Virus record (IMG/VR): IMGVR_UViG_3300014835_000095
Strand: one strand, 5' to 3'
Length of the DNA: 64,000 nt
From: a virus
How positions within the stretch are numbered: position 1 is the stretch's first letter; every line of letters starts with the position of its first letter. The position numbers and the translations under genes are program-made. The notes beneath the pieces are model-generated. The model did not search any database, was not told the origin of the DNA, and saw nothing but the letters and a program-made list of their open reading frames with translations. Below, in pieces: positions 1-64,000 of this stretch.

Positions 1-693
1 ATGTTCTCCTGATAAATCTTTTTCTAGCTGATCATTATGAGCAAGAAATCCATCATGTTTTATACCATAATATGAATCCTTTTTATAGGCAGTATGACCT
101 TTATCGTTTATATGTGGCTGGAATGTTGCCCTTGCTATCTCTTTTCCTGTATGGTCGTGTAGATAAGATACAACAGTACCGTGTTCAACTTCATCTGGTA
201 AATAATGTTTATTAGAACCATTCTCTATATTTTTACATGAACCCTGTTCCCAGCTCTGGTTGTGTGATGTCTGTCCAGCAATCCCTTCTGGAGATCTTGT
301 AGTTCTAACAGATAATCCAGTAAATAACTTACTCTTCCTGGTATTATCGCTCTTATATTCATTCTTTAGCGATTCTGGAGCATTAGTCTTATCTAGCATC
401 TTGTCTATTCTAGGAACAGCGGTATTTCCTTTATCTCTAGTTAGGTTCTGTTTATAGTTATCGGACGATATTTCATGACCTAAATGTCGTTCTACTGCTC
501 TGTGGGTCTCTGATTTATCCTGTGTATCTAATAGCGGCTCATGTTTATCTTCTACACCCCTTCCAAAATAATGATCAGTTGCCTTTGTTGCTGATGGAGT
601 TCTTTTAGCCCATGCAGCAACCTGATCTTTTTCGTTTTGATTTAATGTCTCTTTTAGATAGACATCTCTAATATATTCTTTAAATGTTTTCAT
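1..693 (-). CDS. Putative virion-internal protein, 3'-truncated at window edge
   Basis: Not in ORF track; hand translation from ATG 693 gives MKTFKEYIRDVYLKETLNQ..., apparently open to position 1; overlaps upstream stop (TGATG); resembles 29492..30814. Confidence 0.75.
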   Translation of the reverse strand, partial: MKTFKEYIRDVYLKETLNQNEKDQVAAWAKRTPSATKATDHYFGRGVEDKHEPLLDTQDKSETHRAVERHLGHEISSDNYKQNLTRDKGNTAVPRIDKMLDKTNAPESLKNEYKSDNTRKSKLFTGLSVRTTRSPEGIAGQTSHNQSWEQGSCKNIENGSNKHYLPDEVEHGTVVSYLHDHTGKEIARATFQPHINDKGHTAYKKDSYYGIKHDGFLAHNDQLEKDLSGEH

Positions 694-1571
694 CATTGAT
701 ATGAATTCCTTTTAGCTTTTACATACAATTTATTGACTTCATCACTGTATCCATAATCAGTAATTACAGGGTGTTCTTTTCTAGTAACTGGATGTTTCCA
801 AACTCCATAATTTGCCAATCTTAAATCACCGGGATGATTACCTGTATTATATATAAAATCTTGGGTGTTTTCAAATAAAGGATGTTGTCTAATATGATCA
901 CGCTCTGCTTCAGTTGTTGCACTCCCAAATCTTTTCTCGCCATGTGCCTGATAATGATCGTGCTGTAAAGTATCAACAAATTTATTAAAATCTAAACCCT
1001 TTGGATGAGAAGCTATTTTAGTTAAATCTTTGAATTTTGCACCTGTTAATTTGTCGGCATGAGCCATTTCCAACCAATGATTTTGGTCGTGATTCTCAAA
1101 TACTGGAGCAGTAACACCATCAGGATTAGAGGTATAGCTCCCATCCTCATTTTGATGTAACATAGAATAGTTATGTGTAGTAAAATGGTCAGATTCTACA
1201 CGATTCTGATGCTCACCTAATAAATGAGTATCTTGAGTGTATTTATCTAAAGCACCAGGAAATGCTATTTTAACAGCAGTATGTTGTTTTGTGTCCTGAC
1301 CATCAACATTAATATCTTTTGGTGTGTGTGGAAAGAATACAGCCCGACTAGAACCCTTTTTCGGTTTACCATCAACTAAACCTGTATCAATATCATTTTT
1401 AGTAAGTTCTCTAAATTTCTTAGTGAAATTGTTTAATTTATTTTGTGTTGTTTTACCGGGCTTGTATTCTCTATCATTTTCTGGTGCATCTAATATACTT
1501 TGTAATTCTTTATGTATTTCTTCTGTAATAATATTACACATCAATTCTTTAAATGAAATCATTTTATTCAC
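693..1571 (-). CDS. Protein-kinase-like fold protein with capsid-targeting-like N-terminus
   Basis: KKGSSRAVF loop, AVKIA lysine, QNRVE, HPGDLRLANYG catalytic loop, DYG; M4-ISFKELM start motif. Confidence 0.6.
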   Translation of the reverse strand: MNKMISFKELMCNIITEEIHKELQSILDAPENDREYKPGKTTQNKLNNFTKKFRELTKNDIDTGLVDGKPKKGSSRAVFFPHTPKDINVDGQDTKQHTAVKIAFPGALDKYTQDTHLLGEHQNRVESDHFTTHNYSMLHQNEDGSYTSNPDGVTAPVFENHDQNHWLEMAHADKLTGAKFKDLTKIASHPKGLDFNKFVDTLQHDHYQAHGEKRFGSATTEAERDHIRQHPLFENTQDFIYNTGNHPGDLRLANYGVWKHPVTRKEHPVITDYGYSDEVNKLYVKAKRNSYQ

Positions 1572-2079
1572 CTATATGGGGGACAATTTCTCTATCCCAA
1601 TAATCTTTATATCCAATCCTACTTGAAATCGCTTTGGTGGGTTGGCCAGTTTTATCCGCAATATCAACAATCGCTTTCTGATATTGCTTAGTTCTTAATT
1701 TACTCCGATCTACATCAAATCCTTTATAATCATCACCAACAAATGCCCATTTTTGATGATAAATTTGTGGAATCTTTTTAGGTTTTGTATATTTACATCC
1801 CCCTTCTGGTGTTATCATTACAGAATCTTTTATTTGTGGCTCATGTGCAGTATCCCAATCCGGAGAATTTAAGAATGAACTATTGTTTGTTACTTTATTG
1901 TATTTTACTATAGTATAATTAAAATCAGGATAATTCTTATGCAATGCAATCAATGCTGAATTGTGAATATCCTTTGGAATAGCTACTTGATGGACATAAT
2001 TCTTATGTACGTATAAATCATGCCCCATTTTTTTACCAATAGCTCTATCTTCTAATAAAAATTCTTTAAATGATTTCAT
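1564..2079 (-). CDS. Putative internal head protein; resembles C-terminal part of phosphorothioation-associated methyltransferases
   Basis: MKSFKEFLLE start; SFLNSPDWDTAHEP...IYHQKWAFV (recalled similarity, unverified). Confidence 0.45.
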   Translation of the reverse strand: MKSFKEFLLEDRAIGKKMGHDLYVHKNYVHQVAIPKDIHNSALIALHKNYPDFNYTIVKYNKVTNNSSFLNSPDWDTAHEPQIKDSVMITPEGGCKYTKPKKIPQIYHQKWAFVGDDYKGFDVDRSKLRTKQYQKAIVDIADKTGQPTKAISSRIGYKDYWDREIVPHIGE

Positions 2080-2693
2080 TTTAATCTTGTTCCAATAACA
2101 GTATTTTTAGCTAATCCACTAATTTTCTTAAATTCAAAATCATTACCACCATGTTTTTGCATATGTTGCAACAAAGAATTACCATCAAAACCTCGTTGAT
2201 ATACATCAGCATTTTTCTTATGTACAATTATAGCATTTTCTTCTTCAGTTGCTGGAGTAAAGTTTTTTACAGTTGCAACATCACCTTTCCATCCTCGTGT
2301 ACCTACAACCACATGCCCACCAACTTTAACTTTTGATAATATATCTCTAGTAACTTCATCACGTTTTTTTGGAGGTAAAACATTTAATACGTTATGAGAT
2401 ACAACAGCATGATATCCAGTTGGTAATTCATCTGAACTTTTATATGTAGGAGTCCAGTTTTTAGCAAATGGTTCATAAGAATGAACAACATGATCATCAC
2501 CAAAAACTTTCTGCATAGCTTCAGAGCCTTTACCCATACCAGCACCATAATCTAATATTTTAGAATTAGAATCTAATTTTGGTAATAGTTTTTCCGCCGT
2601 CTTTCTATAAGTACCCGCTGTGGTAGCAACTTGAGTAGTTTCTGATCCAGGCTCATGCTGAATTGATTCTATTAATTCTTTGAATGATTTCAT
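2076..2693 (-). CDS. Class I SAM-dependent methyltransferase with capsid-targeting-like N-terminus
   Basis: ILDYGAGMGKG motif I; VVSHNVLNV; MKSFKELIE start. Confidence 0.75.
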   Translation of the reverse strand: MKSFKELIESIQHEPGSETTQVATTAGTYRKTAEKLLPKLDSNSKILDYGAGMGKGSEAMQKVFGDDHVVHSYEPFAKNWTPTYKSSDELPTGYHAVVSHNVLNVLPPKKRDEVTRDILSKVKVGGHVVVGTRGWKGDVATVKNFTPATEEENAIIVHKKNADVYQRGFDGNSLLQHMQKHGGNDFEFKKISGLAKNTVIGTRLK

Positions 2694-2723
2694 TGATATT
2701 CCTTATATGTTATAATAACTTGT

Positions 2724-2731
2724 TATTTATT
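2724..2731 (-). promoter_or_regulatory. T4-like late promoter core (AATAAATA)
   Basis: About 30 nt upstream of the 2693 operon; T4 consensus is TATAAATA. Confidence 0.55.
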
Positions 2732-2836
2732 TAGTACCTCTTGAATTCTAATAAGGCGACATACATTTATTTAATTGACACATTAATAGTTTAAATGATT
2801 TCATATTATATCTCGTAAATATGATTATTTATATAT

Positions 2837-2872
2837 AAAAATGGTTAAGCCTAGACTGACTTAACCATTTTT
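2837..2872. terminator. Bidirectional intrinsic terminator
   Basis: AAAAATGGTTAAG-loop-CTTAACCATTTTT downstream of td. Confidence 0.7.
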
Positions 2873-2916
2873 ATTATTTTAGAATCGTATGGATTCTCAT
2901 TCACCCAAAAATAATA

Positions 2917-3882
2917 TTACACTGCTATAGGTGCATAAATTCTAGGGTGTGATTGATAATTCACCAATTCAAATGATTCCATAGTAAAATCGTCTATGGA
3001 ATCATACTTTTTTGGAATCATTAAAGTTGGTAATGGATATAGTTCTAAATCACGTGCTAATAACTCATGAGCCTGTTCAATGTGGTTTTTATATAAATGT
3101 ACATTGCCCAAAGATATATGCAGTTTATCTGGCGCCATTCCAACCACATTAGCAATCATATGTGTCAGTAGTGCATATCCAGCAGTATTTGCCGGATTCC
3201 CAAGGTAAAAATCGTTACTTCTGATTGTAACCATACAACTCAACCCATACCTAACCACACCTAAAGTATCCATTAGATTATAGTATTCTTCGGAATGACT
3301 TTCTGTGGCATGCATATCAATTGGGCATAAATGAACTCTTTCTTCAAGAGATAATTTTCTAACATTGAACTGCATAAAAGCATGACAAGGAGCCAGAGCC
3401 ATTTTATCCAATTTAACATTTTCTTGTGGAGAAATAGATTCATCTGGTAAATCAGTAACATTCCAAGCCGAAATAATATGTCTACGGCTAAATGGTCTTT
3501 CTTTTAATCCTTGAATAAGATTATTAAATTGATCCTCCCCACCTAAACGATTATATATGTTACCACCCCAGTTGCGCCACTGGTGTCCATAAATTTTAGA
3601 AAGGTTGCCATCTTCTGTACACCATTCTTGCCAAATAGTGTCTTTATCATTACCATTAAATTTCTTCAAATCATTGTTGTTAATAGAACCAGATAACATC
3701 CATAACAATTCTGCTGCTACCATTTTAAAAGATGTGAATTTGCCTGTAAGTAAAGGAAACCCTTCTTTTAAATCATACTCAAGGTGTTTCCCGAATAAAC
3801 TTAATGTTCCTGTACCAGTTCTATCATCACTATCATTACCAATATCTAGTAAGTCTTGTAATAAATCATAATATTGCTTCAA
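2917..3882 (-). CDS. td: Thymidylate synthase
   Basis: DDRTGTGTLSLFG, LAPCH catalytic Cys, RSNDFYLG, HLYKNH. Confidence 0.97.
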   Translation of the reverse strand: MKQYYDLLQDLLDIGNDSDDRTGTGTLSLFGKHLEYDLKEGFPLLTGKFTSFKMVAAELLWMLSGSINNNDLKKFNGNDKDTIWQEWCTEDGNLSKIYGHQWRNWGGNIYNRLGGEDQFNNLIQGLKERPFSRRHIISAWNVTDLPDESISPQENVKLDKMALAPCHAFMQFNVRKLSLEERVHLCPIDMHATESHSEEYYNLMDTLGVVRYGLSCMVTIRSNDFYLGNPANTAGYALLTHMIANVVGMAPDKLHISLGNVHLYKNHIEQAHELLARDLELYPLPTLMIPKKYDSIDDFTMESFELVNYQSHPRIYAPIAV

Positions 3883-3891
3883 TATAATTCC

Positions 3892-4281
3892 TTAAATGTG
3901 GTTTAACATGATATAAATTGATTCAATAACAATAATCAATACTGTCACTAATAAAGTTGATTTTAATAATTTATTCCATGATTTTTGCTCATCAATAATA
4001 TCATTCTTTTTATCTAAAATAATTCTTCTATCATCTAAGTTTTTATCAATATCTTTATGTAATCCTTTAATAGTAAATGCCGATTCCATTTCATAGTTTT
4101 TATGTGTATGAACTAATCCATTATAATTTCTCAATGCTTCCATTTCTCTATCCATTAGTGAAACATTAATATCCAGGATTGTGGAGTAATCATTATACTG
4201 AACCCACTCACCTTCAACCTTTTGTTCCAATAAACCAAAACCGCCAAAACTAGGTGAAAATCTTTCTACTTTATTATTCAT
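3892..4281 (-). CDS. Hypothetical protein with C-terminal hydrophobic helix
   Basis: ORF with RBS; C-terminal LLVTVLIIVIESIYIML. Confidence 0.6.
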   Translation of the reverse strand: MNNKVERFSPSFGGFGLLEQKVEGEWVQYNDYSTILDINVSLMDREMEALRNYNGLVHTHKNYEMESAFTIKGLHKDIDKNLDDRRIILDKKNDIIDEQKSWNKLLKSTLLVTVLIIVIESIYIMLNHI

Positions 4282-4326
4282 AATATTCCTATAAATTAAA
4301 AATGGTCACATTGATTGATGTATTAC

Positions 4327-4788
4327 TTATACATTTGAAATAATAAAACTGATAGCCAATATAACTGATGCAATAGAAACGACTGTTATAGTTGTTCTCA
4401 TTTTTTTAATGATATCATATAATCCATCAATATCCTTAATCAAATTATCAGATAATTTATTCGCTTTATCTAATTCTAGCAAAGCGTTTTTTAGATCGTC
4501 TGGTTTAGGTTTAACGATTACAGGCTTAATAGACTTTTTAATGGCTGTAGGCTCAATGGTAGGCTCAATAGCTGTAGGCTCAATGGTAGGCTCAATGGTA
4601 GGCTCAATGGTAGGCTCAATGGTAGGCTCAATAGCTGTAGGCTCAATGGTAGGCTCAATGGCAGGCTCAATAACAGGTTCAATGGCTATCGGTTCAACAA
4701 TAGACTCAATAACAGACTTAACAGTTTTAGTTCTAGGTGCTCTAGTTTTTTTTAGTTTATTTTCTGTAGACAATACTTTTACTTTCAT
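4327..4788 (-). CDS. Membrane-anchored protein with (T/A)IEP repeats
   Basis: IEPT/IEPTA tandem repeats; C-terminal TM segment. Confidence 0.7.
   Translation of the reverse strand: MKVKVLSTENKLKKTRAPRTKTVKSVIESIVEPIAIEPVIEPAIEPTIEPTAIEPTIEPTIEPTIEPTIEPTAIEPTIEPTAIKKSIKPVIVKPKPDDLKNALLELDKANKLSDNLIKDIDGLYDIIKKMRTTITVVSIASVILAISFIISNV
4547..4697. repeat. 12/15-bp coding minisatellite (GGCTCAATGGTA)
   Basis: About 11 imperfect units visible directly. Confidence 0.9.
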
Positions 4789-4882
4789 GTTATTCCTTAT
4801 TTTTGTTGGTTGAATTTAAGTATAAATACATATGAATGGATACATAAGAGAGCAAGGAGGCTCGGTGACAAGGATGTCTCAT

Positions 4883-5185
4883 TTATTCATATATGTTATC
4901 CCATACTTTATTTGCTGTCAATTTTAAATTCTTTGATAATTTAATATCATGCGAAGATAAATTGTATAATGATTGAACTTCTTCTATTGCAGCCAATAGC
5001 GTTCCAATTTGTGCAGTTAATGCTATTCTATTTACAACTCCATTATTATCTAGTTTATCAATCCCAGTTCTGCTAATCATTGCAGTTATTTTAACACAAT
5101 ACCCTAATTCTTCTTGCAATTGATGTAAAGCATCTAAGTGTGCCATTATATACCCCATTTCTATGTCAATTTTAAAAAATATCAC
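4883..5185 (-). CDS. Hypothetical protein
   Basis: ORF track; start codon uncertain. Confidence 0.45.
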   Translation of the reverse strand: MIFFKIDIEMGYIMAHLDALHQLQEELGYCVKITAMISRTGIDKLDNNGVVNRIALTAQIGTLLAAIEEVQSLYNLSSHDIKLSKNLKLTANKVWDNIYE

Positions 5186-5398
5186 ATTTATTACTTAATA
5201 ACATTCCCAGGAAAGTCATAGTTTAAATTAGCTCTCAAATGCTTTATTCAAAAATTATCCAGTGTGCTGGTGCCAAATCGTACTCATCTTCAGAATAGTC
5301 ATTAAAATCATCCATTACTTCTTGTTCATAAAATTCTTTAGAGTCGTCTATTTGAATGTCATAATACATGGTGGCCTCAAGTTGTTTATATAGTGGTT

Positions 5399-5426
5399 AT
5401 TATAAGCCATCCTTGGCAGTTGTCAA
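5399..5426 (-). promoter_or_regulatory. Sigma70-type early promoter
   Basis: TTGACA-16-TATAAT; spacer contains GCCAAGGATGG. Confidence 0.7.
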
Positions 5427-5482
5427 TGTATATAGATATCTAGTCAATATGCCTACACTCAAAGACTTTTAAATATTCAAGA

Positions 5483-5704
5483 TCAATTGTGAGTTTCATT
5501 ACACAACTCCTTCCCTAATGCTCGTTCTTTTCTTTTGAAATACAGTCTAGTTTTATTTCTGTTTTCTGTCGACCTAGTGTATGATTTATATTCACCACTT
5601 TTAGTTTTTAAGCGACCAGTACTAGATTTCAATCCATATTGTCGGATATCAGCTTTATCTGGACATTCAATATCTTTGTCTCTAGGTAATCCATAAGGTT
5701 TCAT
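5483..5704 (-). CDS. Small basic hypothetical protein
   Basis: ORF track. Confidence 0.6.
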   Translation of the reverse strand: MKPYGLPRDKDIECPDKADIRQYGLKSSTGRLKTKSGEYKSYTRSTENRNKTRLYFKRKERALGKELCNETHN

Positions 5705-5913
5705 ATTAATTAGTCTCTAATCTTTTTTTTTAATTTGATACAATAGAAAGTATGTAATGGTTAATTATCGTTCTTTTCTTTTGAAATACAGTATAGTTTC
5801 ATTTCTACTTTCCGACGACCTAGTGTGCCATTATATACACTCATTTCTATACCAATTTTAAAAAATATTACATTTATTATTCAAACAACATTATTGATTA
5901 ATAATAACATTAT

Positions 5914-6321
5914 TTAAACAGTTAAAATATATGGTTTATTCCATTTTCCAATTTTTACATAGTAGTAATATGCAATGTCAAAGTAGTCCGATTGACTATC
6001 AGAATTATCATAGAAACTAGCACCACAAAGTGCTTTATGCGCTTCAGATAGGAATTTTAAAATTTCACCCTCAAATTCACTTTGAAAATGATATGGATTT
6101 ATTTCCATATTGGTAGACACTGCAGAAAATAAATAATTTCCATTATATTTTGCCCCAGCAATACGATTATACTGTTCAAAGAAATCAAATTTGGAAGATT
6201 TGATATTAAGATATATTGAAGAACAATCAACAGATAATGAAGCTTTAACACTATATTTTTTTAATATAGGTTGAATTAAATCATTGATTATTTTCTTTTT
6301 AGTTTGATTCATATTGGCCAT
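5914..6321 (-). CDS. Conserved phage hypothetical protein
   Basis: FYDNSDSQSDYFDIAYY...IGKWNKPY motif typical of phage early ORFs; RBS present. Confidence 0.7.
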   Translation of the reverse strand: MANMNQTKKKIINDLIQPILKKYSVKASLSVDCSSIYLNIKSSKFDFFEQYNRIAGAKYNGNYLFSAVSTNMEINPYHFQSEFEGEILKFLSEAHKALCGASFYDNSDSQSDYFDIAYYYYVKIGKWNKPYILTV

Positions 6322-6366
6322 GGTATTCTCTCTCTTTGTGTGTTTAAAGTATGTGTATATTATACA

Positions 6367-7974
6367 TCAATAATTGATGGAGTCAATCCTTTTTTCAAAC
6401 AATTCTTGGTCTATGGAAGAAATCAATGAATTTTTATTGAACGGTTTATTGACAATAGAATTTGCCCCTATGTCGATGCAATGTTTTAAGGTTTCGTTAG
6501 AACAATCTGCGGTAATAACAATTATAGGAAGATCTAAAAATTTAGGATCTTCCCTTATACATTTTATTGTTTCAACTCCACCCATAATTAACATGTTCAA
6601 ATCAATTAATATTAAATCAAAATTACCAATTTCCAATAAAGAAAGTGCTACCACACCATCATATGCTTGTTCTGATATTACATTATATGTATCTAAAATT
6701 CCTGATATTAAATTACACATAAATAAATCATCATCTACAATGAGAACTTTTTTATTTGATAATTTAAAATAATCATTTTCTGTATCAACATTTAAATTAA
6801 AGGAGAATGTTGAACCATTACCCAATTCGCTGGACACATCTAATCCACTTCCCATAAGGGTTAATAAATTATTGCTGATATATAACCCTAATCCAGTGCC
6901 ACCATAGGTTCGAGTTATCGCATCATCAACTTGACTAAATGGTTTAAATAATTTATCAAGATTTTTTTCAGAAATACCGACACCGGTATCAACCACTTTA
7001 AATAATAAATCCATATTATTACCTACAACACATCCCCTAGTTATATAAAGATTGATTCCCCCATCATCTGTAAATTTTATGGCATTACTAATTAGATTAG
7101 TTAATATTTGCTGCAATCTGAATTTATCTCCAATTATTGATTTAGGAATTTTAGAATCTATATTTACATTAAATGATATATTTTTGCTTTTTACTGTTTC
7201 TACAAATAATATATTAATATTTTCAATTAAATCAGACATAGTAAATAATTCATGGGTAATTATTATCCTTCCTTCATCTAATTTTGTTACATCAAGTATA
7301 TCATTAAGAATACCCAATAATCCTGTCGACGCAATATTTATTTTATCAACATAATCGCGAACTTCCATAGGCATTTTTTTAAGTAATGCTAAATATGAAA
7401 ACCCTATAATTGCATTCATGGGTGTTCTGATTTCATGAGACATATTAGCTAAAAACATAGATTTAACATTAGCCAATTTTTCAGCAGTTTCTTTTGATTC
7501 TAATAATTTAGTTTCATAAACCTTCCTCTCTGTAATGTCATCCTTAACACAAAGATAATGATATGAACTCCCGTCGTCTTGAATTATTGGAGTGATAGTT
7601 ACCAATTCAACGATTTCTTTATTTGATTTATTCTTATTTACAATTTCACCAATCCAAGTATTACCCAAAGAAATCGTTTTCCACATTTTTTTATATATAG
7701 AAATATTAGTTTTACCAGAATTAAACATACTAGGATTAGAACCTATAATTTCTTTTCTGCTATATCCAGAACTTTTTATAAGTGCAGAATTAATATATAT
7801 TATTTCATTTTGTTTATCTGTAATTAACACCGAACAAGGTATTTGATCTAAAGCCAATTTTAGTATTTTTAGTTTATATAATAATTTTTTATGTATTAAT
7901 ATCATTCTAGATATTGAAGATAAAAATGCCAATACTGATAAGAATAATAATACATCTGAAACTGAATCTATCAT
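6367..7974 (-). CDS. Hybrid sensor histidine kinase (TM-PAS-HisKA-HATPase-REC)
   Basis: FLANMSHEIRTPMNAIIG H-box, NLISNAIKFT N-box, DTGVGI, GGTGLGL, REC with LIVDDD/LIDLNM/KP. Confidence 0.95.
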   Translation of the reverse strand: MIDSVSDVLLFLSVLAFLSSISRMILIHKKLLYKLKILKLALDQIPCSVLITDKQNEIIYINSALIKSSGYSRKEIIGSNPSMFNSGKTNISIYKKMWKTISLGNTWIGEIVNKNKSNKEIVELVTITPIIQDDGSSYHYLCVKDDITERKVYETKLLESKETAEKLANVKSMFLANMSHEIRTPMNAIIGFSYLALLKKMPMEVRDYVDKINIASTGLLGILNDILDVTKLDEGRIIITHELFTMSDLIENINILFVETVKSKNISFNVNIDSKIPKSIIGDKFRLQQILTNLISNAIKFTDDGGINLYITRGCVVGNNMDLLFKVVDTGVGISEKNLDKLFKPFSQVDDAITRTYGGTGLGLYISNNLLTLMGSGLDVSSELGNGSTFSFNLNVDTENDYFKLSNKKVLIVDDDLFMCNLISGILDTYNVISEQAYDGVVALSLLEIGNFDLILIDLNMLIMGGVETIKCIREDPKFLDLPIIVITADCSNETLKHCIDIGANSIVNKPFNKNSLISSIDQELFEKRIDSINY

Positions 7975-7975
7975 A

Positions 7976-8455
7976 TTAATAGTCTATAGGCTTCCTTCTA
8001 ATAATTGTAAATTGTGGATCATGTAATATTTCTCCAACTCTCCAATAATTATTAATCCTATGCTCTGGGAGGAATATATCACCATCAACCTCAAAATTCA
8101 TATATGAGATAATTGATTCCGTGATATATGGTATTAACTCCTTATAAATTTGTGCTCCACCTGCAATGTAATACCGATTATCTGGATTTAGGTCAATCTC
8201 AGTTAATAATAATTCTGTTGTTATAGTCCTAAAGCCATCTAACGTATAATCTTGATTTCTTGATAAAACGATGCAATCCCGTCCAGACAAAACCCCAACC
8301 TGTTCTGCAGTAGTGCGACCCATTATGATAGTTCCACCAATTGTTTCCCGCTTAAAATGTTGTAATTCTTCTTTACAATACCAAGGCATTTTATCCAATT
8401 TAGAATTACCGATGACACCGTTTTGTGACACTGCTGCAATCATAATTAAACTCAT
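7976..8455 (-). CDS. frd: Dihydrofolate reductase
   Basis: MIAAVSQNGVIG, MPW, IIMGRTT, IAGGAQIY, VDGDIFLP. Confidence 0.95.
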   Translation of the reverse strand: MSLIMIAAVSQNGVIGNSKLDKMPWYCKEELQHFKRETIGGTIIMGRTTAEQVGVLSGRDCIVLSRNQDYTLDGFRTITTELLLTEIDLNPDNRYYIAGGAQIYKELIPYITESIISYMNFEVDGDIFLPEHRINNYWRVGEILHDPQFTIIRRKPIDY

Positions 8456-8649
8456 AACTCATCCTCTAGTATAGTTTGTGAAATCCTTAAATTAACAACT
8501 TCAACAAAAGATTTTAAATGGTATATCCTATTTGGCCTTTCAGTCGGACTCGCCTGTTCTATTGTTTTTAATAACAATTCATATGTACGTCTTTCAGCTA
8601 ATGTCATTGATATATTCCTATAGAAAATGTTTTTGATAATATACATCAC
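8452..8649 (-). CDS. Hypothetical protein (start probably about 8610)
   Basis: ORF track; overlaps neighbours. Confidence 0.45.
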   Translation of the reverse strand: MMYIIKNIFYRNISMTLAERRTYELLLKTIEQASPTERPNRIYHLKSFVEVVNLRISQTILEDEL

Positions 8650-9154
8650 AAAAAAGAACTTCTAACTGCGAATTGATGCCAGATAATCCTGCATCAAAAA
8701 CACGTTTAGCCCAATCAAAATATTCTATTTTCCTTTCAACAGACCAATCAGGAGGATTATGTAAAATATCCTGCATATTGGCAATTTTATCAGCCAATTT
8801 TAATACTCTAGCATTATCTGATAATAAAGGGGCATGTAAAATTTGCAACTGCTTTCTTTCTTTTTTAGGTAAAGATTTATCATCAGATGCTTCTAAAACT
8901 AGATTAGCAATTTCGCAACCAAATGTGCTTTCTAATTGTGTAACTGTTATATCAGTATCTTCTATTATGTCATGTAGTAATGCAGAACATAAAATAATTT
9001 CATTCTGAATGTTACCAATTTCCGATAATAATTGACAAACTTTTATTGGATGATTTATATAAGGTATTTTAGAACCTTTCCTACGTTGATTTTGGTGTGA
9101 TATAGCAGCATAATTTAATGCTTTTATTAAAATAATCATATATTTAATCTCCAT
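8618..9154 (-). CDS. Stand-alone HD-domain (p)ppGpp hydrolase-like protein (Mesh1/SAH type)
   Basis: PYINHP, ALLHDIIEDT, SDDKSL, KLADKIAN. Confidence 0.85.
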   Translation of the reverse strand: MEIKYMIILIKALNYAAISHQNQRRKGSKIPYINHPIKVCQLLSEIGNIQNEIILCSALLHDIIEDTDITVTQLESTFGCEIANLVLEASDDKSLPKKERKQLQILHAPLLSDNARVLKLADKIANMQDILHNPPDWSVERKIEYFDWAKRVFDAGLSGINSQLEVLFCDVYYQKHFL

Positions 9155-9220
9155 TATTAATTACAAAAAAACCCGTAGGATAATAACCAACCTAAAGGGT
9201 TTTCCTAAATTATAGTTTAT

Positions 9221-9610
9221 TTACATCTGCAGGCTTAAAAAATCTGTGTAATAATCTAACGCCCCTTGGACTCTACAATCACTCTTTATTCCTTCTTCAT
9301 CATATTCTTTTAAATATACCACAAAATCGCCCATTTCGATTCTACATTCACCCGCAACGTATTCAAACGCACCATAATATTGGAGGGATTTATCTGATGA
9401 TTTTGGGGTAATGATGCAATCTGAATCAATATATAATCTAAAACCAGATCTTTCATCTAAGCCGAGTTTTTCTGGAGAAACTTGCTCCATAGAAGTAACT
9501 TTGGTTTTAATAATGTTATTAATATTTCTAATAAATTCTAGCATTTTTAATTTCTCTCTGTAAGATTTAAGGTAAACGTTAGTTATATGCCATCCTTGGC
9601 TATCTGTCAA
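9221..9610 (-). CDS. Hypothetical protein (true start probably downstream of 9610)
   Basis: ORF track; annotated 5' end overlaps a promoter at 9582-9610. Confidence 0.55.
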   Translation of the reverse strand: MTDSQGWHITNVYLKSYREKLKMLEFIRNINNIIKTKVTSMEQVSPEKLGLDERSGFRLYIDSDCIITPKSSDKSLQYYGAFEYVAGECRIEMGDFVVYLKEYDEEGIKSDCRVQGALDYYTDFLSLQM

Positions 9611-9613
9611 TAA

Positions 9614-9970
9614 TTAAATAACTAATCTCTTTACGGCACGAACATAGCTCGCACTATTCTTATCATAGTAGTTCTGGAAGCCATTGAAGAAATACTGACC
9701 CCAAGCGTCGGTAGCAGAAAACTCAGCACTAGACCAATAGTAAGTCGCAATAAATTCTCTTCTAATATCTTCATTCATGTATGCTTCTAAAAGAATATTT
9801 CTAGGCGGCAATTCACCTCCGACAGTTTGGCACCATTCAATTGCAGCATCCCAGTCTAGTTCTTCATCGGCTTCTGGACCAAGCAGCCATTTAGTTCCAT
9901 TTAACTCACATATAACTGGGGCATTTTTCCAATCGTAAGGTTGATTTGTTAAAGCATCAATTTTAGTCAT
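9614..9970 (-). CDS. DUF1566/CLec-fold protein, candidate DGR target
   Basis: W..A...C...GG.LP, YWSS..F..AW...F..G..K..VRAV; paralog of 40500..40877. Confidence 0.85.
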   Translation of the reverse strand: MTKIDALTNQPYDWKNAPVICELNGTKWLLGPEADEELDWDAAIEWCQTVGGELPPRNILLEAYMNEDIRREFIATYYWSSAEFSATDAWGQYFFNGFQNYYDKNSASYVRAVKRLVI

Positions 9971-10008
9971 AATATATTCTCTCTTTGTGTGTTTGTTTTA
10001 AAGTACGG

Positions 10009-10200
10009 GTCAATTATCGTTCATCTAGAGGCAGGAGTCAAGTCTTTTTTTTCTTTCTTTCCAACCTTCCTGTCTCAAAGTAAGCGTCAATTATCGTTCA
10101 TCTAGAGGCAGGAGTCAAGTCTTTTTTTTCTTTCTTTCCAACCTTCCTGTCTCAAAGTAAGCGTCAATTATCGTTCATCTAGAGGCAGGAGTCAAGTCTT
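10009..10200. repeat. 2.5 tandem copies of a 77-bp unit, each with a minus-strand sigma70 promoter
   Basis: Copies start at 10009, 10086, 10163; each reads TTGACT-17-GATAAT on the minus strand. Confidence 0.9.
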
Positions 10201-10202
10201 AT

Positions 10203-10604
10203 TTAATCCAAATAAAGATGAGGTTTTTGGGAGATCCTTAATGCAATTCTCTCTAAAACAATATTGTCATCATCTATGGTTGATTCCCACCCATTATAAA
10301 ACTCAGTATCAAACCCATCAAATGCTACTATTCTATTTCGATCTGGATTATATCCACGATATTCCATTTCATCTGCTAATTGATTGAATCTATTTTTTAA
10401 AAAATCTAATTTATTATAAAAATAACGAACATGTCCAGAATTTAAGGTGAATTTTTTTGGGATATTTTTCAATACTTCTTTTTTAGATTTAGTTTTTAAA
10501 CTCCTACGTAAAGATCCAGAAATCATTGTGATTTCTCGTAATTCTGCTATTAGATGTAATCTTTTTAGGAATTGAGGGTTTATGTTGGAGTTAATTCTAG
10601 TCAT
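10203..10604 (-). CDS. denV: Pyrimidine-dimer DNA glycosylase (endonuclease V)
   Basis: MTRIN start, HLIAELREITMI, LNSGHVRYFYNKL. Confidence 0.92.
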   Translation of the reverse strand: MTRINSNINPQFLKRLHLIAELREITMISGSLRRSLKTKSKKEVLKNIPKKFTLNSGHVRYFYNKLDFLKNRFNQLADEMEYRGYNPDRNRIVAFDGFDTEFYNGWESTIDDDNIVLERIALRISQKPHLYLD

Positions 10605-10721
10605 TTGTATGCTTCTATGTTAAAGTGTTTATTGTCTATCATCTAAAAAAACAATGTTCATTTCATTGAGAAGTTATGGAACCTCGCTACTAATACTTCA
10701 GCAACGAGGTATAAAATATAA

Positions 10722-11168
10722 CTATGAAGGTAAGTTTTTTTTGATTAAAATTGAAGCAACCTCTCCATTATATAATCCAGGGAAGGATGTTTTTAAATAG
10801 GCCATAATTTTACCCATGGTGGCAGAACTTTCTTCCTGGATAAATGTGACAATTATAGAGGTCAATTCTTCATCTGAAATTAAAACTGGAAGGTATTCAT
10901 TGATGATAGAAATTTCAATATTTGCTTGATCCATCAACGCTTGATCGGTAATATTCTTTCTAGAATTGGCTGCCTTTATAATAGTTTCTGCTCCATCTTT
11001 AAATTTCTTTAATACAGCAATAACTTCTAGATCTGTAGATTCAGCATTTCTTAAATTTTTACCTACATTTGCGGATTCTGAGTACAGTGTAATTAGAAAT
11101 GATGATATAGAGCTTCTTTGTTTTCTAGCAACAATTGACGCTTCTTTGATTTGTTGTAATAGATTCAT
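10722..11168 (-). CDS. GatB/YqeY domain protein
   Basis: Helical YqeY pattern; EISIINEYLP..ISDEEL..MGKIMAYLK. Confidence 0.75.
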   Translation of the reverse strand: MNLLQQIKEASIVARKQRSSISSFLITLYSESANVGKNLRNAESTDLEVIAVLKKFKDGAETIIKAANSRKNITDQALMDQANIEISIINEYLPVLISDEELTSIIVTFIQEESSATMGKIMAYLKTSFPGLYNGEVASILIKKNLPS

Positions 11169-11209
11169 ATTGCCTCATTATTTAATAAAAATTAAATCAA
11201 TAAATCTTT

Positions 11210-11791
11210 TTAATTTACCATTTTTTTTGGGCGGCCTTTCGCCTTTGGGGGGATTCCAGAGTTTTGTGCCAACAATTCCTCCGATACCTTTGGGATTTTA
11301 ACTTGTTTCACCTCTTTTTTGAATTGTTCTAACATAAACTCATCCCGGTCTATCCCATTTGGCCACTCAAAGAAACCGGCATCAACAATTTTATCCAATG
11401 TAATATTAGGATATGATTCGTTCAATGTTTGATCTTTGATCAAAATCATTAATGTTGCTTCTGTATGGTGTAATGATTCAAGTAATTGAATGAATAACTG
11501 TTCGCGTTTAGTTTCTGTAAGATCAGTTCTGATAAACCTATCAAAATTCTTAGCCTCATATCCTAGATTACTGGTGGTTAAATCCATAGGAGCGTTATCT
11601 TTATTAAATGGGCATTCCCCCTCTGGCAAAAGAAATCTGCCCCTTGGAATAAACGCATAGCCCAGAACATTTTTTAATGCAGGATCTGATACGTTATCTT
11701 TCAATGATTGCAATACATCTTCAGATGTGTTGATTTTCTGAAGAATAATTGACATACTCTCACGTCTTGTTGTATTCATTTGCTTCCTCAT
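11210..11791 (-). CDS. Conserved T4-like hypothetical protein
   Basis: LPEGECPF, KREQLFIQLLESLH..EA..LI..KD pattern. Confidence 0.75.
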   Translation of the reverse strand: MRKQMNTTRRESMSIILQKINTSEDVLQSLKDNVSDPALKNVLGYAFIPRGRFLLPEGECPFNKDNAPMDLTTSNLGYEAKNFDRFIRTDLTETKREQLFIQLLESLHHTEATLMILIKDQTLNESYPNITLDKIVDAGFFEWPNGIDRDEFMLEQFKKEVKQVKIPKVSEELLAQNSGIPPKAKGRPKKMVN

Positions 11792-11817
11792 TTTATTTAA
11801 ATTACAAATTATATATA

Positions 11818-12711
11818 TTAAAATTCTTCAATAGAATCTATTAATAATCTACAGTTATGTTTAATAAAATATTTATAGATCAATCCTTGTGACCCATTAA
11901 TAATACAAGATGTAAAAGTATCAATAATATTATTAGAAATATTTTCTGGTATCATATCAAAAGATACTAATAACTCATTCCTCTGCCAATAACATCGCTC
12001 CGTGTCAGTCCTACAGGCTTCTATACCATGTTCAATAAATTCTTGTAACCTATCCTTTCTCATCGTATTTTGTCTAATTTTATTAACAAAAGAATCACCT
12101 GGGCTTAATGTATTACAAATACCATCACCCCTATCGCCATTAGCAATATGTTCATTAATAAATGCTTGAACATTTTTAGGTTTATCAATATACTTCTTTT
12201 GCATAGGACTATATTGTCTAATGTTGGAATATTGATGTAGTTGGGAAAAATCGTGATCCGCCGATAGTATTAGTGTTTTTTTACTTATATCTTCAATACC
12301 AGATATATCAAAATCGTTAGTCTGAGTCCATTTTGATATAACAGCAATGATATCATCGGCTTCACACTTTTCCACCTGGATGACTTTGTATGGGAAATTA
12401 GTTATTAAATCATCTTTAATGTTATTCATACAAGTGAAGATAAAATCCCAATCTATATCTGATTTTTCTCTACCTATCTTACGAGATGCTTTATAATGTT
12501 CAAATCTATCCCTCCTCCAATAATTACGATCATCAATTGCAATTACGAGCGTACCATAGTCTTTGCTGAATTTCTTTTTATTGGATAATATGCTAGATAT
12601 AATAGCATGTCTAATAATACTTTCACCCTCTTCTGGTGATGCAGATTTTATTTCTCTTTGGAATGCCAAAATAGCAGCAATTGAAATTTGTGAGTAATCT
12701 AATAGTATCAT
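11818..12711 (-). CDS. rnh: T4-type RNase H / 5' nuclease
   Basis: ILLDYSQI, YWRR, YKASR, EADDIIA, ILSADHDFSQL, GDRGDGICN. Confidence 0.95.
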   Translation of the reverse strand: MILLDYSQISIAAILAFQREIKSASPEEGESIIRHAIISSILSNKKKFSKDYGTLVIAIDDRNYWRRDRFEHYKASRKIGREKSDIDWDFIFTCMNNIKDDLITNFPYKVIQVEKCEADDIIAVISKWTQTNDFDISGIEDISKKTLILSADHDFSQLHQYSNIRQYSPMQKKYIDKPKNVQAFINEHIANGDRGDGICNTLSPGDSFVNKIRQNTMRKDRLQEFIEHGIEACRTDTERCYWQRNELLVSFDMIPENISNNIIDTFTSCIINGSQGLIYKYFIKHNCRLLIDSIEEF

Positions 12712-12719
12712 TTATAATC

Positions 12720-13856
12720 TCAGTTAAATGTTTTTAGGATAATCATATCTGAATTTGTTCTTCCAGTCACTACCTGTTTTTTGGTTGAAATAGAATCAAA
12801 GCGCAATTTGGCTTGTTTTTTAGTTGTTGATACTAAATCTTTTATTGCATCTGAATTTCTGATACTTTTAATACCAGAGGATTCAATATCAAATCCAATG
12901 ATTGTTGTACCTTTTATTGATAATGTTTCATTTTGAGCTGCAGTATAAAATGTCAATTTACGCTTTACAGTATCATACAAAAATGCACTGGTGCAATTGA
13001 TCAGCTTTACTGGAGATTCAGATTTTAAATTTAAAAATAAATCTTCAAAACTGATTAGGTATTTTAATGATTTAATAAGATCTATGGGTGCTTTTGCTTT
13101 AATCGTTACAGGCTTTTTTGCTAAGACTGATTGTTGTGTGCAACTAGACACAATATCATTCAATAATTGTAATAATCGTCTAACACTAACCACTTTAATG
13201 CTAGAATATGAATCATTTAGATCATCATCGGTTTTGGCTAATACTTCTTCTAATTCTAATATGTGAGATTTGTATAAAGGTGGTATTAGTTTTGATACTT
13301 GACTGCTAAGAGATTTGAGATTTGTCTTAAATTTATAATCTTTTGGATAACCATTATTAATGAAGCTATCAATCTCACCATCTATATCCGATGTTACCTC
13401 TTCAATAATTGTTTTAATTTTATCCTGTATTGGTAATACATTAGTTTTAGTTGTAGTTTTAATTTCACTAGGTATAAGTGCTGATGCAATCAATTCATCC
13501 ATTTTATTATTGATGTATGATAATTCACTATTTTCTAATACATTACCAAATTCTTTCATATGTATTAGGGTTCCGAGTTGTCTAAATTTTTCATCATCTA
13601 ATTTAGACAGTGCAGTTTTTTGAATTTTATCTGCAACAGAAGATAAAGCCCAAAGTTTTTTTGTTTTATCAATAGTAAAAATGTTATGCCAATTCATCGC
13701 CTGAATCAATGATAACTTATAATTTAAGGGATTAATAGTTGGTTCTAAGCCATCTCCTTTAAAAATCGCATCAATCTTTTCGCGTTTTTCTTTAATTCTA
13801 GCATTTTGATCCTTCTTAGCTAAAACAGCAGTATCACTTTTTTTAAGTAATTTCAT
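12720..13856 (-). CDS. Conserved T4-like hypothetical protein
   Basis: Long ORF upstream of rnh; FLYDTVKRKL...LSIKGTTIIGFD. Confidence 0.7.
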   Translation of the reverse strand: MKLLKKSDTAVLAKKDQNARIKEKREKIDAIFKGDGLEPTINPLNYKLSLIQAMNWHNIFTIDKTKKLWALSSVADKIQKTALSKLDDEKFRQLGTLIHMKEFGNVLENSELSYINNKMDELIASALIPSEIKTTTKTNVLPIQDKIKTIIEEVTSDIDGEIDSFINNGYPKDYKFKTNLKSLSSQVSKLIPPLYKSHILELEEVLAKTDDDLNDSYSSIKVVSVRRLLQLLNDIVSSCTQQSVLAKKPVTIKAKAPIDLIKSLKYLISFEDLFLNLKSESPVKLINCTSAFLYDTVKRKLTFYTAAQNETLSIKGTTIIGFDIESSGIKSIRNSDAIKDLVSTTKKQAKLRFDSISTKKQVVTGRTNSDMIILKTFN

Positions 13857-13941
13857 AATTTAACCTTTATTTTGAAGTGTAAAATTATCTAATTTTATAT
13901 TTTTACCTAAATAGGAGGACATCCTTGTCCAAAATTATTAA

Positions 13942-14208
13942 TTAGTCTTGTGAACCCATAATATTTTCATACATTACGGATAGTTCTTCATTTTCAGATT
14001 CCACTGTTGAAAAATTCTGTTTATGATAAATATTAGCCATTTTACGGATTAATTTCTTTTCAATATCAAAATCTTCGGATAGTGCTTCAATTGTTTCTTT
14101 AATAAGATCTCGTTCTGCTGCAATTCTTGTAAATGAGTTAGAGATTTCACCTAACATAGTTTTAATTTTTGCTTGATCTGCTGGGTTTGAAATGATCACA
14201 TTTGACAT
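13942..14208 (-). CDS. dsbA: dsDNA-binding protein DsbA
   Basis: EISNSFTRIAAERDLIKE..KLIRKMANIYHKQNF; start reassigned to MSNVIIS. Confidence 0.85.
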   Translation of the reverse strand: MSNVIISNPADQAKIKTMLGEISNSFTRIAAERDLIKETIEALSEDFDIEKKLIRKMANIYHKQNFSTVESENEELSVMYENIMGSQD

Positions 14209-14268
14209 AGTATAATTCCTAAATTTATATAAAATTGTGTATTTCACATCCTTGTGAATAGTAAAAGT

Positions 14269-14532
14269 TTAAATCAATGCTTCAAACGAAATAACATTTC
14301 CCAAATTAAAGCTTCTCCATGCTTCTTTTTCTGTGTCAAAAACAGCAATTGAATCAGTTGTTGATGGTGTTCTGGTTTTAGCACCTTCAGCAACATCTTT
14401 AATAGGCAACAAAGACTCTTTCAGTGTGCATTTCATATTTCTAACAGTACCATCTTTTTTAGTGAAAGAAACCAAAGCCACATTAGCAGCTAGAATAGTT
14501 AATAATTCAGTTTTTTCAATTTGGATAGTCAT
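14269..14532 (-). CDS. WYL_2/SH3-like conserved phage protein
   Basis: VSFTKKDGTVRNMKCTL...VFDTEKEAWRSF. Confidence 0.75.
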   Translation of the reverse strand: MTIQIEKTELLTILAANVALVSFTKKDGTVRNMKCTLKESLLPIKDVAEGAKTRTPSTTDSIAVFDTEKEAWRSFNLGNVISFEALI

Positions 14533-14816
14533 AATATAATTCCTAGGTTGTTTAAAGTAAGTGTGTAGTTTACAGCATTATGGATGATTGTCAAGCTTTA
14601 TTTTACAAATATTCTTCAGATTCTTCAAATTTCATTTTAACTAAATTGTTTTGAATTCTTTTATAATCAGTTTTCAATTTCACGGTGCGGCTTTGAAATT
14701 TTGGTTCTGACAATTCTTTAGCAACCCAATTTCTTTTAATTTTTTCTAGGCTTTGTTCTTCCACTTTATTCCTCATCATGAATTAATAGTAAGTTTGTAT
14801 TGTAATACAGATATTA

Positions 14817-15098
14817 TCAGATGTCAACTATTATTTCACAGTCATCTGATAAGTATTTGTGGTTGTATGTAGTGCCGAATATTATCTCTTTAAACTCTCT
14901 ATGCAAAAAATGTGATGTGAAAACGTCATATTGCATGTTATGCTTTTCTTTAATGTAATAAAAATTAACACATCTAGTTAGGCGTTCTGTTTCTATTTCG
15001 CAGTTTTCAATTGTAGGTAATACGTTAGATTGATATAGTTTTGCTGTAGCTATAATATCATAAGCCTTTTTTATATTAGGACGATTCATTTGATTCAC
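14817..15098 (-). CDS. Hypothetical protein
   Basis: ORF behind early promoter. Confidence 0.55.
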   Translation of the reverse strand: MNQMNRPNIKKAYDIIATAKLYQSNVLPTIENCEIETERLTRCVNFYYIKEKHNMQYDVFTSHFLHREFKEIIFGTTYNHKYLSDDCEIIVDI

Positions 15099-15384
15099 TC
15101 TGGATTAAAATAAACATTATATGCTAGTTATATCGTATGTCAAGCTTTAAATTCTCACCATTTTAACTTTATACTCCATGCCGAAATACTTTTTCTCGTT
15201 GGGACTAATGCTAACATTGAGATGTCTTATTTTTAAGACAGCTTCACTTTTTTTAAAAAATGATGTGATCAATTCCGGAACAGAGCCACTGACATTGTAA
15301 TATACGCCATATTTTAGCATGATATAATTTCTTTGTGATTTAGAGAGTGATTATTGTAACACAAAAGTGAGGAAAAGAAAAGGA

Positions 15385-15801
15385 CTATTTCAAATGTTTT
15401 TTATGTATTTTACAACTTATGATGCCATTATAATAGTCATTAGATTTTAATACATTATAATGGAACTGCAGGCGTGCTTCTTCGTACGAGAGGTTGCCTT
15501 TAGAGATTTCATACGACATGATTTCTCTGTAAAAATTGTCTGAGCCTAATTCTAAAATATCACGCTGCAACTCAACACAAGATCCAAAATAATCACGCCA
15601 ATCAGATTCAATTGGGATTTTTATTTTTTTCTTCTTTTTTACTCCAGATTTGAGTGCAATGGTTATCGTTTTTGTTTTTGTAAAATATTTAAGTTTTTTT
15701 CCTAAATATTTTCTACCAGTATGGATGCATGTAATTTTATACACAAAACCAACACAGTCTGGAAGTTCAGTTACTTCTTCATTTTTATAATACCAAGACA
15801 T
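15385..15801 (-). CDS. Small GIY-YIG (Seg-like) endonuclease
   Basis: GFVYKIT...RKYLGKK, YFGS, YYNG; start reassigned to MSWYY behind GGAGG. Confidence 0.8.
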   Translation of the reverse strand: MSWYYKNEEVTELPDCVGFVYKITCIHTGRKYLGKKLKYFTKTKTITIALKSGVKKKKKIKIPIESDWRDYFGSCVELQRDILELGSDNFYREIMSYEISKGNLSYEEARLQFHYNVLKSNDYYNGIISCKIHKKHLK

Positions 15802-15922
15802 TATAACCTCCATATGAATTAGAATAGATCGCGGGACACCTAGTCCCCACCTATTCTAAATATACCTATGTGATACAGGGATTACTGATTTAGCTATTCA
15901 TATGTATAGTAATAATTACTTT

Positions 15923-16069
15923 TTATTCATAATCTTCTTCTTCAAATTCCAAAAGTGGTGTAGCACATACTGGGCAAATAGATATATCATTTATTGTTAG
16001 ATCCACATTTTTAACTGATATCTGCCCAATAGTTCCACAGCTATCACACGAAAATATTTTTTTAATCAT
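15923..16069 (-). CDS. 48-aa zinc-ribbon protein
   Basis: Hand translation MIKKIFSCDSCG...ICPVCATPLLEFEEEDYE; not in ORF track. Confidence 0.75.
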   Translation of the reverse strand: MIKKIFSCDSCGTIGQISVKNVDLTINDISICPVCATPLLEFEEEDYE

Positions 16070-16087
16070 TTTTAAATTCCTTAAATT

Positions 16088-16831
16088 TTACCATTCATCC
16101 ATATCCCCCTTATTGGTTTCAAGATATTTGTATTTAGATGGCATTTTTGGTGAATAATCAATTGAAGTTATTTTTTCAATCGCAGCAACTGTTGTTATGT
16201 ATGTAGAAAAATCCAAAGATGTTTCTTTATTTGGAATCATAAAGGCCAAAACCTTATGTCTTTTAGCATCAATTAATATTTTATACATATGAGACGGCAC
16301 CGAAACCGTATTTATTACTTTAGGATTTTCACCAAATATAGTCCCAGTTATAATATATACCTGATTATATTTATTAACAAGAGATCTACTATATTGTTCC
16401 AATAAATTCCAGGTATGACGATTTAGATCTTGATTTTGCATCGTCATATTAGACATTAAAAATGAATCATGCATAACACTATCTGAATAATTAAAATCTG
16501 CGGCAGGTGCTAAATGTCCTCTATCAAACCCAGATCTTAAAAATTCACGAGTGGTATTCCTATGGTCTGATGGGATTTCAGCATCATCATGAAAATCATT
16601 CCTCCTGACACTAGACCCATTAATGTGATCTTTAGTCACATTTTCTAACACATAATAGGCAGCCTTTGTTTTATAATTATAATTTACAGCATAACCAGTT
16701 CTGCAAAGATATTGATTATTACCATCTGTAATAATAGGAGCACCCCACACATTATGATTAGGGCATTTATCATCAATACCATTGGCAAATACTGAAGATG
16801 AAAATAATATTAGTAATAGTGTTTTTTTCAT
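16088..16831 (-). CDS. Sugar non-specific endonuclease (NucA/EndoG family) with signal peptide
   Basis: FDRGHLAPAAD, SFLMSNMTMQ..LNRHTW..LE; hydrophobic N-terminus. Confidence 0.92.
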   Translation of the reverse strand: MKKTLLLILFSSSVFANGIDDKCPNHNVWGAPIITDGNNQYLCRTGYAVNYNYKTKAAYYVLENVTKDHINGSSVRRNDFHDDAEIPSDHRNTTREFLRSGFDRGHLAPAADFNYSDSVMHDSFLMSNMTMQNQDLNRHTWNLLEQYSRSLVNKYNQVYIITGTIFGENPKVINTVSVPSHMYKILIDAKRHKVLAFMIPNKETSLDFSTYITTVAAIEKITSIDYSPKMPSKYKYLETNKGDMDEW

Positions 16832-16950
16832 GTAATCGCCTTAGTTGAAATTGTCATATGTTTGTTTTTTAAAGTCATCAGTTTTTTCCTTAATATTATC
16901 TTTATTACAGTATATAGATCAACCCCATTAACTAATGTATATTCTTCATT

Positions 16951-17991
16951 TTACACCCACAATTTTGATAAATCTAAACTAGATAAATCGTTTTTAATTG
17001 ATCCCACTAGATAACTACTTAGTTCAACTTCTTGTGGAGCTGGGGCAGAATTTGAAGAAGTAAGATGCTTTTCAATCCAAGGTAATGGGTGACTGTTCTT
17101 AGGGATATTACTAAATAATCCAATATTTCTCATGCGTTTGTGTAATAAATAATCCACATATTTAGATAATATTTCAGCATTTAAACCCAACATACTTCCA
17201 TTGGTAAAGAGATATTCCGCCCATTCTTTTTCTTGTTGTCCAGCGGAAAGAAATATCTGTTCAGCTTTATCTTTATTGTCAGCGATAATCTCTATAAATT
17301 CGGGATCATCTTGAGGCAGTATTTTAAGTATATGTTGAACTAAAGATAAATGAACATTTTCATCACGAGCGATAAGCTTAACAATTTTAGCACTACCTTC
17401 TACTAATCCACGTTCTAAAAAAGAAAACGTACAAGCAAATGAAACATAAAATCTAATTGCTTCTAATGCATTTGCTGCTACTAATCCAAGATATAAATCC
17501 TCTTTACTTGGGTTTGATATAAGATTATCATACGATTTGGTAATATCATTAGCACAATCGGCAATTTGAATGATATTAGGCATATCATCAATTACAACTT
17601 TCGGATCAGGATAAATAGCTCTGATGATTTGAGTATAACTTTGAGAATGAATAGTTTCAAAGAAAGCCCACGTTGTTAAACAATTCTCCAATGATGGATC
17701 AGTACAATGTGGCAAAAATGCTAGTGTTGGTGCTCTACCTTGAATGGAATCAAGAAGTATTTGCCGTTTTAGATTAGCTGTGAATATGAATTGCTCCATA
17801 TCTGTCATACCTGAAAATGATCGTTTTTCTTGACCTAAATCCACCTCTTGCGGATTCCAATAAAAAGATTTCATTTTTTCATTAATTTTATCTAATACCG
17901 GGTATCTCACCACATCATAACGTGATATCCCGTGACCAGATTCCCCAAAGAATAATTTATCTGGGTGTACATTCATATTTAAAATTGACAT
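16951..17991 (-). CDS. nrdB: Ribonucleotide reductase class Ia beta subunit
   Basis: FETIHSQSY, LEAIRFYVSF, IARDENVH, APQEVELSSY. Confidence 0.97.
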   Translation of the reverse strand: MSILNMNVHPDKLFFGESGHGISRYDVVRYPVLDKINEKMKSFYWNPQEVDLGQEKRSFSGMTDMEQFIFTANLKRQILLDSIQGRAPTLAFLPHCTDPSLENCLTTWAFFETIHSQSYTQIIRAIYPDPKVVIDDMPNIIQIADCANDITKSYDNLISNPSKEDLYLGLVAANALEAIRFYVSFACTFSFLERGLVEGSAKIVKLIARDENVHLSLVQHILKILPQDDPEFIEIIADNKDKAEQIFLSAGQQEKEWAEYLFTNGSMLGLNAEILSKYVDYLLHKRMRNIGLFSNIPKNSHPLPWIEKHLTSSNSAPAPQEVELSSYLVGSIKNDLSSLDLSKLWV

Positions 17992-18000
17992 TATATATCC

Positions 18001-20238
18001 TTAAAGTTTACAAGCACCACCAGCACATCCATCATCTATTTCATCACTTGAACCATCATTCACTTGACAATAATATAAGGTTTTTAATCCCAATTTATAA
18101 GCCAAAAATAAATCTTCTACCAATCTCGACATAGTTATTTCTCCTTTAGATGGATCATAACTAGTATTAGCAGAAATGCTTTGATCGACATATTTCTGAA
18201 ACACTGCTACAGTTTTAAGATAATCTTTACTATCTACTTCCCACAATGTTTGATAGGCATGATTTAATTTATTATATTCAGGAACTACTTGTGGTAGGAC
18301 TCCATCTTTAGATCCTTTAATAGTCAACAAAGAGCGGGGTGGTTCTATACCATTAGTTTCATTAGAAAGTGATGCACTTGTTTCTGCAGGAAATAATGCC
18401 ATCAAAACTGCATTTCTAATACCATATTTTTTCAAATCTAACCTAAGAGTGTCCCAATCCATCAATTCAGAATTTACATCAATTTTAGACAAATCTCTTG
18501 GTATAATGCCATCAGAATACATCGTTGAAATTTGTAATGGACCAAACTCTTTAGCTAAATCGTTAGATGCTTGAGTGAGATAATAAGCCTGCTTTTCCAT
18601 TAAGGTTTCTGTTAATTCTAATGATATATCAGACCCCCAAACATTTCTAGATTTAGCCAACCAATGTGCATATCCAATGATACCTACACCCAAAGGTCTA
18701 TATAACATAGTTGCTCTTTCTGCTGCATCAACTGGATAATCCTGATAATCTAACACAGAATCTAATGCACGGATAGTCATTTGACAGCAATCTTTTAAAA
18801 TAAGTTCTTCTTTTTCTGTTAAACTATTTGAAAATTTACCCCAATTAATAGCAGCAAGAGTACATAATGGTAACAATGATTCTTCACCACCTAATGGTTT
18901 AGATGAAATCAAAATTTCTTGACATAAATTACTGAAATATATAGGGCTTTTTAAAGGTGAACTTTTATTCACGTTATCTGCGTTGAAGATATAGATACGA
19001 CCAGTTTCATATCGTTCTGTCATTATTTTAGTAAAGAATTCCATTGCAGAAATAGTTTTCTTTGTTACTTTATTGGAAGATTCGTATTTTACATACAATT
19101 CTTCAAACACAGAAAGATCTTTACTATAAAATGCTTCATATAGATCTGGAACTTCATCTGGACTAAAAAGGGTAATATTTTTACCATCAATCAATCTTTG
19201 ATAAAGAGTCTCATTTAGAGCGATAGAATAATCCATAGTTCTAACTCTAGTTTCCTCAGTACCTTTGTTGTTCTTAAGTTCAATCAATCTATCAAATTCT
19301 AAATGCCAACCCGGAAATGATGATGTACAACTCGCCCCACGTAAGGAACCTTGAGAAACGGATTTTAATGCAGCATTGAATAATTTTGTAAAGGGTATTA
19401 CTCCGGTAGTAATAGCATCACCATTTCTAACAGGTTGTCCAAGAGATCTTAATCTCCCAATATTTAAACCAATGCCAGCCTTTCTTGATGCATAATCTAC
19501 GATGGCTTTAGATGTAGAATTGATAGAGTTTAATGAATCACCACAATCAATAATAGTACAAGACGAAAATTGTTTAACATTAGTTCTTAATCCAGCCATG
19601 ATAGGTGTAGGCAAAGAAATATAATGTCGACTCACTAAATCATAAAACTTTTTAATCCATTCCATCCTAGTTTCTTTTGGATAATGTGCAAATAGAATCA
19701 CTGGAACCATGATATATGGAAATTGAAATGACTCATATAACTGTTTAGTTTTACGATTCTGCACTAGGTATTTCTTACGCATTTGTTCAGAACCACAATA
19801 TTTGAATAAATCATCTCTATCATGATCTATCATGTCGTTTATTTGATCAAATTCTTTTGTAGTATAATGATTAATAATATCTTCATTATATACTCCAGCA
19901 GAAATGTTTCTTTTTAGAACAACCGACAAATGAGGTGGATTGTTATCATTGAATGCTTCTTTTCTCACAGCTAACCATACCAATCTTGCTGCTACTTGAT
20001 CATAGTTTGGAGTTTCTTCTGTTATTAGATCCGCAGATGCTTTAATAAGCATTTCATGAATATCTTTAGTTTTAATTTTACTATGGAAATGTGGATTAGC
20101 TTGCATTTCAATTTGTGATACAGATACCCCCTTTATTGGGGGGAAAACACCATCACCATTACATGCCCAATCTACTACTGCATGTATTTTATCCAGAGTC
20201 ATTTCTTCTAAACTCCCACTACGCTTTGTTACTACCAT
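18001..20238 (-). CDS. nrdA: Ribonucleotide reductase class Ia alpha subunit
   Basis: ATP-cone VTKRSG, FSSCT, SNLCQEI, LCTLAAINW, GLKTLYY; no intein. Confidence 0.97.
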   Translation of the reverse strand: MVVTKRSGSLEEMTLDKIHAVVDWACNGDGVFPPIKGVSVSQIEMQANPHFHSKIKTKDIHEMLIKASADLITEETPNYDQVAARLVWLAVRKEAFNDNNPPHLSVVLKRNISAGVYNEDIINHYTTKEFDQINDMIDHDRDDLFKYCGSEQMRKKYLVQNRKTKQLYESFQFPYIMVPVILFAHYPKETRMEWIKKFYDLVSRHYISLPTPIMAGLRTNVKQFSSCTIIDCGDSLNSINSTSKAIVDYASRKAGIGLNIGRLRSLGQPVRNGDAITTGVIPFTKLFNAALKSVSQGSLRGASCTSSFPGWHLEFDRLIELKNNKGTEETRVRTMDYSIALNETLYQRLIDGKNITLFSPDEVPDLYEAFYSKDLSVFEELYVKYESSNKVTKKTISAMEFFTKIMTERYETGRIYIFNADNVNKSSPLKSPIYFSNLCQEILISSKPLGGEESLLPLCTLAAINWGKFSNSLTEKEELILKDCCQMTIRALDSVLDYQDYPVDAAERATMLYRPLGVGIIGYAHWLAKSRNVWGSDISLELTETLMEKQAYYLTQASNDLAKEFGPLQISTMYSDGIIPRDLSKIDVNSELMDWDTLRLDLKKYGIRNAVLMALFPAETSASLSNETNGIEPPRSLLTIKGSKDGVLPQVVPEYNKLNHAYQTLWEVDSKDYLKTVAVFQKYVDQSISANTSYDPSKGEITMSRLVEDLFLAYKLGLKTLYYCQVNDGSSDEIDDGCAGGACKL

Positions 20239-20514
20239 AGTAATTCCTTATAAATATTAATTTTATAATGTCAAAAAAAGTGAAATTGATATGAATATTA
20301 TTGCTACAAAAAAACATGGGAACAATACTCCACTTATCATATAGCTGCATTTTAGTATGCAATATATTGGGGATATTAGTATTTGTCATATTTTCTCTCA
20401 TTGGGTTTTTTCTCATTTCTGTTTTTATTTGTTTCATTATATTCTTTTGTACCACATTATGTATTATTAATGGTGGAGCATTTAAGTGACAGAATGCTCC
20501 ACCAGAATAATTAT

Positions 20515-20925
20515 TTAAAGATCATTATCAGCACGATTTTCTGAAAAATAAGGATTAAATTTTCCACCAGGATAACGTGATTCTAGTTTACGAACATTCT
20601 CTGCAAATACTTCATTTAGATTAATCCCCAATGCTCTAGTAGCATTAGTTAAATACCATGCAATATCAGAAAGTTCTCTCAGCATATGGTGATGGATTTC
20701 ATCTGAAAATGGTTTACCCTGGAAGATCATTTTCTTGACGATTTCTGTAAATTCTCCAGATTCTGCTGATAATCCCACTGCAGCAGTTAATAACAAAGAC
20801 ACATTACAGCCATCACCCTCCAACTTTCTAATGCGATCAATCATTAATTCAGTTGAGTTTGATTCGTCTGAAGTAACAGCTTCTACAAATTTGGAATATT
20901 CTTTTAAATCAATTTTTTGCATCAT
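20515..20925 (-). CDS. MazG-like NTP pyrophosphohydrolase
   Basis: GLSAESGEFTEIVKK, ELSDIAWY, NVRKLESRYP. Confidence 0.9.
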   Translation of the reverse strand: MMQKIDLKEYSKFVEAVTSDESNSTELMIDRIRKLEGDGCNVSLLLTAAVGLSAESGEFTEIVKKMIFQGKPFSDEIHHHMLRELSDIAWYLTNATRALGINLNEVFAENVRKLESRYPGGKFNPYFSENRADNDL

Positions 20926-21012
20926 TATATATCTCCAAGAGTTAAGTATTCATTATATCTTATATATCTAAATTAGTCAATATACTCCCAAGCTTACATC
21001 CAAGTCGTCAAT

Positions 21013-21630
21013 TTAAGACATGTCACCATCACAGTTTGACCAAAAAAAGTAAGGATTTTCTTTAGTTAAAAAAGATTCTATTGAATGAATAGTTCTATCT
21101 GTTAGATCAACCTCAAACACTGTATTAGGTTCTAAACTTTCAGAATTGGCAAATTTAGTTGAAGATATATCCATTTTGTTGTTGATGAATAAAGGGCATA
21201 TTTCATTGCGAAAAAGGTATAGTTTATTTTTTCTATACAGCACACAAGCAAACGATCCATCTATTACAGAGAGAACAGACCAACCTTCTGTAATTATCCT
21301 TTGAAGCAACCATTCGGTATCCCAAACATTTTTATCAAGGTTGTTTTGTTTAATAATACCATTGTGCCATAACAAAACATCTTCTATCTCCGATGGATGA
21401 ATGTTATTTGTGTTTGTAGTAGGTGCTTGTGCATGACCAATATAGAACATACCATCTATATGGTTATCTAGGTATTCCTTTTCAAACTTTCCCGAATACT
21501 TGTTTAGTTGTTGTAATTCACTATTCGTATTGAAAGAACTTATAGAGGTACTAATTTCACCTCTATAAGAATTCAATTCAAATAGTGCTATAGTAGTTTC
21601 TTTACTAAACGAACCAACGATAGCACACAT
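21013..21630 (-). CDS. Class II glutamine amidotransferase (Gat) adjacent to QueC
   Basis: N-terminal MCAIVG, RG, GHAQAPT, HP, LWHNGII, DTE. Confidence 0.85.
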   Translation of the reverse strand: MCAIVGSFSKETTIALFELNSYRGEISTSISSFNTNSELQQLNKYSGKFEKEYLDNHIDGMFYIGHAQAPTTNTNNIHPSEIEDVLLWHNGIIKQNNLDKNVWDTEWLLQRIITEGWSVLSVIDGSFACVLYRKNKLYLFRNEICPLFINNKMDISSTKFANSESLEPNTVFEVDLTDRTIHSIESFLTKENPYFFWSNCDGDMS

Positions 21631-21632
21631 AG

Positions 21633-22385
21633 TTATTCTTTGATAAGATTAAACCAAGGGATAGCCAATGAATAGGGAATAGGATCTATCTCTTTAACAT
21701 CAGCAAAGTTTTTAATCCTTTCTGCACAAGACGGACATTTTCCACAAGATCTACCTTTGTCGTCAGGATTATAACAAGTTAAAGTAAGTGACATTAAATG
21801 TAATTCTCCGTCCAATTCTCGTAGAACTTCCAATTCCTGTTTTTTACTTAACAAGTTAAATGGAGCAACTAACTTGATTTTAACTTTACGATTTTCAGAA
21901 AAAATAGAATTCATCTTTTCTACGAACCTTGCTGTAGTATCCCAATAACCATATTCATCATGAACTTGTAATCCTGTTACAATAGTATCAACACCTTGTA
22001 CCTCAGCATATGCCGCTGCAATAGACATCAATATCATATTACGATTAGGAACATAGGTAATAGGAGTTGCATCACCAATAACATCTTGGATAGTAGGCAT
22101 ATCAATACTCTTATCTACATTTGCAGAGAAGCCTTGAGAGATATCACCTAGAAAGGAAGCATCTACTATCTTATGGTTCACATGAAGTCTTTTTGTACTC
22201 TCTTTAGCCTTTTCAATTTCAAACACTTGTTTTTGACCGTAGTCAAAAGTGATAGCAGAAACATTCTTAAACCCATACTTTTCAACAGCCAATCTCATTG
22301 CAATAGTAGAGTCCATACCACCAGATAAAACTACAACACAACCTTTAGTTTCTGGTAATAATTCTAAAATTTCATTTATATTCAT
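21633..22385 (-). CDS. queC: 7-cyano-7-deazaguanine synthase
   Basis: VLSGGMDST, FDYGQK, TYVPNRN, TLTCY, CGKCPSCAER. Confidence 0.95.
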   Translation of the reverse strand: MNINEILELLPETKGCVVVLSGGMDSTIAMRLAVEKYGFKNVSAITFDYGQKQVFEIEKAKESTKRLHVNHKIVDASFLGDISQGFSANVDKSIDMPTIQDVIGDATPITYVPNRNMILMSIAAAYAEVQGVDTIVTGLQVHDEYGYWDTTARFVEKMNSIFSENRKVKIKLVAPFNLLSKKQELEVLRELDGELHLMSLTLTCYNPDDKGRSCGKCPSCAERIKNFADVKEIDPIPYSLAIPWFNLIKE

Positions 22386-22404
22386 ATTATATCCTAGTTA
22401 AACT

Positions 22405-23727
22405 TCAAAAAAAACTATCTAAGTTAAAAATCATACTATGGTCACTTTCAATTCGTTCAATTCTATTAGATTTTAGATAATTAATAACTTTACTTCTATG
22501 ACTATTATACCACAAATCTCCAGAATTACAATGTTTTTCTAAATATTTTATTATTTGACATCCACTTATTTTTGAGGATTCATACTTATAATCAACATCA
22601 TCAATACACTTATCAATAACACTAATGAAATTTTGAACAGAATATAAACTAGCACAAAGTCTTACAGCTTGACAACAGTCTATATTATTTTGATCTTTAG
22701 TAGGGGATAGGTATAAACTTTTTGATGTAGACAAATCTTCAGTCACAATATGATTCCATTCATCCCTAGTAACATTCAAATGTTTTTTGATATGTTCTTC
22801 AAATCTATCATACACTTTTCCAAAAATCTCTTTAGATTTTGTACTACGTGATTTCGTACCAAAGTTAAACACTTTCAAATTTTCTTCTATTACTCCACCC
22901 ATTATAAATCTACTAGAATGACTTGTTGAATCATAACTGATAGTGTAATCGGAAAACATTCCGTTTCGTTTTAACATGATGATTGGTAGAAGTCTGCTCA
23001 CAGACCCATAACCTAAGAAATGTAAATGTTTTCCCATTTCAGGAGGAATGTCTAAACAATCAAAAGCATAACATGAATCTAAAACCTCTAAAATACCAAT
23101 ACCAATAGCACTACCGGCAATAGCAAATCCCCCAACCTCTTTATAATTTTCGGGTGAAATTTGACTCTTAATAGCCTCAAAGTAATCAATGAAATCTTGT
23201 TTTGAGTTACCTTGAATTACTATTAATGGTTTTGTATGAAATAATGAAGTATCTCTGTTGTTTTTAAAATATTCAATTTGTTGTTGAACATATTTTCCTG
23301 AAGTGATACCACATTCTATATTCCTAGAAACTTCAAATTTTTTTACAGACATGTCTATTTTACCAGAACCAACCCCAACAATTTTAATAGGAATACTATC
23401 AAAACTCATTGCTATATGTGATGCCTGTGCTTGTACTTTAAAAATATCTTCAGCAATTTTGGGTGTTATAGATTTACCTTGATGCATCATTTGTAACCCA
23501 CCGGAATCCGTATGAATAGATTTTATACTATCACTATAAGGAGTAATCCAGTCAACAGCACTTTTCTCTGTCAAAGCATTATATAACAATCCAAGTTTAT
23601 GGGAATCTCTATGCCCATTAGTTTGGGCTAAAATGTCTTTGGCTAATTCAACTAAAACTGGTCTATCAAACCAAGGTTTAGTTTGTAATTTAGTCATAGA
23701 CACACCGGACATAATATATTCAAACAT
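22405..23727 (-). CDS. dpdA: TGT-fold DNA deoxyguanine transglycosylase (DpdA-like)
   Basis: DSGGLQ, SFDSIP, VIQG, HLHFLG, SYDSTS; embedded in the que cluster. Confidence 0.8.
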   Translation of the reverse strand: MFEYIMSGVSMTKLQTKPWFDRPVLVELAKDILAQTNGHRDSHKLGLLYNALTEKSAVDWITPYSDSIKSIHTDSGGLQMMHQGKSITPKIAEDIFKVQAQASHIAMSFDSIPIKIVGVGSGKIDMSVKKFEVSRNIECGITSGKYVQQQIEYFKNNRDTSLFHTKPLIVIQGNSKQDFIDYFEAIKSQISPENYKEVGGFAIAGSAIGIGILEVLDSCYAFDCLDIPPEMGKHLHFLGYGSVSRLLPIIMLKRNGMFSDYTISYDSTSHSSRFIMGGVIEENLKVFNFGTKSRSTKSKEIFGKVYDRFEEHIKKHLNVTRDEWNHIVTEDLSTSKSLYLSPTKDQNNIDCCQAVRLCASLYSVQNFISVIDKCIDDVDYKYESSKISGCQIIKYLEKHCNSGDLWYNSHRSKVINYLKSNRIERIESDHSMIFNLDSFF

Positions 23728-24413
23728 TAAATACTCCGTACAATAGACATAAATTCAGACCTTACCATTGGATCTGTTTTAAATACACCACCTACCTTAG
23801 AAGTAATAGTCCTTGAACCTACATCTTCAACGCCTCTACTTTTAACACAAAAGTGCTGTGCATCTATTACTACTGCAATATCATCAGTACCTAAAATATA
23901 TTGAAGAGCATGGTAAACTTGTTCAGTTAGTCTTTCTTGTATCTGAGGACGTTTAGAGAAATATTCAACTACTCTATTGATCTTAGATAACCCTAATACT
24001 GTATCACTAGGAATATAGGCAACAGTAGCAAAACCGTCAATCACTACTAAATGATGTTCACAGTTAGATTGAACATTAATGTTCTTCTCTATAACCATTT
24101 CATCATATTGCATCTTGTTATTAACTGTGGTACACTTTGGGAATGCTTCATAGTCTAACCCCCAAAATATTTCCCCTACATACATTTTGGCAACTCGTTT
24201 AGGTGTATCCATTAGACTATCATCAGATAGATCTAAACCCAATGTTTCCATAATATCTCTAAACTTGGTTGAGATAGTATCTATCTTATTTGATCTGGAT
24301 ATGCCATTAGGAACCATAGGTGTCTCGACACCTTTAGATACCAGGTGGTTGTGTATTTCTAACCCTAAAGCAGCGTCGCATTTTATTTTATTGTGACTCA
24401 TTTTACACTCCAT
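23727..24413 (-). CDS. folE: GTP cyclohydrolase I
   Basis: DTPKRVAKM, SNCEHH, LGLSKINR, PQIQERLT, HFCVKSRG. Confidence 0.97.
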   Translation of the reverse strand: MECKMSHNKIKCDAALGLEIHNHLVSKGVETPMVPNGISRSNKIDTISTKFRDIMETLGLDLSDDSLMDTPKRVAKMYVGEIFWGLDYEAFPKCTTVNNKMQYDEMVIEKNINVQSNCEHHLVVIDGFATVAYIPSDTVLGLSKINRVVEYFSKRPQIQERLTEQVYHALQYILGTDDIAVVIDAQHFCVKSRGVEDVGSRTITSKVGGVFKTDPMVRSEFMSIVRSI

Positions 24414-24436
24414 AAACTGTTAATGTTATTTACTGC

Positions 24437-24961
24437 CTACCCAGAATAGCTACAATGGCTCTTTTTAGTTTCCCACAACTCCAACGATTCAACTTTAGCG
24501 ATATCTCCTATTTTAGATTGTGCGTATATTTTTAAATACTTACAGATGTTTTCGCTTGTTGGTACAAAATCAACTAATACAAAACTATTGCGATGCAACG
24601 ACAGATTAGTATCCTCAACATTATACGCTTCATTTAGATTCATAAAGTTCCAAGTTGTATCTGGCACCTTAGATCCTGTAATGAGTTCAAAGTTTGGATC
24701 ATTAATATCAATCATAAACTTATGATCCAGAACATCATCTACAAACTGCTTCATGAAGTTAAGATTCTTAAAATCAGTAACCATTTGGCTATGGTCTAAC
24801 TCGTCTGCTCCCAAAAACACCTTAATGGTATAACTATGACCATGTAGATGTTTACAAGCACATTCCGTAGATAAACTCAAATCCGGTCTATCTAGTTTCT
24901 GAGCCCATACACGATGGCCCATTTCAAAGGAAAACTCTTTATCTATAATCCATTTACTCAT
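24437..24961 (-). CDS. queD: 6-carboxytetrahydropterin synthase
   Basis: FEMGHR, CKHLHGHSY, DHKF, PTSEN, LWETKKS. Confidence 0.93.
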   Translation of the reverse strand: MSKWIIDKEFSFEMGHRVWAQKLDRPDLSLSTECACKHLHGHSYTIKVFLGADELDHSQMVTDFKNLNFMKQFVDDVLDHKFMIDINDPNFELITGSKVPDTTWNFMNLNEAYNVEDTNLSLHRNSFVLVDFVPTSENICKYLKIYAQSKIGDIAKVESLELWETKKSHCSYSG

Positions 24962-25836
24962 TATCTATTCCTATCGTCAGACCATATGTAAGTATGGTTT
25001 CTTGTTGCTATTTTAAATCCTAGTTGCTGATACTTTTCAACAATAGGGGCTATTTGTAACTGATCTTCTCTAGTAGAACCTAAAGGCATTACCCAATATT
25101 CATATTGTGAACTGCTATTATACATCAGTTTCTCTACAAAGTAAAGGAGTTCTGTTTCACATTCCTCAGATGCATCTGCCACAAACTTCAATTGACCCGG
25201 AAAGGCATCTAATATTTTAGTAATATTTTCAACATTAACTGCCAGTAATTCACCACTAACAGTCTTTAGTTTAGGACTAATGGAAAAGAACGGGATTACA
25301 TTCGTGTTATGTATCAACCAACGATAAAAGTCTTCTGTTAGAATTTGGGTACTATTAGTTTCCATAGTAAAATGAACTATTTCATTATCTAGTGCAAACA
25401 TTGAAACCACTTCTTGTATCATCTTTTGATACACCTTCAGAAGAGGTTCACCGCCAGTAAAAACTAAATGGATATCATTGCCAGTTAAAGGGTGTACTAA
25501 AGAACCTGACGGATTATGTTTATCCGTAATCACATTTTTTAAGTTATCATACACTTCTTGTGAAGTATAAGATTGATGTTGATTCTTAAAAGAAGGATTC
25601 CATGAGTATTCTGTATCGCACGGGAATCCTAAACACTTAAGATTACAACCAAAGGATCTTACCCATATACTAGGTGTTCCAGCATAATGCCCCTCCCCTT
25701 GTATGCTTAGAAAGCCGACCTCAGAAAGTCTATATCTAATATCACTGTTTTTTATCATTTCATTTTTCCCATCGTTATTAACACATCCACTTTCAGTAAT
25801 TTGCTTAACTTCTTTTGCAATGAGATTATCCATCAC
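24961..25836 (-). CDS. queE: 7-carboxy-7-deazaguanine synthase (radical SAM)
   Basis: SIQGEG, GCNLKCLGFPCDTEYSW, FTGGEPL, ETN, SISPKL. Confidence 0.93.
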   Translation of the reverse strand: MMDNLIAKEVKQITESGCVNNDGKNEMIKNSDIRYRLSEVGFLSIQGEGHYAGTPSIWVRSFGCNLKCLGFPCDTEYSWNPSFKNQHQSYTSQEVYDNLKNVITDKHNPSGSLVHPLTGNDIHLVFTGGEPLLKVYQKMIQEVVSMFALDNEIVHFTMETNSTQILTEDFYRWLIHNTNVIPFFSISPKLKTVSGELLAVNVENITKILDAFPGQLKFVADASEECETELLYFVEKLMYNSSSQYEYWVMPLGSTREDQLQIAPIVEKYQQLGFKIATRNHTYIWSDDRNR

Positions 25837-25863
25837 CGATTTAATTTATGAGTTATTATAACA

Positions 25864-26325
25864 TCACTTATGGTTGGTGTCAACAAAGAATTCCCACGGA
25901 TAAACGATCCAAACAGGATCTGTTTGCTTGTCTATTTTCCAATGATAGAAGTCTGTCTTTATGATACTACCCACATTATATGTGAGAGTAGCAATTTTAA
26001 TGTCAGATGTTGATATGTGCCAGTTATGTAAAATCCAATGTAAAGTCTCACCTGTGTCGTTTATCTCGTCCATAATAAGGATATTCTTGCCGTATTTAGC
26101 ATGTATATCATCAATGTCTAAAGTTTCTTGGATAGTGCCATCTCGTAGTTGAACTGTGACAATCTTACATGGTATGTTGGATATCTTACTAAACAAAGTA
26201 GCTGGTATTGAACCCCCATTAGCAATGCCTATAATAACATCCGGTTTCCATTCTGTGTTATTAATTTGTTCGTGTATGTCTTTTACAGACATTTCTATAT
26301 CTGTCCAACTATAATATTTTTTCAT
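25864..26325 (-). CDS. Type I purine phosphoribosyltransferase
   Basis: IIGIANGG, ILIMDEINDTGETL PRPP motif, WIVYPWE. Confidence 0.88.
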   Translation of the reverse strand: MKKYYSWTDIEMSVKDIHEQINNTEWKPDVIIGIANGGSIPATLFSKISNIPCKIVTVQLRDGTIQETLDIDDIHAKYGKNILIMDEINDTGETLHWILHNWHISTSDIKIATLTYNVGSIIKTDFYHWKIDKQTDPVWIVYPWEFFVDTNHK

Positions 26326-26541
26326 TAGAATTTAAACTCCGATGTTTTTTTGTTTGACTTTATAAATACAATTACATATTTAAATGATGTTGTTTTAAAC
26401 TTTTTTCAAGATATTTTATATTAACCACTGGGTATAGGACAATTTCAATCTAGTAGATTTTTTAATAGTTACATAATCTTTTTTGCTCAAATAGTTGTCA
26501 TTAAATCAACATTATATATTAATTCTTAACTATAGTCAAGT

Positions 26542-27564
26542 TCAAACTTTCCTCCAACTGGCCAATTTTAATGTAGCGGATACCCCTTTAACAGTATTAT
26601 CTAAAATGATTTGTTCCAGTTCTGTAGGTGTCGTTTTTGCCAATATCATTTCATTGATATCTTTACCTACAATATTTTCTGGGAATAAACATACTGAATA
26701 TCCAAGATTAATATATTTTTCAAGTGTTTTTACAATTTGTAAATTCCTAGGTTCATTATCAATTATCAATACAACAACATCTTTATGCTCTCTAGTAAAT
26801 ATGGTATCAAATGAGGATACCCCCCCAGTGGCAATACAATTAGTTAAAAATAATGAATCTAATTGACCTTCAACAACATTAATAGTTTTTGTAATATCAA
26901 CTCGTTCTAACCCGTATATCAAGGCATCATCTGTCAATTTAACAATATGATATCGTAAGAACTCTGCACCAAACGCTCTACCAGACCAACCAATAAGATC
27001 GCCATTTTGATTATATGTAGGTATTACCAATCTTGGTGTGTCTTTATCTATCTTAATCTCTTTATCATTATGTCTTTTACACCACTCAATATACTTAGCA
27101 CAAAAGTATAATTTATCCCAATGTTCTTCTGGTATCAATCTCTTTGCGACATATTGCACAGCAGGATGTGTTTTTGATAATTCTGATAACTTATACAATT
27201 CATCTAGCGGTGATTTGGTTTTAAGATCAAGAGTTCTAGATGGTTTAGGGAATTCCAATTTAGGAACATGGGGGTGTGTTGCATTTGATTTATATTTTTC
27301 TAATATGTATTCGTTATGTAATAATGGATCCAATTCTTTTAAGAAATTAGAAAATGTTGTTGATTTACCACATTTATGACATCTATAAAGTAAAGTCCCT
27401 TTAGTTGTATATAAGTATCCTCTAGCTTTATTTTTTTGTTTAGTGGAATCACCACAATAATTACAAGAGAAATTCCAAACCCCACTGCCTTTGTCTTTAA
27501 AATTTCTTAATCTGAATGATATTCTTGAAACAAATTGAATATCGACATAATATGCTATAGACAT
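26542..27564 (-). CDS. 61: DNA primase gp61
   Basis: FSCNYCGDS..RCHKCG zinc finger; VVEGQLDSLFL TOPRIM; KDINEM. Confidence 0.95.
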   Translation of the reverse strand: MSIAYYVDIQFVSRISFRLRNFKDKGSGVWNFSCNYCGDSTKQKNKARGYLYTTKGTLLYRCHKCGKSTTFSNFLKELDPLLHNEYILEKYKSNATHPHVPKLEFPKPSRTLDLKTKSPLDELYKLSELSKTHPAVQYVAKRLIPEEHWDKLYFCAKYIEWCKRHNDKEIKIDKDTPRLVIPTYNQNGDLIGWSGRAFGAEFLRYHIVKLTDDALIYGLERVDITKTINVVEGQLDSLFLTNCIATGGVSSFDTIFTREHKDVVVLIIDNEPRNLQIVKTLEKYINLGYSVCLFPENIVGKDINEMILAKTTPTELEQIILDNTVKGVSATLKLASWRKV

Positions 27565-27599
27565 TTAATAACCTTATTAATTGTTCAATGAAGTAGAGT

Positions 27600-27758
27600 G
27601 AGTTATCCACTTAACCCACTACAGATATATTATAAGCCTGTTTGGAGCAAAAGTCAACCCCAAAAAGTAAATAAATATTATCATTTAATCAGGAGCAATA
27701 ATGTTATCATTCAAACAATTTTTAAAAGGAGTCTACCTGGTTGAAGCTACAGCTAAAC
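27600..27758. repeat. Long direct repeat, copy 1 (divergent promoter cassette plus gene start)
   Basis: About 160 bp nearly identical to about 52853-53011. Confidence 0.9.
27628..27656 (-). promoter_or_regulatory. Near-consensus sigma70 promoter driving the primase/que cluster
   Basis: TTGACT-17-TATAAT; identical copy at 52882-52910. Confidence 0.85.
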
Positions 27759-28771
27759 ATTTTCCCTTTCTAGATGCCGATAATGAATATCACAAAAAGT
27801 TGATTGATGCTTATAATATGGGACATTCCGCCAATGATCTAGCGGTGCCGAGGAATCCTAGTCAGATAAAATCTATAGAGCAACTTGAAGATGTAGTTCA
27901 GCCACATCTGAAAAAGATTAATCAGAAAGAACAAGAAGATAAAGATGATAAAGCATCCTTTGATCGTGGGGATGCAACTTTAGTCCACCATGATCCAGAA
28001 TCTAAACTCAAGATTTATCGTGTAGACAGTCAACCCGGATCTGTTGCAGCATTAAAAGATATTGGTAAAACTCCACCTTGGTGTACTGCAAAGCGATATG
28101 CCTTAGAAGATGTAGTGAGAAAATATGCTCCAGGTGGTAATGCTTTTATTATTCATAACCCCAAAGCAAAGGAGCCAAATATGAGAGTTATGGGGATTTA
28201 TGGCAGAGAGCATGGTAATACTAGACAGGATATACAAAATCATTATATTGATGATGCAAAATGGAATCAGACACGCAGAGAATTGGGTCTTGATAAAATA
28301 AAATATTTACAGGGTTCTATTGGTAGTATTCCATTGAGTAATGAAAATAGAGAGAAATATGAGAATGAATTATCCAATAGCATTAAAAATAATACTGCTA
28401 AATCTGAAGATATAATACATGCCATTCACAACGATTATCTGTCAAATAATCTTAGAGACAATTTACTTTCCAATACAAATACAAGTCATGTTATATTGCA
28501 TAATCTTGCCGTACATAATGAAGATTCCGAAGTACATAGCGATATAATAAACCACCCAAATGTAAATACTAAAGCATTAAATGCAATTGCAAATAATAGT
28601 TATGATTCAGAAGTGCATAAGATGTTATTAAACCACCCAAAGATAAATCATGTTACTATAAATAATATTGCTAAAAACACAGATGATCCGGAAATATTTA
28701 ATGCAATCTCAAATCACCCTAAAGCTAGCGAATATGCAAAAAAAGATGCTCTTAGGAGTTTGAATAGATAG
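27701..28771 (+). CDS. Putative internal virion protein, WCT domain plus LRV/HEAT-like repeats (paralog 1)
   Basis: MLSFKQFLKGVYLVE; PWCTAKR; about 26-aa repeats with HP; AATAAATA at 27670. Confidence 0.8.
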   Translation: MLSFKQFLKGVYLVEATAKHFPFLDADNEYHKKLIDAYNMGHSANDLAVPRNPSQIKSIEQLEDVVQPHLKKINQKEQEDKDDKASFDRGDATLVHHDPESKLKIYRVDSQPGSVAALKDIGKTPPWCTAKRYALEDVVRKYAPGGNAFIIHNPKAKEPNMRVMGIYGREHGNTRQDIQNHYIDDAKWNQTRRELGLDKIKYLQGSIGSIPLSNENREKYENELSNSIKNNTAKSEDIIHAIHNDYLSNNLRDNLLSNTNTSHVILHNLAVHNEDSEVHSDIINHPNVNTKALNAIANNSYDSEVHKMLLNHPKINHVTINNIAKNTDDPEIFNAISNHPKASEYAKKDALRSLNR

Positions 28772-28970
28772 TAGTAAGGTATTGATATATAATGAAATAT
28801 TTATAAAATGTACTTTAAATTAAAAAAGATAATTTTAAGCTACCCATTTGTATAGATAACACAATTTAAAGTGCTTTGTGGCTTATAAGTTATTGATTTT
28901 AAAGACAGTAAAATTGGGTTTTTATTGTGTGTGGGCTTTTAAGAATGGGGTAACTAATTACCCCATCATA

Positions 28971-29495
28971 CTATGATGCAATAATGCATTCCATCTTCAT
29001 TAGATCGATAACTCTTTTTGGTGTCTTTTTTCTACGTATAATTGCCGTTAATGGTTTTTCTGCATAAGACACTTGAGACGTATTATTTGTGGGGGTATTC
29101 TCACCCTCTAAAAATTGCAACACAGCAAGTTCTTCTTCTACTAATACTAAATGATTAGAGTCCAATTCCTCCACCAAACCAATTAATCGTACTTCCATGT
29201 CTTCCGCATTATCTGTGATATAAGATTCTTTTATTAACATATAAGCTGCTATTAAATTCTTAGTGTATGTATCTCCTCCTGGCAATTTCTTTAATAATCT
29301 CTTAAGATTAAATACTAATCTATGCAGATAAGTGTAAGAATTCTTTTCATAGGATTTAGTTAAGGTATTAGCTTTTCTGAGAACCTTTCCACTATCATCA
29401 ATAATCCCATATTTAAAAGCATCTGATTTGTTGAATGGAGTCACTAAAAGTTTTAATATTCTATATGCAATAGCATTGTCTATTAATACACTCAT
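28971..29495 (-). CDS. Conserved T4-like hypothetical protein
   Basis: AYRILKLLVTPF..AFKYGIID..YTYLHRLVFNLKR. Confidence 0.75.
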   Translation of the reverse strand: MSVLIDNAIAYRILKLLVTPFNKSDAFKYGIIDDSGKVLRKANTLTKSYEKNSYTYLHRLVFNLKRLLKKLPGGDTYTKNLIAAYMLIKESYITDNAEDMEVRLIGLVEELDSNHLVLVEEELAVLQFLEGENTPTNNTSQVSYAEKPLTAIIRRKKTPKRVIDLMKMECIIAS

Positions 29496-30814
29496 ATTTT
29501 ATGTCCATATGATTTTAATTTTTTAATATTTTCTGAAGACAGTTGTACCATACCTGCCCTAATCCCCCTTAACAATCCAAGATGAGATTCCTTGGCTTCT
29601 GTATTATTTACAAGATTATTGACATTTTCGGGTGACAATTTGAGCATATCTTCATTATTTGCACTAACTATATTACTTTGAGCTTCTGCTGAATTTGGAT
29701 GGCTTGTAATGTGGTTGATACTTTCAGGTGTTAATTTTATATGCCCTATTCTATGATACATTGCCATGAATTGGTGGGCTTGTGCTAATTTAGGGTTTTT
29801 AGCTATATCTGTTATATGTGTGGGGGATAAATAATCATTTTCTATAGCATGATTGATGTCCATTATATTTACAGTGCCATCTTTAATTGCGGATTGGAGT
29901 TTCTTGATATGCGAATCTTTTACTTCTGGTGCTAACGGCATTCTTATTTTAGATTTTGGCTCATCCCTTTGATATACTCTTGGATCCAGAGTATATTCAT
30001 TATGTTTCATGGGATAGTTATTTTCTAAATAATCAGCCGTAGTTTTATGAAAACTTTCATGAGCATCATCCTCTCCATATCTTTTATTAGAAGCTCTTAA
30101 TATAGTGTGGATGATTTTGCCGTTTTTATCTCTAGCATGCCAAGGATAGATAGCAACACGTCCGCGAACTTTTGTAGGATTAGTATGATCCATTTCATCG
30201 TGGTCCATTAAAAATGCAACACCGCCTCCACTTTCCACATGACCATCTAGATTATCACTAGCATCTGTATCATCTCGAAGCATATCAGTAGGTTTTCTCC
30301 ATCCAGAGCAGCTAGCCCAAGGTTTTCCCTCTGTCATCCCCTGAGATGCATTTGGATGTCCGGTTAAGATCACCTTCACATGCTCGAGGTTTAGACTAGG
30401 TGCAGTCCATCTTCGTTCTCCAACTTTATTTTTAATATCATAATCATCTGAAACTTCTGTTTTTTTAGATCCAACATTAGAATATTCTTTTAATAAATCA
30501 GGATTAGATTTTAATACACCAGATAATTTAATTTTTCTACCATCAGGATGAATCGCCATTTTTGGATTAGACGCATCTCTCTGATAAAATCCCATATGAT
30601 TTCCCACTCTATCATATATCGGACTATTTTTGAGGTGATTGGAAATCTTAAGGTCTAATGGATTTTGCAGTGGAATTTCTACATAATCTCGTCCTTTTGG
30701 TATGATTTTTGCAAAATTCTTTTTTATGGCTGCAGTGTTTAATTTTTTATCAATAACTATCTTCTGCTGTGCATCGTCTAGGTGTTCTTTAATGAATTGT
30801 TTATATGTTTTCAT
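29492..30814 (-). CDS. Putative internal virion protein
   Basis: MKTYKQFIKE start; WASC motif; INHAIENDYL shared with the plus-strand paralogs. Confidence 0.75.
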   Translation of the reverse strand: MKTYKQFIKEHLDDAQQKIVIDKKLNTAAIKKNFAKIIPKGRDYVEIPLQNPLDLKISNHLKNSPIYDRVGNHMGFYQRDASNPKMAIHPDGRKIKLSGVLKSNPDLLKEYSNVGSKKTEVSDDYDIKNKVGERRWTAPSLNLEHVKVILTGHPNASQGMTEGKPWASCSGWRKPTDMLRDDTDASDNLDGHVESGGGVAFLMDHDEMDHTNPTKVRGRVAIYPWHARDKNGKIIHTILRASNKRYGEDDAHESFHKTTADYLENNYPMKHNEYTLDPRVYQRDEPKSKIRMPLAPEVKDSHIKKLQSAIKDGTVNIMDINHAIENDYLSPTHITDIAKNPKLAQAHQFMAMYHRIGHIKLTPESINHITSHPNSAEAQSNIVSANNEDMLKLSPENVNNLVNNTEAKESHLGLLRGIRAGMVQLSSENIKKLKSYGHKI

Positions 30815-31161
30815 AAATTCCTTAGATTATCAATAATGTTTTGATCTAGTGGTCCTGTTTCTGAGGATGGCAATAATCTATTTAAATAAATCAAGAATAC
30901 TAATAACGCTTGGATATATTCTTGATTTATTTTATGTAATAACATAAAGGTGGCATTATCCCCAAACACATTATATAGAACTATAATATGGTTGAGGATT
31001 AATCTTTCTTTTAAATCATTATATTCTTTATATCGTTTGAATAATTTATTTATATATTCAAATCTTTGCAAGTCAGATTCAAACTCTTTAACAGAAAAGC
31101 ATTGAGGGTTTTCATATGAATGCATAGCATATTGGATGAAATTGCCCTCAGTTAATATCAT
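30811..31161 (-). CDS. Conserved T4-like hypothetical protein
   Basis: NFIQYAMHSYENPQC...LKERLILNHIIVLYNVFG. Confidence 0.8.
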   Translation of the reverse strand: MILTEGNFIQYAMHSYENPQCFSVKEFESDLQRFEYINKLFKRYKEYNDLKERLILNHIIVLYNVFGDNATFMLLHKINQEYIQALLVFLIYLNRLLPSSETGPLDQNIIDNLRNL

Positions 31162-31746
31162 TTATGATACTATTAATTTAACTGCAACAGAAGTAATACT
31201 TACTGCATTTGCCGCAGAAACAATAACTCTGTATGTAGCCCCATTAAATCCTGTAGTATTACTAATGTCTAATGTGTTAGTAGTTACACCGGAATAAACC
31301 CCAGTATTAGTCAAAATCTCATAATTCTTCGTGGATGTATTCAATTTTTCCCATTGATACGATAAAGCTCCACCACCTGCTGAAATATTAGCAATTGCTA
31401 CTAGTGTTGTAGCAGCTGGGGCAATAACTGTTCTGTTAGTTGGCTTGGTAGTAAATGATAATACATATGAACTAGGTAATTCAATACCCGCATCAATAGT
31501 TTGTCTATCGCCAGAATCTGTAGCTGGTGTTTTCATGGATACTAGATATTCTGCTTTATGTCTAGTATTACCAAATGAGTCTTTATATTCATTATATAAC
31601 CACCAACCTGGGCCAGTAATGCCTTTCTTAATAGAATTTGGGTTTTTAGCTTCTGTGTTATCTATAAAAACTGCGTTTGCTTTTTGTTCTTCATTTAGAT
31701 ATTTTGGGATACCAGCATCGGTATCTACTTTTTTCCATAGTGCCAT
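31162..31746 (-). CDS. Virion structural protein with C-terminal Ig-like domain
   Basis: MALW start; LSYQWEK...TLDIS...GATYRVIVS. Confidence 0.7.
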   Translation of the reverse strand: MALWKKVDTDAGIPKYLNEEQKANAVFIDNTEAKNPNSIKKGITGPGWWLYNEYKDSFGNTRHKAEYLVSMKTPATDSGDRQTIDAGIELPSSYVLSFTTKPTNRTVIAPAATTLVAIANISAGGGALSYQWEKLNTSTKNYEILTNTGVYSGVTTNTLDISNTTGFNGATYRVIVSAANAVSITSVAVKLIVS

Positions 31747-31774
31747 TCTTTTCTCCTAGTTTTTTATATTAAAT

Positions 31775-32110
31775 TTATTTCCAGATACTTAATTTAAATG
31801 GGTTCATATTTTTATCATTATCTTTTGTAATTGTAGCCTTTTTTCCATTTATATCAAAATTAGTTTTAGACTCATTACCGGAATCTGTTGAATATATGTG
31901 ATCTGTAAAATCAGTTTCTATTCCTTGTATGTTTAGATATTTTTGCATGTTTTGTAATGCTGAATTATATGTTGGATGATATGAGTGAAATTGATTGATA
32001 GAGTCATATACATCATCCCCATCAAAAGTTTTAGATTTTAATATTCCTCTTATATTATCTCCACCTAAAGCTGCGGTATTATCATTAATAAACCGTTTAA
32101 ATGTTTTCAT
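31775..32110 (-). CDS. Putative internal virion protein
   Basis: MKTFKRFIND start; in late cluster. Confidence 0.55.
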   Translation of the reverse strand: MKTFKRFINDNTAALGGDNIRGILKSKTFDGDDVYDSINQFHSYHPTYNSALQNMQKYLNIQGIETDFTDHIYSTDSGNESKTNFDINGKKATITKDNDKNMNPFKLSIWK

Positions 32111-32571
32111 TTAAACGAATTCCGCCTTTTTAATTCTGCACCAATAACTAATCTGGATAGATAACCATTTGATCCAGGCTTAGATTTCATAAGCATACTG
32201 TGTTGTGATTGTAGGACTCCAGTATCAATATATGATAGATCCTCTGGATTTAAAAAAGATTCATTTTGCGCTATTTTAGTAGCAGTATCATACATAACAC
32301 CTTCTGCATTTTTACCATATTTCTTTTTAAAATATGGTAGGTTTTTTTTCATCCCTTTAACAATTTCTTCTTTTTGTTTAATATCTGTAGGTGTTAATGT
32401 TTTTTCATCTAAATCTTTTTTCTTTTTTCTTAAAATTTTAAAATCATTTGCAGTTAGTTTTCCATCTTTATCCATATCTAATTTTTTATTATAGGTTTCA
32501 TCCATAGGTTTTTTCATGGATAAATAAGTTTGTTGTACTGCATCTAAATCTTTTATATCTTGTATTTTCAT
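32107..32571 (-). CDS. Late hypothetical (possible head) protein
   Basis: KLDMDKDGKLTANDFKILR; KEEIVKGMKK..GVMYDTATK; AATAAATA at 32590-32597. Confidence 0.65.
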   Translation of the reverse strand: MKIQDIKDLDAVQQTYLSMKKPMDETYNKKLDMDKDGKLTANDFKILRKKKKDLDEKTLTPTDIKQKEEIVKGMKKNLPYFKKKYGKNAEGVMYDTATKIAQNESFLNPEDLSYIDTGVLQSQHSMLMKSKPGSNGYLSRLVIGAELKRRNSFK

Positions 32572-32765
32572 AAAACTTCCTTATTAAGTTATTTATTGAT
32601 TCTAATCTTCCCATCTTCTTCTAGTTGCAATTTTAGTATAATGACATAGATTCAGATAATATTGGAGCTGATAAATGATGCAAAAAGTTATATAAAATTG
32701 GATGGTTTTGTATTTGCTTGTTCTATTAAAAAATCTTTAAATGTAATCATAAAGGGCTCCTCGCA

Positions 32766-33548
32766 TTAAGACGGTTTTGGATGCAATCTGGTATTTTCTA
32801 TTTCTCTAAGCTTTGGTACCAATTTTAAAGCTATTCTATTTATAAGTGTTTTTTTAGTTTCAATAAATCGTTCTACTCTTTCTTTTTGTGCTATAGATAA
32901 AGTGTTTAGTGGCTGTTTTATAAACTTCAATTTCAACAATTTAATAGCAGTGACTCTAGCTCTATGGTTTATTCTAATGGGAGATGATTTCATTTTAAGT
33001 GCAAGTTTTAATTTTCTTTCTCTGGATCCCTCCGTCTGTTTAAAACGAATAGATGCTCGGATTCTTTCTATTCTAGATAATACTTCATTTAAGACATCCT
33101 CTGATTCGTGAATACCTTTCAAATCACTCAATTCTGATATATGTTTACCTTTAGAATCTATAAGATGTAATTCATCATCCCTATATGTATCAATAATATC
33201 ATCTAAAGAGTCGACACCTGAAATCAAATCATCAATCTCTTTGTCTGTAAGATCAAAATCTACTATTGATTTGTCTTCATTTATATGAATACCCGCTGAT
33301 TTTATTATATTTATCATATTAGTTATGATTTGTTTTTCTTTAGGGGTTTTTTTATAGTCTTTAGAATAGGTTAATGCTAGATTAATCAATTTTTCGGGGG
33401 ATGTATTTTTGGAGATAGTTGCTGGAGATAAACCCAAAGATTTAGCAATGATCTTTGCTAATTTAAGTTTGTCTTCAGTATTATGGCTATTTATGTGTGG
33501 TTCTGTTGATATTTTTAGTGATTTCATATTTAAGTATCTCATATTCAT
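32766..33548 (-). CDS. Late hypothetical protein, possibly prohead-core-like
   Basis: Acidic middle, LxE sites, basic C-terminus; TATAAATA upstream. Confidence 0.55.
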   Translation of the reverse strand: MNMRYLNMKSLKISTEPHINSHNTEDKLKLAKIIAKSLGLSPATISKNTSPEKLINLALTYSKDYKKTPKEKQIITNMINIIKSAGIHINEDKSIVDFDLTDKEIDDLISGVDSLDDIIDTYRDDELHLIDSKGKHISELSDLKGIHESEDVLNEVLSRIERIRASIRFKQTEGSRERKLKLALKMKSSPIRINHRARVTAIKLLKLKFIKQPLNTLSIAQKERVERFIETKKTLINRIALKLVPKLREIENTRLHPKPS

Positions 33549-33560
33549 GTAGGATATGAG

Positions 33561-33568
33561 TATTTATA
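33561..33568 (-). promoter_or_regulatory. T4 late promoter TATAAATA
   Basis: Exact consensus heading the 33548-28971 cluster. Confidence 0.75.
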
Positions 33569-33728
33569 CTTTTTTTTAAGATATGTGATACATATCATGT
33601 TCTTTTGACATCATACCTAAAGAGGGTGGGTTTTTGATAAATATTTTTTAAAACTCATCATAGCCACCCCCCATTTTATTAGTTATAGGGTGTTTTACTT
33701 TTAAAATTCAAAGACATATATGTAGTAG

Positions 33729-34487
33729 TTAACTACATATAATATATTGTGCTAATCTTTTCCAATCTGTATCAATAATACCAGATCTAGATCTGATTTT
33801 AGTTACTTGTATCAAAGTTCTCAATGATAAATCTTTTACTGTACTACCCAAAGATTCAATTAAATCTAAAGCATCTTTCTTATGTATGTCAAACGATTCT
33901 TCCATGAAATTATTCTGATTTATCAAATATCGCATTCTTTCAATTTTATCATACCTGGTGGCTGATAAATCAACAGTCATGGATCTAGTTAATAACGCAG
34001 GATTAATTTTAGTGACACTAAGATTGCTAATAAAAACTACTTTTCCTTCAAATTTAAAAGATTTTGGAAGATCTGTTTTAATTGTAGATTTCCATGATAT
34101 AATTCTCTTAGAATAGCTATCTAATGCAGCTTTTAGTAAATTAATACTCACATCGTTTTGAAGTATGTTATCAGTATCATCAAATACTAAAATACAATTA
34201 GAATTTCTATTTTCATATAGGTCTTGATATAAACCCTTCGGCGTGGAATAACCTGACACTTTTTTAAATACCTTATCTGATATATGATCTGCAATATCAA
34301 TATCATCAAATTCTGTAATATCAATATATCCACAAGACAATAATGTTTTAATTACAGTATGGCTTTTTCCTATCCCAGAATCTCCAGTAATTATTACTGA
34401 TGGTTGATCTGATGTTGCCATCATAGTAACCATTTGAGTTACAAATTCAAATCTTTCGTTTATGCTATATAAAGATGTTGTTTCCAT
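33729..34487 (-). CDS. P-loop AAA-type ATPase
   Basis: IITGDSGIGKS Walker A; ILVFDDTD Walker B. Confidence 0.85.
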   Translation of the reverse strand: METTSLYSINERFEFVTQMVTMMATSDQPSVIITGDSGIGKSHTVIKTLLSCGYIDITEFDDIDIADHISDKVFKKVSGYSTPKGLYQDLYENRNSNCILVFDDTDNILQNDVSINLLKAALDSYSKRIISWKSTIKTDLPKSFKFEGKVVFISNLSVTKINPALLTRSMTVDLSATRYDKIERMRYLINQNNFMEESFDIHKKDALDLIESLGSTVKDLSLRTLIQVTKIRSRSGIIDTDWKRLAQYIICS

Positions 34488-34683
34488 AATATTTTCTCTA
34501 TTTAAAAAACTATATTATACATCAATAATTAAAAAATGCAACTTTATTTAAACGCTATCTATGTGATAGTTAATCCAATGCAAAATGTTGATTTATAATT
34601 CAATAAGTCATATTAATCATCAAAACAACCCATATGATTATAGCGTAAAATTGTATCACAAATCAACTGCTTAAAAAATCTAT

Positions 34684-35280
34684 CTAAAATACAAAATCTG
34701 AAGTATCACGCTTTTCCTTCTTATTAGAAGTATAAGACATAGGTGGTGCTTTCTGTGGATCTGCAATACCAACCTGTGAACTATTTTCTGTATCAAATAC
34801 TCTCATTTTGTTCCTATCTATACCCACAACAAATTTATTATAATAATTAACATCGGCATATCTGTTTTTCAACTGTTTTATCATGATCTGTCCGAGTTCT
34901 TCTAACTCTGGGGTAGATATTAATCCTAACATTAAGTCGCAAGTTTGGGGGAGACCTATTGAATTTTTAGTTAGAATATCGTTACAATAAAAAAGGTTAT
35001 CACCTGTTACCGAAATATCAATAGTTTGCAAAGTACCCACATCTTCTATAGACATAATTTCATCATTATAATCTATAAGCTTATCAGACAATTCTGATTT
35101 TAATTGACGTTCTTCTTCTATAGTAAATAACAAATCTGTCAGTTCAAATAATTCTATTTCATTGGTTTGATGGATATAACCTTTTTCTTTTAAATAAATT
35201 GCTTTTTTAAAACACTTTTCATACAAAGATGGATCTTGCTCATAATTTGGTTGATTCATATTGTTCCTATGATTTAGCAT
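34684..35280 (-). CDS. 41: gp41 helicase C-fragment with split-intein C half
   Basis: ...NLFYCNDILTKN|SIGLPQTCD...KQLKNRY; likely start M8 (35259) behind AGGA. Confidence 0.92.
   Translation of the reverse strand: MLNHRNNMNQPNYEQDPSLYEKCFKKAIYLKEKGYIHQTNEIELFELTDLLFTIEEERQLKSELSDKLIDYNDEIMSIEDVGTLQTIDISVTGDNLFYCNDILTKNSIGLPQTCDLMLGLISTPELEELGQIMIKQLKNRYADVNYYNKFVVGIDRNKMRVFDTENSSQVGIADPQKAPPMSYTSNKKEKRDTSDFVF
34963..35259 (-). mobile_element. Split intein C half with extended N-terminus (gp41)
   Basis: DEIMSIEDVG..TIDISV...FYCNDILTKN; Ser at +1. Confidence 0.85.
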
Positions 35281-37058
35281 GATTTTAATAAATCCCCAAC
35301 GGACAAATCCATATTGACAGATTTTCTACCTGTATTAGATGGAAATACATGATCTTTAGATACAATAATAGTTTTACCACTTTTTAAAGTGATCTTTACA
35401 CATTCTTTAGGTTTTTCATGATGCACAAACATGACAGTTTTAAACACATCATTGGCGGTAATCTGATCCCCCGGAACAATATCACCAATTCTTTTGAGAG
35501 TACCATCTAATAATTTAACTTGTTCTCCCACCCAAATACATTCAGATGTGCTAGTCAGATCTAGATCTGACGAATTAATTGATTCACGATTTGCCTGGGT
35601 AGCGGAAACTATAGGTACATTATTTTCAACCGCCAATCCTCTCAATTCTTCTGCTATAGATTTGATATAAGAGTAACTATTGACACCTGCCCCAAATTTC
35701 ATTCTTTGAGATGAACAGATATTAAGGTAATCAATATAAATAACATCAGGTATAAAATCTTTCTTAATTTTCAACTCTTCTATTAGTGCTCTAAAATGCC
35801 CAGCATGAGCTCCTGATGTTGGGTATTCTTTAACAATCAAAGTTCCGGTGGTTTTCTTTTTCAATTTTTGAATGCGACTATTAAAAATGTCATATTCAAC
35901 TGTTTTAAGTTCATGCATACCCAAATTTAATAAATTAGCATCTATACGCTCTGCAATGCGCTCCTCGCTCATCTCCATAGTTATATAAAGCACATTTTTA
36001 TTATTAGAAATATTAGCAGAAGCCATATGGCACATAACTAAACTTTTTCCAACACCAGTATTATGGGAGCTGACACTATTGGTATAATATCTGTGATTGT
36101 CATGATCCACTTGAATATCAACAATAGGAATTAGTTTTCCCGTTTTTCTAACATTACCATGTATTAATATTCCACCTTTAGTTAAATATAGTTGATTTGG
36201 GATATTTATTAAATCTTTAGCATATTGCCAACCTATATCGGTTTCAAATAAGTGATTTTCATTTACTCGGACTTCTACACCAGATTCTAAAATTAAAACA
36301 TATTCATTCCATTCACCCTTATCCACAAATAATAATATAGGCACAAAACCATCAGGTGAATCTACTGTAATTCTATTACCTGATTCTAACAATTCTTTTA
36401 TTTGACCAATACGGATTGTTATTACATGATTTTCATCATTTAATTTTACATATATATTAGTTTCTGGATGCACACATCCCGCTAAAAGTACATTGAGTGA
36501 TTTTTTAGACAACCCACCATTAGTGATTTTATTTAACAGTTCAATATCAAAAGCTAGCTTTTCTTCAGTTTTTCTATAAAATTCAAATCGGTCATTTGCA
36601 TCTGCAATGTAATCGTGACCAACTGAAGAATCAAAAGTGATACCCAATGCCTCTGATAAAATGCTGGGGATAGCTTCTGGCGTATATTGTTTATCTTTAC
36701 CCTCAATGATACCGATGGATGCCAAAATTGCTATATATACAGCTCGTTCTTTTACAAATACTTCAGTTTCACGCAATATCCAATTTTCATTAATATCGGT
36801 CTTATCTAACACAGCAATGAGCTTTTCTGCTTCAATCAATTCATTAGAATTAATATCTCTACGATTGGATACTTGTATTGATAGTATTTCTTTAGTTGCT
36901 GGCTTGTTAAATTCTGCAAAAAACTTTAGTAGTTCTTCTGAAACTATAGCTTCAACTCTATCTGCAAAGTATTCTTTTTTAAGAAATGGTATAACTTTTC
37001 TAGAATACTCTTCGTTATGAATTAAATTAGATAATATTGTTGTTTCTATTCTAGACAT
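35274..37058 (-). CDS. 41: gp41 helicase N-fragment with mini-intein and split-intein N half
   Basis: LLAG|intein|TGVGKS; YIDYLNI; SATQANR; ends in CIWVGEQ...GDLLKSC. Confidence 0.95.
   Translation of the reverse strand: MSRIETTILSNLIHNEEYSRKVIPFLKKEYFADRVEAIVSEELLKFFAEFNKPATKEILSIQVSNRRDINSNELIEAEKLIAVLDKTDINENWILRETEVFVKERAVYIAILASIGIIEGKDKQYTPEAIPSILSEALGITFDSSVGHDYIADANDRFEFYRKTEEKLAFDIELLNKITNGGLSKKSLNVLLAGCVHPETNIYVKLNDENHVITIRIGQIKELLESGNRITVDSPDGFVPILLFVDKGEWNEYVLILESGVEVRVNENHLFETDIGWQYAKDLINIPNQLYLTKGGILIHGNVRKTGKLIPIVDIQVDHDNHRYYTNSVSSHNTGVGKSLVMCHMASANISNNKNVLYITMEMSEERIAERIDANLLNLGMHELKTVEYDIFNSRIQKLKKKTTGTLIVKEYPTSGAHAGHFRALIEELKIKKDFIPDVIYIDYLNICSSQRMKFGAGVNSYSYIKSIAEELRGLAVENNVPIVSATQANRESINSSDLDLTSTSECIWVGEQVKLLDGTLKRIGDIVPGDQITANDVFKTVMFVHHEKPKECVKITLKSGKTIIVSKDHVFPSNTGRKSVNMDLSVGDLLKSC
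35277..35540 (-). mobile_element. Split intein N half, 88 aa (gp41)
   Basis: TSTSE|CIWVGEQV; block B SKDHVFP. Confidence 0.9.
36060..36476 (-). mobile_element. Contiguous mini-intein, 139 aa, in gp41 Walker A
   Basis: AG|CVHPET...NENHLF...SVSSHN|TGVGK; no endonuclease domain. Confidence 0.93.
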
Positions 37059-37342
37059 TATATTCCACCGTAAAATATAGTATTTTTATTTTTTACAGAA
37101 TCTTCAATAACTTCTACTAAAATGTCTCCAATAATTATTCTAAATGCTTCTAGATTTTCTACAATACCGACATGTAAGGTATATTCAAATGATAAAATCG
37201 GTTCATCTTCATATGGGAATTCAACTTTCCCATATGAATAAACCACACCAGAAAGATCACCAGATGTTAATTCAAAAGCAATGATTTTTTCGCCTGTCTT
37301 ATCAATATAATCTATAACTTCATATAACATATAATTCTCCAA
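37058..37342 (-). CDS. Hypothetical protein at the gp40 position
   Basis: Synteny between uvsX and 41. Confidence 0.55.
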   Translation of the reverse strand: MENYMLYEVIDYIDKTGEKIIAFELTSGDLSGVVYSYGKVEFPYEDEPILSFEYTLHVGIVENLEAFRIIIGDILVEVIEDSVKNKNTIFYGGI

Positions 37343-37352
37343 TAAAAAAACT

Positions 37353-37399
37353 ATTATACTTTAAAAAATAGGAGATGTCAACTTTTATATTGACATCTC
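37353..37399 (-). promoter_or_regulatory. Hairpin after uvsX overlapping a sigma70 promoter
   Basis: GGAGATGTCAA/TTGACATCTCC stem; TTGACA-17-TATAAT. Confidence 0.7.
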
Positions 37400-37406
37400 C
37401 ACAAGT

Positions 37407-38483
37407 TTAATCTAATTCAATTTTGGACAATTCTTCTCCAATGGTTTCATCTGCAATTAACATGCCTGCCGATACTTGATACCTATTTTTAACCCAATCC
37501 TGAAAATTAACATCCAATAGAATAGGCAGCCAAAAATCTTTATTATCAGTATCTTTTATTCTATATTTTTTATCCTCAATAACACCTGCACATAAATCCA
37601 TTTTAGAATACCAACCAATTGCTGGTTTTTGAACATGGCCAGATTCAAGCGCCATTTCAAGCAATCCTGACCAAGGGCTCAAACCACCTTCATACTTTAC
37701 TGAAATTGGAATTTTAGATTTTTCTTTTACATATCTAGATTTTTCCACATTAATAATAAAATTATATCCTAATAATTCTTTACTACTTGTATCTTTTTCC
37801 TGCTGTCTGCCAATAATGAAAATATTATCAGAAGCAAAGTAACTACCATTGCCACCAGCTACAACGTCTTTAGCGTATAATTCTAAAGTTTTATATGATC
37901 TATTAACAATAATCATAGGGATATCTTTCACGCTTAGGTATGGAGGAACCATTCTAAAAAAACCGTTTAACATTTTTGCTCTAGTCATATCTTGTGTAGA
38001 CTTACCCTCTATTGTGTCCAAAATTTCCTTTTTTGAAGAAGAATTCCCAATAGAATCAATGACAAATATTACATGATCTCCACGAACTATGGCTTCTAAT
38101 TGTTTCATAGTTTCAAAGCGAAGCTCTTCAATATTAAGAAATGGGGTATGTATAACTCTGTCTGTATCAATACCCATTGATTCAAAATATGATAATGGTG
38201 TTCCAAATTCACTATCTAAAAAAATCATAATGGCATCTGGATATTTATCCATATAAGCCTTTGATAATAAAAGAGAAAATAGTGTTTTAAAATGTTTTGA
38301 AGGTCCCACAAATTGAGTAATCCCTGGAGTCAATCCCCCATCTAATCGTCCAGATAATGCGACATTAATAGCTGGGACAGATGTGGTGATCATGTCCTTC
38401 TTAGTAAAGAATTTTGATTTAGATAATATTGCAGAATCTTTAATAGTGCTATTTTTTTTCAATCTTGCTAATAACTCACTCAT
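37407..38483 (-). CDS. uvsX: RecA-like recombinase
   Basis: ALSGRLDGGL, GPSKHFKT, DSEFG, IDSIGN, EKSRYVKEK. Confidence 0.96.
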   Translation of the reverse strand: MSELLARLKKNSTIKDSAILSKSKFFTKKDMITTSVPAINVALSGRLDGGLTPGITQFVGPSKHFKTLFSLLLSKAYMDKYPDAIMIFLDSEFGTPLSYFESMGIDTDRVIHTPFLNIEELRFETMKQLEAIVRGDHVIFVIDSIGNSSSKKEILDTIEGKSTQDMTRAKMLNGFFRMVPPYLSVKDIPMIIVNRSYKTLELYAKDVVAGGNGSYFASDNIFIIGRQQEKDTSSKELLGYNFIINVEKSRYVKEKSKIPISVKYEGGLSPWSGLLEMALESGHVQKPAIGWYSKMDLCAGVIEDKKYRIKDTDNKDFWLPILLDVNFQDWVKNRYQVSAGMLIADETIGEELSKIELD

Positions 38484-38537
38484 AATATACCCTCAAATGT
38501 AAATAAATATTATATCACATGTTTAAACTATAAACAA

Positions 38538-39470
38538 TTAAAAAAACGAATCTAAATTTGATATTTCTTCTAGATTCCAGCCAATTGGCTCAATAATTCC
38601 TCCTAGCGCATCCAAGAACACTTTTTCAAATTGAAAATCCCAGTCTACATATTTGTGCAATCCAAATTCTGGTGGTAGAACGGATGGAAAAGCAATAACA
38701 TTTTCTTTAATTGTATTGGGTTTCTTTAAATATATGAATTTAATCTTATCGCCAGAATTGATCGGTTGATACTTATTAGTAAGACATAGCTCTGTTATTA
38801 GATGGTTATATAATAGAGCACCTCTAACGTGTATGGGGCACCCTTTGGAGTAAATTGTAGCATTGCTCTGGTATTTCTCCATACCGTTAACACCGCGTGG
38901 AAATGCAATATCTTCAACTGGTATTTTTTTAAATTCTTCTCTAGCATCATCAATAAATGCAATTAGATCTGGATTCGTCTTATCAAAAATAACATCAATA
39001 GAAGATTTCAATTTATCTCTAATAACTGCGGGGGTGGATGATTTTACAATTTCCAACCCCATGATTTTATACTTGGGTTGGTCATATTGCACACCTTCAG
39101 AATTGTGGACTCTTAGTATGTATCGCTTTTTCACTGCTGGAAACAGTCCTTTGGAGCATAAGACCTCTCGCTTCATAGACATAAGCTGTTGATATGATTG
39201 CAGATAATCTGCCAATTCCTCATAAGACTTTTTGATGAATGGTGTTAATATTTTTTCACTAAAGGTATCCATAAAGGCAATCTTTTCATCCACAGACTTA
39301 TCTTTTTGTGTAGATTCTATTAAATTCTCTAATGTCAAATACACAGAATTGTGAACACATATATCATTGCCAAAGAAATTGTGAGTATCTTCTACCTCAA
39401 TATCATAAACAAACTGTTCTTGGATGCCCAAATCTGTAACCTCAAATACATCACTAAATTCTAAATTCAT
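38538..39470 (-). CDS. 43: gp43 DNA polymerase fragment 3 (41-aa IntC plus palm/thumb)
   Basis: YDIEV..HNFFGNDICVHN|SVYL; KKRYIL; KIMGLE; CPIHVRGAL. Confidence 0.95.
   Translation of the reverse strand: MNLEFSDVFEVTDLGIQEQFVYDIEVEDTHNFFGNDICVHNSVYLTLENLIESTQKDKSVDEKIAFMDTFSEKILTPFIKKSYEELADYLQSYQQLMSMKREVLCSKGLFPAVKKRYILRVHNSEGVQYDQPKYKIMGLEIVKSSTPAVIRDKLKSSIDVIFDKTNPDLIAFIDDAREEFKKIPVEDIAFPRGVNGMEKYQSNATIYSKGCPIHVRGALLYNHLITELCLTNKYQPINSGDKIKFIYLKKPNTIKENVIAFPSVLPPEFGLHKYVDWDFQFEKVFLDALGGIIEPIGWNLEEISNLDSFF
39348..39470 (-). mobile_element. Split intein C half (gp43)
   Basis: Blocks F/G ending VHN; Ser at +1. Confidence 0.9.
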
Positions 39471-39527
39471 ATAATATCCTATATAGGTATAGCTACTTTT
39501 GATTTTAAGTCAAAAGTAGCTATAAAA

Positions 39528-39713
39528 TTATTTCATCTCATTAAGAACTAAATCCATTCCCACAATTCTAGCAAAAACAAAAGCATCCTTTCTAGAATTA
39601 AAACTGGCACTAACAATCTCTTCACCAATTAGATTGACAATATGGTATTGGAGTTTTTGATTAACCAGACACATTGATAAAATACCAGATGGTACTGCAT
39701 TAAAATTATACAT
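39528..39713 (-). CDS. Hypothetical protein between intein halves
   Basis: ORF track. Confidence 0.45.
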   Translation of the reverse strand: MYNFNAVPSGILSMCLVNQKLQYHIVNLIGEEIVSASFNSRKDAFVFARIVGMDLVLNEMK

Positions 39714-39727
39714 CTTAATCTCTCTAT

Positions 39728-39958
39728 TCAGATTAACTTATGCTTTGAGCCATCTTGACAAATAACTGATATATGATTTGTACTTGGTCCAGACATATTG
39801 ATAATCGTGACATTTGACGTACCACCACCATTTTCACATTCTTTGTTAATAGCTTGTGAAATGACATTTACTTCATACGGATTGAGCGATAATACTTGAA
39901 TAAGAGATGTTATAATTACTATAGATGTTAATGCAAATGCTAATAATATTGTTTTCAT
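39728..39958 (-). CDS. Small exported/membrane protein between intein halves
   Basis: Signal-like N-terminus; two Cys. Confidence 0.6.
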   Translation of the reverse strand: MKTILLAFALTSIVIITSLIQVLSLNPYEVNVISQAINKECENGGGTSNVTIINMSGPSTNHISVICQDGSKHKLI

Positions 39959-40434
39959 TTAGTGCCCATTTTGAGTAAGGTATTGATAGAAACCATAAAC
40001 ACATTATTGGTTAATTCTGGATCCATTCTTACACCTTCAGCGATTTTAATAGATAAAATAATAGATGTTTTATAAGAAGGGTTATACAAATTTACCGCCA
40101 AATTGAATTCTTTATTGTACATAATTTTAGAAAAATGACTATAAACAGATTTGATGGGTAAATTATCATAAGGTTTAAAACCAACCCGACTTAATTTTGT
40201 GTTAATATCTGTGGTATCTTCCAAAAAGATATTCTGTTGGAATTGCAATACCTCTAATTCCAACATTTTAATAATCACATCACCATGATCTAAATTTCTC
40301 ATAGTCCAAATTTTAATAAATCTATTTTTTTCAAAATGGTTATTAATAGAAGTAAATATTCTCAAAGGGGACATATTGTTGACTTGTGTTGAAATTATTT
40401 TTTTAGTCATTGCATTGATAGAAAATGTATTCAT
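39955..40434 (-). CDS. Hypothetical protein between intein halves
   Basis: ORF track; behind a promoter at about 40471-40499. Confidence 0.6.
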   Translation of the reverse strand: MNTFSINAMTKKIISTQVNNMSPLRIFTSINNHFEKNRFIKIWTMRNLDHGDVIIKMLELEVLQFQQNIFLEDTTDINTKLSRVGFKPYDNLPIKSVYSHFSKIMYNKEFNLAVNLYNPSYKTSIILSIKIAEGVRMDPELTNNVFMVSINTLLKMGTK

Positions 40435-40499
40435 GTTTATTGTCTCTATGTGATTAAAGTAAATAGAATTGTATTGTCATCCTCAGCTCAAGTCAATAA

Positions 40500-40877
40500 T
40501 TAAATGTCTAATCCCCTGACGGCACGAACAAAGTACGCAATAGTCTTATTGTGGCCGCTCTGGGCGCCATTGCGGAAATTCTGGTACCAAGCATTGGTAG
40601 CAGTAAACTCCGTACTAGACCAGTAATTGGCCGCAGTGAATTCCTTTCTAATTTCATTATTCAGGTATGCTTCCGAAAGAATATTTCTTGGTGGTAGTTC
40701 ACCTCCGACAGTTTGACACCATTCAATTGCAGCATCCCAATCCACCATTTCTGGTGCTTCTGGCCCCAATATCCACCGGTATCCATTTAATTCGCAGATA
40801 ACTGGAGCAGTAGCCCAATCATATGATTGATTTGTTAAAGCATCAATTTGTTGTTGTATTTGTTCACATTTAGTCAT
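40500..40877 (-). CDS. DUF1566/CLec-fold protein, candidate DGR target (paralog 2)
   Basis: YWSSTEF..AW..F..G..K..VRAV; high identity to 9614..9970. Confidence 0.85.
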   Translation of the reverse strand: MTKCEQIQQQIDALTNQSYDWATAPVICELNGYRWILGPEAPEMVDWDAAIEWCQTVGGELPPRNILSEAYLNNEIRKEFTAANYWSSTEFTATNAWYQNFRNGAQSGHNKTIAYFVRAVRGLDI

Positions 40878-40950
40878 AATATTTCTCTTTAAGAGTTAAG
40901 GTAAGCATCAATTGTACTACCATCCTTGGCTAAGGTCAACTATTTTAACA

Positions 40951-41640
40951 TCATTGTGGAAAATTCTTACTATCAACTCCCACTAGATCATTTATTGATA
41001 TGAGACAATGTATTTTGGAATCTAATAATCCAGGCTTAATTGATTCTATCTCACATGTAAGTTTATTCTGCACTATAACAGAGTGATCTTCTGTTACAAT
41101 AACCTCTTTACCCTGGGTTTTTATTGAAAACATTCGCTTATTGACTTTATGTTTCATCACATATTTAATATTAGAATCTACCAATTCACTATCGGCATTT
41201 ACAGAATTTGTTTTACCGTGAGATAATTTAACCATATTATCATGATCATTCTTTATAAAGAAGTCAGGCATTGAATCATAATAATCAGATATAGAAATTT
41301 TATTTCCATTTACTGTAATAATAGTGCTACCGATGACTGAATCGGTATCTGAAGCAATCACGTAATCTTTATTTTTAGTTTTGAGTGCTAGATTAAGATA
41401 ATTATTTAATTTATTAGCAATCCACCTAATCGCTAATTGACCTGTTGTAGTGATAGATTCAGCCATCCTTAGATCATAATATCTAAAATGTGTGCTGCCC
41501 AAAATGCCATAGCAAGAATTAAGTGCGATTTTTTTCCCCATTTGAAGATTGTCGAGTCTAGAAATCTCTTTTACTAAAAACACCTTGTGTTTAAGTAAAT
41601 CATCATCGGACATCATTTGTATATCAAGACCCATAATCAT
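40951..41640 (-). CDS. 43: gp43 DNA polymerase fragment 2 (motif B plus IntN)
   Basis: KIALNSCYG, ITTTGQ, ASDTD|SVIGST. Confidence 0.95.
   Translation of the reverse strand: MIMGLDIQMMSDDDLLKHKVFLVKEISRLDNLQMGKKIALNSCYGILGSTHFRYYDLRMAESITTTGQLAIRWIANKLNNYLNLALKTKNKDYVIASDTDSVIGSTIITVNGNKISISDYYDSMPDFFIKNDHDNMVKLSHGKTNSVNADSELVDSNIKYVMKHKVNKRMFSIKTQGKEVIVTEDHSVIVQNKLTCEIESIKPGLLDSKIHCLISINDLVGVDSKNFPQ
40954..41340 (-). mobile_element. Split intein N half, 129 aa, Ser1 (gp43)
   Basis: SVIGSTII; block B VTEDHSV; inserted in the DTD|S motif. Confidence 0.9.
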
Positions 41641-43262
41641 AATCCTCGTTTTTTAATTTCATTCTTAACTAGCTCGTATTCTTGTTCACATTTTAGCATC
41701 TGCTTTTTATCAACTGTACGACTTACATATAATGTCTCCATCAATTCTGGAAGAAACCCTTGTTTGTCTTTTCTGTAGCACCAACCGTTTGCAGTAATTG
41801 ATAGATCTGTTTTAGGTAAAGGATCTTTATTTAATAACGTATCTAAAGTGATATTTAACTTAGTTGTTGAAATAGTTTCGGGACTTATGTTGCATTGTCT
41901 GATTAAAGATGGGTAGAGTGATGCCAAATCAAACGATGCTACCCATTGATGCATACCTGCCAGGGGTTCTTTTACATATGCACCTATGAATTGCTCACCT
42001 TTCTGTTGATGTTTGCTATTAGGGATAACAATATGTTTTTTAAGTAAATTATTATATATGATAGAATCCCACAATTTAACTGGACTTAGAGCATCATTAT
42101 AATTCAATTTCCCCATGTATGCCATCGTCAAATGTAAATTTATCAGCTTTAATTTATCGTCAAGTTTAGTAATAAGTTCAACATCCATTCTATTATATAA
42201 AGTATATTCATTCCATGCTGATTGTCTTAGTGATTTATCTAACTCCTCATATTCTCCCATTCGTACAGAATCTAAATATGGGATATCTTTTTTAAGTTGT
42301 GTTCTCCTAAATCCGAGTTTATTGTGGTCTGTTGGGTTCTCGCCAAGATCTAATACATCATAAACACCTGTACAATATTCTCTAAAAGTAGTTCCGTGGG
42401 TGTGTTCTAATTTGGATTCCCCTAATTCTATAGCACCAATATTGCCTAAGCTATAACTTTCTCTATTTTTATAAGTATATTTTTTATAAAGGACTAGGTA
42501 ATCTAATGAACTAATGCCTATAATTTTATACATCTGTTCTTCTTTGCCTTGGACGTTGATATTCTGCTCATCAACAAAACCCCAAGGAGACAATCTCTTA
42601 TAAGCATCTCCTAACACATGTTTGATTCTATTTACAATGTATGGAATATCAAATGTGTCACTATTATATCCAACAACAATATCCGGATAATCATATTGCC
42701 AAAATAGTAAAAATTTATTTAATAACTCTTTTTCATCTACACATTGCACATAATCTTCTTGATATTTTCCTGTATAAGGTCTAGATCCAAATGTTGTTAT
42801 TTTATTAGATGTTTTATCTTGTAGAGTAATAAGAACAATTTCATCCCTAGCAAATTTGGGATCAGGAAAAACACCAGATTCTGATACTAAAAGTTCTATG
42901 TCTAATGTTAGGATTTTAATCAAATCAGAATCATATAATACATCGTCTTTGTAGTTTTCAGAAATATATTGTAGGGCATAATTAGATTGTCCAAAGATAT
43001 TGAAATCTTGAACACCTTCATAGGTTTTAATAAAAGCTTTTGCATCATCAATTCCCCCAGGTTTGATTGGATATGCTGGTATATCATCTAAGGTCCTCCA
43101 TGGAGTTTCTGTATTTGGAGTTTTTTGGTTAGTTGTAAATAGTGTGGGCTTAAATGGTATTTTAGATCTTTGCGGTTGACCGTTTACTATTTCACGCACT
43201 AGGAGGTTATCCCCCCGTCGAATTACCGATGTGTAGAAATTCTTTGACATTGTATTCTCCAA
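41637..43262 (-). CDS. 43: gp43 DNA polymerase fragment 1 (N-terminal, 3'-5' exonuclease, motif A)
   Basis: LDIE, YNSDTFDIPY, YNRMDV, SFDLASLYPS; ends in the fingers helix. Confidence 0.95.
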   Translation of the reverse strand: MENTMSKNFYTSVIRRGDNLLVREIVNGQPQRSKIPFKPTLFTTNQKTPNTETPWRTLDDIPAYPIKPGGIDDAKAFIKTYEGVQDFNIFGQSNYALQYISENYKDDVLYDSDLIKILTLDIELLVSESGVFPDPKFARDEIVLITLQDKTSNKITTFGSRPYTGKYQEDYVQCVDEKELLNKFLLFWQYDYPDIVVGYNSDTFDIPYIVNRIKHVLGDAYKRLSPWGFVDEQNINVQGKEEQMYKIIGISSLDYLVLYKKYTYKNRESYSLGNIGAIELGESKLEHTHGTTFREYCTGVYDVLDLGENPTDHNKLGFRRTQLKKDIPYLDSVRMGEYEELDKSLRQSAWNEYTLYNRMDVELITKLDDKLKLINLHLTMAYMGKLNYNDALSPVKLWDSIIYNNLLKKHIVIPNSKHQQKGEQFIGAYVKEPLAGMHQWVASFDLASLYPSLIRQCNISPETISTTKLNITLDTLLNKDPLPKTDLSITANGWCYRKDKQGFLPELMETLYVSRTVDKKQMLKCEQEYELVKNEIKKRGL

Positions 43263-43282
43263 TTAAATAAATATTATAACAA

Positions 43283-43852
43283 TTAATCTGGTTCTTTAAA
43301 ATATAATAATTGTAGTGAATCTAAAATACAGTCACAAATTGGGTCATGTTTTATTATTTGATTGGGATTAAAGCCTGGGAGGTATATTGGACAATAACCA
43401 TTGTTAGAATTTTCAGCCAATATTGTAATGGCAGTTCTTACATCCATAAATTGATTATATTTAACTAAATATGGGATGTCTACACTGTTGCATAATGACT
43501 CAATACACATTTGATCTAGAGATCCACGAGTCCACAAAATCTTTCTAGGGCTAGGGTCTATATCAAGAAACCCTCTAAGTAGTTCAATGCCTTCAATAGC
43601 AGACACATCTTTTGCAGAAGGGTTTAAGTTTAGGGTTTTTGCAAAATCGTTTTGTTTTTTCCACCATTCTAACGTCGATTGTCCAATAGTCCGTTTATAT
43701 TTTTGAATCTGCTCTTTAGCATCAAATTTAACAAAGATTGAATTTCTTTTTAAATCATCAAAATTCATACCCTCATCAAAATATACCATTGCAGCAGATA
43801 ATATCACAGCGGTTGATTCCACATCCAGGGTTTCTATATCAAATAAAATCAT
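43283..43852 (-). CDS. DEDDh 3'-5' exonuclease (DexA-like)
   Basis: FDIETL, WTRGSLD, DVRT, HDPICD. Confidence 0.8.
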   Translation of the reverse strand: MILFDIETLDVESTAVILSAAMVYFDEGMNFDDLKRNSIFVKFDAKEQIQKYKRTIGQSTLEWWKKQNDFAKTLNLNPSAKDVSAIEGIELLRGFLDIDPSPRKILWTRGSLDQMCIESLCNSVDIPYLVKYNQFMDVRTAITILAENSNNGYCPIYLPGFNPNQIIKHDPICDCILDSLQLLYFKEPD

Positions 43853-43961
43853 AAATTAGCCTTAAATTGAAATTAAAACAATATTATACTATATGATATC
43901 GGCAATGTCAAATATTAAAAATGCTGAGACCGTATAAAGCTATAGGGTCTCAGCAGATATA

Positions 43962-44267
43962 TTATAAGATGATTTTAGAGGATGGGACTTGAATTAGAGG
44001 TGTTTCGGTGAACCTGGACTGGTATTCATCGGCCAAGTCTATAGCAGGGGTACCATAAGCAGCTATAGCATTTTTATTGATTGTAATTACGCCTTCAATG
44101 TACGGAAGCATCGCCATAATCATCATTCCGATTTTCCCTTCAGAATTTTCTTGCATAGCAATTTGTGCTGGGTTTTTACATTCATAGTGGAATTCACAAT
44201 CTGTTGTAATCTCAGAAATAACCTCTTCACCTGAAATCAACTTTAGTACCATAATTTTATTTTTCAT
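43962..44267 (-). CDS. Conserved T4-like hypothetical protein
   Basis: LKLISGEEVIS...SSKIIL. Confidence 0.7.
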   Translation of the reverse strand: MKNKIMVLKLISGEEVISEITTDCEFHYECKNPAQIAMQENSEGKIGMMIMAMLPYIEGVITINKNAIAAYGTPAIDLADEYQSRFTETPLIQVPSSKIIL

Positions 44268-44581
44268 ATAATCCTCTTGATTAACCTAATAATATTTCAA
44301 CATCATTTATTTTATGAGATTCTTTTGTATCTTGTAAACTCCTTTGATTTTTAATTTTAGTCACTAACCCTGAAATATCTTTAAAGGGTTGCCCTTCTAA
44401 TACATCTAACAGATGATCATATTCCGCATCTTCTAATTCAAATGACATGATAATACCTATTCTAATTTTTCATTATTTTTTGTGTGAGATGTCCATCATT
44501 CAGGATGGGATTGACTTGCATGTATTACTTTAATTTATGTTTTGATCAAACGGCTATTTTGATAATGATGCAATAGTCAAA

Positions 44582-45049
44582 TTAAGTATCAATTTTATAT
44601 GTTTCACAATTATCCCAGGTTTTTTTAAGACCTAGTTGATATTTAGCAACCAAAGACCATTTAAATTTATCTTTATATGCGATAATTTTAATATTATTTA
44701 AAGATACTCGTTCAATATGGTTATCAGGCTGTAAAATTGTTAATAATTTCCACTCTTGTAATAGGTTAGCAATAGTATTTCTTCTTGATATATCATCAGA
44801 GGTAAGTGTTGATGCTCTACCGTCTAAATTGAAAATCTCTTTGAAATGTACTATATAATATTTCCCCTTTTTGTGTAGAATATTACAACTTTGGTATAGA
44901 GTATCATTCTTTTTAGAAGCAACACCAATCCTTGTCAATGTTTCTTTTATTTTTAAGAAATTATCCGGTTCTGGAATACTAATCTCTAACATAGATTCGA
45001 TTGACCAACCTATCAATAAATCAGAAACACTGCCCTTTTTATTATCCAT
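44582..45049 (-). CDS. regA: Translational repressor RegA (start may be internal)
   Basis: FLKIKETLTRIGVAS, LYQSCNILHK, YYIVHFKE, RRNTIA. Confidence 0.95.
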   Translation of the reverse strand: MDNKKGSVSDLLIGWSIESMLEISIPEPDNFLKIKETLTRIGVASKKNDTLYQSCNILHKKGKYYIVHFKEIFNLDGRASTLTSDDISRRNTIANLLQEWKLLTILQPDNHIERVSLNNIKIIAYKDKFKWSLVAKYQLGLKKTWDNCETYKIDT

Positions 45050-45157
45050 GTAAATACCTATTTTATATTATATTGTCAATAGGATGATGCTATCCTATAA
45101 TAAAGTATTATCTAACCTATTCATAGATAATACTGTATTTAGTTGACAATATAATTA

Positions 45158-45538
45158 CTATTTACCTCCTTTAAACTGACTTTTTTTAATGAATTCTATT
45201 TGTTCTATTGATAATAAATCAATAATTTCCAACACCTTTTGTCTTGGATACTTATAATACTCCATAAGTAATTCAACATCAGGATTGTCTATTTTCTTAT
45301 CCCATTTAGAATACCTCTTCTTCTTAGTAATAGCATTAACATAATACTCAAATTGCATTTTTTTTGGTAGATTGTCATTTCTATCCATTTCTGACGCATG
45401 GAATACTGTATCAATAAAGTATGATAGATTACGATTAATTATAAAAGCATTATAATCCTTTTCTGCGGTATCTCCATCAAATAAATTCTCCTTAGAAAAT
45501 GATATAGCTTTTACAAAATCAAAAGGTGAGAGTGCCAC
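45158..45538 (-). CDS. 62: Clamp loader small subunit gp62
   Basis: YNAFIINRNLSYFIDT..A.EMD; position. Confidence 0.9.
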   Translation of the reverse strand: MALSPFDFVKAISFSKENLFDGDTAEKDYNAFIINRNLSYFIDTVFHASEMDRNDNLPKKMQFEYYVNAITKKKRYSKWDKKIDNPDVELLMEYYKYPRQKVLEIIDLLSIEQIEFIKKSQFKGGK

Positions 45539-45548
45539 AATACACCTC

Positions 45549-46505
45549 CTATATGAATTTAGAAGAAATCATAATTTCAACAAGGCATGCCGTATTATTG
45601 ATTTCCTGATCCACACTAAATGCGGATTTATATCCATATTCAGCTAGCGTTAGAACCAAGTCTGGGATACTACCCAACTCAATATACGTAATAGCTTTAT
45701 CGTAGATCTTTCTATATAACTCTGCCGATTCAATATCTGAATTTTGTGTAACCCATTTACGCACATCTGTAAAATTCTTTTCTTTTAAATATTTAAACAG
45801 TACATTAATATTATCTTCGGATGTAGATACTAATACACTAGTTTCAAGCTTACCTGATCCAGAATATCTTTGTAATTCATTGATAACCCGTCTATAATCT
45901 GGAAAATATTTAGTGATAATTTCAGCAACAACTTTAGGATCAAATTCAATATTCTCGTTTTTAAGGATACCTATAGCACGTTTGAAAAAGGTGGCCGCCA
46001 TTATCTGTCTATCTTTATTGTCAATCTTAAAATCAATACAGGAGCATCTAGAATGTAGTGGTTCAATAATTCTTGCTTTATAATTGCATGTCAATATAAA
46101 TGAACAATTTGCTGAAAACTCCTCAATAAACGCACGAAGTGCTGGCTGTACACTTTGGGCATTCATAAAATCAGATTCATCAATTATCACAACTTTTTTT
46201 GCATCAGTTAATGAAATAGTAGATGCAAATTGTCTAATAGTAGATCGCAATGTTTCAATATGTCTTCCAGCATCGGAACCATTCAATAATAAATATTCCG
46301 CACCAATTTCATTGCATAAAGATAAACTGATTGTGGTTTTTCCTGTTCCAGCAGTTCCAGATAATAACAAATGAGAGATGCGACCTTCTTTTACCATATC
46401 TCTAAATGAAGATTTGATTTGTTCAGGAAGCACACAATCTTCAATAGTTCTCGGTCTATATTTTTCTGTCCAAATAAATTGATTTGGATATGTAACCATT
46501 GTCAT
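45549..46505 (-). CDS. 44: Clamp loader large subunit gp44
   Basis: WTEKYRP, GTAGTGKT, IIDESD, PLHSRC. Confidence 0.96.
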   Translation of the reverse strand: MTMVTYPNQFIWTEKYRPRTIEDCVLPEQIKSSFRDMVKEGRISHLLLSGTAGTGKTTISLSLCNEIGAEYLLLNGSDAGRHIETLRSTIRQFASTISLTDAKKVVIIDESDFMNAQSVQPALRAFIEEFSANCSFILTCNYKARIIEPLHSRCSCIDFKIDNKDRQIMAATFFKRAIGILKNENIEFDPKVVAEIITKYFPDYRRVINELQRYSGSGKLETSVLVSTSEDNINVLFKYLKEKNFTDVRKWVTQNSDIESAELYRKIYDKAITYIELGSIPDLVLTLAEYGYKSAFSVDQEINNTACLVEIMISSKFI

Positions 46506-46569
46506 AGTAATTCCTCAAATAATCATAATATAAGTAGAGCTGTAAATTAATACAGCTCTATATTTCTAA

Positions 46570-47229
46570 TTAGTTGAATGTAGAATCTGATTCTATTCCA
46601 ACAAAATATAAAAGGTTTTGTTCTTTAGCGGTAAATCTTGCAACCTTTCTAGGCGAGACATCTACCGTATATGTGTGCGGCATAAATTTGAACATATCCA
46701 CTTTAAATTTAATAACAAATTCTTTATCAGTTTCTCCCATATCTAATTCAAAAGCATTGCTTGTGCTATTCTTTTTATCAGATACTACTAATTTCAATTT
46801 ATTATCTTCTCCAACAAATGAAATATCTGGAACTCTTAAAATTGATGCTGTTTTATTAATAGATGCTAATGTATCTGATGACAATGTAAATGAAATATCC
46901 GCTTCTGGAAATTCAATTTCTTTCTGTGGATATGTAAGGACAGATTTATCTGCAGAAAAGTATTTAATAGATGTTCTACCTTCAGTAATCCGCACAAATG
47001 TATCATTGAATTCTAAATCAGGATTATTAAAAATACTAATAACACTTAGAAATTCTGGAAGATCATAGATGCCAAACTCAGATGGGAATGAATCTATAAC
47101 AGTTGCGGCGGCATAGATTGTATTCTGAATAGATTTAGTTTTAATTATTGACCCAGGAGCAATCAAAAGATTTGGGCTAATACTTGCAAAGTTTTTTAAA
47201 ATAGCTAATGTTGGTTTTGTAATAATCAT
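46570..47229 (-). CDS. 45: Sliding clamp gp45
   Basis: TLAILKNFASISPNL, FGIYDLPEFL; position. Confidence 0.93.
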   Translation of the reverse strand: MIITKPTLAILKNFASISPNLLIAPGSIIKTKSIQNTIYAAATVIDSFPSEFGIYDLPEFLSVISIFNNPDLEFNDTFVRITEGRTSIKYFSADKSVLTYPQKEIEFPEADISFTLSSDTLASINKTASILRVPDISFVGEDNKLKLVVSDKKNSTSNAFELDMGETDKEFVIKFKVDMFKFMPHTYTVDVSPRKVARFTAKEQNLLYFVGIESDSTFN

Positions 47230-47290
47230 AATATATCCTAGTAGTTAAAAATCAATTAAAGTAATATTGTACACTAATCATACACTTTTG

Positions 47291-47707
47291 TCAACCCTTT
47301 TTATTTTCTAAATCTTCTTCTAGGAGAAACATTAAGCAACATACAGCATGAGAAAGATGGTTCTTTCCAGTCTCATCGTCCAATATATCGCCATCTTTCC
47401 ACGATATCATGTGGCGCATTGCTGCTGCCCAATATCTATCATGTCTCCCCTCTACATAACGCCAATTATCTCTAGAATATTTTAGACTCCCATATGTCAG
47501 AACATCAACTACATCTTTTAACGATTTCAAAGGGATCAATGAATAGTCCGGTTTTTCAGAATCAAACTTCATACCTAATGGATCTTTTGAATTAAGAGAA
47601 ACCGTTTCTTCTGTAGTTGCAATATCAATTAATTTCAAATCTTCCAACATAGGATCAACTTTGATGGATAAATCTTGAGTAACATCTTTAGACATATATA
47701 TCTCCAT
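47291..47707 (-). CDS. dATP/dGTP diphosphohydrolase-like (DUF5664) protein
   Basis: GMKFDSEKPDYSLIP, YGSLKYSRDNW, AAMRH, DETGKNHLSHA. Confidence 0.8.
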   Translation of the reverse strand: MEIYMSKDVTQDLSIKVDPMLEDLKLIDIATTEETVSLNSKDPLGMKFDSEKPDYSLIPLKSLKDVVDVLTYGSLKYSRDNWRYVEGRHDRYWAAAMRHMISWKDGDILDDETGKNHLSHAVCCLMFLLEEDLENKKG

Positions 47708-47775
47708 AATTATTACAAGGGTTCTCTTTGTAGGTTACATTATAAGCTACAAAGAGATGAAAAGTCAATTTTTAT

Positions 47776-48960
47776 TTATAAAGCATTCGGTGTGAGCTCT
47801 TCTGTTTGGTCATTTTGGATTTTATCAAATAGATCAATAAATGCCAATCTAGTGACTTCATCAAATCTATTGACACACAATTCAATGGATTTTTTCTTAT
47901 TTTTAAAAATACCATAAGCTTTTACGATGTGAATTAATCTGCGTGTTGTAATATTTTCATCCATAATTCCATCATTAAAACAGATGCGTATTGCATTAGC
48001 CCACCTCACCAAATCTGTTGCATACTCATCATCAACACAACCATTTTCTAACATTATATTTTGAATAATTTTTAACTCTACATTAGATTTAGGGAATTCC
48101 TGCACCATTGTAATAGCAAATCTTTCCAGGAACGACTCATTGAGAACTTGTGTTCCAATATATCTACCATCTTCACTACCTTTTCCCTTTGTATTGCCAG
48201 TTGCAAAAATATTAAACCCTGGTGCTGGAGTGATTATTTCATGCTTTAATTTAAAATAGAAATCCTTTCCTTCCATTATACCCTGAATTGCCAGGATAGA
48301 ATTTGCATTAGCTGCATCTAATTCTTCAAATACAATAATCCAACCATTTCTTAAAGCTTTTACTACTGGACCTTCTACAATTTCAACATTGCCATCTATT
48401 AAAGTTTTAGATCCAATCAATTGGTCTTCGTCAATGTGGTTATTTAAATTTATACGAATGATCGGTCTTTTTAATTTTGCACATACTTGTTCAATTGTGG
48501 TTGATTTTCCATTGCCAGATTCTCCATACACATATACCGGATAAAACATATTTGATTTGATAATTTGTTCTACATCTTTATGAATACCAAATGGCACATA
48601 ATTAGGATCTATTTTAGGAATTAGATTGGGTGATTGGTGTTCAATATTTACAGGATGTAAATGAGTAACAATTTCCAATTTGGTGGGCATAACAGCCATA
48701 TCTATAGCTGTCTGTTTAAATTCAACATCAGACAATGTAAGCATAGGTTCCAGACTTAATGTTGGTTTAACATATCCAGGCAAAGCGTAAATACCTCTAG
48801 TAATGGTATTTTTGGGTTCAAGAAACCAATGTTTTTTATAATCATCCGACAAATTAAGGATACTAAGAATTTGTGATCTTGTTGCTGTTTTAGTATTTTT
48901 TGTTTCTGGGTGAATCTTATATATCAATTCTAATGCTACATTTCTCATAATATTTCTCAT
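47776..48960 (-). CDS. MoxR/CobS-like AAA+ ATPase
   Basis: GESGNGKS, FEELDA, ATGNTKG, LNESFLERF. Confidence 0.9.
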   Translation of the reverse strand: MRNIMRNVALELIYKIHPETKNTKTATRSQILSILNLSDDYKKHWFLEPKNTITRGIYALPGYVKPTLSLEPMLTLSDVEFKQTAIDMAVMPTKLEIVTHLHPVNIEHQSPNLIPKIDPNYVPFGIHKDVEQIIKSNMFYPVYVYGESGNGKSTTIEQVCAKLKRPIIRINLNNHIDEDQLIGSKTLIDGNVEIVEGPVVKALRNGWIIVFEELDAANANSILAIQGIMEGKDFYFKLKHEIITPAPGFNIFATGNTKGKGSEDGRYIGTQVLNESFLERFAITMVQEFPKSNVELKIIQNIMLENGCVDDEYATDLVRWANAIRICFNDGIMDENITTRRLIHIVKAYGIFKNKKKSIELCVNRFDEVTRLAFIDLFDKIQNDQTEELTPNAL

Positions 48961-49074
48961 TTTGTGTGTGTTTGTTGTAATAATTGTAGGCCATTAAGCT
49001 CGGTTTGGATATGTACTCCCTATTTAAAGTATACGACTATTGTACAGTAAAAAGGGAGTATGTCAAATTTTATT

Positions 49075-51024
49075 TTAACATATCTGGGATATGAATTTAT
49101 TTAAAACTACTCTGCTCCTTTTATCTCGTCTCAAACATCTTCCCATACTTTTAGATATGGCCGTAGGTGTCATATTATCTTTTAATTGTAATTGAGTATC
49201 CTGGTGACCTTTTGTACTGGGAATCAGGTATAATTGATCATACACATAACTTTTACATATATATGCACCATCAGATCGTACATCTTTAAGAATTTTGTCA
49301 ATGTCCGCCATCATATGTACAGAGTTCATATAAGTTGATATAAATGAAAAAACAGTCCTCTTAGATATCGGTGTTATATAAAATCCTAAGATGGGAATAT
49401 TATATCTATCTTTTATAATAGTTAATAGCACTTTAGTTTGATCTTCCGCGTTATTATTCAGGGTATATGTTTTTTTTCTTTTAGAATCCCATATTTTATG
49501 TTTAACTCCATAGTCAGGATCTGTATATAATCTATCACTCACACCATCGGTTAATATAACTAATGACATTTTTTCTATATTATTTCCTTTAATAAAAATG
49601 TTAATGTAGTCTGTCATATATAATAACGATACATTTAAAGGTGTGTGGGTTAGTCCCATCTTGAAATTATATAACCAAGGTTTTGATAATAAAAAATCTA
49701 CCATTTTATTGAATTTCAAATTTGGCATATTGTTATTAAATAATTCCAACAAATTGAAATGTCCACCATCTATAGTTTCATGTATATTAATTTTTGTATC
49801 ACTAAACCTGGTGGTGAATGCAAACACTTGGAATTTAATATTAGCCCTTCTACAAAACATAGATAAGTTGATAACTTGTTTAACAGTATCTTCTATCATA
49901 TTATGCATAGATGCAGACCAATCTAATAAAAATATCATACCATGATTTGTATCATCTGTTACAACTTGTATAGATTTAAAAATATTATCTGTTAATCTAT
50001 ACGCATGTAATTTATTAGTATCTAAAGTTCCTGTTTTAGCTGTGACACTTCTATTATACCGTGCTGCTGATTTTTTCATTTCAAATTCTTTAACTAAAGA
50101 ATTTACATAATTATTTGAAGTTAATTTAAACTGCTTAATAGAAGTAATATTGATGTTTGGATTTGGATAAGAGTCACTTACATCAAGAATATCTTGATAT
50201 TTTATAATAGCCGATGCGTAACCATCTGTCAGCGACAAAGTATGTGTTAATGTTTTGAGATTATTATCAATAGTGTCTTTTAGGTTTTCATCAAATAGAT
50301 TCTGAGTTCTAACTTGCAAGCCATCATCTAATTCCCCCTCGTCGTCTGAACCCTTAATACCATCTAATTCTCCCTCGTCGTCTGAACCCTTAATACCATC
50401 TAATTCTCCCTCGTCGTCTGATTCCTCAATAGAATCAAAAATGGGATTGTTTTTTTTCTGCAATGTGGATTGATCTTTTTCACTCTCATAATCTGCTTTT
50501 GAATATTGATATATTTCTGCTGCCAATGCTATCACATCATTAGCAGTATCACACTTAATAACTTTATCAACTAAAAATTGCTCCTTGTTTGTAAAAATCA
50601 CACCACATGTAGAGCCAACCTTAAAATATAAATTTATACGATCTATCAAATTCAATTTAGCCAATTCCAATGTTTTAACACCAAAGAAATCTTTATCATT
50701 AAGTTCTTTATATCCAGTGTTAAAATCTTTTTTTAATCCTGGAAACATAGATTTAATCTTTTGTTCTATACGAACATCTTCTATTACATTGCGATATGGC
50801 TTAGGTGATGTTTTGTCCACAACAAGATCAAGTGGTGTAAATAAACAATGACCAACTTCATGCGCAATAAGCATTGTTTCTATTTGATCGGACATATCCT
50901 CCCATTGGGGGATTGTTAAAATGCGACTCTGAACATCAAATGATGCTGTTTGCACATTTGAATGAACAATATCAATATTTTCAGATGCTAATAATTTTGC
51001 TAATAAATCTAAGTGAACAGCCAT
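49075..51024 (-). CDS. CobT-like vWA protein with N-terminal HExxH domain
   Basis: AHEVGH; LLDWSASM MIDAS; TPLN; LTDG. Confidence 0.88.
   Translation of the reverse strand: MAVHLDLLAKLLASENIDIVHSNVQTASFDVQSRILTIPQWEDMSDQIETMLIAHEVGHCLFTPLDLVVDKTSPKPYRNVIEDVRIEQKIKSMFPGLKKDFNTGYKELNDKDFFGVKTLELAKLNLIDRINLYFKVGSTCGVIFTNKEQFLVDKVIKCDTANDVIALAAEIYQYSKADYESEKDQSTLQKKNNPIFDSIEESDDEGELDGIKGSDDEGELDGIKGSDDEGELDDGLQVRTQNLFDENLKDTIDNNLKTLTHTLSLTDGYASAIIKYQDILDVSDSYPNPNINITSIKQFKLTSNNYVNSLVKEFEMKKSAARYNRSVTAKTGTLDTNKLHAYRLTDNIFKSIQVVTDDTNHGMIFLLDWSASMHNMIEDTVKQVINLSMFCRRANIKFQVFAFTTRFSDTKINIHETIDGGHFNLLELFNNNMPNLKFNKMVDFLLSKPWLYNFKMGLTHTPLNVSLLYMTDYINIFIKGNNIEKMSLVILTDGVSDRLYTDPDYGVKHKIWDSKRKKTYTLNNNAEDQTKVLLTIIKDRYNIPILGFYITPISKRTVFSFISTYMNSVHMMADIDKILKDVRSDGAYICKSYVYDQLYLIPSTKGHQDTQLQLKDNMTPTAISKSMGRCLRRDKRSRVVLNKFISQIC
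50325..50421. repeat. 36-bp coding tandem repeat (DDEGELDGIKGS x about 2.7)
   Basis: Directly visible. Confidence 0.9.
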
Positions 51025-51087
51025 GAAATAATCCTCTATATTTAAATTGTGTACACATTATATAACAATTTGGAGGATTGTCAACTT

Positions 51088-52233
51088 TTATTTATCTTTT
51101 GGCCCAACTACATTTAGTGTCGGAGATCCAAAAGGACCACTTTTTGTTTTAGTGCGTATACCCATCATATATGTATGCTGTGATGGATCAAACGCACTAT
51201 TACCAATAGGTTTTTTTAATGCATAGATACGAGTAGTATTGCCAGAAACAATAGCATGATACCCGTGTACATGTGAGGTTAATTGATCATCTAGTTTAGT
51301 ATTCCCAGATATATGCGTAGTCCATGATATATTAGTCGTAGGTTTTCTTTTAGTATTTCCGACAATAGTTTTTGCTCTCATAATAGGATATATAGAGGTG
51401 GGTTCAAGCCAGCTTTTTATAAGTTTCTTAATTGGGTGGTTTATAGCATTTTCATGATTTATAGCATTTTCATGATTTATAGCACTACCAATTTCAATTG
51501 CTGTATTTCGCAGCATTGCTTTTTTTGACTTATGAATTTTTTGAGATATGTACCTTACAAAATCATCCTCATCATCTATCATAGATTTAAAAAGCTCATT
51601 AGATTCTTTATTAGTTCTTTTTTTTGCCGAGGTAGGCATGTAAGTCGCTGTTTCAGCGTAATGCTGATCTTGAGGTAAATCACCCACTTTATAAGCATGG
51701 TTTCCAATAATGCGATTTAAATCCCCCATCCCTGGAGATCTTGCTGTAGTTTGCCCACGATTAGATAACATTTTTGCACTACATCCAACATATGCAGTAT
51801 GATCACCACGATCATCTTTTATATTATACCCTAGCATCATATCGGCATTACTATTAGGATCATCTTTTAATTTAGTTTTTGAGTCTGGTGTCCATATAAC
51901 ACTATGTACGGATACTCCTTTAGCCTTCAATTCAGAGACTTGCGTATTGACAGAGTGTATAGATCCATTATAAATATGACGTATTTTATCATCAGTTATT
52001 CCCTGTTTAACAGTATTATACTGATTTTGTATAGATGTGACATGGTCTGGAAATTTCAGATTTGGAATTGGTTCATTGGGTCCAAGGTGAGCCAAAGCTG
52101 GATTTTTATCTATATGACTTTGCCACGCATGTAGCATAAACATCTCATGGAGCTTACCATGTTTTTCTCCATTTCCACTAGTTGATGCTTCTAATAGATA
52201 CATCTCTTTTAAGAATTGTTTGAATGTGATCAT
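51088..52233 (-). CDS. Putative internal virion protein, possible PD-(D/E)xK nuclease
   Basis: MITFKQFLKEMYLLE; HE...ADMML...GCSAK; CATAAATA at 52260-52267. Confidence 0.6.
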   Translation of the reverse strand: MITFKQFLKEMYLLEASTSGNGEKHGKLHEMFMLHAWQSHIDKNPALAHLGPNEPIPNLKFPDHVTSIQNQYNTVKQGITDDKIRHIYNGSIHSVNTQVSELKAKGVSVHSVIWTPDSKTKLKDDPNSNADMMLGYNIKDDRGDHTAYVGCSAKMLSNRGQTTARSPGMGDLNRIIGNHAYKVGDLPQDQHYAETATYMPTSAKKRTNKESNELFKSMIDDEDDFVRYISQKIHKSKKAMLRNTAIEIGSAINHENAINHENAINHPIKKLIKSWLEPTSIYPIMRAKTIVGNTKRKPTTNISWTTHISGNTKLDDQLTSHVHGYHAIVSGNTTRIYALKKPIGNSAFDPSQHTYMMGIRTKTKSGPFGSPTLNVVGPKDK

Positions 52234-52466
52234 AAATATACCCTATTACTAAATACTTCTATTTATGGCATAACTATGATTCTCTTTAAACAATTCTTAA
52301 AAGATACTTTTTGACGTAGGATACTGCTAGAACAAATATTAATATAAGAAAAATGGATTATGTATAAACATTGGTAATACATAATCCACATAGATTAAAC
52401 GATTATCTTATAAATAATCACCCTAATTGTTATTTATAATTACAACTAAAGTAACATGACCAGTTT

Positions 52467-52790
52467 TCATATTTTAAAAAGCCTAAAGGTTAGACATTTT
52501 GGTGTTTCAACTTTTTGATAATTATTTTCTTTACATATATCATCTAATTGTTTACTGATTTTAGTATTTCTAACTTTTATTTTTTCCAATTTAATTGCAA
52601 TAAACTTTTTATTATAAGTGATATAACTATTTTCAAAAATATACCCATGTTCCAGTATATCTTTAAATGTTTCTGCGCGACTTCTTTCGTAACCTGAATA
52701 TGTATGACGACTTTTATTGTTACGAACAGTATCAGTAGATTCCATATTTAATCCTATGTGTATGTGATGATTGAATAATTTATTATACAT
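52467..52790 (-). CDS. Hypothetical protein
   Basis: ORF behind the promoter at 52882-52910. Confidence 0.55.
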   Translation of the reverse strand: MYNKLFNHHIHIGLNMESTDTVRNNKSRHTYSGYERSRAETFKDILEHGYIFENSYITYNKKFIAIKLEKIKVRNTKISKQLDDICKENNYQKVETPKCLTFRLFKI

Positions 52791-52852
52791 GAATTAAAGC
52801 ATTTAGCAACTTTTAACAGAAATGATTTTAAATTGTTTAGAACAAGTAAAGC

Positions 52853-53011
52853 AACTAATCTACTTAACCCAGTACAGATATATTATAAGCCTGTTTGGAG
52901 CAAAAGTCAACCCAAAAAAGCAAATAAATATTATCATTTAATCAGGAGCAATAATGTTATCATTCAAACAATTTTTAAAAGGTGTCTACCTGGTTGAAGC
53001 TACAGCTAGAC
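52853..53011. repeat. Long direct repeat, copy 2 (divergent promoter cassette)
   Basis: Nearly identical to about 27600-27758. Confidence 0.9.
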
Positions 53012-54174
53012 ACTTTCCTTTTTTAGATCCAACAAATCAACACCATCAAGATTTGGTTGCTGCTTATAACACCGCACATTCTGCTAATGATCCATTGGTG
53101 AAAAGACACCCTGGGCAAATAAAATCTATAGCTCAGCTTGAATTAGAAGTAAAGCTACACCTTGATAAAATTCATCAGGAAAGGCGGCATGCTACAGACG
53201 ATAAAGAAGCATGGGATAGAGGAGATGTAAAGCTCATTCACCACAATACAAGAACAGGATTTAAAATATATCAACCATTTAATCAACCTGGAGTTATGGC
53301 TGCTTTATCTGATATTGGGGGAAAAAGACCTATTTGGTGTACCGGGAAACGTGATGCTGGTGCCGACATGGTGCATCATTATGATAAACCTAAACATCAA
53401 GGTGGCCCGAGTATGAGATCTTTTATATTCCATGATCCATCATCTAAAAATAAAGATCATAGGATTATTGGATCTTTTGGTGAGTTTAAAGAAGGATTAA
53501 ATAATTTCAACGGTGTCGGGAACACAGAAGTCCAACACGATGATTGGTCCAAGTATATAAAAAAACATGGATTAGATGATATTAAAGAATTGTGGGGTAA
53601 AGTTAGAGGGATTTCATTATCAGATGCTAATAAAGAAAAGTATCAGAATGAATTATCAGATAAAATAAAAATTGGAAATATAAATCCTAAAGATTTTAAT
53701 CATGCTATAGAAAATAATTATTTAACAGATGAACATGAGAAAAACTTCATTTCTAATAAAAATATTAGTTCTGATACATTAGATACACTAATAGTTCACC
53801 CAGCATTACATAAATTAATTATCTCCCATCCAAATGCTAGTGAAAATACTTTACGTACCATTGCTAGTGATACTAAAGACCCAGATGTACATAAGATGAT
53901 GATAGTAAAATCTAATGTTAGTAATATAGTTTTACATAGGATTGCCCGCAATACATCAGACCCAGAAGTACATAAGGCAATAATAGCAAAGCCTACTATT
54001 AATGATGATATTTTGAATGCTATTGCGTATAATACATCAGACCCAGAAGTACATAAGGCAATAATTTATCACCCCAAGGCTGATGGCGATGTTTTAGAGT
54101 CTGTCTCCGATAATACAGATGATCTAGAAGTGAAGAAATTGTTGGCAAAGAGATTGGAAAAAATAAAACACTAA
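52954..54174 (+). CDS. Putative internal virion protein with LRV/HEAT-like repeats (paralog 2)
   Basis: MLSFKQFLKGVYLVE; IWCTGKR; DPEVHKAII repeats. Confidence 0.8.
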   Translation: MLSFKQFLKGVYLVEATARHFPFLDPTNQHHQDLVAAYNTAHSANDPLVKRHPGQIKSIAQLELEVKLHLDKIHQERRHATDDKEAWDRGDVKLIHHNTRTGFKIYQPFNQPGVMAALSDIGGKRPIWCTGKRDAGADMVHHYDKPKHQGGPSMRSFIFHDPSSKNKDHRIIGSFGEFKEGLNNFNGVGNTEVQHDDWSKYIKKHGLDDIKELWGKVRGISLSDANKEKYQNELSDKIKIGNINPKDFNHAIENNYLTDEHEKNFISNKNISSDTLDTLIVHPALHKLIISHPNASENTLRTIASDTKDPDVHKMMIVKSNVSNIVLHRIARNTSDPEVHKAIIAKPTINDDILNAIAYNTSDPEVHKAIIYHPKADGDVLESVSDNTDDLEVKKLLAKRLEKIKH

Positions 54175-54388
54175 CTTATTGATGGATAAAGAGAAAAATC
54201 AAATAAGTACATTTAAATCATATTGTATAAAACCAACCCATAGAAATGTACTAATTGTGCAATTTAACATACTTTCATGTCTGTAAGTTATTGATTTAGA
54301 ATGAGTTAAAATTGAGTTTTTGTGGTTGTGGCAAAATATTTAGGTGGTTAACAGGTATAAATACTATTATTTAATCGGGGGGGTAATA

Positions 54389-55654
54389 ATGTTATCATTC
54401 AAACAATTTTTAAAAGAAGTATATCTAGTTGAGGCTACAGCAAAACATTTTCCGTTTTTGGATCCAACAAATCAACACCATCAAGATCTTATTGCTGCTT
54501 ATAATAGCGGCCATTCTTCTAATGACCCAGCGGTGCCAAGACATCCAGGTCAGATTAAATCTATAGAACAGCTACAAACAGCAGTTAAGCCACACCTGGA
54601 TAAGTTTCTTCAAAAAAGACAGGAAGGTGTTGATGATAAAACGGCATTTGAGTCTAGTGAAGCAAAACTAATTCATCATAATCCTGACACTGGAGTTAAG
54701 GTCTATCAGGTACATAGTCAAGCTGGATCATGTGCTGCAGGGGCTTCTAGTACATGGTGTACAGGAAAACGCAAAGCTGCTACGGATATGGTAAAATATT
54801 ATGATGAAGGAGGGAATAACTCCTTTATATTGCACTTTCCAAAAGAGTCCAAAAAGCATTTAAGAACTATTGGTGCTTATGGTAAATTTAACGGTAGAGA
54901 TAATTTTCAAGATGCTGAAAACCATACTGTTCCAGAACATGAATGGAGCAGATTAAGATCAGAACATGGATTAGATAATATTAAACATTTACAAGGTGTT
55001 GTTAGAGGAATTCCATTATCAGATGATAATAAAGAAAAACATAAAAAGGAATTATCAGATAAAATAAAAAGTGGCAATATTAAATCCGAAGATATCAGCC
55101 ATGCTATAAATAATAATTATTTAACAGATGTACATAAGATGATGATAGTAAAATCTAATGTTAGTAATATAGTTTTACATAGGATTGCCCGCAATACATC
55201 AGACCCAGAAGTACATAAGGCAATAATAGCAAAGCCTACTATTGATGATGGTATTTTGGATGTTATTGCCCGCAATACATCAGACCCAGAAGTACATAAG
55301 GCAATAATTTCTCATCCTGATGCTAGCAAGTATGTTTTAGAAAAAGTTGCTGAAAATACTGAGGATCCAGAAGTACATAAAGCAATAATTTCTCATCCTG
55401 ATGTTAGCAAGTATGTTTTAGAAATAGTTGCTAAAAAGACTGAGGATCCAGAAGTACATAAGGCAATAATTTCTCATCCTGATGCTAGCAAGTATGTTTT
55501 AGAAAAAGTTGCCAGAAAAACTAATGACCCAGAAGTACATAAGGCAATAATTTCTCATCCTGATGCTGATGGCGATGTTTTAGAAAAAGTTGCCAGAAAA
55601 ACTAATGACCCAGAAGTAAAAAGGTTAGCAGCAGAGAAAATGGAAAAAATATAA
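54389..55654 (+). CDS. Putative internal virion protein with LRV/HEAT-like repeats (paralog 3)
   Basis: Start reassigned to MLSFKQFLKEVYLVE; TATAAATA at 54356-54363; about 7 DPEVHKAIISHP-type repeats. Confidence 0.82.
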   Translation: MLSFKQFLKEVYLVEATAKHFPFLDPTNQHHQDLIAAYNSGHSSNDPAVPRHPGQIKSIEQLQTAVKPHLDKFLQKRQEGVDDKTAFESSEAKLIHHNPDTGVKVYQVHSQAGSCAAGASSTWCTGKRKAATDMVKYYDEGGNNSFILHFPKESKKHLRTIGAYGKFNGRDNFQDAENHTVPEHEWSRLRSEHGLDNIKHLQGVVRGIPLSDDNKEKHKKELSDKIKSGNIKSEDISHAINNNYLTDVHKMMIVKSNVSNIVLHRIARNTSDPEVHKAIIAKPTIDDGILDVIARNTSDPEVHKAIISHPDASKYVLEKVAENTEDPEVHKAIISHPDVSKYVLEIVAKKTEDPEVHKAIISHPDASKYVLEKVARKTNDPEVHKAIISHPDADGDVLEKVARKTNDPEVKRLAAEKMEKI

Positions 55655-55665
55655 AATATTGGTAT

Positions 55666-55695
55666 ATGGGGGGTTTAATCATCCAAACCCCCCAT
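55666..55695. terminator. Bidirectional hairpin terminator
   Basis: ATGGGGGGTTT-loop-AAACCCCCCAT. Confidence 0.75.
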
Positions 55696-55712
55696 AAGGA
55701 AATTTAGAATGG

Positions 55713-55786
55713 TGGCAGCCTCTAGTAGTTACGCTCTACTCCGTTCAGATTCAAATTCTGACATGCTACTAATACATCAAGAGGCA
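55713..55786 (-). ncRNA. Atypical tRNA-like cloverleaf, anticodon UUG (Gln-like)
   Basis: Hand-folded 74-nt cloverleaf with all four stems, G73-CCA, non-canonical D and T loops; TATAAATA at 55809-55816. Confidence 0.7.
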
Positions 55787-55851
55787 AAACACTTTCTTTT
55801 ACTATAAGTATTTATATAAATTGGGTCTAAAAAGCAGTAATTATTCCAATA

Positions 55852-56849
55852 TTAAGTGGTTGCACTTATATTAACAGTTTTTTGGTAAATAACTGTAATG
55901 TCGGAATTCTTTTTAGATGATAATGTTTGATTTGATTGGCGTTTACTACTATTTACTGAAAAGGTATTAACCTTATCAAATCTCAATTCAGTCTGATACT
56001 GTAATACATCATCATTCATATCATTTTTACCCACGTTCCAGCAAGATACTCCATTTTCAGTTAATAATATATTGCTTTTCACTATAATATCCTTTAAGAA
56101 ATAATCAATCCATTCTCTATAAGAAGAATGTGTTGATGTGGATTGAGAATTTTCATTACAATATATTTCAAGGTCAAAATATGGGGGACTTGTTAATACT
56201 AAATCCACCTTAGGTAAATTATACTTATCCATATTCATTGCATCATCTTGTATGATAGTTATTCTACCCTCAATGTCTAAGAATGATGCTAATTGTTTAA
56301 GATTATTATACGTCACAGAATTAGGTTCAAATCCTATATAATGAGCTTTTGCTGCAATAGCATCCTACCACCCCAACCGCAGCATGGGTCTAATACTATT
56401 TTGGGTTGATAAAAATCGCAGATAGATTTTGTCATTTGAGGTCTATACATTGTATTTTTAGTGAGACCGCAACAAAAGAATACTCCGAGCTTTAGTTCTG
56501 AAAGATAAGGTGTAGAATGACTTTTCCATCTTAATATCTTTATCAGATTATCTTTAGCCCAAAGATTATTGAAACTTTGTCCTTTAGTATTAGTTATATC
56601 ATAGAAATTGTGGAAAAAATGTTCACATAATTTCATACCTATTCTAGATGTAGAATTGATATTGGTTATCGCATTCTTCCACCTATTCAATTTGATCCAG
56701 TCATCTATCAATTGAGCATTGGTATATTCTGGATATATTGAAACTTTAGAAATAGCTTCGGCTAATTCTTCAATAATAGATTCAAAAAGTTCATCTGACA
56801 AATTTCTGGTTGAATGTCTAACATTTAAGTAATGATCAAGATTAACCAT
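55852..56849 (-). pseudogene. Frameshifted amino-methyltransferase (two ORFs)
   Basis: Motif I LDPCCGWGGRM and motif IV TSPPY in different frames; shifted frame continues IAAKAHYIGFEPN at about 56358. Confidence 0.8.
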
Positions 56850-57416
56850 TTATACACCTATCACATATGGTTCATTAATATAAGAGACTTTTAAATCTAC
56901 CCATAATTGATCGGACATATTTTTAACGATTTTAGCATTAAAAGTGTTAGATGTACATTTCCATCCACCATTAGTGACTACCCAATTATTGTTAGAATAA
57001 TCTAATGTGGCGGAATCAAATACAAATAGATAATATCGTTTTACTCCGGTCAACCATTCTTTTTTATTCCGTGATAGACAGAAATACTTATCATCATTAT
57101 GTTCTGATATGAATGCTATTTTTTCTTCTATTGTTTTGTATTTGGTAGTTCTAGATCCATTGATAGTTAGAGTTTTTTTCTTGAAATTATATTCTCCAGA
57201 TTTGCAGGATATTTTCCCTAGATCTTTATGAATTATATCTTTGCCAATAGTGTGTGATCGTGTAGGTGTCCACTCCGATTCATTGTTGATATCTATAAAT
57301 GATTTATGTAGAATTTCTTCCCATATTTCAGCAAATACAGGTAAATCATACAATCTATGGTGAGCTTGAATTCTTTTGTGTATCGCATCTATGTTCTTCA
57401 TAATGCTCCAAGTCAA
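56850..57416 (-). CDS. Putative restriction-type PD-(D/E)xK endonuclease
   Basis: WEE...KDII...ISCKSG; abuts the MTase gene. Confidence 0.55.
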   Translation of the reverse strand: MTWSIMKNIDAIHKRIQAHHRLYDLPVFAEIWEEILHKSFIDINNESEWTPTRSHTIGKDIIHKDLGKISCKSGEYNFKKKTLTINGSRTTKYKTIEEKIAFISEHNDDKYFCLSRNKKEWLTGVKRYYLFVFDSATLDYSNNNWVVTNGGWKCTSNTFNAKIVKNMSDQLWVDLKVSYINEPYVIGV

Positions 57417-57726
57417 ATATAAGAATATACATTATAATCTAATATGAGATAAAAGTCAATAGCTATTTTTTTTGTTATTTGGGCGGTTGATTTGGAGAAG
57501 AACACTTGGCAAATTGTGAACTTATGCCACATTAGATATGTAAGAAGAATTCAGGGTATCTAAATCAAAGAGGTTACTCGGTGAAATTTAAATTCTTATA
57601 AATAGATCAATGAAAGAAGAAACTATTTTAGAAGGGCAACATCATTTGTAATGAGAACAAATACAAAATCATTCAAAGATATCGATGTGATGTAGATGAT
57701 GAAAGTTTAATTGATTTATAAAACAT

Positions 57727-57801
57727 TGGTGAACCGACAGGGATTTGAACCCCGATTTTGCATCTTATGAGGATGGTACATTACCATTATGTTATCGGTT
57801 C
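57727..57801 (-). tRNA. tRNA-Met or Ile2 (CAT)
   Basis: GAACCGA/TCGGTTC acceptor, CTCATAA loop, TTCAAAT T-loop, CCA; one C-C mismatch in the anticodon stem. Confidence 0.88.
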
Positions 57802-57864
57802 AATATTAGTGCTATCTACGATTATGAATCCATAACCTTAACGACTTCAAGCATTGCCGTTTAT

Positions 57865-57938
57865 TGGAGTCGTTAATAAGAATCAAACTTCTATCTAGAG
57901 ATTACAAGTCAATTGTATTATCATTATACTATATCGAC
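57865..57938 (-). pseudogene. Degenerate tRNA-Thr(TGT)
   Basis: Correct spacing, D-stem and CTTGTAA loop, CCA; broken anticodon stem and T-loop TTTGATT. Confidence 0.65.
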
Positions 57939-57962
57939 ATAATGCTTTTATTTATATCAAAT

Positions 57963-58445
57963 TCAATGTGATGAAATAAATTGTTTAATACTATTTGAAT
58001 TCTCTTTTCTATATTGTTTAATTGATAGTTTAGATTCTATTTGATACTGTTTAATACTAATTGCATTTTCTTTTCTGTACTGTTTAATTTTATTAGCATC
58101 GTTTATTTTATATTGTTGAATATTAGATACAACATTATTTTTATACTGTTTAACTGTGTTATTCATATCAATCTTACACTGATTTATAATTTCTGCATTG
58201 TCTATTCTATATTGTTTAACTATAGATGTTTTTTCATTAAACAGCTTACGCTCTTTAGTGCAGAATTTACATATCAACATATACCCATCGGGTGTTTTTT
58301 TATTCTTTCTAAATTCAGTAATAGATTTATTGGTATCACAAGATTCGCAATGTTTTTCCATAATATTGTTCTTCATAATTATTAAGAAACCCCTACTATA
58401 ATAGCAGGGGGTTTTGAATTTATCTACCGTTGGAGATAAATTCAT
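57963..58445 (-). CDS. Zn-finger plus KQY repeat protein, probable homing-endonuclease remnant
   Basis: CESC..K...F.KNKKTPDGY..ICKFC; no nuclease domain recognised. Confidence 0.55.
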   Translation of the reverse strand: MNLSPTVDKFKTPCYYSRGFLIIMKNNIMEKHCESCDTNKSITEFRKNKKTPDGYMLICKFCTKERKLFNEKTSIVKQYRIDNAEIINQCKIDMNNTVKQYKNNVVSNIQQYKINDANKIKQYRKENAISIKQYQIESKLSIKQYRKENSNSIKQFISSH

Positions 58446-58698
58446 TCATACTTTTAGCCTTTTCAATAATATCTAGTTCCGATGGATATGGTAGAAATCC
58501 TGGGTGTACAGGATATTTTATATCTCTTATTTGTTCTATTGTTATATTTGACAAACTTAGAACGCGTTCCAAAATATCTACTTCTAAATTATAATTTTGT
58601 ATATCCTTCTCCCGGCTAGATTCCCAATCATTAGTTAAAATATCTTTAGCAAGTTTCAAAAGTTCTAATCTAAGTTCAAAAGGAGACATATCGGCCAT
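58420..58698 (-). CDS. Conserved T4-like hypothetical protein
   Basis: SPFELRLELLKLAKDIL...YPSELDIIEKA. Confidence 0.75.
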   Translation of the reverse strand: MADMSPFELRLELLKLAKDILTNDWESSREKDIQNYNLEVDILERVLSLSNITIEQIRDIKYPVHPGFLPYPSELDIIEKAKSMNEFISNGR

Positions 58699-58760
58699 AT
58701 TAAATTCCTGTAGTGTGAGTAAAAGAGTCCAATAGTTTTAAGGATCTAGTAACCTATATT

Positions 58761-58919
58761 CTATTTAATTAATTTCAATCTATTTCTAATTTTATCTTGC
58801 ATTTTTGGACAAGCGGTTTCAAGCATTTTTTCTAATCCTTTAATACCAATAGCGCCCAATCTCACTTTCCCACTTCTTGTCAATGTGGTGCTTTTAATCT
58901 TCTTTTTCACTGCTGCCAT
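58761..58919 (-). CDS. 52-aa basic protein
   Basis: Hand translation MAAVKKKIKSTTLTRSGKVRLG...; RBS; not in ORF track. Confidence 0.65.
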   Translation of the reverse strand: MAAVKKKIKSTTLTRSGKVRLGAIGIKGLEKMLETACPKMQDKIRNRLKLIK

Positions 58920-59457
58920 AATTTATATTCCTATTTTTTAACACTGAATCTAATTCAAAATTAGATATGAAAACCACAATAAAGATAATATCATTCCCCA
59001 TTATGTATTGGTGATTCAATAGACAACTCTGATGTAGCACTCATTGTAGTAACTCTCTCATAAAAAGCAATAATAGCTATTGTACATATAAGCAACAATA
59101 ATATTTTTTTCATGATATATCCAGTTTTTTAAACTATTAATTGTCATAGAACACTTGGTATTCTACGTTGTTTATTTAAACTATACAGTATATAGTATCA
59201 GAATTCATCATACTGCTCAAGGATACGTGCTAATTCTATATTATTGTTGATAAGTTTAGTCTTTGCGCATATTGTAGTTTTGTTATTGTGAACTGATGCA
59301 TCTTCTACCACTAATCCACGTCCTAATAATTCAATTCTAGATAATCCGATCTTATCTCATCTAGAATTTCATCATATTCTTCCGCAAGCGCATCTTTAAT
59401 GCTTTTCAATTGAATCAATCTTGTTAGGGCAATAGTATAATCTTTCATAATATATCC

Positions 59458-60315
59458 TTAAATTGAATTTTTAATATCAGTAAATGTGGATTTATTTAGT
59501 ACATATTGTATAGCATTTTTATTTTGCGATATAGCTTTATTAATTATTCCAATATTAGGGTTTTTAACATATTGTAGATTACCCCCATTGGTCGCAACAC
59601 CCAATAAACAAAGTTCTGGGGTTTGTACATTTACATATCTTAAGGCATCACCATTCTGTTTTATAGCAGCTAGACATATCTCGGGTGTTTGGTTCTTAAC
59701 ATATTGTAAAATTAATCCGTTTTTCATAACTGCCATTTTGCACAATTCAGGAGTTTGGTTCCTTACAAATTGCAACGAAAATGGGTTATGTTGGATTGCT
59801 ATTTTACAATATTCATCACACTGTTCTGGTATATATAGTAAAGAAAAAGCATTTTGTACTAATGCAGTCTTGATTATATCATCTGTTTTATCTAACACAT
59901 ATTTCAATAAATCTCCATCATCAGTAACAGCCGCCAGTGAAATTGTTGGTGATTGTATATTTACATATTTAAAAGCCAAACTATTATGTTTAATAGCTGC
60001 CAAACACAATAACTCTGTCTGGATATTGACAAATAACAGCACAAAGCCGTTTTGTTTTACAGCAGTCATACACACCTCATCTGTTTGATTGATGACATAT
60101 TGTAACGCATCACCATTCTGTTTTACAGCTGCTAGACATATTTCATCAGTTTGATTGATGACATATTGTAAAGATTCACCATTCTGTTTTACAGCTGCTA
60201 GACATATTTCATCAGTTTGAGTTTGTGCAAATCTAATATTATTTCCATTTTTTTTCACTAGATGTAATAATTCTTTTGAATCTTCAATCCCCCGATATAC
60301 CATAAATGGCTCCAT
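59458..60315 (-). CDS. DUF4116-type repeat protein
   Basis: About 22-aa repeats CLAAVKQNG.ALQYV.NQT.EI. Confidence 0.85.
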   Translation of the reverse strand: MEPFMVYRGIEDSKELLHLVKKNGNNIRFAQTQTDEICLAAVKQNGESLQYVINQTDEICLAAVKQNGDALQYVINQTDEVCMTAVKQNGFVLLFVNIQTELLCLAAIKHNSLAFKYVNIQSPTISLAAVTDDGDLLKYVLDKTDDIIKTALVQNAFSLLYIPEQCDEYCKIAIQHNPFSLQFVRNQTPELCKMAVMKNGLILQYVKNQTPEICLAAIKQNGDALRYVNVQTPELCLLGVATNGGNLQYVKNPNIGIINKAISQNKNAIQYVLNKSTFTDIKNSI

Positions 60316-60581
60316 AATAAATTATTTATGTGATGCTTCCAATTCCAATTCTTGAAGTTCATCTTTATGTACTTTAATATTATCAATAACAGCTATTTCA
60401 GGATACTGTCCGAATAATGCAATTGTAATATCATCAAAGTAGTAAAAATATCCAATTGTGATTACAAGGATTACCTCATATAATGATATATATTTCATCT
60501 AAAATTCCTATTATTTAAAGTATATATTATACTGTATATAGTATGTGAAGTCAACTTTTAAATCAATTATACTGTAAAATA

Positions 60582-62564
60582 TCAAGCTAGGCAAATCTCA
60601 CTAAAATCGTGACGCTTCTCAAAAGTCAATACTCTGTCAAATTTATCAATTATATCATCAACATAGTGAGATATTACAATGCAATTATTCTGTTCATTTC
60701 CTGCATTTGTTATTAATTTTAACACATTGTCTGTTCCTGCAGAATCTAAACTTCCTGATAATATCTCATCCATAATCAGGAGGTTGGTGTTAGCAGAATT
60801 CTTCATTCTTGCTATTTCTCTAAACGTGAATAGTAACGCCAAATCAATCTTTATCTTTTCACCCTCGGAGAAGCTGGCATAAGTAAATTCATCCCGAAAT
60901 CTTGATTTGATGGTTTCTGTAAAAGATTCATCTAGCTCAAATTGAATATGTAATTCCATAGCATTTAAGAACTTAGCTATAAGCTTATTTATAGTAGGAA
61001 GATATTCTCTAATTACAGATGTTTTAATTCCGGTGTCTTTTAGTAATAATGATGCAATATCTTCAATATTACGTTGCTCAAGCACCTCGGTTTTAACTGT
61101 AATATTGTTGACAGCACTAGCAGCAAGTAATTTAAGCTTCTCTCTCTCTGCTTTAATATTGCCCCGATCTCCCTTAGTATTAATAATATCTTTTTCTAGG
61201 CTTCTATTTTGTCTAATAAGGGTCTCTGCCGCGGATTTGGCAGAATAACTAGAGTTTTTAGCAGAAATGATAGTAGATTCTATCAATTTAATAGAAGCCA
61301 TCCTAGTATTATAAATTTTTAAACTATCATCTAAGGTATCTATTTGAGCTTTATTTTGATCATATTCAACCTGCAACATATTTCGTATTGACGACTTATG
61401 TTCATGTGGTATTTGCTGTGAACACGATGGGCAATCGTCATTCTCATCAAAGAAGCTAAAAGTCTTTTCGATTAAAACATTACCGTGAGTCACAGTTTGT
61501 TTCATAGTATGTGTATGATCAATCTTATCAAGAACTTCTTTATTATCGCATATAGATAATTGATGCTGTTCAATATCATCAGTTAATAATTTTAAGGTAT
61601 TGGCATTAGATACAATTTCTTTATGATTAGAATCTATTCTAGCTTGAATATTATCAATTTGTTCTTGCTTACCAGTCTCCATACTCTTAATAAGGGTTTG
61701 TTGATGATCAACTTTAGTCTTAGAAATATTAATATCATTATTGAGTACATCTAATTTTTGTTTAGATGCTTGAATTTGATCCTTCAGAATAGAATTCATG
61801 GTACTAAAGATTCTAATATCAAGAATATCTTCAATAACTTCTCTTCTATTTGCAGAAGACAATTGCATGAAAGGCACAAAAGACGCAGAGCCTAAAATTA
61901 CTACTTGACAGAAAACTCTATATCCCATCCTCAGAATTTGTTGCTCTAGAACGGTTTGGTAATCTTTCAAAGCTGCATCTTGTGTAATAAGAATACCATT
62001 TTTCCAGATTTCAAATATGCTAGGCTTAATACCACGCTTAACCAAATATTCAGAACCACCCACATCAAATTCAATTTCAACTAAAAGGTTCTTTCCATTG
62101 ATTGAATTGACTAATTGACCTTTATTGACATTTCTAAATGGTTTTCCAAATAACCCAAGTGTTAATGCATCTAATATTGTTGAATTATGAGATACCAAGC
62201 CATTGGCATAGAATTCATGTACATCCTCAACTTGAAGATCATATAGGTTTTCAGTATAATCTAATAGTGTAATTGATTCTATACCAACTGGAGTATCCAT
62301 AGAAACTAAATTATCATTAATAGATAAATCTTTTGTCATAACCCATTTGTCATTAGATAACATTTGATGATTAGGGCTTGTCTTTATTGATACACCAGAA
62401 GTGATTTTAATTTCATACACTTTAGAATTATAGGCGGTTATATCAGCGGCTAAAATGGACTTATACCCAAATCGGGTATTAACTTTTATTTTACCGACAT
62501 ATTCTGGGTAAGCTTGATAGAATTTATAAACATTTTCAATTGTTGATTCCATAATATTTCTCAA
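60582..62564 (-). CDS. 46: gp46 recombination ATPase C-fragment with long IntC
   Basis: ...YANGLVSHN|STILDAL; SFSEGEK, LIMDE, VISH. Confidence 0.95.
   Translation of the reverse strand: MRNIMESTIENVYKFYQAYPEYVGKIKVNTRFGYKSILAADITAYNSKVYEIKITSGVSIKTSPNHQMLSNDKWVMTKDLSINDNLVSMDTPVGIESITLLDYTENLYDLQVEDVHEFYANGLVSHNSTILDALTLGLFGKPFRNVNKGQLVNSINGKNLLVEIEFDVGGSEYLVKRGIKPSIFEIWKNGILITQDAALKDYQTVLEQQILRMGYRVFCQVVILGSASFVPFMQLSSANRREVIEDILDIRIFSTMNSILKDQIQASKQKLDVLNNDINISKTKVDHQQTLIKSMETGKQEQIDNIQARIDSNHKEIVSNANTLKLLTDDIEQHQLSICDNKEVLDKIDHTHTMKQTVTHGNVLIEKTFSFFDENDDCPSCSQQIPHEHKSSIRNMLQVEYDQNKAQIDTLDDSLKIYNTRMASIKLIESTIISAKNSSYSAKSAAETLIRQNRSLEKDIINTKGDRGNIKAEREKLKLLAASAVNNITVKTEVLEQRNIEDIASLLLKDTGIKTSVIREYLPTINKLIAKFLNAMELHIQFELDESFTETIKSRFRDEFTYASFSEGEKIKIDLALLFTFREIARMKNSANTNLLIMDEILSGSLDSAGTDNVLKLITNAGNEQNNCIVISHYVDDIIDKFDRVLTFEKRHDFSEICLA
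62184..62564 (-). mobile_element. Atypically split intein C half, about 123-127 aa (gp46)
   Basis: Contains block B SPNHQML and blocks F/G; Ser at +1. Confidence 0.88.
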
Positions 62565-62680
62565 AATAATTCATTATAAATGGGTAATATTCTTTTTTTT
62601 GATTTCATTATAATATAGATTCAAAAGTCTCTATATTATAATGAATGCTATGTTGTGTTGTAATCAAAATCCAGATAATA

Positions 62681-62881
62681 TTAATTATTAAATTGTGTAA
62701 ATAACTCTCGTATCTCCAGATCATCTATATGAATGTTTATATTAGTAAGCTTATCAAGACATTTACCTGCAGAATTTTTACCAACTGTTAGAGTAGTATT
62801 ATGTGTATTTAGTTCTATTTTATTAGGCACATTGCCTGTTGATAAAAAATTTTTATAAGAAACACTTTTAAAGATAATCAA
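62681..62881 (-). CDS. 46: gp46 N-fragment (40 aa) plus 26-aa IntN
   Basis: FKSVSYKNFLSTGN...GKNSAGK|CLDKLT. Confidence 0.9.
   Translation of the reverse strand: MIIFKSVSYKNFLSTGNVPNKIELNTHNTTLTVGKNSAGKCLDKLTNINIHIDDLEIRELFTQFNN
62684..62761 (-). mobile_element. Atypically short split intein N half (gp46)
   Basis: CLDKLTNINI block A only. Confidence 0.85.
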
Positions 62882-63933
62882 TTTTGAACTCCAATGGCTT
62901 CAATGTATAGTGATTTCATGAATAATTTAACAGATTCTTTATTATCATGTTCAGATATAGATTCAACATATGATTCTAATATTTCAAGAGTATTTTCAAC
63001 ATCTATCTGAATATTATCGGATGTAGTTTCTGAGAATGCAGTAAGATCTTCTAGAATCTTTATCTCATATGTATCGGCTTCATATAGGCTACGAAGAAAT
63101 TGATCGTATAGATAAAAATCATTCTTCTTGATAACTACTATCTTAATATACTTATGTACAAATGGACTAATATCAAAGGTTAAATAATCATTAATTTCAT
63201 CGTTGTATTCGTGTCTAATAAACATTTCTTGTGGTGATGGTATAAATTCTAGTTCTCTTGTTTCTGTGTCAAAAATATGAAATCCCTTCTGGTCAGAAAA
63301 ATCATTCCATACATTTTGATAAGGAGTACCAAGGTAATGAATATTACCGCTAGATGATCTAGTGTGAAAATGTCCAGACCACACTGATTTATATCTTTTA
63401 AATATATTCTTAGATAATCCACCATGTGCTTGAACTCCCTTGTACATAGCAAAGTTTTCTATTTCAAAATGCCCACAACAGATATCAGAATTACTATTCT
63501 TTATAAATTCAATAACTTCTGCGGAATTATCAGAACATATCCAGGGGATCATATCAAAAGTTACACCGCCAATTTCAAGTGAAGTCGGTTTATCGTAGAT
63601 ATGTACATTTGAATATTCATTCAAGAGTAATGATTGAGCATTAAGTTCTAAAGAGTATCTATAGAAAATATCATGGTTTCCAATAAGTGTATATAGATCC
63701 ATTTTGGCATCTTCTATTGGCTGAAAGAAGTATCTCTTAGCATCAGATAAAGCATTAAAATTGATAGATCTCCGAGCATCAAAAAGATCACCCAGTTGTA
63801 TTATGGTATCTATCTTATGTTCTTTTAAATAAGGAAAAAAAGTATCAGTGAAGAAATTATCCATCATTAAAGAAAAGTGTGGATTAGCATTTCTAAGTCC
63901 CAGATGCAAATCTGAAATTACACAAATTTTCAT
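62878..63933 (-). CDS. 47: gp47 Mre11/SbcD-like nuclease
   Basis: SDLHLG, LGDLFD, IGNHD, CGHFE, SGHFH. Confidence 0.96.
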   Translation of the reverse strand: MKICVISDLHLGLRNANPHFSLMMDNFFTDTFFPYLKEHKIDTIIQLGDLFDARRSINFNALSDAKRYFFQPIEDAKMDLYTLIGNHDIFYRYSLELNAQSLLLNEYSNVHIYDKPTSLEIGGVTFDMIPWICSDNSAEVIEFIKNSNSDICCGHFEIENFAMYKGVQAHGGLSKNIFKRYKSVWSGHFHTRSSSGNIHYLGTPYQNVWNDFSDQKGFHIFDTETRELEFIPSPQEMFIRHEYNDEINDYLTFDISPFVHKYIKIVVIKKNDFYLYDQFLRSLYEADTYEIKILEDLTAFSETTSDNIQIDVENTLEILESYVESISEHDNKESVKLFMKSLYIEAIGVQN

Positions 63934-64000
63934 ATACTTTCCTTATGATTAATATCATTGTTATAATAAAAAAACACAATCTATTACTAAATTCTTTTAA

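Follow-up and report, generated by a model that had tools for sequence, protein, structure and literature searches.

Results

Anatomy of the gp46 locus

In the 64,000-nt stretch of phage DNA analysed here (the window), gp46, which encodes a Rad50/SbcC-type repair ATPase, is present as two minus-strand open reading frames (ORFs) and is cut within its ATP-binding loop, the Walker A motif (Table 1). The source phage is an uncultured, freshwater, T4-like virus. The gp46 N-fragment ORF begins at a TTG that overlaps with the gp47 stop codon, and the order gp47-gp46 matches that in Prochlorococcus phage P-TIM68 and in Pelagibacter phage Mosig. Translation of the N-fragment runs through ...TTLTVGKNSAGK into the N-terminal intein half (IntN), CLDKLTNINIHIDDLEIRELFTQFNN, and then meets a stop codon (62681-62683). 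The second ORF supplies the C-terminal intein half (IntC), whose C-terminus reads ...YANGLVSHN, followed by a C-extein (STILDALTLGLFGKPF...) with a coiled coil, a CxxC zinc hook and the signature/Walker B region; this C-extein gave weak Pfam matches to Rad50_zn_hook and SMC_N and a tblastn match at 3e-107.

Table 1. Features of the gp46 locus and inteins of the window
Feature	Position	Strand	Evidence
gp47, Mre11/SbcD-like nuclease subunit, directly upstream of the gp46 N-fragment	62878..63933	-	Pfam Metallophos 6.3e-10
gp46 N-fragment ORF, 66 aa (40-aa N-extein + 26-aa IntN)	62681..62881	-	TTG start, ORF list
gp46 N-extein, 40 aa, ends VGKNSAGK (first part of Walker A)	62762..62881	-	Aligns with residues 1-40 of intact gp46; PHROG 77 SbcC-like 9.3e-09
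IntN, 26 aa: Cys1, block A (CLxxxTxIxI), accessory amphipathic helix with conserved F..F	62684..62761	-	23-locus N-fragment alignment
Spacer, 128 nt, AT-rich	62553..62680	-	20% GC over the 116 nt counted from TTG
C-fragment ORF, open from TTG at 62564	60582..62564	-	ORF list
IntC, 123 aa: beta3, canonical alpha1 (TIENVYKFY), block B S59-P-N-H62, block F DLYDLQVEDVHEFYANG, block G VSHN	62184..62552	-	Pfam, 28 relatives, PDB profile matches
gp46 C-extein, 533 aa + stop, starts with the +1 Ser of Walker A (STILDALT)	60582..62183	-	Alignment to intact gp46
Window intein 1: gp46 split pair, 26 + 123 aa
Window intein 2: gp41 cis mini-intein, 139 aa, in Walker A
Window intein 3: gp41 canonically split, 88 + 106 aa, IntC ends KN
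Window intein 4: gp43 split, Ser1/Ser+1, 129 + 41 aa

The start signals of both gp46 ORFs are modest (a TTG start; poor Shine-Dalgarno sequences): GGAG lies upstream of the TTG of the N-fragment ORF, and only a weak GAG precedes the ATG of IntC. This ATG, at 62552 (MESTIEN...), is a likelier start than the TTG at 62564, because the public gene call of the identical protein (P0001, 656 aa) and all of at least 25 split relatives start there. IntC is therefore taken as 123 aa and the spacer as 128 nt, where the TTG would give 127 aa and 116 nt; the first-pass annotation had given an IntC of about 125 aa and a 116-bp spacer. In a promoter and terminator scan of the spacer, the 10 sigma70-like matches were no excess over the 6.8 +/- 2.4 found in shuffled sequences.

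In the intact gp46 proteins of P-TIM68 and Mosig, the motif ...GxNGTGK-STxLDAL... runs uninterrupted across the junction. Aligned with these two proteins, the window pieces map to residues 1-40 and 41-end with none missing, and tblastn of Mosig gp46 against the window recovered residues 1-40 and 41-568 and no other match, so that the 64-kb window holds no second gp46 detectable by this search. Since the pieces abut exactly at 40/41, the intein lies between the Walker A Lys and the following Ser/Thr (GxxGxGK|ST). The predicted spliced gp46 has 573 aa, compared with 575 and 571 aa in the two intact references.

Catalytic residues of the intein

The C-fragment is matched by Pfam Intein_splicing (PF14890) at 4.5e-11, with 43.2 bits against a gathering score of 35.8. 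The nucleophile at intein position 1, Cys1, directly follows GKNSAGK; as C41 it is invariant in 23 N-fragments, together with G39-K40, and T46 and F64 are nearly so. Among 28 relatives, S59 and H62 of block B are invariant, with Ser replacing the Thr of TxxH (SPxH), as are L103, D105, E113, N117, V120, S121, H122, N123 and S124 (the Ser+1) across block F, DLYDLQVEDVHEFYANG, and block G, ...VSHN|S. The invariant columns of the 28-relative alignment are the mechanistic ones, which fits a class-1 intein with Cys1 and Ser+1. Judged by these residues, the gp46 element is a class-1 intein with a complete catalytic set, and it is predicted to splice.

Position of the break in the HINT fold

Searched against the PDB, the family profile matched NrdJ-1 (1.9e-11), gp41-1, VidaL (1.3e-07) and CatC (3.1e-06). 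The NrdJ-1 segment KTTIKEVVEIF, which spans beta3 and the canonical alpha1, aligned to the start of IntC (xvTIkdivdFY) in this profile search and likewise in the shortest contiguous member, and NrdJ-1 alpha1 fell on IntC residues 4-13. The HINT fold was modelled with AlphaFold (AF2) on a contiguous relative (P0008:36-198, pLDDT 94), and the window halves were examined as a predicted complex. In the contiguous model, beta2 occupies residues 12-17 and is followed by an extra helix (20-26), a loop (27-33), beta3 (34-38) and alpha1 (39-48); split members break within the 27-33 loop (P0008 model numbering), where contiguous members carry a linker of variable length. The model superposes on VidaL with a Foldseek E of 2e-11 and TM scores of 0.78/0.87 (VIA-align Z 20.1, rmsd 2.1, 143 residues aligned) and on NrdJ-1 with a VIA-align Z of 20.6 (rmsd 1.5, 135 aligned).

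The break precedes the canonical alpha1, in an enlarged beta2-beta3 hairpin loop, and therefore occupies the S1 position known from VidaL and PolB16, not S2. S1-type inteins have an IntN of 15-37 aa and a break after beta2 but before alpha1, both of which are found here, and the accessory helix is absent from the descriptions that define the type. S2-type inteins break directly after alpha1; the gp46 intein carries alpha1 inside IntC, and its profile matches CatC only from position 19. The sole reason for an IntN as long as 26 aa is the accessory helix with its conserved F..F. The break was initially likened to that of AceL-TerL, an assignment that gives way to a VidaL-like (S1) one.

Predicted docking of the two halves

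Complex prediction was carried out on the 66-aa N-fragment and IntC with ten extein residues, each with its own alignment, alongside three controls. The pair reached an ipSAE of 0.78 compared with 0.00 for the best control, a score that solved split-intein complexes may inflate; in a benchmark, 58 of 80 solved complexes and 2 of 110 mismatched pairs attained the ipSAE mark. The runs had at least 78% of contacts in common, with a partner pLDDT of at least 56. N-fragment residues 38-54, 57, 60-61 and 64-65 contact IntC in the model: strand 48-52 of IntN pairs with IntC 21-25, the Cys1 region faces blocks B, F and G, and the IntN tail (I57, L60, F61, F64, N65) is placed against the first IntC helix. 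The predicted docking may in part reflect memory of, or likeness to, solved split-intein structures and to that extent would not count as independent support.

Independent assemblies

Contigs from three studies of freshwater and lake metagenomes, assembled independently, share this stop codon and this spacer. A single contig (X1) covers the whole stretch including the spacer, and identical pieces (X3) bridge it. A variant strain (X4) differs within the spacer by two indels, of 1 and 5 nt, and by 8 substitutions, and both its frames are open. All six of the IntC differences in X4 (one variant strain, depth ~5) are non-synonymous, a count too small to tell relaxed constraint from chance and one that may include low-depth contig errors.

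Relatives and conservation of the split

The same intein occupies the same gp46 site in more than 35 metagenomic phage loci (IMG/VR and other metagenomes), where it occurs in three states: contiguous, split with a short gap, and split around a free-standing endonuclease gene of ~350 aa. A protein search recovered 31 further proteins with 45-61% identity over the intein (~25 of split length, 6 contiguous), and an IMG/VR scan gave 39 further strong loci. Some 30 loci (39-62% identity) are broken at the same point, with an IntN of 26-36 aa and an IntC of 121-127 aa as read from DNA. The N-fragments of relatives were likewise read from DNA; a protein search with the N-fragment gave matches limited to the window's own cluster. 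For the three pairs with unsaturated dS (dS is saturated in most others), dN/dS was 0.18-0.22 in IntC, a level comparable to the 0.13-0.20 of the extein.

This gp46 intein is absent from 50,697 deposited phage genomes, in which the best matches were TerL inteins at ~30% identity, and the literature searched holds no description of an intein in gp46, SbcC or Rad50; the report of Dassa et al. (2009) makes no mention of any of the three (PMC2677866). Few natural atypically split inteins have been described, namely AceL-TerL, GOS-TerL, VidaL and PolB16 (2026 paper, PMC13014065), as the first-pass annotation held; the loci counted above nevertheless indicate that the type is not rare.

Endonuclease genes and the origin of the spacer

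The intein halves are separated either by a short gap of 6-335 nt or by a long one of about 1030-1350 nt. Each of the 11 long gaps examined holds a same-strand ORF, ten of them of 338-432 aa, with a longest ORF of 200 aa at L026. The N-terminal parts of these ORFs are homologous and the C-termini are of two kinds, one (R.DFY...ELAG) with a weak Holliday-junction-resolvase PHROG match and the other (GY.V..IW..D) resembling Vsr/DUF559. The intervening endonuclease P0036 matched no Pfam family, and its PHROG Holliday-junction-resolvase match is weak (0.003); the putative nuclease class of the intervening ORFs is assigned from motifs. The 'fractured gene' layout of Dassa et al. (2009) is thus seen in relatives L003, L008-L010, L017, L018, L022, L026, L032, L034 and L036; in the window, the halves are separated by the 128-nt spacer with a decayed relic and no endonuclease gene.

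Two relatives with near-identical halves, L003 and L005, have gaps of 1092 and 6 nt, respectively, so that the endonuclease gene is polymorphic for presence or absence. In the intein tree the three states are interspersed, and its well-supported branches require a minimum of five changes for the short-gap state, five for the endonuclease state and three for the contiguous one. The window intein sits in a supported clade (96/95) with L003, L005, L006, L008 and L010.

One frame of the spacer (~62553-62640) reads ...YNIETFESIL, two in-frame stops, and then NQKKEYYPFIMNYFEKYY. By tblastn, its translation is identical to the C-terminal end of the endonuclease at L003 (YKEKTFNSIIL-YEKKEYQPFVEEYMITWY) at 13 of 30 positions, a short match that covers approximately the last 30 codons of the endonuclease gene. 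The Smith-Waterman score of 57 compares with 32.2 +/- 3.9 (maximum 50) for dinucleotide shuffles, and none of 1000 shuffles or 499 window tiles reached it. At L006, in the same clade, an uninterrupted endonuclease 3' tail (QKMKYKESTFNAKILW...) is found in a 120-nt gap. At the nucleotide level, blastn-short of the spacer against related gaps returned chance-level AT-rich words only, and the relic is visible at the protein level only. Because of the C-terminal match and the L006 tail, the window spacer is best read as the decayed 3' end of a free-standing homing-endonuclease gene that was otherwise deleted.

Discussion

We propose, with a probability of roughly 85%, that gp46 of this phage is made as two polypeptides rejoined by an atypically split intein, and that the split arose through insertion of an endonuclease gene that was later deleted here. 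We infer splicing and the evolutionary order from the gene anatomy, the catalytic residues, the conservation of the split, the predicted docking, the relic and the assemblies. One polypeptide would comprise gp46 up to the Walker A Lys followed by IntN, and the other IntC followed by the remainder of gp46 from the Walker A Ser. IntN might contribute beta1 and beta2 to IntC, with the accessory helix packing on IntC alpha1, and so complete the HINT fold. The class-1 pathway could then begin at Cys1 with an N-S acyl shift; trans-esterification to Ser+1, Asn123 cyclisation and an O-N shift would follow, joining Lys40 to Ser+1 and restoring GKNSAGK-ST in a 573-aa gp46. As to the origin of the split, the ancestor may have been a contiguous mini-intein in the gp46 P-loop, into whose enlarged hairpin loop a free-standing homing-endonuclease gene entered to give a 'fractured gene'; subsequent deletion of this gene in the window phage would have left the 128-nt relic spacer.

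The central suggestion of the first-pass annotation, an atypically split intein with a 26-aa IntN in the gp46 Walker A, is borne out by sequence, relatives, complex prediction with controls and independent assemblies. It had also named an artefactual spacer as a finding that would overturn this suggestion, and the stop and spacer in contigs of three studies contradict such an artefact. The window is derived from a metagenome, and an A-run in the spacer varies in length between assemblies, features that might be expected if the stop and spacer were assembly or sequencing errors within a contiguous intein. We nevertheless give this explanation almost no credence, as the position of the split is identical at some 30 further loci, the contigs are independent, and the spacer is accounted for as an endonuclease-gene relic.

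Two biological alternatives deserve somewhat more weight. It is conceivable that gp46 is decaying and that the ORFs are remnants of an inactivated gene with no active Rad50; in favour of this, the spacer already harbours the relic of a decayed gene, signals for translation initiation are weak (TTG; poor Shine-Dalgarno), and the differences in the IntC of X4 are uniformly non-synonymous. Both ORFs are fully open, however, and keep all motifs, among them the zinc hook and those of the C-terminal ATPase part; the adjoining gp47 is intact, the 64 kb hold no other gp46, relatives maintain the same split under purifying selection, and in the variant strain the frames are open and indels are confined to the spacer, all of which makes decay improbable. 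Slightly less probable still is that the halves associate without splicing, as a non-covalent dimerisation module comparable to the intein-less split NrdA of Aeromonas phage Aeh1. There is documented precedent for such rescue where an endonuclease gene has split a phage gene (PMC3045599), gp43 of the window has one intein-less split, and the complex prediction speaks to docking rather than to chemistry. Against this, all catalytic residues of the splicing pathway are conserved without exception in 28 relatives, a HINT domain of 149 residues remaining in GK|ST would occupy the ATP-binding loop, and relatives with a contiguous intein at this site depend on splicing for any working gp46. A split intein that joins the two gp46 proteins is the most likely arrangement.

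The gp46 intein belongs to a known kind of element that is relevant for protein engineering; what is new is its host gene, gp46, which is not described for such an element in the literature searched. One of its closest counterparts is VidaL, a naturally atypically split intein from the Lake Vida metagenome (PDB 6vgv/6vgw), which is also class 1 and Cys-dependent, stems from an uncultured phage-like source and combines a short IntN with a long IntC. Both inteins break before the canonical alpha1; the family profile aligns with VidaL from IntC residue 2 on, and in comparisons with the model of the contiguous relative VidaL ranks first by Foldseek and near the top by VIA-align. The two differ in sequence (~23% identity), in host gene and insertion site, and in the IntN, which has 16 aa in VidaL, with fragment boundaries taken from a secondary source and alignment ranges, compared with 26 aa here. 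The greater length of the gp46 IntN is explained by the accessory helix that the gp46 family carries between beta2 and the break. VidaL has been characterised experimentally, whereas the gp46 intein is known from sequence.

Other natural split inteins share some of these features. PolB16 OarG (PDB 8cpn) is likewise a natural S1-type split intein, with a 15-aa IntN (PMC10189870), and shares the HINT fold (Z 15.2); it differs in being a cysteine-less Ser1/Ser+1 intein with a dispensable block B His, in having as its host a DNA polymerase of gut-metagenome origin, and in its weak sequence match (E 0.01). While VidaL and PolB16 are split at S1, after beta2, AceL-TerL and GOS-TerL are split at S2, after alpha1 (PMC13014065). 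AceL-TerL, GOS-TerL and the consensus Cat intein of the phage terminase large subunit resemble the gp46 intein in their 25-30-aa IntN, their origin in uncultured phages and their Cys-dependence, and have been used in semisynthesis (PMC13014065), but they differ in their host protein and in a break that follows alpha1, which in gp46 lies at the N-terminus of IntC. Finally, the fractured genes of gp41-1 and NrdJ-1 (PMC2677866) provide a parallel in gene layout: they are phage DNA-metabolism genes in which split intein halves surround a free-standing homing-endonuclease gene, Vsr-like ones included, and NrdJ-1 is the best sequence and VIA match of the gp46 intein. Unlike the window gp46, these inteins are split canonically (IntN ~100 aa, IntC ~40 aa), and the window copy is without an endonuclease gene.

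On balance, and by a narrow margin of belief, we favour the view that the gp46 P-loop inteins form a distinct, undescribed family of natural atypically split inteins, characterised by a break in an enlarged beta2-beta3 hairpin with an accessory docking helix. Free-standing endonuclease genes of two kinds might land in this loop time and again; members would then alternate between the contiguous, the fractured and the endonuclease-free split state, perhaps with re-fusion as well, and the window copy could have been caught just after loss of its endonuclease gene. In this phage, the ATP-binding loop of an essential recombination ATPase would exist only after trans-splicing. The spacer retains a trace of the endonuclease gene to which the split is probably due, and this lends support to the fractured-gene model of split-intein origin; the contiguous and fractured forms of the same intein represent natural controls for a viable split. 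Protein semisynthesis and labelling place a premium on natural split inteins whose IntN is short and chemically accessible, and only a handful of these have been described (AceL-TerL, GOS-TerL/Cat, VidaL, PolB16; PMC13014065). The gp46 locus and its more than 30 relatives add many new candidates with Cys1 and Ser+1; if its members are active, a family of at least 30 inteins with an IntN of 26-36 aa would multiply the known natural short-IntN inteins available for semisynthesis.

The window had been credited with three split inteins, in gp46, gp41 and gp43; it holds four inteins, as gp41 also contains a cis mini-intein (Table 1). Orthogonality of the split inteins of the window is plausible from their low similarity and different split topology, the four inteins being alike only around blocks F and G.

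Presence and absence of the endonuclease gene

Two metagenomic loci carrying related gp46 inteins, L003 (770-1866) and L005 (2991-3001), have near-identical intein halves and differ by a 351-aa endonuclease ORF, the gap between the halves being 1092 nt in the former and 6 nt in the latter. This difference is a clean presence/absence polymorphism of the endonuclease ORF. At a third such locus, L006 (1873-1995), the 120-nt gap between the halves retains the 3' tail of the endonuclease gene, uninterrupted (QKMKYKESTFNAKILW...), and is a second, independent deletion relic. In the spacer of the window itself, the length of the homopolymeric A/T run at 62592 varies by assembly, with two additional bases in sequencing run X1 and one base fewer in X4, a low-depth variant strain.

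The ORFs that lie between intein halves have in common a repeated module at the N-terminus that presumably binds DNA. They fall into two sets with unrelated nuclease-like C-terminal ends, one found at loci L003, L008, L010, L009, L017, L018 and L026 and the other at L022, L032, L034 and L036. This combination of a common N-terminal module with two unrelated ends suggests that domains were swapped among the intervening endonuclease ORFs.

Divergence and splitting of the gp46 intein

In most pairs of related loci, intein dN was lower than that of the adjoining gp46 extein (IntC versus C-extein, e.g. 0.30-0.43 versus 0.56-0.65). The lower values would fit an intein that spread horizontally between gp46 genes that have diverged, or could just reflect rapid evolution of the coiled coil. 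The contiguous intein of L039 and L040 is nested with good support (97/97) in a clade of split inteins (L033, L034, L036 and L038), and its linker runs on from the same IntN tail (...FLEFIKNKKECKIEV...). Together, the nesting and the continuing linker suggest that a split intein was re-fused, or that splitting occurred repeatedly.

Other inteins and neighboring ORFs in the window

The Walker A motif of gp41 is interrupted by a 139-aa cis mini-intein (junctions LLAG|CVHPE...SSHN|TGVGKS). A canonically split intein is also present in gp41, with an 88-aa IntN at the end of one ORF and a 106-aa IntC in the overlapping next ORF; this IntC has a long charged extension at its N-terminus and ends in TKN|S, where Lys replaces the penultimate His. 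The gp43 split intein (Ser1/Ser+1, 129 + 41 aa) has its halves separated by 1.5 kb containing four small ORFs, and the gp43 break at 41637-41640 is intein-less.

Coordinates of intein-bearing genes and of ORFs near gp46 in the window
Feature	Position	Strand	Remark
gp41 helicase ORFs	35274-37058 and 34684-35280	-	second ORF overlaps first
gp43 DNA polymerase, three ORFs	38538-43262	-	
285-aa repeat ORF	59458-60315	-	downstream of gp46
Small ORF	60322-60498		between gp46 and 285-aa repeat ORF

The 285-aa ORF is made of approximately nine tandem repeats of about 30 aa each (QTxExCLxAVKQNGxxLQYV).
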